NCBI RefSeq assembly: GCF_003918875.1
Contig: NW_025764992.1
Location: forward strand, 992,001-1,056,000
DNA length: 64,000 nt
Reading direction: 5' to 3'
Origin: Haliotis rubra
Lineage: Eukaryota
Shown here: one piece after another, positions 1 through 64,000 of the stretch
Layout: each line of letters opens with the position of its first letter
Numbering within the stretch: the stretch's first letter is position 1
The notes under the pieces: generated by a model
The model's database searches: none
Told to the model about the DNA's origin: nothing
The model's input: the letters and a program-made list of their open reading frames with translations, nothing else
Position numbers and translations under genes: made by a program

Positions 1-499
1 TAATGAGACTCATGTTTCGGTTTGCTGCCGTACTTTATTATCAGCTGGTAATTGTTTATCGGACATATGACAGACAGACAGACAGGTTTTATTTCAGTAT
101 AAGGCCACTGACCAAAATTACATTTATATACACATGAAATAGATATACAGCATGATTTAATTATGATTTTTTTTGCAATAAGGCGTGTGACTTTAGAAGA
201 ATATAACACACATTCTGCAAAGTAGTTTTTCCAGTTGATTGAAGAAGAGCTTTTAGTATGTTCATCGTTGGATTTTGTAAATAGTATGGTTTTAGATGTG
301 TCTTCGTTTGTTCACTGTATGATGGGCACTAATAGCACATGGAGCTCGTTCTTGGGGTGTCCTCTCATTACGCAGATAGCCAGTTCGCAGACACCTTAAA
401 ACAACAACATTTACGGTTCAGTGAACAGATCATCTACTACCTGTTACCTACACATTATACTGCAATAGTCCAAATACAAATACAGGAACAAACTGAAGC

Positions 500-915
500 T
501 ATTATCCCATGTAATGCGGGGGGATATACTGGACGCCTCGTCCGTCCGTTATCATTTTGTTTCCGGAGCATTACTCATAAAACGTTCAATATTTTTCAAC
601 CAACTTAGTAGATATATCAAACAGAACCTAAAGTGGTGCCTTTTGCTATTTACAGATTTTTGGCATTTTTATTTTTCTTGGTTTCTATGGAAACGATTCG
701 GAGTTCGTCTCAAAAGGGAGAGGTGGGCTTCGTTTCCGGAGCACAACTCGAAAACCGTTCAATATCCTTCAACAGAACTTGGCAGAGATATGAGACAGAT
801 CTTGAAGTGGTGCCTTTTGCTATTTGCAGATTTTTGTCATTTTTATTTTTCTTGGTTTCCATGGAAACGTTTCGAACATAGTCTCAAAAGAGAGGGGTGA
901 GCTTCGTTTCCGGAA
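500..915. mobile_element. HINE/Helentron-like non-autonomous element fragment with about 175-bp internal tandem duplication
   Basis: Terminal hairpin tatccc...gggata followed by short (GTCC)n, then two diverged copies of a ~175-bp unit (about 575-740 and 750-915). Confidence 0.45.
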
Positions 916-1276
916 AAAAATCCAAGTTGGACTTTAAGTATTGTCAGTTGATTTGTTCTTTCGAATTTATGGGGCCATTTATCATTCAATCACAACATTG
1001 TTCTATTTACCCTCAATCAAACTTCTCAGTAACGAACCTGTTTCAGGTTCACCCTGTTCTACTCACTAGAAAGTGGGAGATAAGCGTTCTTGGTTACGGA
1101 AATGGGCGAGTGGTGACGTATGACCTCCAAGAGTCGCTATTCGGCTTGTCTCGGAATAACACCAGATGGTCACGAATGTGCTTCCCCCATTGCAAATTGT
1201 GGAATGATTAAAAACCGGAATCATGCATTGCAACACCCAATTTCTTTCAATGTGTTAAAACAAATGGTGTTTACAG

Positions 1277-1403
1277 GTATGTTGCTGTACTGTGCTGTGT
1301 TCGGAGTGATACTGGGCAGGCTTGGTGACAGCGGAAAACACATGCTCGGCTTCTTCACCACTCTCAATAACGTCACGATGAAAATGGTTAGCATTGTGAT
1401 GTG
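1277..1403 (+). CDS. SLC1A: SLC1 exon (TM4c-TM5): GMLLYCAVFGVILGRLGDSGKHMLGFFTTLNNVTMKMVSIVMW
   Basis: tttacag| acceptor, TG|gtacgt donor; similar to EAAT TM5. Confidence 0.9.
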
Positions 1404-4400
1404 GTACGTAGTTGTTTGGTACCTTCTTATATTACGCTTTGCTCATGGAGATGGAGTATTAGTAACTGACCCGTACGTACTGAGTGTGAAACTATGTCAA
1501 GGTGGGTCGCTCCTTTTGGGATTCGAACTAGCATTTAGGTCTCTTGACACCCCATCGCACTTCAGAATGATTCGTATATATAACCTCTTACGTGGGTTTT
1601 TCGTCCCAAAACAGGGATTGCTGCAGTCTCCTTCTCGAACAACTTTTTGTCGCTTTGATATGCAATAAAAGTAAATAGTTTACTTGATGTGGTCAAAGGT
1701 GAAAACTGTCAGATCAATCTTACAAAGCGTCGTGATTGAAACGACTGAAATGTTTAAGACGTGCATTCTGTCCATGCACTGTAAAACAATGCAATATCAG
1801 TGAACTGAATAGGTCTCTGTTAAGAACCCCTGTAACATGCATTTTAGTGGCTCCTCTTTTCTGGATATAAAAAATCTGGACTTAAAAATAACAAATACAA
1901 CAGAAGGTTTATTTGTTTGTTTTTTTACGCCGTACTCAGCAATATTCTACACAACAGGGATACAATGAAATACATATATCAAGTCAGCACGCTTATGGGT
2001 TGCTGAAGAACATTTCTAACCTGGCTCTCCACGTGTGTGTAAAACGTCTCCGATATGTCCATCGAAGTCGAGTTCTCTGTTTCAGGTTTTCTCCAGTTGG
2101 GATTTTATGTCTCATCCTGGGAAAGATTCTGGAGGTACAGGACCTGGCAGGGACGGCGCGTCATCTTGGGATCTACATGGTCACTGGTCTGGCAGGTGCC
2201 ATCATCCACATGTTCCTGGTCGTACCGCTGGTGTACTTTATAGTCACACGGAGAAACGCCTACCGAGTATTGCATGGAGTTGTACAAGCCCTGGTTACAG
2301 CGCTAGCCACGGAGTCCAGGTACGTGGAACGTTGAGCCATCATTACAAACACAAGTTGTTTTAAATGGACTGACTGACTGAGTTTTGGTTTTACGCCGCT
2401 TTTAGCAATATTCCAGCAACATCACGGCGGGGGACACCAGAAATGGGCTTCACACATTGTATCCATATGGGAATTCGAACCCGGGTCTTCGGCGTGACGA
2501 GCCAACGCTTTAACCACTAGGCTACCCCACCGCCCCTGTTTTAAATGGAAGTTTCGTGATCTCGATACAAACGTTTGTTACAGCTAATATAGAAAATGAG
2601 AAAATAAATGGAAAAAATAAATACACTCAATCGCCGTCGTGTCGAAGGGGTCTACGTAAATGGTTCCAGTTAACTAAGGTTCGACATAACCACAAAAAGA
2701 TGATTTAATAAGGAAAACACAGAGACCGAGTTTTTACTTCGAGACAACCGACAGTTTTTAATGAGACATTGACAAAATTTCAAATGGTCATATATTGTTC
2801 TCTGTGTATTCATATTGAAATGGCGGAATAACTGACTAAGTTCGAGCTCACATACTTGAAAACATGAAATGCCAGAAACTAACCAGACTGGATTGTTTCC
2901 CGAAACAGATTTCGTTCGGCAAAAAACGTCCAAAAAGTAAAAATAACTGACAATGGTGTATCCACAGCTCTGCTACACTGCCGGTGTCAATACGTTGCTG
3001 CGAGGAGAACTTGAAGGTCCACAAGACCATCACCCGCTTCGTTCTGCCTATTGGTGCTACCATCAACATGGATGGATCCGCTATGATCAATTGTATCAGT
3101 GCCGTTTATGTTGCCCAACTTAACGGTATAAATCTTGGGTTTGCTGACGTCTTAAATCTTTGGTAAGAACCCTGTTGCTTATACCGTGCTATTTCTTTTA
3201 ATTCAACGACATTATTTTACTATTTGTTCTGATTAAGGATTGTAAGAATATGAATATGAGAGAACGCACGGATTGACGGAACTTGGAACAGCATTTTCAT
3301 TACATCATTACTACAGCAAATTTGTTGATATATGAACCTACGACAGTAGGATCCTTGCACGCCAAAGGGAGGCAACTAAGTACTGGAAATATCGCATTAG
3401 AGCAATATGGATTTGATGGACTTGAGGATCATTTACGTTCTTCACAAATTCCAAATTCTGTGTATTCATTTATGTGGCTACTGCCTCCTCTTGTAGATGT
3501 TACCCCGAAGATCCGGTAACAATTAGTCTTCAACGGGATCGGGTGGTCAGGTTCGCTGACTTTGATGCTTATAAACGTTTCTCAATGGTCGATTCTCCTG
3601 ATGTCAGTCACTAGATTGTCTGGTCCTGGCTCGATTATTTTCAGATCGCCATCATATAGCTGGAATATAAACAAAAACAAACAAATCTCACAGACGTGCA
3701 AAGTGAGTGAGAACGGCACTATTTCATCCTTATGGTGACAGATCTGCTAAGGTCTTCATTGACCTTCAATGTCCAGTTGTACAATGGTCGACTGATAACA
3801 CTCAGACAACTGCCGCAAGTTATACCATTTACTACTGTGAACGTCCAAAACACAACCAGAATGTAATACCGCACTATTTGTTGTTAGTTACATTGTAGCC
3901 GCCTTCAACCTTGGCACTCCTTTTGGCCTTCATTTTTTGTTTATTTGTTGTTTTACGTCGCACTCAGCAATATTCCAGCTATATAGGGGAAGTCTGTAAA
4001 TAATGGAGTTTGAACCAGACAATCCAGTGATCAATAGCACGGGAATCAATCTAGTACTCAATTTAGAAACGATGACGTGTCAACCAATTCAGCGAACCTG
4101 GAGTCTGTAGCACCAATAAGACATCTATGGTGTAATCGCAGCTGGACATGACCTTGGTTTGTTGCAGCCTCCTCAACATCATGGCCAGTATTGGGATTAC
4201 TGGTGTCCCCGGCAGCGGCATCCCGACCCTGGTCATGATACTGACCTCGGCCGGTCTCCCCACACACGACATCCCCCTGCTCCTCGCCGTCGACTGGTTC
4301 ATGTAAGTAATGTTTGTTGTTGTTAAGGCAGCTGTACATAGCGTTATTCGACCTGTTACAGGACGGTTGATTCAGGAACAGACAAACTGACGGCTGGACA

Positions 4401-6138
4401 TATTGATCAACAACAAAGGGGAATGATGTCGCACGATTAGACAGAGTGACCTGATCACTATTGAAGTCAAGGGCATGGTTACAGACGATTAGACAGTGGC
4501 CTGATCACTACTGAAGGTCAAGGGCATGGTGACAGACGATTAGACAGTGGCCTGATCACTATTGAAGGTCTAGGGCATGGTGACACACGATTAGACAGAG
4601 TGACCTGATCACTATTGAAGGTCAAGGGCATGGTGACAGACGATTAGACAGTGGCCTGATCACTATTGAAGGTCAAGGGCATGGTGACAGACGATTAGAC
4701 AGTGGACCTGATCACTATTGAAGGTCTAGGGCATGGTGACACACGATTAGACAAAGTGACCTGATCACTATTGAAGGTCTAGGGCATGGTGACACACGAT
4801 TAGACAGTGACCTGATCACTATTGAAGGTCTAGAGCATGGTGACACACGATTAGACAGAGTGACCTGATCACTATTGAAGGTCTAGAGCATGGTGACACA
4901 CGATTAGACAGTGACCTGATTATTGAAGGTCTAGGGCATGGTGACACACGATTAGACAGTGACCTGATCACTATTGAAGGTCTAGGAGCATGGTGACACA
5001 CGATTAGACAGTGACCTGATCACTATTGAAGGTCTAGAGCATGGTGACACACGATTGTCTAGAGCATGGTGAGATTAGACAGTGACCAGATCATTATTGA
5101 AGGTCTAGAGCATGGTGACACACGATTTGAGACACTATTGAAGTGACCACGATTAGACAGGAGATCACTATTGATCACTATTGAAGGTCTAGGAGCATGG
5201 TGACACACGATTAGACAAAGTGACCTGATCACTATTGAAGGTCTAGGGCATGGTGACACACGATTAGACAGTGACCCGATCACTATTGAAGGTCTAGAGC
5301 ATGGTGACACACGATTAGACAGAGTGACCTGATCACTATTGAAGGTCTAGAGCATGGTGACACACGATTAGACAGAGTGACCTGATCCCTATTGAAGGTC
5401 TAGAGCATGGTGACACACGATTAGACAGAGTGACCAGATCACTATTGAAGGTCTAGAGCATGGTGACACACGATTAGACAAAGTGACCTGATCACTATTG
5501 AAGGTCTAGGGCACGGTGACACACGATTAGACAGAGTGACCTGGTCTCCACTGAAGGTCTACAGCATGGTGACACACGATTAGACAGAGTGACAAGATCT
5601 CCGCTGAAGATCTAGAGCATGGTGACACACGATTAGACAGAGCGACCCGATCTTCACTGGTGTACTACGGTAAATTTACGTGTGGTGTTTGGTGAGATTT
5701 TACACAGAACTTATAACATATTTTACATCGAAATACATTTGCAGGAATAGGATTGCTACAGTTGGAGTGCAAAAAGATATTACATAGAATCTTGATAATT
5801 AAGGAATATTTTACACCTATATACCTTTACATGAGTCGGACTGCAACGTATTTACACAGAATCTTGATGTTTAAAGACTAGTTTACATCGATATACATTT
5901 ACAGGTGTCGGATTGCAACAGATTGCAACAGATTTTACACAGAATCTAGATAATTCAAGAATATTTTACACTGATATACATTTACAGGAGTCGGACTGCA
6001 ACAGTCGTCAACGTGTGTGGGGACTGCATGGCTGCATCATGTGTCCATCATCTCCTGAAGCCATTCACTGATGACCAACCTCGGACTGATCGTGCACATG
6101 CTAACGGGTCTATTGTCCATGAATATGAAACTGTGTAG
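1277..6138 (+). CDS. SLC1A: SLC1-family (EAAT/ASCT-like) Na+-coupled transporter, 3' portion (5 exons; 5' exons outside window)
   Basis: Exons 1277-1403, 2086-2319, 2968-3162, 4168-4302 and 5988-6138 join in frame with GT-AG boundaries. They give ...VMWFSPVGIL...ATESSSATLP...RFVLPIGATINMDG...ASIG..GVPG...AVDWFMSRTATVVNVCGD...YETV*, i.e. the HP1 serine motif, TM7 NMDG, HP2 and TM8 of SLC1. Confidence 0.95.
2086..2319 (+). CDS. SLC1A: SLC1 exon (TM6 to HP1): FSPVGILCLILGKI...QALVTALATES
   Basis: tttcag| acceptor, AG|gtacgt donor, phases match neighbouring exons. Confidence 0.93.
2370..2536 (-). mobile_element. SINE family A (tRNA-derived, about 165 bp), full length
   Basis: A/B-box tRNA(Asp)-like head, (TCAG)n tail, 13-bp TSD tgttttaaatgga. 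Confidence 0.9.
2968..3162 (+). CDS. SLC1A: SLC1 exon (HP1b-TM7): SATLPVSIRCCEENLKVHKTITRFVLPIGATINMDGSAMINCISAVYVAQLNG...
   Basis: ccacag| acceptor, TG|gtaag donor; NMDG motif. Confidence 0.95.
3500..4100. mobile_element. Two degenerate SINE B fragments in opposite orientation (about 3500-3670 + and 3940-4100 -)
   Basis: Matches to family B body and tail. Confidence 0.65.
4168..4302 (+). CDS. SLC1A: SLC1 exon (HP2-TM8a): LLNIMASIGITGVPGSGIPTLVMILTSAGLPTHDIPLLLAVDWF
   Basis: ttgcag| acceptor, AT|gtaagt donor; AVDW motif. Absent from the ORF track; translated by hand. Confidence 0.93.
4430..5650. repeat. Minisatellite, 51-53-bp unit, about 23 copies, in the last SLC1 intron
   Basis: ttagacag(ag)tgacctgatcactattgaaggtctagagcatggtgacacacga. 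Confidence 0.95.
5696..6003 (+). repeat. Four diverged tandem copies (about 70-90 bp) of the SLC1 last acceptor and exon start
   Basis: tttacacagaatct...atacatttacag|GAGTCGGACTGCAAC repeated. Confidence 0.85.
5988..6138 (+). CDS. SLC1A: SLC1 terminal exon (TM8b and C-tail): SRTATVVNVCGDCMAASCVHHLLKPF...HEYETV*
   Basis: tttacag| acceptor; NVxGD motif; TAG at 6136-6138. Confidence 0.9.
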
Positions 6139-6617
6139 AGCAAAGAATTCACAGATCAATGTTTAATGCCAACGTTATTTGAGCGTTTCTCATGTATTGC
6201 GAATCATATCAGTACATTCTGTTATGTTGTCTTCTTCACAAATTACCAATCCACTTGAAGTAAATGAGCATATATAAGTGATGAGACGCCATGCATTGTC
6301 AGTTTTAATCTCATTACATAATATTTCGTATACTCCCCAGGGAGAAACTACATAACTGTGACGTGATGGTTTGGATAATGGGTGTTACGGTTTCCATGTG
6401 AAATCGAATGACTATTTTACAAATAGTGTGAGCAGGCACTCCCATACAAGCACAAGAAATGTGTGTTGTCTGTATATGGTGTTATATCTTGTCTGAAATG
6501 TTTGGCATTCTAAACATGCAACTGTTACGAAGTGATTTCCAAATTGAAACATCCAGAAATTAGTACGTACAGAACTGACTTTTGAAATCACTAAATGACG
6601 ACACAAGTTCTAAAATC

Positions 6618-6623
6618 AATAAA
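6618..6623 (+). terminator. Candidate polyadenylation signal of the SLC1 gene
   Basis: First AATAAA seen downstream of the stop codon (about 480 nt). Confidence 0.45.
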
Positions 6624-6897
6624 CTATACTGGAACAACACATAGTTTTAGGTTTACAATCGGAACAGGCAGCCGGAACAACTGGCCAAACAAGTGCCAGC
6701 AGTAACAAGATACAGACCCCACAAGGAAGATATGTGCTATGAAAATTGTCCATAGCTTTGTTACTGTTGAGTGTGTTGAGCGAGTTTATCTCCCTGCGTT
6801 AATCTGCATTTCAGATAATCCAGATAATCATCTCATTCTGTTTTTTGTTTTGAAGAAAACTTCATGTGTGAACTATATATAGGTTATATCAATATTA

Positions 6898-7110
6898 AGT
6901 GAGTGAGTGAGTGAGTTTAGTTTTACGCCGCACTCAGCAATATTCCAGCTATATGGCGGTGGTCTGTAAATAATCGAGTCTGGACCAGACAAGCATGTGA
7001 CCAACAGCATGAGCATCGATCTGCACAATTGGGAACCGATGACATGTGTCAACCAAGTCATGCGAGCCTGACCGCCCGATCCCGTTAGTCGCCTTTACGA
7101 CAAGCATAGT
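6898..7110 (-). mobile_element. SINE B, 5'-truncated
   Basis: Family B consensus. Confidence 0.8.
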
Positions 7111-7426
7111 CGCCTTCAATATTACGAAGGTAAGAAAAGCCACATCCCAGTTCCGTTCATTGCTTATTACGATTTAAAGAGAACTTATGTGTAAACCATA
7201 TATACGTTATATTTATATTAAAAAGGTGATAGTAGCCTTACCCGAGTCTGTTCATTGTTTTTTATGATTTACTGTGTTATAAGGGAACTTTTCACAATGA
7301 ACCTACAATATGCAAATACTGTGATTAAGTGTCATTGAAGACGACTACCATGTGTTTTTTTATAATTTGTGATATTTATAGTAATTATAGTGCAAATATA
7401 TACTCAGTCAGTACACGGTAAGTTTA

Positions 7427-7550
7427 CACCAGTGAAGATCCGGGTTACGATTGGTCTTCAGCAGCCCATACTTGTCGTAAGAGGCGACTACGGGATCGGG
7501 TGGTCAGGCTCACTGACTTGGTTGACACATGTCATCGTATCCCACTTGGA
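7427..7550 (+). mobile_element. SINE B, 5' half
   Basis: Head TGAAGATCCGGGTTA...GGTCTTCAG...GTCGTAAGAGGCGAC. Confidence 0.75.
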
Positions 7551-7821
7551 TAGAGAATGGGTGCTGAAGCTAGGGGCGATAGAACGCAACGCATATGTAT
7601 GCATTTCACGATAGCATTCGTCATTTTACACAAACACTGAGAATCTATTTGCAGTTGACGCTCAAAACTGTGCACAGAATTTACACTGAGTGGCATGTCT
7701 TCCTCAGAACGTTATATACTCTGCATATCATTATTTCGAAAAAACACATCTTATTTCAAATCAATACCAAAATGAACATTTCACGAGTATATTTTACAAA
7801 CACATGCTCCATAAATCTTAG

Positions 7822-8176
7822 ACCGCCTCCGTGGTGTAGTGGTTAGAGCGTCCGCCCGGAGAGCGGAAGGTCGCGGGTTCGATCCCCGACCACGTCATAC
7901 CAAAAGACGTTAAAATATGGTACTTGTTGGTCCCTGCCTGGCGCTCGGCATTAATGGGTACAACAAGGACTGGTCGGCTCGGAGACAGTATAATGTGTCT
8001 GAGTGGGGTATTCATGCTTCACTGCGGCATGGTATCTTAGTGGGCTAGCACTATAAAACCAGCTTAAGTCTGGGCTAGTACAAGCAGCCGCACATACACA
8101 TACACGCGCATGCACGTCGTCATATGAGCGAAATATTCTCAAGTACGACGTTAAACCCAATTTCACCTCACCTCAC
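7822..8176 (+). mobile_element. SINE family C (tRNA head plus Meta/MESC-like core, about 360 bp)
   Basis: A/B boxes, core AAAATATGGTACTTGTTGG...GGCATTAA...GACTGGTCGGCTCGG...ATAATGTG resembling the MetaSINE domain, (TCACC)n tail, 15-bp TSD ctccataaatcttag. Confidence 0.88.
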
Positions 8177-9497
8177 CTCCATAAATCTTAGGAAACGGCC
8201 GTAAAATATCTCAAGCGTTTATGAATGTACTTGAAAATGAGATTCTTGTAAGAATATATAAATATATCGTGTGAGTGCACGTGTAACTAAGATACATACA
8301 TATATCCTATATACTATAGATAAATTGTCTTGACTGGAGACAGGGATGTAACTATATATACCAACAGAAACCGTAACCTGTGATCAATATTTAAAGGTCA
8401 ATAAAACAAATACAATTGCATTTATTCTAATATGAAATAATCAAGACTTTACATTTCGCGATTCACGATTTGTACGAGCATGTTCCAGCACAATGAGATC
8501 ACAAATGAAGGAAGAACACATCTCATTGTTAGCGACAATTGGAATGGTGTAAGCTACTGGGACGACATAGTTCGAGATCGTCATCTGCCTTAGTTTTGCA
8601 AACTTGCACCAGTATCCCCCACCAACATGCTGCACGTATTATTTCTCATGATCTCTTCCCCTTACAACATGACTGGGGCAAGATGGACCGAAGCCTACGA
8701 CAGGACCAGAACCACGCAAGCTCTGTTGAGATAATCTTCAATTGACATGAAGAAGAACATCCCTCATTATATTTCTGTTATCTGGCAACTTGGCAGAATC
8801 AACGCAAGGGGTTAGGGAGTTGGGGGATGGGGTGTGTCTGTTATTTCAATAACACGAAATTTACACCACTCCATGAATCACAGTTACTTTTTCTCACTAG
8901 TCTATACGGTCACCACCCCGAGAGCAAGGGCTGACGTTTTCACATCACTTTGTCGTCTGGCATAATCGTGTATAAACTTGAAAAATTGTATGTTTTGACA
9001 GAATTGAACTTTTTTCTTTCTGAGATTGCAAGAATTTAAGCAAATTCTTTGCATTTCTGAGAAGACACATTGTATTAGGTCTAATTACGTCTTATTAATA
9101 CATGGAAAACCCTTGATCGATTGTGTTTGGGCCTGTGGTTAATCATTGAGGCAGGAATGTGTGGTGAATACTCTAGGACAAGCAACGCATCTCTCTGTAC
9201 ATGGCTCTTTGAAATCCACAGGAACGGAGTCTTCCTTGGGGTTTAGAACCAAGCCAAAAGTTTATTCTACTGATAAATGGTTTGGGAAGACTTAAACCAC
9301 AAATGTGCCTTATTTGTGGCATAAGTTCTTACATTAAACAGTTAATGTTATCATGTTACAAGTTATTCCCACAAAATATAGGCTACATCTTGTGTTGTGG
9401 ACTGAACCATGACTGCTTACAAAGTACACTTTCAGACACGTAATACGTCCATGGTTCTGTACATATTGTTTCATATCTGTGTACCCATAGTTCTGTA

Positions 9498-9665
9498 GGG
9501 GCGGTGGGGTAGCCTAGTGGTTAAGGCGTTGGCTCGTCACGCCGAAGATCCGGGTTCGAATCCCCACATGGGTACAATGTGTGAAGCCCATTTCTGGTGT
9601 TCCCCCGCCGCGATGTAGCTGGAATATTGCTAAAAGCGGCGTAAAATCAAACTCAGTCAGTCAGT
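9498..9665 (+). mobile_element. SINE family A, full length
   Basis: GGTAGCCTAGTGG A box, GGTTCGAATCC B box, TSD catagttctgta. Confidence 0.9.
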
Positions 9666-10022
9666 CATAGTTCTGTACATATACGTCCAAAGATGTGACT
9701 CGATTGTTCTGTACATTCTGGTCCAGGTCCAGGTCCTAATAGTACTGTACATATTGATCCAAGTCTTTGTATATATGTACATTTGTAAATCAACGCTGAA
9801 CCTGACACTGCTACTTGCTTGGCCACAAGCAACCAAATTAAATCAGTCGGAGTAGGCAAGTGTCTAAAGTGTTAAATCGTCAGGCTGGAGATTCCCAAAA
9901 TGGGTACAACGTGTAAAGACCATTTCTGGTGGCGATCTTGCAGGAATGTAGATCAAAGCAGCCAACTCATTCACTTCAATCAAACAGTACATCCTGAACT
10001 GTCCTGATTTTCAACAGTACAA

Positions 10023-10184
10023 GGGCTGTGGGGTAGCCTAGTGGTTAAAGCGTTCGCTCGTCACGCCGAAGGCCCGGGTTCGATTCCCCACATGGGTACA
10101 ATGTGTGAAGCCCATTTCTGGTGTCCCCGCCGTGATGTTGCTGGAATATTGCTAAAAGCGGCGTAAAACCATACTCACTCACTC
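10023..10184 (+). mobile_element. SINE family A, full length
   Basis: Same consensus; TSD caacagtacaa. Confidence 0.9.
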
Positions 10185-10611
10185 CAACAGTACAAACATC
10201 GTTCTGGGTGCGGCATTATTGCAAAGCCCTTTGCAGTAGAATAATATCTTCCTGCTGAAGATTTAGAACTTATAAATACAAAACAAAAGCATCACTTCCT
10301 ATGTTTTATTGAGCATTTACTGGTAAGCTTTGAAAACAGTACATTGCAGTGACTTCATCTGGCTGTGGAAACACGGTTCCCAGCTCTTGTGGCTGAAGAG
10401 CCTACATACCAAGTCAGTGCTATAGTAGTCCAGTCATCGTCTTGAGCATTGCAACATTTGTCAGAAGGACTGACAAGATACACGTTGGTCTGAATTGTAC
10501 ACCCATCGATACAGAAATGTTAAAACAAATCAAACATTAAATATACATACCTTGTAGACTTGTATTAGTGACACAATCAAACAGGGCACAGAAATGTTAC
10601 ATGGTGCTGGG

Positions 10612-10725
10612 GAGTTCCGGGTGTTGGCAGCTAACATAGGGCGACACCCAGTACGAGAGCTACCGAGTAGTTCCGGGTGTTGGCAGCTATCATAGGGCGA
10701 CACCCAGTACGAGAGCTACCGAGTA
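10612..10725. repeat. About 57-bp direct duplication
   Basis: agttccgggtgttggcagcta..atagggcgacacccagtacgagagctaccgagt x2. Confidence 0.9.
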
Positions 10726-13069
10726 ATCCATACACGTGTTACACAAAATGCATGATAAAAACAGATGGAACACTTAGCAATAACATATTTTCAGGTCACC
10801 GAACATTTTGCATTCTTAAAAGTCATTCACTGAAGTCAAGTGTTTCCCTTAGGTGAAAAACAAGAGTTATTCCCCTTGAACAAAGACAATCCGTTATCTA
10901 ACTAAAAGACAACACATAAAAAGATGATTCTAAATATGGCGAGTTTACAAATGAAATTCAAAGTTAAAATGGATGATGTTTTGTATCTAAAATATATGTC
11001 AAAATAGAAGGTTAGTGCATTGACATGTGTTAAAACGGTATGAAACTTTGATTCTTCATTTTGAAAAAAGAGACAGATGACTAAACACCACAGAGTCTAT
11101 TTGTAATAAAAAAACATCCCACTGCCAGTCAAATGAAAAACAGCTTAATCACTTTAATTATTAAAATGGGATTTCAAAATCTATTTCAATCAAGCCAGTA
11201 TCACATCACACAGTTTGATATCCAAAATTAAGTTGTGACAAGAAAAGAGAGTTACGCCAACCAAATGACCATGCAATTCATCACTTCAGTGTTTTCCACG
11301 AAAAACAGTAAACATCCGAATCTACCAAGTGGGAGTTTTACAAATTAATATTACTACTAAAATAGAGTCAAAGACAACTTCTCTATCACTACAGTCAATC
11401 AGCATGTCATATTAACGGTTGCAATATGAGAGATGTGTTCCTTAACTTGTTTAAACAGTATAATTCCCCATATTTATGTTTAATACTGTCTTTCAGTCAA
11501 GTTATAAGTTACATTGTTGGCAGCACCAGGTGATGGAGCTGCAGCAGCAGCAGGTATGCACCAAGTCCATCAGCTCATCACCAGCATGTCGTATCTGTAC
11601 TCTAGTCAGAAAAGGTATCCTACAATTCATTAACTTTTACCTTTTGGGATACAAAGCATTTTGGCAAATTCTACAACACTCTACAGCTTAATAGCCACTT
11701 AAGAAAGCATTTTGGTAAGTGCTACAACAGGCCACTGACTAGAGTGAGTGAGTGAATGTCTAACACTGCACTTGGCAATATTCCTGCAAACAATCATGGC
11801 TGGACCATACAAAGAATCGGATGGTCACTATGACAACCATGTCACAGAGCCTACAAGATAGTCCTCAGGAGTTGACTTTTACAAGAATGAGATGCCCCCA
11901 ACATCCTCACCAGCATATTAATAACCTTTGTCAAGCCTGCATCCATCATCCAATTCTACATTTGTGTAATGTGTTTGTTTTTCATCCTAATTTAATGCCA
12001 GGGAACCACTTGCCAGCATATGCTTTTCATTCAGCCTAAATCAATGATAAAAGCATAAAACAAACAATATTTCATGTAGACCTCAATCAATTTTTAAGCT
12101 AATGTCCACCTAGTTTTAATTCTATAAGCATAATTAAAACCAGAATACAAAAATATTGAGAAAAAACAGAATCCATTTTCATTTTAACGGTTCCAAATTA
12201 TTCTTGTATACTGAAGTAATACTAATTGTGGAGAACTACAGCTACGTCTAATAAATTACACTTTCTAAAATACAAAAAATCCTTGCACTAACAAATCAAC
12301 AACATAATACTCGAGATGTCTGCCTCCATACAAAATACATCAGTATCTTACCATGATCAGAATCACCCATAATCACCACGTATTTGTCAAAAAATACACC
12401 AAGTATACAAACCATCTCATCATGTGCACAAGAGTACCATAACACAGCCCACATAATTTGAAACCTAATTATTCCAAAATCAATCTTTTTAACATTTCTT
12501 GAGTAACATTAATCTGAAAAAGATCTCCCCAATTTTCAAGTTTTTATTCACAGGATATAGTGACTTGAAAATTGGTCACAGTACAATCTGCTAGAATCTT
12601 CAAGCACTACCCCAGTTGGCACTACCAGTCGAGACAGTAGAGACCACTAGCAGATACTTGAGGCTATACTAAGACAATGATAATCCTAAACAAGATTGAT
12701 CAATTTCTGCATGTGAGACCTACAATCCTACAGCTTGTCCACTGCTCGTAAACAACAAAGTGTTGCCATGGCAATATTAGCATTATTAGTTTAACTTCAA
12801 ATGATTTTCCACATTTCTGTTTATAAGAATATAATGCATGTTTGTAAATACTGTTTCAGCTTCCATGGACTGTTCTGGCAGACTAGACCACTGGGTCAAG
12901 GGAGCTGCAAGGAGTATGCTAGTATACAGTATCACAGTGACTAGACCACTGGTCAAGGGAGCTGCAAGGAGTATACTAGTATACCATACCACAGTGACTT
13001 CAGAAAACACAGGTGTCATGCCTCTGTGATCTCAGGTAAGAACAGGTATGCAACCTTAGTGACTTTGTA

Positions 13070-14255
13070 CAACACAGGTGATACCTCAGTCAGATTTCAC
13101 CACACAGGTGTGATATCTCTGATTGCACAACACAGGTGTGATATCTCTGAGTGCACCACACAAGCGTAATACTTCAGATTGCACCCCACAGGTGTGATAC
13201 CTCTGATTGCACAACACAGGTGTGATATCACAGTCAGATTGCACCACACAGGTGTGATACCTGTTAGATTGCACCACACAGGTGTGATACCTCAGTTAGA
13301 TTGCACCACACAGGTGTCATACCTCAGTTAGATTGCACCACACAGGTGTGATACCTCTGATTGCACCACACAGGTGTGATACCTCAGTTAGATTGCACCA
13401 CACAGGTGTGATACCTGTTAGATTGCACCACACAGGTGTGATACCTCAGATTGCACCACACAGGTGTGATACCTCAGTTAGATTGCACCACACAGGTGTG
13501 ATACCTCTGATTGCACCACACAGGTGTGATACCTCAGTTAGATTGCACCACACAGGTGTGATACCTCAGTCAGATTGCACCACACAGGTGTGATATATCA
13601 GTCAGATTGCACCACACAGGTGTGATACCTCAGTCAGATTGCACCACACAGGTGTGATAACTTCAGTCAGATTGCACCACACAGGTGTGATACCTCAGTC
13701 AGATTGCACCACACAGGTGTGATACCTCAGTCAGATTGCACCACACAGGTGTGATACCTCAGTCAGATTGCACCACACAGGTGTGATACATCAGTCAGAT
13801 TGCACCACACAGGTGTGATATATCAGTCAGATTGCACCACACAGGTGTGATAGTCAGATTCAGGTGTGATACCTCAGTCAGATTGCACCACACAGGTGTG
13901 ATACCTCAGTCAGATTGCACCACACAGGTGTGATATATCAGTCAGATTGCACCACACAGGTGTGATATATCAGTCAGATTGCACCACACAGGTGTGATAC
14001 CTCAGTCAGATTGCACCACACAGGTGTGATACCTCAGTCAGATTGCACCACACAGGTGTGATACCTCAGTCAGATTGCACCACACAGGTGTGATACCTCA
14101 GTCAGATTGCACCACACAGGTGTGATACCTCAGTCAGATTGCACCACACAGGTGTGATACATCAGTCAGATTGCACCACACAGGTGTGATATATCAGTCA
14201 GATTGCACCACACAGGTGTGATATATCAGTTTCCTTGCACCACCCAGGTGTGTTA
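13070..14255. repeat. Minisatellite, about 32-bp unit, about 36 copies
   Basis: gattgcaccacacaggtgtgatacctcagtca. Confidence 0.95.
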
Positions 14256-17200
14256 TTTAAGTGACCTCTAAAACAGGTGTGATGACAGTCAACTGACCTC
14301 GACTACTGATAGCACACCAACTGGGCATATTGTAACAGAATCATATCAACATTAAAATTACTTTTACCCCAACCAAATAACACTTTTCAAACTGCAAAAT
14401 TGGTAACCAAAATTTCATTATGACCTGAACTATCCCGAACCAATCTGCAAGTAAGCGGAAGAGTCAACATCTCAACAGCATGTCTTTGAGGCGAGGGGAG
14501 AACACCTTTCCATGTTCTTGGTAAGTTCCACAGCATCATCAGTGTACAGGTATTTATTAGAATATGGTACTGAGGTATTGCATTATCATGGCAAGACCAT
14601 GAATACCAGAGACAGAAACTCACCCAATACCTTCACATGTTCATCACATTTCATTCACACCATTATATATAGACAGATAGATATATAATAGGTATATATA
14701 TGTATTTATCTACATCCATCATCAACAACTGCATTTTGAATGCATTACCACTTGAAACTTTCAAATGTTCTCAGACACTGAAACCATTCCATTTCAACAT
14801 GTAACTTGACAAACCTAAAAAGAAATGGCTGTATTTACCTTTAGACAGTGGGTGACACAGTATGGGCCCTACTTTTTAATATTTTAAGGGGTTCTTAGTT
14901 CAATGAACACTTCATAAATTAATGAGTATAAGTCTGGAACAAAATATTTCTTTCACAAATATCCCATGCTCCAACATCAGAATACCAAAGGTCACTCCCC
15001 ATTGGCTGAAATGGCACAGCAAGTCCTGATACACGTATTATAACCAGTACTCTGCCTATTGGTGGCTGTCCTAGTGGTGACTGTGGTGTACAAAGGGGAG
15101 ACGACTGTTGGTTATGCTATGTACAATATACAAGAATATTAAAGTAATTATGCTATTGTTTTCTCTAACCTAAACCACCTCCGTCCTCATAGGTCCTGTC
15201 TTACATATCAACAGTATAAGATGTTCGTTTTGACGAGGGTTTAAGTTGCTGCACACATTGACCGAACAGTGAACATCATCCAGGAACTGAACCCAAGTAA
15301 ACACTTTAACCACTAAGCCACCCTGTGAGGGTATCAGTTTAGAGGTAGTTTCCCACTGACATAGGTGTTCCAAGTTTGTTCAATAATATTTAATGATGGA
15401 CACAAACCAGTCAGATTATACACCACTGTCAGCCAATGATCAACAGAGTCACCACAGACTCAAACCCAGAGATATGCCAGAAAAAGCTGGAACCCTGTCC
15501 ACAGAACCACTCATCCTTACAATTAAGCAGTACATTAAAGTTTGTGATCACAACAGCACTGACTCTGGGAATTTGTTTTGTCATACAAGCAGGAACCCGT
15601 TGCTGAATGTTGCGAGGTGAGGTGAAATGGAGTTGAACAGCCGTTCACGTCGCTGCGAGAGCACATCATCAGGTGGTTAAGGTTAGCATGAGGATACCAT
15701 GGTTTCAGTTGATGATGGTGGCAAGGGAGACAACTACCTGGTGCCTACACTGTTCATTACAAAAATAGAGCAAGTTTTATTCCGATCACTCTTGGCCAAT
15801 GAGACAATATTAGTATCACAGCAAGGACTTCACATGATCATCAAGGCTTATAATCCTAGAAATTTTGATAACAATAAAAAAAGAAAGATGTTTAAACTAT
15901 AGCCATAAACTTTTTCTAGTAGCATTTGTTTCACAGTTTATATGGATGTCAACATCTCAGTATGCCCTGTTGTATAGAGAAGTATCATTTCTTATACATG
16001 GAATACAGACACTGACATCAATATACCCACTGGATTATCACCACCGACTAAGGACCTAATTTCTGTAGAAAATATACTGAATATACTGAAGTCTTAAAAA
16101 ATGGTATCAATGCCTCCCATTTTGAAAATATATCTAAATCTGAAAAAAACTTCTAAATAATAAGCCTTGAGTGCAAGAACATAAACAAAACCCTTCAAAC
16201 CAATATACTGGACAACTTAGCTTCATTTTAATAACTTTCAAAACAAAACAGTTCTGTTTAACCATTCTCCAAAGTTATGATAATGAATAACATTTAAGAC
16301 ATGAAACATCAAATCAGTCATACCCTGTTTTAAAAGTGTGTACTCTGTGATAAAGTATTATTCAATACGTTTTAAACCTTTATTTGGTATTTCTCAACAT
16401 GGATATGAAATCTTAACAGTCAAAACTTGAATATGATCAGAGTTGGTGGACTGGGTTGCCTCCCCTTGATCAGACTGGACAAGGATTTGAACTCCGACTT
16501 GAATAGGTTTTAGTTTTGATCTTAATCTGTTGGGTCATTATTTTTTATTCTACACATCATCTGAGAGAGGATAGTTAAGAAGATTTTAATGATTTATTAA
16601 CAATTGACTTCTATTTTATTGATTTACATCCCTAATTTGCAAGCAATATGATGAAATTGATGGTAATTTTGTGGCACAATGGATTGAGAAGCATGAGATC
16701 AAGGGGAGGTAACTCATCTATCACAGTAGCAAATAACTCAACAAGGGGGAACAACTCTGCTAGGCTAGTTCTGATGACTCACAGACTTCATACCAGCAAG
16801 GACAACAAGACACCAAGCCTGACAGATCCAAAATAAATATACCATTTGTTAAAAATTCATCATAAATCTTTTTCCATATATAAATAAAAACGTGCACAAG
16901 GAAACGCTGAGTATTCCAAGTGTTTGTTTAACAGGAGTTAGACGAATATGTACACAACACTTTAGAAGAAATACAAACAATATATACACAGAACAGTCAT
17001 CTCATCCTCGGAAATACAGGGACAATGTGTACATACTTATTCCGATACACCAAATCTTGGGATCTAGCACCTCTATAGTCAATTCAAATGATTTCCAGTC
17101 AGTTTCTCCTAGTCAAGCAGCAAAGATGGGGCTGAATCAGCATCAGTGCAGGTTGAGTAGCGTGGCGTTGGGAGGAGCTACACGGGCATGGTTAGGTAGT

Positions 17201-17746
17201 TGAAAAATGGGTGTTGGCATTATTCCAAAAATACTTTCACTTGAAAGTCGTCAGATGAGTTGAGCAGCATCAGTATGGGGATCCCAACATGCCAAATTTG
17301 GTTTGAGGTAAGAATGGCGAAATCTCAGTCACATGATCCATCACATGATCTGTCACATGATCAAGCATGACTACACATTGGGTTCAAATTGTACAGAGAT
17401 AAAATTCCTGGATTCCACAGGCTGTAGACATGCCTGATCTGTCTCCATGACAACAGACACTTTCTCCCTTCTGTGTCTTGGAGTCCACTATTGTAAAGAG
17501 GGGTGTTCAGCATTTTTTCCTGAAATGGGACAATCCTGTATTTCAAGTCAACATTTTTACATTCCCGTTCACTGAACCTCATGTTCAGTCCAAATACCCA
17601 TACTATCATAATGGACTATCCCATCCATTGTCTGTGGCAAGTCTATTACTGCTCCAAGGTAGTACAAGATGCCATTCATCAGTCCTTTGCCTTCAAAGAA
17701 GTGACAGTCGATACTGTTAGCATTCCTCGAAGCTGAATGAATGCTG

Positions 17747-43775
<26,029 letters not shown>

Positions 43776-43827
43776 CTGAAAACAGAGAATAAAAGCAAGA
43801 TAAGAAACAATGATATACCGTCAGGAA

Positions 43828-44020
43828 AGCACAACATAACATTCAAAGATAATATGGCTGTCTGGGGAAGACAAGATGGCAGTTTCAAAAGCAAATCACA
43901 ACATAACATTCAAAGACAATATGGCCGTATGGGGAAGACATGATGGCTGTGTTTAAAGCAAATCATAGCAAAACATTCAAAGACAATATGGCTGTCATTG
44001 GAAGACATGATGGTTGTGTC
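43828..44020. repeat. About 68-bp tandem repeat x3
   Basis: acataacattcaaagacaatatggc.gt.tggggaagacatgatgg. Confidence 0.8.
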
Positions 44021-45547
44021 AAACATGACCATTCAAAAACAGCTTTTGGTTGTCACACCTGAGAGTATGAGTTGCTGATGCTCTTATTCCAGCAACATGA
44101 TTGCTGGGACCCCACACATATAGCCCATGTAGGGAATCCAACTCTCAGCCGATACATTTATTTCCTATATATACACAGACAAATATGGAGAAGACAGACA
44201 GCAACCTTCCCCAGTATCCTCATGTGGTTGATGATAGATAGCATACTTTGTATATTTGGCCACAAAGCTCTCTATGTCTCTAGCTTCATGGTTTGCAATG
44301 TATGAGATCGTGTGTGTGGTCTTCCAGATACTATCTTCCTTTTACTACCATTCATTGCATAGTTAATTGAAACTGAACTTTTTTTCACCTAAGGTAGGAT
44401 TAATTCAATCTTGTTTAATGGACAAGCTTCACAATTTATAAAAATTAAATATAAACAGTTTTGTTCCATAGACTTCTTTCATTTTTTTGCATTTTCTTAG
44501 AAGTTCCATTTCAAGATTTTGTTTGGGGAAATTAACTCTAAATCAACCCTGACAAGAAATATATTTTTATTTTGCCTGCTGTCTCATGGGACATTAATCA
44601 AGAAAATGTGCACAAGATGAAGCTTAATTAAATGTGACGTTGACAAATAATCATAGCTTGTCATGGTAACACACACACATTAACTGTTTACTCCTTTGTA
44701 TAGCAAACCTAAAAATACTTCAAACATCCATTAAATTTGCATGAAAAAATCACTTTGTTTGCATGGATGTGATGTCTTTACATCTATTACAAGAACAAAT
44801 TCAGAGTGTGCATCAACTGTGTCAAATGAATAATATTATCCACACAACTAATTTCTTCCTACTGACGGTTCAGAAGAGTTTTGTTCAAAATCTAAAAGCT
44901 GTTTACAATTTGCTGACAGTTTACAATTTGCTGACAGTCAGAATACTGGATTATGGTAATGATGTAACAGAGGCAATTTATTCACAAGAATTTTAGACGG
45001 TTATGTGTCAAGAGCAGATGTCAAAATATTCATGTGTGTTATGCATCAGGAATGCATCCAAAATAATTATATTTTCTACAAAAACATATTTATTCAGACT
45101 CTTAAAGTACATTACGGAAGGTGAGATGGATGATTACAACACAATGGTGTTAAATAGACCAGAAAACAGCTCCTGGCACAACACCTTCATCACGGACATA
45201 CAACACCAATCAATGACAAGCTGGGAAACTGATTAACAATTCATACGAGGAGAAAACATCAACACCATATGTGTTTAGTTGACCGCATTGTGGAACATCC
45301 AGAGGTTCAAGGAAAGACTCCCAACATGTAGGTTCATACTGCAGGAAAGAATTCAATGTGACTGCATTGCACTTTATATATATCATGATTTGAACCCTCT
45401 TAAGTCATGTCCACCTGGAGGTGAGTTGGTACTGATAAGGTTGTGTCACATACAGACTGGATAATGTATCTTGTCAAAGTTACTTCATATACAGATTGCT
45501 TGGTACATCATGTCAATTTAAAGACATATATAGATGAGTTGATACAT

Positions 45548-45684
45548 ATATAGAACGTCACACTAGTACATTTAGATGTTTTGTATTGAACAAGAACATG
45601 TAATGGGAGCAGAGAAACGAGTTCGCCATGACATCTTCGAGTTCAATATAAAACATCCAAATGCACTAGTATCACGTTCTATAT
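45548..45684. repeat. About 137-bp inverted repeat (foldback)
   Basis: ATATAGAACG..ACTAGTACATTTAGATGTTTTGTATTGAAC / GTTCAATATAAAACATCCAAATGCACTAGT..CGTTCTATAT. Confidence 0.8.
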
Positions 45685-48600
45685 TTATTATATACCCTCT
45701 TATCTTGCATTAATCTGTTACTGAATAAAACAAATAATAGCATAGCAATATAGAACCAGCTGGGGTTCAATATGGAATCTGGGGTTCAATACAGAATTTG
45801 AGGTCATCCATATTGCACCCCTGTATGACTATCCTAAGTTTACATGGGTATGTAATAAATATTGATATCTCAATTATTGATTATTGTCTGACCATGTGTC
45901 TGGCAGGAGGTTCTAATAAACTGTAGTTATTATACGAAACTTAAACAAAACCTTAGCTTTAGTTGTTTTGTATTTGAAAAAAATATGAAACTAATATAAT
46001 CACTTACTCTGTTTGTGGCAGCGGTCAAGGTGCATGACAGATGCCACTGCAGAAATGTCCTCAGACGAGGAGAAGGGACAATATATTAAAGAGGCGAGTT
46101 ACTATTATGATAATTATGATTATGTTTATTATTTAGCCCACTACAACTCTGTTAAGATGTATGGCATTAACTTCATATAAATAAACATTTGTATTTTAAA
46201 TGTATTTTTGTATTTTATTGTGAGCATAAAATAACATAGGTTTCTTTAAACTCAACTAATTTAATTTTTACTGCCAATTTAGAAACAGTTTACATTCAGT
46301 TCACTGTCACTAATTAAATAACACATTTTGTTTAGATATGAATGACACATCGATACATTACTAACTGAATTTCAATCAAGGAATATTTCAGTTTAAGATC
46401 ATGAAAAGGAAAAAGGTAAAACTAGTGTGTTGACGGATTACATTGAGATATTCTTCCGCCAACTAACACTGATGAATACTCAATGTCGAAGGTTTTTTAT
46501 CGTTCACTTCTCAATCTCGGCACCATTACCCACAGTTCACCTCTGACATTCAACGGTTCTCAGCTGAAGAGCCCTGTAATAAATTCAAGGCGATTGAGGT
46601 AACGGTACATTAAAGACGTCATTAATTGTGGCATCACCATGGGGTCCAATATTGTACTGTGATAACACTTGACCGATTCCAGTAATCACTGCCAAGTATA
46701 GCGCCAGCACACTACAATATTCCTCTCTCAATATCCTTCTTGCAAATAGTACACAAAGGTCATCGTACTGACAATCATATTCTCTCTTTGCAGCTTAAGC
46801 AATGGAAATATATGAACCATACAAAGCTAAACACGACCCTCTCTGAATTACAGATAACTATTCATATTGGTCATGCTATACATACATTTATCGGCTTCAC
46901 AATGAGAAGTCTTATAAGATAATCATCAAGCAATCCTCAAAGACTGGAAGAACCATCACAACTTGTGGCCTTAATACATATCGGCAATGCCTTTCACACA
47001 TTTGATATACATTATGATTAAATGTATCTCGTATGACTAGCAATATATTCATATCAACATTAGTGCTCTTTAGTTACACAAAGCTAAATTGTTCAGAAGT
47101 ACAGTTCAATGGTATCTTGAAATCCACAGAATGACACATCATATAAAGAATACTAGTCTTGGATAGAATTGAAACAACTCCACTACATATTATGTCTAAA
47201 GGAGATTTTCTCATTTAGTTCTGATAACAAAATGTCGGTATCTTCAGATCGTTATTCCTGACACAAACGGATTAAACGAAAACAAATCTGACATTTCATT
47301 CTTCTTCCAGTACATGACGACAGGAAACTAAATAAAGACCAAACACAAAGCAGTACAAGTAATCATGATTTTCTTTCTCTTTCATTTCTTTTCTATACTG
47401 TCATAAAATTCTGGATATTAAAAGATTCCCGCTTCTCAAAGTTTGTTTCACTAAATGATTGAATCACACCTTCTTACCTCAGTGAGAAGTATAACAGCTG
47501 CTTTAGAACAGAGAAGCCAGAAACGTATCTTGCAGTTAATATTTCTAGTACGTTGTTACAGCGTCCCATAAAGACTGTCCTTGGAAGCAGTATCAATAGC
47601 AAACATTAACTGGAGCATGGTAGTCCTGGTGTACATTTCAACATTTCAGTACCAGTAGGAACTTGGTCAATCGACAAGGCTTCTTGGCAAGAAGTCCTTC
47701 ATTAGTTGTCCAGCCATGACATAATTACCCAACCAGTTTACCAGTGACAAAGGAATCGGTGCTAAGCACTGAAGTATACTGAGCTGCCTTGTCACACTTG
47801 TTGGCAGGATTGTCTATACCCTCCATTGTGAGGGATTATGCCCTCTTTTGTGAGGGTCTCTTCTTACAATATCTTGAGATCAACTGTACGGAACTTTGTA
47901 TTATCAATTGAGTTAATGCTGTAACTAATATTGTATTTAACATTGTACTTAAGAACCTACTTAATATTGTAATTGTACTTAAGAACCTACTTAATATTGT
48001 AATTAATACTGTATTTCATCTAAGTCAAAATACTTCAAATGTTACATTCATTTATCTCTGGTTGTATTTATATACTGCATATACTATGTCTTGCTTGAAA
48101 AAGCACTCCATGAAAAATACTTGCAGACCAATATGTCCATGATCTTTACAAGCACCTGCACAAGGACCACAACTGTCCATGTCGGTCCATATTTTCCTGT
48201 AGTTTTTTTTTTTAAATGGCAGCGCAAAAGCACTGTACACTTCATGAGCAACTAAGATTCTTTTTTCAACATCATCAGTGTTTGAACAAGGGTTCTTCAC
48301 TACCACTAAATTGCTGATAACAAATGTATCTCATTTTAAGCATTCCCTTTGTCCAATTCTAAAGTGCCCCAGGCACTTATAACAGCGAATACGTGTAGGT
48401 CACTCTGCAAGATGTTGTCAAGGTGATTCTCTGGGGATGGAAAGATGATGCTGTTCTGAACATTTGACATTTGGGCAGGTATCGTCACATACATGTCTGG
48501 CCATATCACAGATCAGGTGACGTGAATGCCACAGAAACACCTTGGGGGGAGAGAGGGGAAATGCTGTGATTTATGTCAAAGAATTGAAGTAAAAAGTAAA

Positions 48601-49294
48601 AACATATTCCACCATGTCGAGCTTTCATGGAATTAGAGAGGTACCTATTTCACAGGCCTGATCTCAAGAACATCAAGCCTTCCTACGCCTTACTTCTCCC
48701 AGCTGGATCAAATACATGTCTCTGTTCAAAGAAAGTTGGAAGGTGCGAACATATCTTCTCAGTTGACATTTAGTTTCTTGATCAGCAGTTTTGTTTTTTT
48801 TAAATTTCACTGAAAAACAGGATGTAAGTGTAATCTCACATATAAATAAAACTGCAAAGGTTGGCACCAAACTTGGAAAAAGTTCATATGTTAAAAATTA
48901 TTATTTCATCTAAACCAATTCAATTATTTCGTGTCTATATTTTCAAATCAGCGCTGTAGGTACAAGAGCTTGTACTTAACAATAACAAAGTAATAAATAT
49001 GATCACAATGCTGATAACTCCTAGTTATAATAATAAAATGTACATTTGTTAAGTGAATTCCGACAGGTTTGTTTTCCATCATGTAATCATGTAACCAAAA
49101 ATTCAGCATACCTAGACATGTTATATAATTCATATTGACTAGATGCAACATATTTGGATCTGGAGTCTTCAAAGCTTAAACTTGACTAGATAGTGGAATT
49201 GGTAAGCAATAGGTGACAAAACACTGAGTGGGAACGGGTTATTTTCTTCGTAAGGTTACCTGATGCCAGCAATCAGGGTCTACTAGGAGTAAGT

Positions 49295-49450
49295 CAGTGA
49301 CTGGGTGAGTTTAGTTTTATGCTGCTTTTAGCAATATTCCAGCAATATTACGGAGGGGGACACCAGACATGGGCTTCACACATTATACCCATGTTGGGAA
49401 TCGAACCTGGGTGCTTGGCGTGCCGAGTGAACACTAACCACTACACTAGG
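49295..49450 (-). mobile_element. SINE A
   Basis: Family A consensus. Confidence 0.8.
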
Positions 49451-49789
49451 CCCTGTGTCAACGAGGAGGTGAATGAATGAATGAATGAATGAATGAATGA
49501 AAAGCCAGATGGCAGACTAAGCCAAGTGTGGATGAGGGTTTTGAAGACATGTTTTTTGTCATACTGGGAGACATGACACAAGTACATTTTGTAAGATTGG
49601 GTATCGATGAAGATGCATACCATTTTTCAGCTGGTATGTCAATCTTAAGCCATTCTGATTTTATTGGAATCAAATTATAGAGTTCGATTTTTCTGAAGCT
49701 GAATTCATACACTCCAATTCTGAAGCACCATGTGGCGATTGTAACATATGGTATATTTGGGATGACACTTTCTTAGTAAAGTACAGATT

Positions 49790-49880
49790 CTAGTCCCATC
49801 CGGGATTCGAACCACCCTCAGAGTCAGGCACCTAATCGCCAGCACACAAAGTCAGCCACCTAACCCGCTCAGCCACCATG
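49790..49880 (-). mobile_element. tRNA-derived SINE head, family D (long A-B box spacing)
   Basis: GGTGGCTGAGCGGGTTA A box and GGTTCGAATCCC B box with no valid cloverleaf. Confidence 0.55.
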
Positions 49881-52378
49881 GTTTCAACATGGTACTGCAA
49901 TCTGACACCTGGAAAAAAAAGGTGTGCATGCATGTGTGCATGTTAATATTCTTATTATGTATGTTATTTATGTTGTTATAGAATATTGCCACTGTTTCTA
50001 CATCAAACATTTGTGTAACAAATATCTTGTATCTATGGGAGAACATTTTTCTGAGATCAAATGTTAATCTATGCCTCACATTTAGCTGTTAATCCCAAAG
50101 GTACATGTAAAGCTGATGACTATATACAAACATCTGTCTAAGATACACTGAGAAGCATTCAAAGATTACAACACATTACAATAAGTTTTATCATTAATTC
50201 AAACTACATTTTTTCCCACCAATGTTTAGCAGGCTGCTACCAGGTAAACATGCACTGACATAATCAACAAATATCAATATCCGTTGCTATATGATAGAGA
50301 ATCCATCAATGTGGACTACACGCTCTGGTTACAATCCCCAACAATACATATTCCCCGGTTAGTATGACGAATTATATACCTGATGACAATAGCGGGATCT
50401 ATAACTCGATCTGACTGCACTCAATGAGTACTGCTTCTACAACACACTATAGAGACTGGGAACTGATGCAAGTCTGGAGACTCACTTCACTCACTTGTGT
50501 CTTGGTTAGCCCAGAGGTTACAACTGATGCAAGTCTGGAGACTCCCTTCACCCACTGCTGTCTTGGTTAGCCCAGAGGTTACAACATTTGCCTGTCATAT
50601 CAAGTCCTGTGTTTGAATCCCCATATGGGTACAATGTGTACCTCTTAAGTATCCCTCTATGAACTTGCTGGGGTATAAGATTTCATACTACAGGTTCATT
50701 ATACATCACACACTGTCAAACATTGGAGTGACCCCTATCCGACCTAATATTGAGTGATATCATTCATTCAGTGATGGGTATTGTGTGAGTGAGTGAGTGA
50801 GTGGTTTACACCATCGTTCTAGTCATATCATGTCAATGACATTGACCTTGTTCACAAAAGTTAGATAGACTAAAATAGTTCCCGTCTCATCCTTTAACTA
50901 TCATTAGTTGTTAGGACATTATTATAAAACAGCAAGAAACATTAAACATTAAGACATTTAATTTACTGGTGTTATTAAACAGGCCACTTAAGCCGATCTT
51001 AACAGATGACGTGAGAACTGTTCTTTTTCATGCTTTCATCCAGTTCATGTGGTATTTGTCCATCTACCAGTCCCTGAACCATAATATTTCCCTACAACCC
51101 AACCCTTTCTGGAATGAAACAGACCTCAATGAAGCAAGTCAAGATATTCCTCTAAATTTCCTCTAAAATTAAACTTACTCACCTAAATGAAGCAAGTCAA
51201 GATATTCCTCTAAATTTCCAATCTCACTGGGGCTCCTTTTCAATTTTTTGTTCTTATCCAATTCTTTTTTTCAGAGACTTAGTGTTGTGTTGTTTTTACC
51301 TCACAGAGCACTCCCTCATTTGATCCATTACCACAATGGTGGTCGGAGACATACCTGCTTTGTTGTGACACAATTTCCTTTCAACAGACTCAGCAAACAT
51401 GATTTATAGTTATTGGAAAAAATGCCTCCCACAACTGCCGACCAAAACTATATTCATCACACCAACTTCTAAATGCCATTCAAAGAAACAAGACTATATC
51501 TACATAAAACGATCACAAAGTGGTCTCGACATATAAAAGGGGACATTCTCTGATCATTAAAGTCAAAAGCCTGTTAGCAATGCATCAAACTTAACAAGAG
51601 CAAAAAAGTTAATTTTTCACTAAAGAGGAGTGTTCACAACCTCACAAATGTACATTAAATTAGAAGCAAATTTGTCAAAGAAGTTCCATCTTCTTCATCC
51701 CAGGAGTTCAGCATCCCTCCCTGAGCTCAAGAAGTAAAAGCCATTAGCATGATAATGTCAGAGTGAGAACACTACATCTGGTCCCTTAACCCGAAGACGT
51801 TATTGATGTAGCAATTGTGGGACTTCCTGAACCTGACGTGTGACCAGGACGTCACCGGTAACGACCAGCCCCTGCACTGGAAGTCAATCAGTTTCTCCCT
51901 TCCATCAATCACGCCCATACCACTCCGGTGTCTACAGCGTTCAGGACGTTGAGATCTATTGCTACAGTCTTGTTGATTCGGATCTCTTCCTTGATATTTT
52001 GTGATGACAACAAGCAAAGGCTAATCAGCCCTACAAAGGTTAAAGGTAATCAGGGTATGGTGTATGGAGAATCTTATTACAATGGCATGCATGTAATGAA
52101 GCTGGAATACTGACAAGTGAAGTGTTAAACAAATCAACACTATTTGAACTGTTATGATGATTACACAATCTCTGACCTTTCCTCAGTAATAATCATATTA
52201 CTTGAAAAGCACCAGTGAGTGATAATGTATGGTCCCTGAATGCTTTAATATTTTATGTGTAAACTGCATTGACACTGCTTGCATGAAAACTAGCTTCAAG
52301 AGCAAGTGCTGTTATCACATATCTCAGAACTAATCTAGCTGATGCTTTCAGCCACAGAAGCAGTGTAAGGATGATCAC

Positions 52379-52622
52379 ACCCGTGAAAGTCTGGGTTAGA
52401 ATATTGATCTTCATTAACCCATGCTTGTCGTAAGAGGCGACTAACGGGATCGGGTGGTCAGGCTCGCTGAATTGGATTACACATGTCATCGAATCCCAAT
52501 TGCGTAGATCAATGCTCATAATGTTGATCACTGGGTTGTCTGGACCAGACTCGATTATTAACAGACAGTCACCTTATAGCTGGAATATTGTTGAGTGCAG
52601 CGTAAAATTAAACTTACTCACT
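52379..52622 (+). mobile_element. SINE B, full length
   Basis: Family B consensus. Confidence 0.85.
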
Positions 52623-52644
52623 AGGGATGACCAAATGAGCTGAT

Positions 52645-53340
52645 GGTCACCGGTCAGCATGAAGGTGAACAGGATGGCCTGTCACCAGTCAGCATGTGAA
52701 CAGACGGTCACCAGTCAGCATGGAGGTGAACAGGATGGCCCGTGAGCACATGGTCACCGGTCAGCATGAAGGTGAAGAGGATGGCCAGTGAGCAGACAGT
52801 CACCGGTCAGCATGAAGGTGAACAGGATGGCCAGTGAGCAGACGGTCACCGGTCAGCATGAAGGTGAAGAGGATGGCCAGTGAGCAGACAGTCACCGGTC
52901 AGCATGAAGGTGAAGAGGATGGCCAGTGAGCAGACGGTCACCGGTCAGCATGAAGGTGAACAGGATGCCCAGTGAGCAGACGGTCACCGGTCAGCATGAA
53001 GGTGAACAGGATGGCCAGTGAGCAGACAGTCACCGGTCAGCATGAAGGTGAACAGGATGGCCAGTGAGCAGACGGTCACCGGTCAGCATGAAGGTGAACA
53101 GGATGGCCAGTGAGCAGACAGTCACCGGTCAGCATGAAGGTGAAGAGGATGGCCAGTGAGCAGATGTCACCGGTCAGCATGAAGGTGAACAGGATGGCCA
53201 ATGAGCAGACAGTCACAGGTCTGCATGAAGGTGAAGAAGATGGCCAGTGAGCAGACGTCACCAGGTACTATAAAGCTGAACAGGATGACCAATGAGCAAA
53301 TGGTCACAGGTTAGTGTAAAGCTGAACAGGATGCCCAATA
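52645..53340. repeat. 46-bp minisatellite
   Basis: gtcaccggtcagcatgaaggtgaacaggatggccagtgagcagacg. Confidence 0.95.
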
Positions 53341-54045
53341 AATCCATGGTTATATATGCCATGGCACTGTTTCACCAGGATGGCCAACAGTAACCATTGT
53401 TTGTCAAGATTTTAACTGGAAGTCTTGTATTTTCAGATCTTGAGTATTGTTATACTTGTTACTGTATTTATCAAGGGTATTCACACACAATATAGCATAG
53501 CTTTAAGTCCTGGAAAAACAGTTTTTCCAATCAATGAGATTACAGTCCCCATTCTCTTCTACTACAATGTGGTAGCTAATCTACCCTGCAGCCATTACTT
53601 CCCATGATGCTGGTGGATCTCTAGTCTCACAATGACAGGAGATTCGAAATATTGATTAATATTTCTTGCCTTTGACCATATACAACCGTCAGTCATCAGT
53701 TGTGATATACAAAGCCCCAGGAGATGTTCTCATGCTTGACCAAATTATTCATTAACATGAAATCAAGAACATTTGGATTAACAAAGCAGTTCTAGTTACT
53801 TCCTCAGATCATGTGACAGTCACGGGTGTAGTGTTCACCTGCACATTATCAGAGGTAATCCTATGGTCAAGGAATTCCATCATTTATGTATGTAGGCCTG
53901 TGTGTGCACATGCATGCATGGTGACTGTGTGTTGTGAATGTTGTGTGTGTGTAAAGTGCTTGTGTGGTGTGAGTGTAGTGCATGTGTCTCGAGTGAGTCA
54001 ATGGGTGAGTGAGTGTGTGAGTGAATGAGCGAGTGAGTGGTGGTC

Positions 54046-54347
54046 TAATTGGGTTTAACGTTGTGCTTGAGAATATTTCGCTCATATGACGACGTGCATG
54101 CGTGTGTATGTGTATGTGCGGCTGCTTGTACTAGCCCAGATTGAAGCTGGTTTTATAGTGCTAGCTCACTGAGATACCATGTCGCATGCTGAGATACCAT
54201 GCCTTGTTGTACCCATTAATGCCGAGCGTCAGGCAGTGACCAACAAGAACCATATTTTAACGTCTTTTGGTATGACGCGGTCGGGGATCGAACCCGCGAC
54301 CTTCTGCACTCCGGGCGGACACTCTAACCACTACACCATGGAGGCGG
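54046..54347 (-). mobile_element. SINE C with internal deletion, embedded in a (GAGT)n tract
   Basis: Reverse complement of family C. Confidence 0.85.
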
Positions 54348-54711
54348 TGAGTGAGTGAGTGAGTGAGTGAGTGAGTGAGTGAGCGAGCATGTGTGTATCC
54401 ATTTTTTGCAAAACTCTTCAATATAATTCTAATACCTACATAAAAACAAACTCAGCTGAACCATAAGCATAGTATTTGCAAAGTCTGTGTTCCATACACT
54501 GCTGTGACCTAGTCTAATATAGCCCTGCAACACTGCCACCGTCTGACACAGGCTCACTGACATGCTATGACACAGACAGCACAAGCACCAAACTCAATTA
54601 CTTTTGACAGGCTACAACACACAGCTGTCAAATTGTAGTCCACCGCCCAATCAACACCTGTCTTTTACAGACTGCATTAAGAAGCTGCTGAAGCCTTGAC
54701 CGTAACTCTTT

Positions 54712-55310
54712 CAATGTCTCACAGACAATCACACCTGTGGTAAGTGACTAGATGCCGATATATACATACACCCATTCCATATCCCAGTCAGTAAGACAAT
54801 CAGACGACTAACCATGAACATATACATACACCCATTCCATATCCCAGTCAGTAAGACAATCAGACGACTAATTATGAACATATACATATACCCGAGGCAG
54901 AAAAACAAACAATGTCTCACAGACAATCACACCTGTGGTAAGTGACAAGATGCCGATATATACATACACCCATTCCATATCCAAGTCAGTAAGACAATCA
55001 GACGACTAAATATGAACATATACATACACCCATTCCATATCCCAGTCAGTAAGACAATCAGACGACTAAATATGAACATATACATACACCCATTCCATAT
55101 CCCAGTCAGTAAGACAATCAGAAGACTAATGATGAACATATACATACACCCAATCCATATCCATGTAAGACAATCAGACAAGTGACTAAATATGAATTTA
55201 TACTTAAACCAACTCCATATCCATGTAAATAAGACAATCAGACAAGTGACTAAATATGAACATATACATACATCCATTCCATATCCATGTAAATAAGACA
55301 ATCAGACTAA
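54712..55310. repeat. 60-bp minisatellite with a higher-order duplication of about 200 bp
   Basis: atatacatacacccattccatatcccagtcagtaagacaatcagacgactaaatatgaac. Confidence 0.9.
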
Positions 55311-55354
55311 CTGAAGCAGGAAGCAGTAAACGTATGTTACAAAATAGTAATGGA

Positions 55355-55596
55355 TTTGGTTGTTGTTTAACGCCGCACTCAACAATATTCCAGCTATATG
55401 GCTATATTATCGTAAATAATCGAAGTCTGGACCAGATAATCCAGTGATCAACATCATGAGCATCGATATACACAATAGGGATACGATGACATGTGTCAAC
55501 CAAGACAGCGAGCCTCACTACCCGATCCCATTAGTCACCTCTTATCACAAGCATGGGTTGCTGAAGACCAATTCTAACCCAAATATTCACGGGTTT
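55355..55596 (-). mobile_element. SINE B
   Basis: Imperfect TSD aaaatag(t/c)aatg. Confidence 0.8.
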
Positions 55597-55657
55597 AAAA
55601 TAGCAATGACAAGCAGCAGAATAACATGTTAGAGCTCCTCACAAAGCTCTCAATAAG

Positions 55658-55815
55658 AGTCAGTATGGTTTGACAATGCTCATAGCAATATTCCAGCAAT
55701 ATCATGGTGGGGGACACCAGAGATCGGCATCACACATTGTACCCATGTGGGGAATTAAACCCAGGTGTTTGTCATGACAAGCAAACGCTTTAACCACTAG
55801 GCTATCCCACCGCCT
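55658..55815 (-). mobile_element. SINE A
   Basis: Family A consensus, diverged. Confidence 0.8.
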
Positions 55816-57402
55816 AGTCTCCGTCAAATCTATTTGCTATATAAGGGGAGACGCACAATGCAACTTTAAACATTAATCTTGGTATTAGCCAAGTTAAGAC
55901 ATTTTTTATGTTATAATCAGCTAAAGGTGTATGAATATATTATATCTGAACAAAATCCCATCTTATACATAAACTTTTAAATGTTCTACATGCCCTGAAC
56001 GTGATCTGACATTTTAACTAGAGAATCCACCCACCCTCACATTTCGCCCACATGTCCAAAGCAAGTATGTTGGTGACATTTGGCCCCCCACCTCCTCTGA
56101 CCGTTTTGACTTTCAACAAATTTCATTCTCATATGCAATTATCTGAAGAATGAAACAAGAGAGATTTATTTTTTGCTGTCTTATGACACCATTACAAGGA
56201 CCTGGAACAGTGATGTAGATTCTGAGTGACGCACATGGAAAGAAAACCTTGAACAGAAATTCTGGAAATAAACACCTTGAAAGGAATAGCCATAAATAGA
56301 TCTAGAGAGTACGTCATTGCGCTGACAGTAATGGCTGCCTTCATCGCTCCTGTTCATCATGAACTACGGAATCTCTCCTGGGAGACTGACATCCTGAAGA
56401 CTCCCTCTCATTTCAAGGATCACCCTGATTACATCGGCAGCTCTAAACCCGACAGAGTTTTGTTAACGGGTGATCCCTAATCAGTCCCCTATCCTAACTC
56501 AGACAGATGTCTGGCCAAAAACAACAGAAGCCTCGACAGTGACTGATCATCTCCATTAAGGAAGTGATAAACAAGGGTTGTTAGCCATTTCTTTTATGAT
56601 TTGTTTTACTCGTAATTACCCATAATCCATCAGGAAGGGACTGAGATGGACTTTAAAAATATTTTATCCAACCCATACATGCCTATATGCACCTTTGCAA
56701 AACTTGTTCATTCATCAACCTTATTTATACATTCACCATTCTCACAACCATGGTGTGCTATACATTGTTAATAGATTCATCAGCTCGTCAAAACTTGTGA
56801 AGGTTACATAATAACTTGCTATTATGTCGTGCCATATGTCGTGAGAATTAACTTGGCTAATGGAACCTGGGATATTATAATGGAATTTATTGTTCATTAT
56901 TACTAGCATTATACTACAAAACCTTGTTAATCCAGACAGCATTGTCTCCAGTAATTAATGGATTAATGGATAATTGCTCAGCGGTAATGGCCGTTAGCTA
57001 AATATAGATGTTCATGAATGTAATAGCCAAAAACAGTGTTGCTGGATTAAGATGGACCTTTTAAAAATGGTTCCATTGTACACTTGATGTCATGATACAT
57101 TTTAAAAATTATATTTCATTCATTTAAATAATTCATCAAAAACAAGAAATAATGATCAATAATGACAGAAAGTAAAACATTTGAATTATGTTATATGTAA
57201 AAACCAGGATCCCAGTGAATCACTTTGTTTCAGATATTGATACTAAATAAACATAACATACAAAAGCTATTACTGATTTTTTCTATTGTATAATATTTTG
57301 TTTCTGAGTTTGCCTAAGCAACTAACTAAAAGTGTAAATCATCAAGGCCAAACTTTATAATGTAAACTTCCCATTGATGAAACAATAGCCCATTGTTTAA
57401 AC

Positions 57403-57751
57403 CAGGGCTCCAGATAATTTTTCATGATCAGGAGTACGTACTCCTTATTTATTCAATATAGGAGTACTGGAAAACCTTAAGAGTACATTTAGAGTACTGA
57501 ATGGAAATTAATGGAGTATCAGTAATCTTGTGTTTCCTTTCATATATGCACCACAACATTGCTACTCTTGTGTAAACAGGTCAGTAAACAATAAAACAAT
57601 ACTTTCTCAGATAAATACGTCTGTAAATGATTCTAATACCGTACACCATTGCTGTGGTGCGTATCTGCTACGCTTTCTAAATTATTTCCTACCGTATCTT
57701 GCATATTTTTTATCTGTACATACGCCGATACGACCCTTATCTGGAGCCCTG
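57403..57751. mobile_element. hAT-like MITE
   Basis: 15-bp TIR CAGGGCTCCAGATAA; (g)tttaaac duplicated on both flanks. Confidence 0.8.
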
Positions 57752-57811
57752 TTTAAACATGAGCACCATACCTGCAATCCCCAGGTATGTGTTTTAAACT
57801 AGAAAGACAAG

Positions 57812-57960
57812 TGAGGTAGCCTAGTGGTTAAAGAATTCGCTTGTCAATCCGAAGGTTGAGTTTGATTCCCAAGGGTACAATGTACAAACCTCATATCTGG
57901 TGACCCCTGATGGGGCATTGCTACAATATTGCTGAAAGCCGTGTGAAACTATATTCACTC
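57812..57960 (+). mobile_element. SINE A, old copy
   Basis: GGTAGCCTAGTGGTTAAAG head, degenerate body. Confidence 0.7.
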
Positions 57961-58372
57961 AATAAATTATTTTCGAACAAGTGATCAACATTTCTGTCAG
58001 CATTGTATAACTTTGATATACTTTATTGAAATACCTAAATCCTATTATAATTAAAACAACACATGCATAAAGTAATTTGACAAAATCAGTGCTATGATTA
58101 CTCCAGATGTGTACTCTTACACGAAGTGTTTAATGACCCAGCATTACAGCGTGAACCAACATGCCGGCACATGGCTTGTAATTATCTCTAATTGGATAAT
58201 CAAGTGTAATACATCCACAATTAACATGCTGCTGGTCTGATGCTATGGGAAAACACACTTGAACATCCCTGCATATGAAGCAAGACTTATATAATTGGAC
58301 AATTGCCTTGCCTTTGCATGTGTTTGTGACAGGTGCCAGTCGAAAGGTGAGATATGCTCATCTCTTAGCAAA

Positions 58373-58671
58373 GGATCCTAGTCAAAAGGGCCACATGACG
58401 AAAGGGCCCCAAAACAGAAAAATCAAAATGGCCACAAGAAAGTCAAAAGAGCCGCAAACCCGTAGTGAAATAGATATTTTTCACGACTTCAAAGGAAATG
58501 ATGACATAGAATAGATGTATGTGATGGTTATTTATTTCACTTAAGCAACAAAACACTTGTCATTTTCATGCAGCCCTTTTGACTTTCCATTTTGGGTCCC
58601 TTTCGGCATGCGGCCCTTTTGACTTTTCTGTTTTGGGGCCCTTTTGTCATGCAGCCCTTTTGACCTGTTCC
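58373..58671. mobile_element. Mutator/foldback-like MITE
   Basis: 9-bp TSD cttagcaaa; long imperfect TIRs built of GTCAAAAGGGCCGCA subrepeats. Confidence 0.8.
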
Positions 58672-59369
58672 CTTAGCAAATATCTGGTATTATCACTATT
58701 TAATATTAAATTATAAACACATGCTTATGATAGAGTCAGAATCATACACTGGACTCTTTGTGATTGTGGAAAAAAAGTCCCATATAATGATGCGGAACCG
58801 CATGACAGAAAGTCAACACAGCTGCAGGATACAAATATACATGAAAATCATCATCAAATAGTAATGCCATCATGATTTCTATGTAATCTAGATTCACACA
58901 CTACACAAAAGTGTGGCACAGCATTAAGATAAGCCTGTGACGTGTCTGCCAATCAATTTTGATTTTAGTACAAAACAAATATGTTTAAAACACATTAAAG
59001 TCCCACTGTAAGGAACAATCACACGTTTTCTTAAAAATTTGATGAGGTCTGTAAACAAAATACCTTTGCCCATTTTTAAATGATTGTCATTTCATTAATA
59101 ACTTAGGTAAGTGAATGTTTTCAGACATTTCAAGAGGAAGGCGTCAAACATTGTTGAGAACTGACACAAGGCAAGTCCACCATTACCCAACACTTAAACA
59201 TGCCAAGGTGGTAACCATGTGTGAGGAAAGTCCAGTGGGAAATTAATCATGGAATGAGTTGAAAGCTGCATTCAGCAGTGCTCAGTTATGTCATGACAGG
59301 TGATAGAAGTGACAGTGGAGGTAAATGTTTGCCACTTTGGTGAAATCTTGCAACATAATATTTGGAATG

Positions 59370-59965
59370 CTAGAGCTGAAAAGGGGATGTTAGTCTTGAA
59401 GGGGGATGCTGGAGTTGACAAGAGGACATTAGTCTTGGTGCAGGAGCTGACAAGGGGATGTTAGTCTTGAAGGGGGATGCAGGAGCTGAGAAGGGGATGC
59501 AAGTTCTGAGGGTGGCGGTGGAGCTAAGATAGGGGGATTAGTCTTCAGGGGGGCGTTTGAGCTAAGAGGGGGATGCTAGTTCTGAGGGTGGCGTTGGAGC
59601 TGAGATAGGGGGTTAGTCTTTGGGGGAGCTGAGAGGGGATGCTGGTTCTGAGGGTGGCGGTGGAGCTAAGATAGGGGATTAGTCTTCAGGGGGGCTTGAG
59701 CTAAGAGGGGATGCTAGTTCTGAGGGTGGCGGTGGAGCTGAGATAGGGGTTAGTCTCGGGGTGGGGGGTGGAGCTGAGAGGGATGCTAGTTCTGAGGGTG
59801 GCGGTGGAGCTGAGATAGGGGGTTAGTCTTCAGGGGGTGCTTGAGCTGAGAGGGGGATGCTAGTTCTGAGGGTGGCGGTGGAGCTGAGATAGGGGGGTTA
59901 GTCTTCAGGGGGCGCTGGAGCTGACAAGGGGATGCTGGTGTTGAGGTGGATGCTGGAGCTGGAAA
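59370..59965. repeat. G-rich compound minisatellite (alternating units of about 31-33 bp)
   Basis: ggagctgagatagggggttagtcttcagggg / gagctgagagggggatgctagttctgagggtggcggt. Confidence 0.9.
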
Positions 59966-60034
59966 GAGCTGTTATGTTTATATCTCCTTAACACAATAAT
60001 TACTGAAGACTAATTCTCAACACAAAATACATGT

Positions 60035-60185
60035 ATAGTTTTACACAGCTTTAATAATATTCCAGCAATATCACAGCAGAGGACATGAGAAATAGGCTTC
60101 ACACATTGTCCCCATGTAGGGAATTGAACCAGGATTTTCAGCATGGCAAGCAGACACTTTAACCAGTAGGCTATCCCACCACCCT
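60035..60185 (-). mobile_element. SINE A
   Basis: Family A consensus, diverged. Confidence 0.75.
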
Positions 60186-60665
60186 TATATACAAGAGGTC
60201 TGGTAAGTGGGATACCACCAAGCTAAGGCGTCAGTGACAGAATTCAACAGCTACTTTGATCTGCTCTTCAGTGAAATCACTCCCAGGTGAAATGAATATT
60301 GGGAGAAAAGCTTCAGTAAAATATTCAGATCAGATTATGCACCTTCCATAAAAGTTCTTTATGAATGAGCATGAGAACTAAAATGTTTACAATAAACAGG
60401 AAACAACCCTTTTGAATTCAAAGGAGTGATTTCTTCTGGCAGCAGTATTTAGAATTAAAGATTTTCCAGGTCAACCAAGCTTCCTTCCAGTCTTGGCTTA
60501 AACCTTTGTATGAATAATACCGACATACGGATAAAGTCATGAATTCTGAGATGCACGCATCTCATCTGAAACTCATCATACAAAGATGGCAAAACATTAA
60601 AGTGAACTGCATGAAGTACCCTGGGATACACACAGCAACGTCAATATTCAAATGTTGGAGACCAG

Positions 60666-60772
60666 GGCCTAGATTTTCGAAGCTCTCTTTGCGCTAAGAT
60701 AGCCGTAAGTGACATACTTTAACATTAACTTACGACTATCATAGAGCTAAGGGAGCTTCGAAAATCTAGGCC
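60666..60772. mobile_element. Related Harbinger-like MITE
   Basis: TIR GGCCTAGATTTTCGAAGCTC, CAG/CTG flanks; centre catactttaacat...acttacgac shared with the 21298 element. Confidence 0.8.
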
Positions 60773-61137
60773 CTGCCTTAGATATCTGAATGTCTGCGAA
60801 GTAACATGCACAGGGAGGAAATGAAATGGAAGAATTATCAAGACTAAAGACACGGTTCCACTGAAATATCCAGTTCACGGTCTAAAGGAATGGGTCATAT
60901 TTTCCTAATTCTAGATCCTTGACAATGTCCCTATATGAACACATTCAAATTCAAAGAAAATTCTTCAAATCCTTTCAGGCCACAACAATCTGAATGTTCA
61001 TAAAAGATAGAAATACACATTTTATTTTTTATATTATTATATTATATGTGGCCGGACAATTTTTTTTTATTCTTTGTAACATATTTAAAGCATTTGTTCA
61101 TAGATACAACATAAGGTTGTCAGTGCCACTGCCTTAC

Positions 61138-61245
61138 CTCGCTGAGACTGCGATGTATATACACTTTACGTCGACATCGCCGACGGGCGTAGCGGTTGTC
61201 CAAGGACCCCCCAAGGTCCTCTCCATCATCTGGTTCCAAAGACAT
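61138..61245 (-). CDS. PDE3: Candidate alternative first coding exon of PDE3: MSLEPDDGEDLGGSLDNRYARRRCRRKVYIHRSLSE
   Basis: In-frame TAA upstream of ATG, 36 open codons, strong GAG|gtaagg phase-0 donor compatible with the phase-0 exon at 43775; locally CpG-rich. Confidence 0.55.
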
Positions 61246-62958
61246 AGCCACTGGTTATACTCCTCAATGCTCTCGAAAAAGTACTTCTCAATACCCTTTG
61301 AACATCCTCCAAGCCATTCGGACCCAGTAGTTTCCCACTTTCAATTTTCTCCAATTTTCATAAAATTTCAACACAACAGTTCATACTACACAAACACCAA
61401 ATAAGTCACTGTGATGACAGATACATAAGAAAAGATCCCTACAAAACCAACAGAAACTTCTAAACATTATGTCCGAACAAGTTCAGTAGTATATCCCTTG
61501 AAGCAATCACAACACATGCTTGAAGACAATCCTCTAGCAATGTTCGAATTTGTTTCCCAGAGAACATGCTCATTGGCCAGACAAAAGCATAATTTCCAAC
61601 AGACGTCCTCTGCGATGTAGTCCTCACATGGACAAAAGCACAGTCCTCACGGACGTCCTTACATTGCCTCCTCCCGACGGTCTCTTTCACCGTCTACCTT
61701 GTACAGGTAAATCTGCATACGACCAGGGACGATGCAGTCCACTTCAGGTTTCACACAGCTGTGGACTGTCACCACCAAGGACTGATTCCACGTCTGTAGT
61801 TAATCAATGATCAATGGAAGAAAACAGATTCCGCTAGTATCTATTATGAGCTTTCATATGTCTTGGCACAGAAGAAGCTGTATGCTCCATCTTGGTCATC
61901 CCGCGTCCTATGAAGCATTACAATCAATACTGCCAGGCACATACAATAGTCCGGCCTCGTTACGTTGAAATACATCCACATGTACAATCCAATAACAACA
62001 GGCACATGGCAGATCATTCAAACAGGAATGAAGTATGTACGTTTAGTTCTTTAGTCAGAACATGCGTCACACTTGACCAGTTCAAATGACGACTTCACAT
62101 GCGTTATTAACTCTTTACGTGATGGCTATCAGCCGACTCTTTAACTCTACTTCACTCGCAAACCCCAGTATAAAACTAGCTGCCATCTGTTGAGATGCAC
62201 TGAAGGAAGAAAGAGTGGCTCAAAATAGTGCAGTGTAGCAAGCATTTTCCACAATGATTTTATGGGACGCCATCATCATAGGGTTAAAGAACTTGAACGT
62301 TACAAGGCTGAACAGGATACTCTCCAATCAGCTGATTTGCCGATTTAGACAATCATTATCTGCAGTAAATATGTAGGACTTGCTACCTGACACAATAAGG
62401 TTACTACAACCAGGATCTACATGAGATGAAAAGACCGAGCGATAATTGTTCCACATCAATGAATTTTCACTTTGTGTTCACACCCATTGGCGGAAGACCC
62501 TGTGATGTGTGGAGAAGCTACTTCACAAATTATTATCAGTCATTTGCTCCTGCTATTAACAATGAAAAAAATTATCACGATATATTTTAAAAATCATTCT
62601 ATAAAAGGATATCCTTTTATAAGGGTGGTGAGTGTACTAAAAATATCTATCAAAACGACATATCCATGGGTATTGATCAAGTATTATCTCACAATATGCC
62701 ATGAAACAATACTTGCATATGTAAAACATGTTATGAAAATGGATGAATATTAAATTTTCTTAAAATGGTCCCAAATCAACCTGTTTTCCAGGTTGTGAAA
62801 TTAGTACAGAAACTATACAAACATACTGCAGTTTCTAAACATATATAATTCTGCTCAAAACAGGCACCTGTATATAAAGTAAAAAGGAACCTATGGCAAT
62901 CCTAGATTTGATTCACTGTGAGCTTCAGTACAGAAAGGACTGGTGGGACAGATATTAG

Positions 62959-63120
62959 GTGAGTGAGTGAGAGATTTTACGCCACTTTTACCAATATTCC
63001 AGCAATATCACAGCAGGGACATCAGAAATGGGCTTCACACATTGTACCCATGTGGGGAATCGAACCCAGGTCTTCAGTGTGATGGCGAATGCTTTAACCA
63101 CTAGGCTACCCAACCGCCCC
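62959..63120 (-). mobile_element. SINE A
   Basis: Family A consensus. Confidence 0.85.
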
Positions 63121-63441
63121 TGGAGAGAAAATGATTCTACAGTATGATACAGATTAACCAAGAACACATGACCATGGGTTGAATGCCGGATTGATCAACC
63201 TGATTAAGTTTCAAGGTTCCTCAGCGCCAGTATTCATGGTTTTAGCGAAATGGTAAAATCAAAGACCTGCGTTACTTTGTGTTTTCCTCCCACGTCAAGC
63301 TCACATGTCCTGACGTAACTGGAATACTGCTAAGCACAACTAAACACAATTCACTAACTCACAGTCCATCTTACTGGACAGGTGGTAGATAAAATCTGAT
63401 GAATCTATGTACATTATGATCATATCGCTACATCTACGTAC

Positions 63442-63534
63442 TGAGAGACTGCCAGGGGTGAAGTAGCCAACAACCTCTTCGTCATTAAGGTCAGGGTGAC
63501 AAGAGGCCCCCCCTGGCAATGTAACAAACATCAT
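63442..63534 (-). CDS. Second candidate alternative first coding exon of PDE3: MMFVTLPGGASCHPDLNDEEVVGYFTPGSLS
   Basis: TGA immediately before ATG, 31 codons, TCA|gtacgt phase-0 donor; two CCAAT boxes upstream on - (about 63621 and 63710). Confidence 0.33.
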
Positions 63535-63838
63535 TCACTGCTGACCTACAATTACACTGCACCGTTTTGTTCACCCAAATCAGTAGGAATACAAACACAG
63601 CAACTGATTCCGGGGCGTTTGATTGGTTAACCTGGTAATCTTTTTCTGTGTTTATGTGTCTATAAACCAAGGCGAAAAATATAGTCACGCCAACAGACTA
63701 GTGTTTTCTGATTGGCCGAGACTAGAATGTCTTGCTGCTTTATCTTGTTGTATGTCACTTATTTTGTACTGTTGTCGACTGATTTGTGAGTGTAAATGAA
63801 TGAAAACCCAGTCTCTGAAGTTACTGTTGAGATACTTA

Positions 63839-63882
63839 GTGTGAGTGAGTGAGTGAGTGAGTGAGTGAGTGAGTGAGTGAGT
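63839..63882. repeat. (GAGT)n microsatellite
   Basis: About 10 perfect units. Confidence 0.9.
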
Positions 63883-64000
63883 TGGGTTTAATTTTGAAGA
63901 GTGTAACACTTATATCATGACATGTGGGAGAAAAGGTTGAAGTGATGAAGGTCTATGGCATTTACCACTTTGATGAAACATACAAGTATCATAAACTTAT

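Follow-up and report, generated by a model that had tools for sequence, protein, structure and literature searches.

An abalone SLC1 gene with an altered substrate pocket whose product probably carries something other than glutamate

The window analyzed here, a 64-kb stretch of DNA from the blacklip abalone Haliotis rubra, contains the 3' part of an SLC1 gene (positions 1277-6138, + strand) whose product, judging from its sequence, probably carries something other than glutamate. In TM8, Ser and Ala occupy the positions of EAAT3 D444 and R447, the two residues by which an acidic amino acid is normally held in the pocket; in TM7, Ser, Ile, and Asn occupy those of T370, Y373, and E374; and HP1 carries a Glu at the position of EAAT3 S331 / GltPh R276. 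The orthogroup to which the gene belongs is maintained by purifying selection in four Haliotis species.

Exons and pocket residues of the gene

The part of the gene within the window consists of five AG/GT-bounded exons encoding 279 C-terminal codons, from TM4c to the C-terminus. The full gene has eight exons and ~480 codons, with its three 5' exons preceding the window start.

1277-1403, + strand: E1 (coding exon 4 of 8), TM4c, (G)MLLYCAVFGVILG...IVMW; AG/GT boundaries, Pfam SDF positions 139-178
2086-2319, + strand: E2, TM5, TM6, and HP1a, ending ...ALATES with the Glu codon at 2312-2314; Pfam SDF, 43.8 bits
2968-3162, + strand: E3, HP1b and TM7, with NMDGSAMINC at 3065-3094; Pfam SDF, 74.7 bits; phmmer against EAAT3, 75 bits
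4168-4302, + strand: E4, HP2 ASIGITGVPGSG with GVPGSG at 4202-4219, then the start of TM8, AVDWF; Pfam SDF, 36.9 bits
5988-6138, + strand: E5 (last exon, 151 nt, AG acceptor), remainder of TM8, S-R-T-A-T-V-V-N-V-C-G-D, then the C-terminal tail up to the stop codon TAG

E2, E3, and E4 all scored above the gathering cut-off of Pfam PF00375 (SDF, 27.9 bits) and covered SDF positions 180-364 in order, and the motifs HP1 SSSxTLP, TM7 NMDG, HP2 GxPxxG, and TM8 N...GD followed one another in the order typical of SLC1 proteins. HP1 reads A-T-E-SSS-ATLP in the H. rubra gene, and TM8 reads AVDWF-M-SRTATVVNVCGD, with intron 4 splitting the Met codon. The D440-equivalent codon lies in E4 (4292-4294), while E5 holds the codons for Ser (5989-5991, D444), Ala (5998-6000, R447), Asn (6010-6012, N451), and Asp (6022-6024, D455). 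No second SLC1-like TM8 or NMDG motif was found in the whole 64-kb window. For the H. asinina orthologue, AF2 modelling gave pLDDT values >90 from HP1 to TM8, and the best Foldseek matches of the model were EAAT2 and EAAT3 (query-normalised TM-score ~0.7, 49-51% identity).

Residue equivalences were checked by phmmer against the solved structures of EAAT3, ASCT1, and GltPh. The first residue of E3 aligned with EAAT3 334 / GltPh 279, which places the Glu at S331 / R276, while F44 of E4 aligned with EAAT3 442 / ASCT1 454 and R2 of E5 with ASCT1 R457, which places Ser at D444 and Ala at R447 (ASCT1 T459). The Na+-site and alpha-carboxylate residues are retained, namely NMD (N366, M367, D368), D440, N451, and D455, as are R445 and the Thr equivalent to T448. 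TM3 residues Y98/T101/T102 are likewise kept, as YYI(A/T)ST in an upstream exon of four Haliotis species. With N366, D368, N451, and D455, they make up a residue set that would be expected of a Na+-coupled SLC1 member.

The preliminary description of this DNA had reported these motifs, an altered residue pattern with intact Na+-site residues, and the loss of D444, R447, and the Y373/E374 coupling pair, and had concluded that the pocket matched neither EAAT, ASCT, nor DctA. All of the motifs are present and share a reading frame when the exons in the window are joined at their canonical splice sites, the alignments to EAAT3, ASCT1, and GltPh confirm both the mapping and the losses, the orthologues' upstream exons add the TM3 Y/S/T to the intact Na+ sites, and the sequence has the residue set of none of the three types. 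Its start position, 2300, falls at the end of E2, and the gene part within the window begins at 1277.

Orthologues and a Haliotis-only clade

The orthologous genes of H. asinina, H. rufescens, and H. cracherodii agree with that of H. rubra in all exon lengths, in all splice sites, and in the E/S/A signature (orthogroup members P0002, P0151, P0374, and P0375 in the protein collection). The pocket signature E/S/I(T)N/S/A is fixed in 4/4 Haliotis species, with Thr at the Y373 position in H. asinina. H. rufescens and H. cracherodii have an unbroken ORF of 486 codons (1461 nt without stops or frame-breaking indels). The preliminary description had held that a dN/dS near 1, or S/A residues that vary among orthologues, would speak against its reading; instead, dN/dS in the C-terminal part was 0.14-0.19 among the four species, whose dS reached 0.56 (neutrality rejected, binomial p<1e-13), with S/A fixed in all four. 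Constraint varied along the protein, with dN/dS reaching 0.28-0.53 in the N-terminal part (0.53 for H. rubra against H. asinina) and 0.21-0.46 in the E5 tail compared to 0.12-0.15 in the core. Among more recent differences, those between H. rubra and a ~3-4% diverged DNA data set comprised nine synonymous and one non-synonymous (p=3e-5), and all eight differences between E2 and the X1/X2 DNA contigs were synonymous.

The RefSeq models of the gene are irregular in all four species, being split in two in H. asinina and lacking two exons in H. rufescens and H. cracherodii. The H. rubra model, XP_046575058.1 (P0374), is frame-shifted and omits E5, the exon encoding S-R-T-A-T, in favor of an alternative last exon that has no SLC1 similarity:

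12860-12944, + strand: alternative last exon of XP_046575058.1, replacing E5, (I)FHGLFWQTRPLGQGSCKEYASIQYHSD* (tblastn)

In exon 2 of the gene, 2.2 kb 5' of the window start, a C-run of the H. rubra assembly is short by 1 nt, a frameshifting deletion that, if real, would turn this species' copy into a null allele. This deletion may be an assembly error, since it lies in a C homopolymer of a hybrid long-read assembly. No RNA support for the gene was found, both sequencing runs containing the locus being DNA, and the protein collection held no transcript-derived fragments of it. The E5-skipping model and the exon 2 frameshift, like the clade membership reported below, are points absent from the preliminary description.

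The gene belongs to a Haliotis-only SLC1 clade (support 100/99) of at least six orthogroups, all of which lack the TM8 Asp and the Y373-E374 pair and all of which retain NMD, D440, R445, N451, and D455. Their TM8 signatures at the D444 and R447 positions, G..R (three groups), A/S..Q, S..A, and M..V, are fixed within each paralogue group, and only the S..A orthogroup pairs Ser444 with Ala447 and Glu331. This orthogroup (support 100/100) is sister to two of the G..R groups and sits on a branch of 0.81, exceeded in length by only one other internal branch of the clade. Abalone also have one canonical EAAT with D-R-I-R-T and NMDGTALYE. The TM8 Asp is likewise missing from the ascidian Phallusia protein P0138 (S..Q).

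Likeness to known transporters and proposed function

SLC1 specificity is considered to be set by D444, R447, and N451 (PMC12036983). EAAT1-5 and the mollusc EAATs (Haliotis P0275/P0277, Aplysia P0285) share with the abalone protein the fold, 42-51% identity, the Na+ sites, SSS, HP2, and R445, but differ from it at D444, R447, Y373-E374, T370, and S331, so that Glu/Asp binding and H+/K+ coupling would not be expected. The EAAT residue pattern is absent, with Ser/Ala at D444/R447, fixed in four species, and Ile-Asn (Thr-Asn in H. asinina) at Y373-E374.

The Na+-dependent neutral amino-acid exchangers ASCT1 and ASCT2 (SLC1A4/5) also have a small neutral residue at R447 (Thr459 and Cys467, compared to Ala here), an amide in place of the E374 Glu, a residue other than Tyr at Y373, and the same NMDG, N451, and D455; ASCT1 TM8 reads R-T-T-T-V-V-N-V-E-G-D where the abalone protein reads R-T-A-T-V-V-N-V-C-G-D. 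However, ASCTs retain the TM8 Asp that Ser replaces in the abalone protein, and have Ser or Cys at S331 instead of Glu, so the gene is not of the ASCT type. Shared descent with vertebrate SLC1A4/5 was also rejected, with a 99/97 branch separating the two groups and a constrained tree 20 lnL worse (AU p=0.021), and the ASCT likeness is therefore convergent.

Bacterial DctA and the mosquito dicarboxylate carriers CuqDCT/AeaDCT resemble the abalone protein in having a neutral residue at the TM8 Asp (Ser in DctA, Asn in CuqDCT). CuqDCT is the sole published animal SLC1 protein without this Asp, and the paper describing it calls D444 strictly conserved in all other eukaryotic members (PMC3737229). 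Both CuqDCT and DctA keep R447 for the second carboxylate where the abalone protein has Ala, and CuqDCT has Ala at T448 where the abalone protein has Thr; this type was rejected for the gene, to which neither protein is phylogenetically close.

The function that we tentatively favor, with slightly less than even confidence, is that of a Na+-dependent, H+/K+-independent carrier or exchanger of a small uncharged or zwitterionic substrate whose amino group is met by the HP1 Glu. Because N366, M367, D368, D440, N451, D455, the HP1 SSS, and the TM3 Y/S/T are retained, Na+ and the substrate carboxylate would still be bound. With Ile at Y373, Asn at E374, and both D444 and R447 lost, the proton acceptor and the K+-dependent return step are predicted to be absent, which would leave either an ASCT-like Na+-dependent exchanger or a GltPh-like K+-independent symporter. 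Mutagenesis has tied losses at each of these four positions to exchange-only or neutral-substrate behavior (PMC3958442; PMC12036983): EAAT3 R447C is a Na+-dependent Ser/Cys exchanger, and the exchange-only EAAT mutants include D444C/E, E374Q, Y403F, and E404D (PMC3958442). The Ala at the R447 position, together with the Ser at T370, would make the distal pocket small and uncharged. Neither an acidic amino acid nor a dicarboxylate is therefore likely to be transported, and a small zwitterion would be favored, for instance an alpha-amino acid that is small and neutral or an amino acid resembling one.

In this proposal, the acid has in effect moved from TM8 to HP1, with the Glu at S331 contacting the substrate amino group. 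The amino N is bound by the backbone O of S331, whose OH group belongs, with D444 and T448, to one modelled cation site (PMC3958442). Because this position adjoins the alpha-amino site, the HP1 Glu could replace the TM8 carboxylate and supply the lost counter-charge, an idea that takes its residue positions from published structures and simulations. Several observations count against the favored function: HP1 has D or E in only some of the Asp-less paralogue groups, the rest having N, A, or S; in H. rufescens and H. cracherodii the conserved HP1 Pro is Leu (SSSATLL); and the search for RNA support, the RefSeq models, and the exon 2 deletion described above also speak against it.

The preliminary description had inferred either a Na+-dependent, K+-independent carrier of a non-amino-acid or atypical substrate (monocarboxylate, osmolyte) or a mainly anion-conducting SLC1. 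On the first of these readings, a pocket that lacks both the D444 carboxylate and the R447 Arg would accept a compound with neither an alpha-amino group nor a second acid, such as lactate, pyruvate, glycolate, other mono- or hydroxy-carboxylates, or an osmolyte. Such a substrate is not forced by the residues observed, and we consider it unlikely, though well short of dismissal. The neutral D444 residues of DctA and CuqDCT fit it, as do the fixation of Ser in four Haliotis species, the clade-wide absence of the Asp, and the dicarboxylate-like look of several groups (G..R with HP1 Ala or Asn). In EAAT3, the D444S/T448A double mutant gained succinate transport and lost its K+-evoked current, but the single mutants D444S and D444N did not transport (PMC3737229), and the abalone gene retains the T448 that mosquito DCT lacks. 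In addition, the fixed HP1 Glu beside the amino-group site would bring an extra negative charge unfavorable for an amino-less anion, unless it is paired with R445. Loss of most or all coupled flux would leave mainly an anion channel or sensor, in which Na+- and ligand-gated HP2 movement and the SLC1 chloride pathway are kept. To our knowledge, every SLC1 member studied so far has an uncoupled anion conductance, and R445, the equivalent of EAAT1 R477, is invariant in the Haliotis clade. A larger chloride share could also account for the shift seen in EAAT3 D444S/T448A (PMC3737229). Nevertheless, this explanation seems very improbable to us, because no sequence feature specifically indicates a larger conductance (the anion-path residues of TM1, TM2, and TM5 lying outside the comparison) and because six groups with different fixed pocket signatures are better explained by substrate specificities that diversified than by a channel role common to all.

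The odd pocket could also reflect decay of a dying gene that persists, at least in H. rubra, as a poorly expressed relic. The exon 2 frameshift, the H. rubra model with its unrelated last exon in place of E5, the split or exon-skipping models of the other three species, the search for RNA support that found none, the long stem branch, and the N-terminal dN/dS of 0.53 all point this way. Against them stand the unbroken ORFs of H. rufescens and H. cracherodii, the splice sites kept in four species, the low C-terminal dN/dS, the 9/10 recent differences that are synonymous, the intact Na+-site and carboxylate-site residues, and the possible assembly origin of the deletion, and on balance we regard decay as improbable.

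The clade as a whole may form a private abalone SLC1 subfamily of at least six orthogroups that either dropped amino recognition by the TM8 Asp or shifted it to HP1 and that remodelled the distal pocket in five ways, the present gene representing a substrate class new to the family, a broader proposal that is possible but somewhat doubtful. The candidate class could be that of neutral amino-acid carriers with a relocated acid, or that of carriers of mono- or hydroxy-carboxylates, and epithelial uptake of algal or dissolved organic solutes is a plausible role. For a farmed mollusc, the clade also offers a starting point for work on solute uptake. Since these conserved orthogroups break the SLC1 Asp rule, each by its own fixed signature, the clade amounts to a set of natural mutants of the SLC1 pocket, in which one can test whether an HP1 acid can take over amino-group binding, how far the substrate range shifts while the Na+ machinery is retained, and in what way K+-independent, ASCT-like coupling had its second origin.

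Repeats in intron 4

Intron 4 contains two repeats, one of which runs into E5:

4432-5652, no strand assigned: 53/104-bp minisatellite occupying most of intron 4 (TRF)
5780-6004, + strand: 83-bp tandem repeat, 2.9 copies, duplicating the E5 acceptor and its first ~20 nt (TRF)

The copies of the 83-bp repeat are potential decoy acceptors whose use would lead into stop codons. The preliminary description had cited these duplicated exon starts, which encode N/S/C and Ala at the two TM8 positions, as evidence against a base-calling error. The duplicates are real, as copies of the 83-bp repeat, but this repeat is present in H. rubra, leaves traces in H. asinina, and is absent from H. rufescens and H. 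cracherodii; being confined to the H. rubra/H. asinina lineage, it is younger than the S/A state and lends that state no independent support. It is the conservation of the pattern across the four species that shows that no base-calling error is involved. The same intron of H. asinina contains a 4.6-copy relative of the 53/104-bp minisatellite.

Exon structure and pocket residues of the window gene

The 3' part of the SLC1 gene, on the + strand of the window, was read across nucleotides 1-6600 and spliced first by eye and then by script. This gave five exons with canonical AG/GT borders that encode 279 residues, from TM4c to the C-terminus. Exons 1-3 of this eight-exon gene lie upstream of the window, and E1-E5 denote the window exons.

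Window exons of the SLC1 gene
E1: 1277-1403, + strand, AG/GT borders
E2: 2086-2319, + strand, AG/GT borders
E3: 2968-3162, + strand, AG/GT borders
E4: 4168-4302, + strand, AG/GT borders
E5: 5988-6138, + strand, last exon, stop TAG

All tests run place the encoded protein in SLC1. Matches to Pfam PF00375 cover successive profile positions in four of the five exons, and three of these exceed the gathering score. E5 by itself falls under the Pfam threshold and gives a weak match to ASCT1 (E=0.09), so its identity was taken from its continuity with E4 and from its orthologues.

We anchored the pocket on three positions by phmmer against PDB sequences: residue 1 of E3 corresponds to EAAT3 334 and GltPh 279, the last residue of E4 to EAAT3 442 and ASCT1 454, and the E5 Arg to ASCT1 R457. 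Counting from these anchors with a published equivalence table (PMC3958442, Table 2), and using EAAT3 numbering, HP1 carries Glu at S331 (GltPh R276); in TM7, T370 is replaced by Ser, Y373 by Ile, and E374 by Asn; and in TM8, Ser replaces D444 and Ala replaces R447, with R445, T448, N451, and D455 retained. Every residue reported in the preliminary description was thus read correctly. At the pocket residues that define them, the window protein differs from EAAT, ASCT, and DctA/DCT alike.

An alternative last exon encoding the canonical DRxR was ruled out, since a six-frame motif scan of all 64 kb of the window found no second NMDG or TM8-like motif; the sole TM8-like motif is that of E5. The alternative exon used by RefSeq (window 12860-12944) has no SLC1 similarity. 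It lies inside a short local tandem duplication (12705-13091, with copies at 12881-12942 and 12939-12999 that are 92% identical). In H. asinina the corresponding region follows the SLC1 gene and shows 80-90% conservation. The duplicated exon starts that had been cited as support for the Ser and Ala in TM8 offer none that is independent. Each is a copy within an 83-bp tandem repeat (window 5780-6004) that takes in the E5 acceptor and is confined to the lineage of H. rubra and H. asinina, so the repeat is younger than the Ser/Ala state.

An open frame upstream of E1 (ISFNVLKQMVFTG) was rejected as an extension of that exon because H. asinina has a stop there and the AG at 1275-1276 is conserved; it has the look of a relic exon junction. 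Directly upstream of the E1 acceptor (window 1230-1276; 9940-10013 in the H. asinina locus L001), the junction peptide of exon 3 and E1 recurs as this relic, with the sequence ISFNVL-KQMVFTG in H. rubra; the H. asinina version is ITFNVLGVVVFF-stop-KKKK-MLFTG. It resembles the repeat before E5, being a partial duplication of an exon 5' end beside its own acceptor.

The introns also contain high-copy repeats. A highly repeated, tRNA-like SINE of ~170 bp occupies 2368-2537 in intron 2 and recurs at 9497-9666 and in other copies, many of which are preceded by a (GAGT)n-like tract. The element has a depth of 10^6-10^7 in the DNA contig sets, with hundreds of contigs meeting at its ends. Further high-copy segments lie in intron 3 (3428-4203; depth 10^5-10^6 in both DNA runs), one of which has a TTTACGCCGC...AATATTCCAGC core in common with the SINE at 2368.

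Orthologues, selection, and gene models

Searching the full protein library with E3 (phmmer) returned two proteins well above all others, one of which, P0002 (H. asinina, a 284-residue model), was 92% identical. Word-index searches and cluster look-ups added the orthologues P0151 (H. rufescens), P0374 (H. rubra), and P0375 (H. cracherodii). Over its first 12 kb, the window is 100% identical to locus L003 of H. rubra (GCA_003918875.1, contig QXJH01000109.1), at an offset of 13,289, so the window sequence is that of H. rubra. The neighbourhood is conserved, since in both H. asinina and H. rubra the downstream neighbour on the opposite strand is a phosphodiesterase gene. In the window this gene runs from ~17750 onward on the minus strand; its H. 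asinina counterpart carries PF00233, and the products are 1094-1103 residues long.

All five window exons keep their lengths and AG/GT sites in the H. asinina, H. rufescens, and H. cracherodii loci. Adding the three upstream exons gives an uninterrupted 486-codon ORF in H. rufescens and H. cracherodii, and the H. asinina gene is intact over the seven exons covered by the locus sequence examined. Across the window exons, dN/dS (Nei-Gojobori) was 0.139 for H. rubra and H. asinina, 0.175 for H. rubra and H. rufescens, and 0.178 for H. asinina and H. rufescens, at dS values of 0.26-0.56; the N-terminal exons, which include the variable glycosylated loop, gave 0.28-0.53. The non-synonymous share was far under the neutral expectation (binomial p<1e-13). 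Two public sequencing runs of one study also hold the locus and cover its introns at 3-4% divergence from the window, indicating that both represent DNA of a relative or of a divergent individual. Over E1-E2, the span of this count, nine of the ten sites at which their contigs differ from the window are synonymous (p=3e-5). The E331/S370/N374/S444/A447 signature is identical in all four Haliotis species. Taken together, the conserved exons, low dN/dS, synonymous excess, and invariant signature indicate from sequence comparison that the gene is under purifying selection in the genus and that its unusual pocket is a maintained state.

The RefSeq models are irregular in all four species. The H. 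asinina gene is split at the exon 3/E1 intron into two genes of 208 and 284 residues, while the H. rufescens and H. cracherodii models skip exon 3 and E1, even though both are intact in those loci. In the H. rubra model (XP_046575058.1), translation is out of frame from late exon 2 through exon 3, E5 is skipped, and E4 is joined to the unrelated exon at 12860-12944. The frame shift results from a 1-nt deletion in a C-run of gene exon 2, 2.2 kb before the window start (L003 about 11060), where the H. rubra assembly has four C's and H. rufescens and H. cracherodii have five; exon 2 is 210 nt in H. rubra and 211 nt in the other three species. This deletion may be an assembly homopolymer error or a recent null allele. 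If real, it would be young, since the exons downstream show no sign of decay. No RNA evidence was found, the public runs listed for the locus being the two DNA runs. Querying the protein collection with the H. asinina orthologue (residues 140-284) gave no transcript fragment of >50% identity over the E3/E4/E5 junctions, a result that says nothing on expression. We consider the window gene a real, conserved, and unusual predicted transporter gene.

A divergent SLC1 clade in abalone

Tabulating pocket residues for all retrieved proteins showed that the abalone SLC1 set comprises one canonical EAAT (D-R-I-R-T, NMDGTALYE) and divergent paralogues. D444 is replaced in every divergent paralogue with a readable TM8 (P0274 ends before TM8), and each signature is stable across species.

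TM8 signatures (residues at D444..R447) of divergent abalone paralogues
G..R: three orthogroups; HP1 residue Ala/Glu, Asn, or Asp
A..Q and S..Q: divergent paralogues
M..V: divergent paralogue, also N-I-Y-N-D
S..A: window gene

The Y373-E374 pair is absent from all of these paralogues, which have F/V/I/T followed by Q/Y/L/N instead, and all retain N366, M367, D368, D440, R445, N451, and D455. The main interest lies less in a single gene than in a six-fold, conserved, natural rewiring of the SLC1 pocket.

In a maximum-likelihood tree, all 26 divergent sequences formed one clade (ultrafast bootstrap 100, SH-aLRT 99) that lay outside the canonical mollusc EAAT clade (99/98) and was parted from vertebrate EAAT1/3/4 and ASCT by a 99/97 branch. 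The closest relatives of the window gene's orthogroup (100/100), whose stem is long (0.81), are two G..R groups that form its sister (95/88), so S..A would most simply be derived from G..R. Forcing the abalone clade to join ASCT made the tree 20 log-likelihood units worse (AU p=0.021), indicating that the ASCT-like features of TM7 and TM8 are convergent. A search with a profile of the clade placed no proteins other than those of Haliotis above the canonical EAATs of many molluscs, except for two long proteins, one of 739 residues and one of 788, the latter with two canonical SLC1 repeats. The clade therefore looks abalone-specific among the proteomes examined, in which other vetigastropods are barely sampled. 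Two models look chimeric: P0001 (H. rubra XP_046546859.1) and P0003 have two partial SLC1 repeats and no HP2, and are probably tandem paralogues fused by annotation.

No relevant work on variant SLC1 pockets in abalone or molluscs turned up in the literature searched, and pocket residues are not discussed in a preprint that surveys metazoans. D444 has been stated to be strictly conserved in eukaryotic SLC1 except mosquito DCT (PMC3737229). Judging by the predicted proteins, this statement holds no longer, since the Asp is missing from the divergent abalone paralogues and from P0138, an ascidian SLC1 (Phallusia mammillata CAB3266129.1) with a canonical TM7 (NMDGTALYE) and a TM8 reading S-R-G-Q-G, which also lacks the R447 Arg.

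Predicted transport cycle and substrate

Selection has maintained a window protein that keeps its Na+-site and carboxylate-site residues and has none of those that bind the alpha-amino group or a distal carboxylate or serve in H+/K+ coupling. Among published mutants, EAAT3 R447C is a Na+-dependent Ser/Cys exchanger, and only exchange remains in D444C/E, E374Q, and, for EAAT2, Y403F and E404D (PMC3958442 Table 1; PMC12036983). By analogy, four such changes together would be expected to give a cycle independent of K+ and protons that resembles either ASCT (obligatory exchange) or GltPh (K+-independent symport).

With R447 replaced by Ala and T370 by Ser, the distal pocket would be small and carry no charge, which speaks against an acidic amino acid or a dicarboxylate as substrate. 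The preliminary description had proposed a non-amino-acid or atypical substrate. The residues behind that proposal were confirmed, but a substrate without an amino group is not forced by them, because the HP1 Glu could be a counter-charge. The backbone carbonyl of S331 contacts the amino nitrogen, and in simulations the S331 hydroxyl forms one cation site with D444 and T448, with R445 inserting between S331 and D444 (PMC3958442). Given these contacts, the Glu fixed at this position in four species could supply the counter-charge from HP1; it might also pair with R445. Asp or Glu occupies the same HP1 position in two of the G..R groups, which fits an acid that has moved. Overall, the earlier interpretation is partly supported, and by analogy with these transporters we slightly favour a substrate of the small neutral amino-acid type over a mono- or hydroxy-carboxylate.
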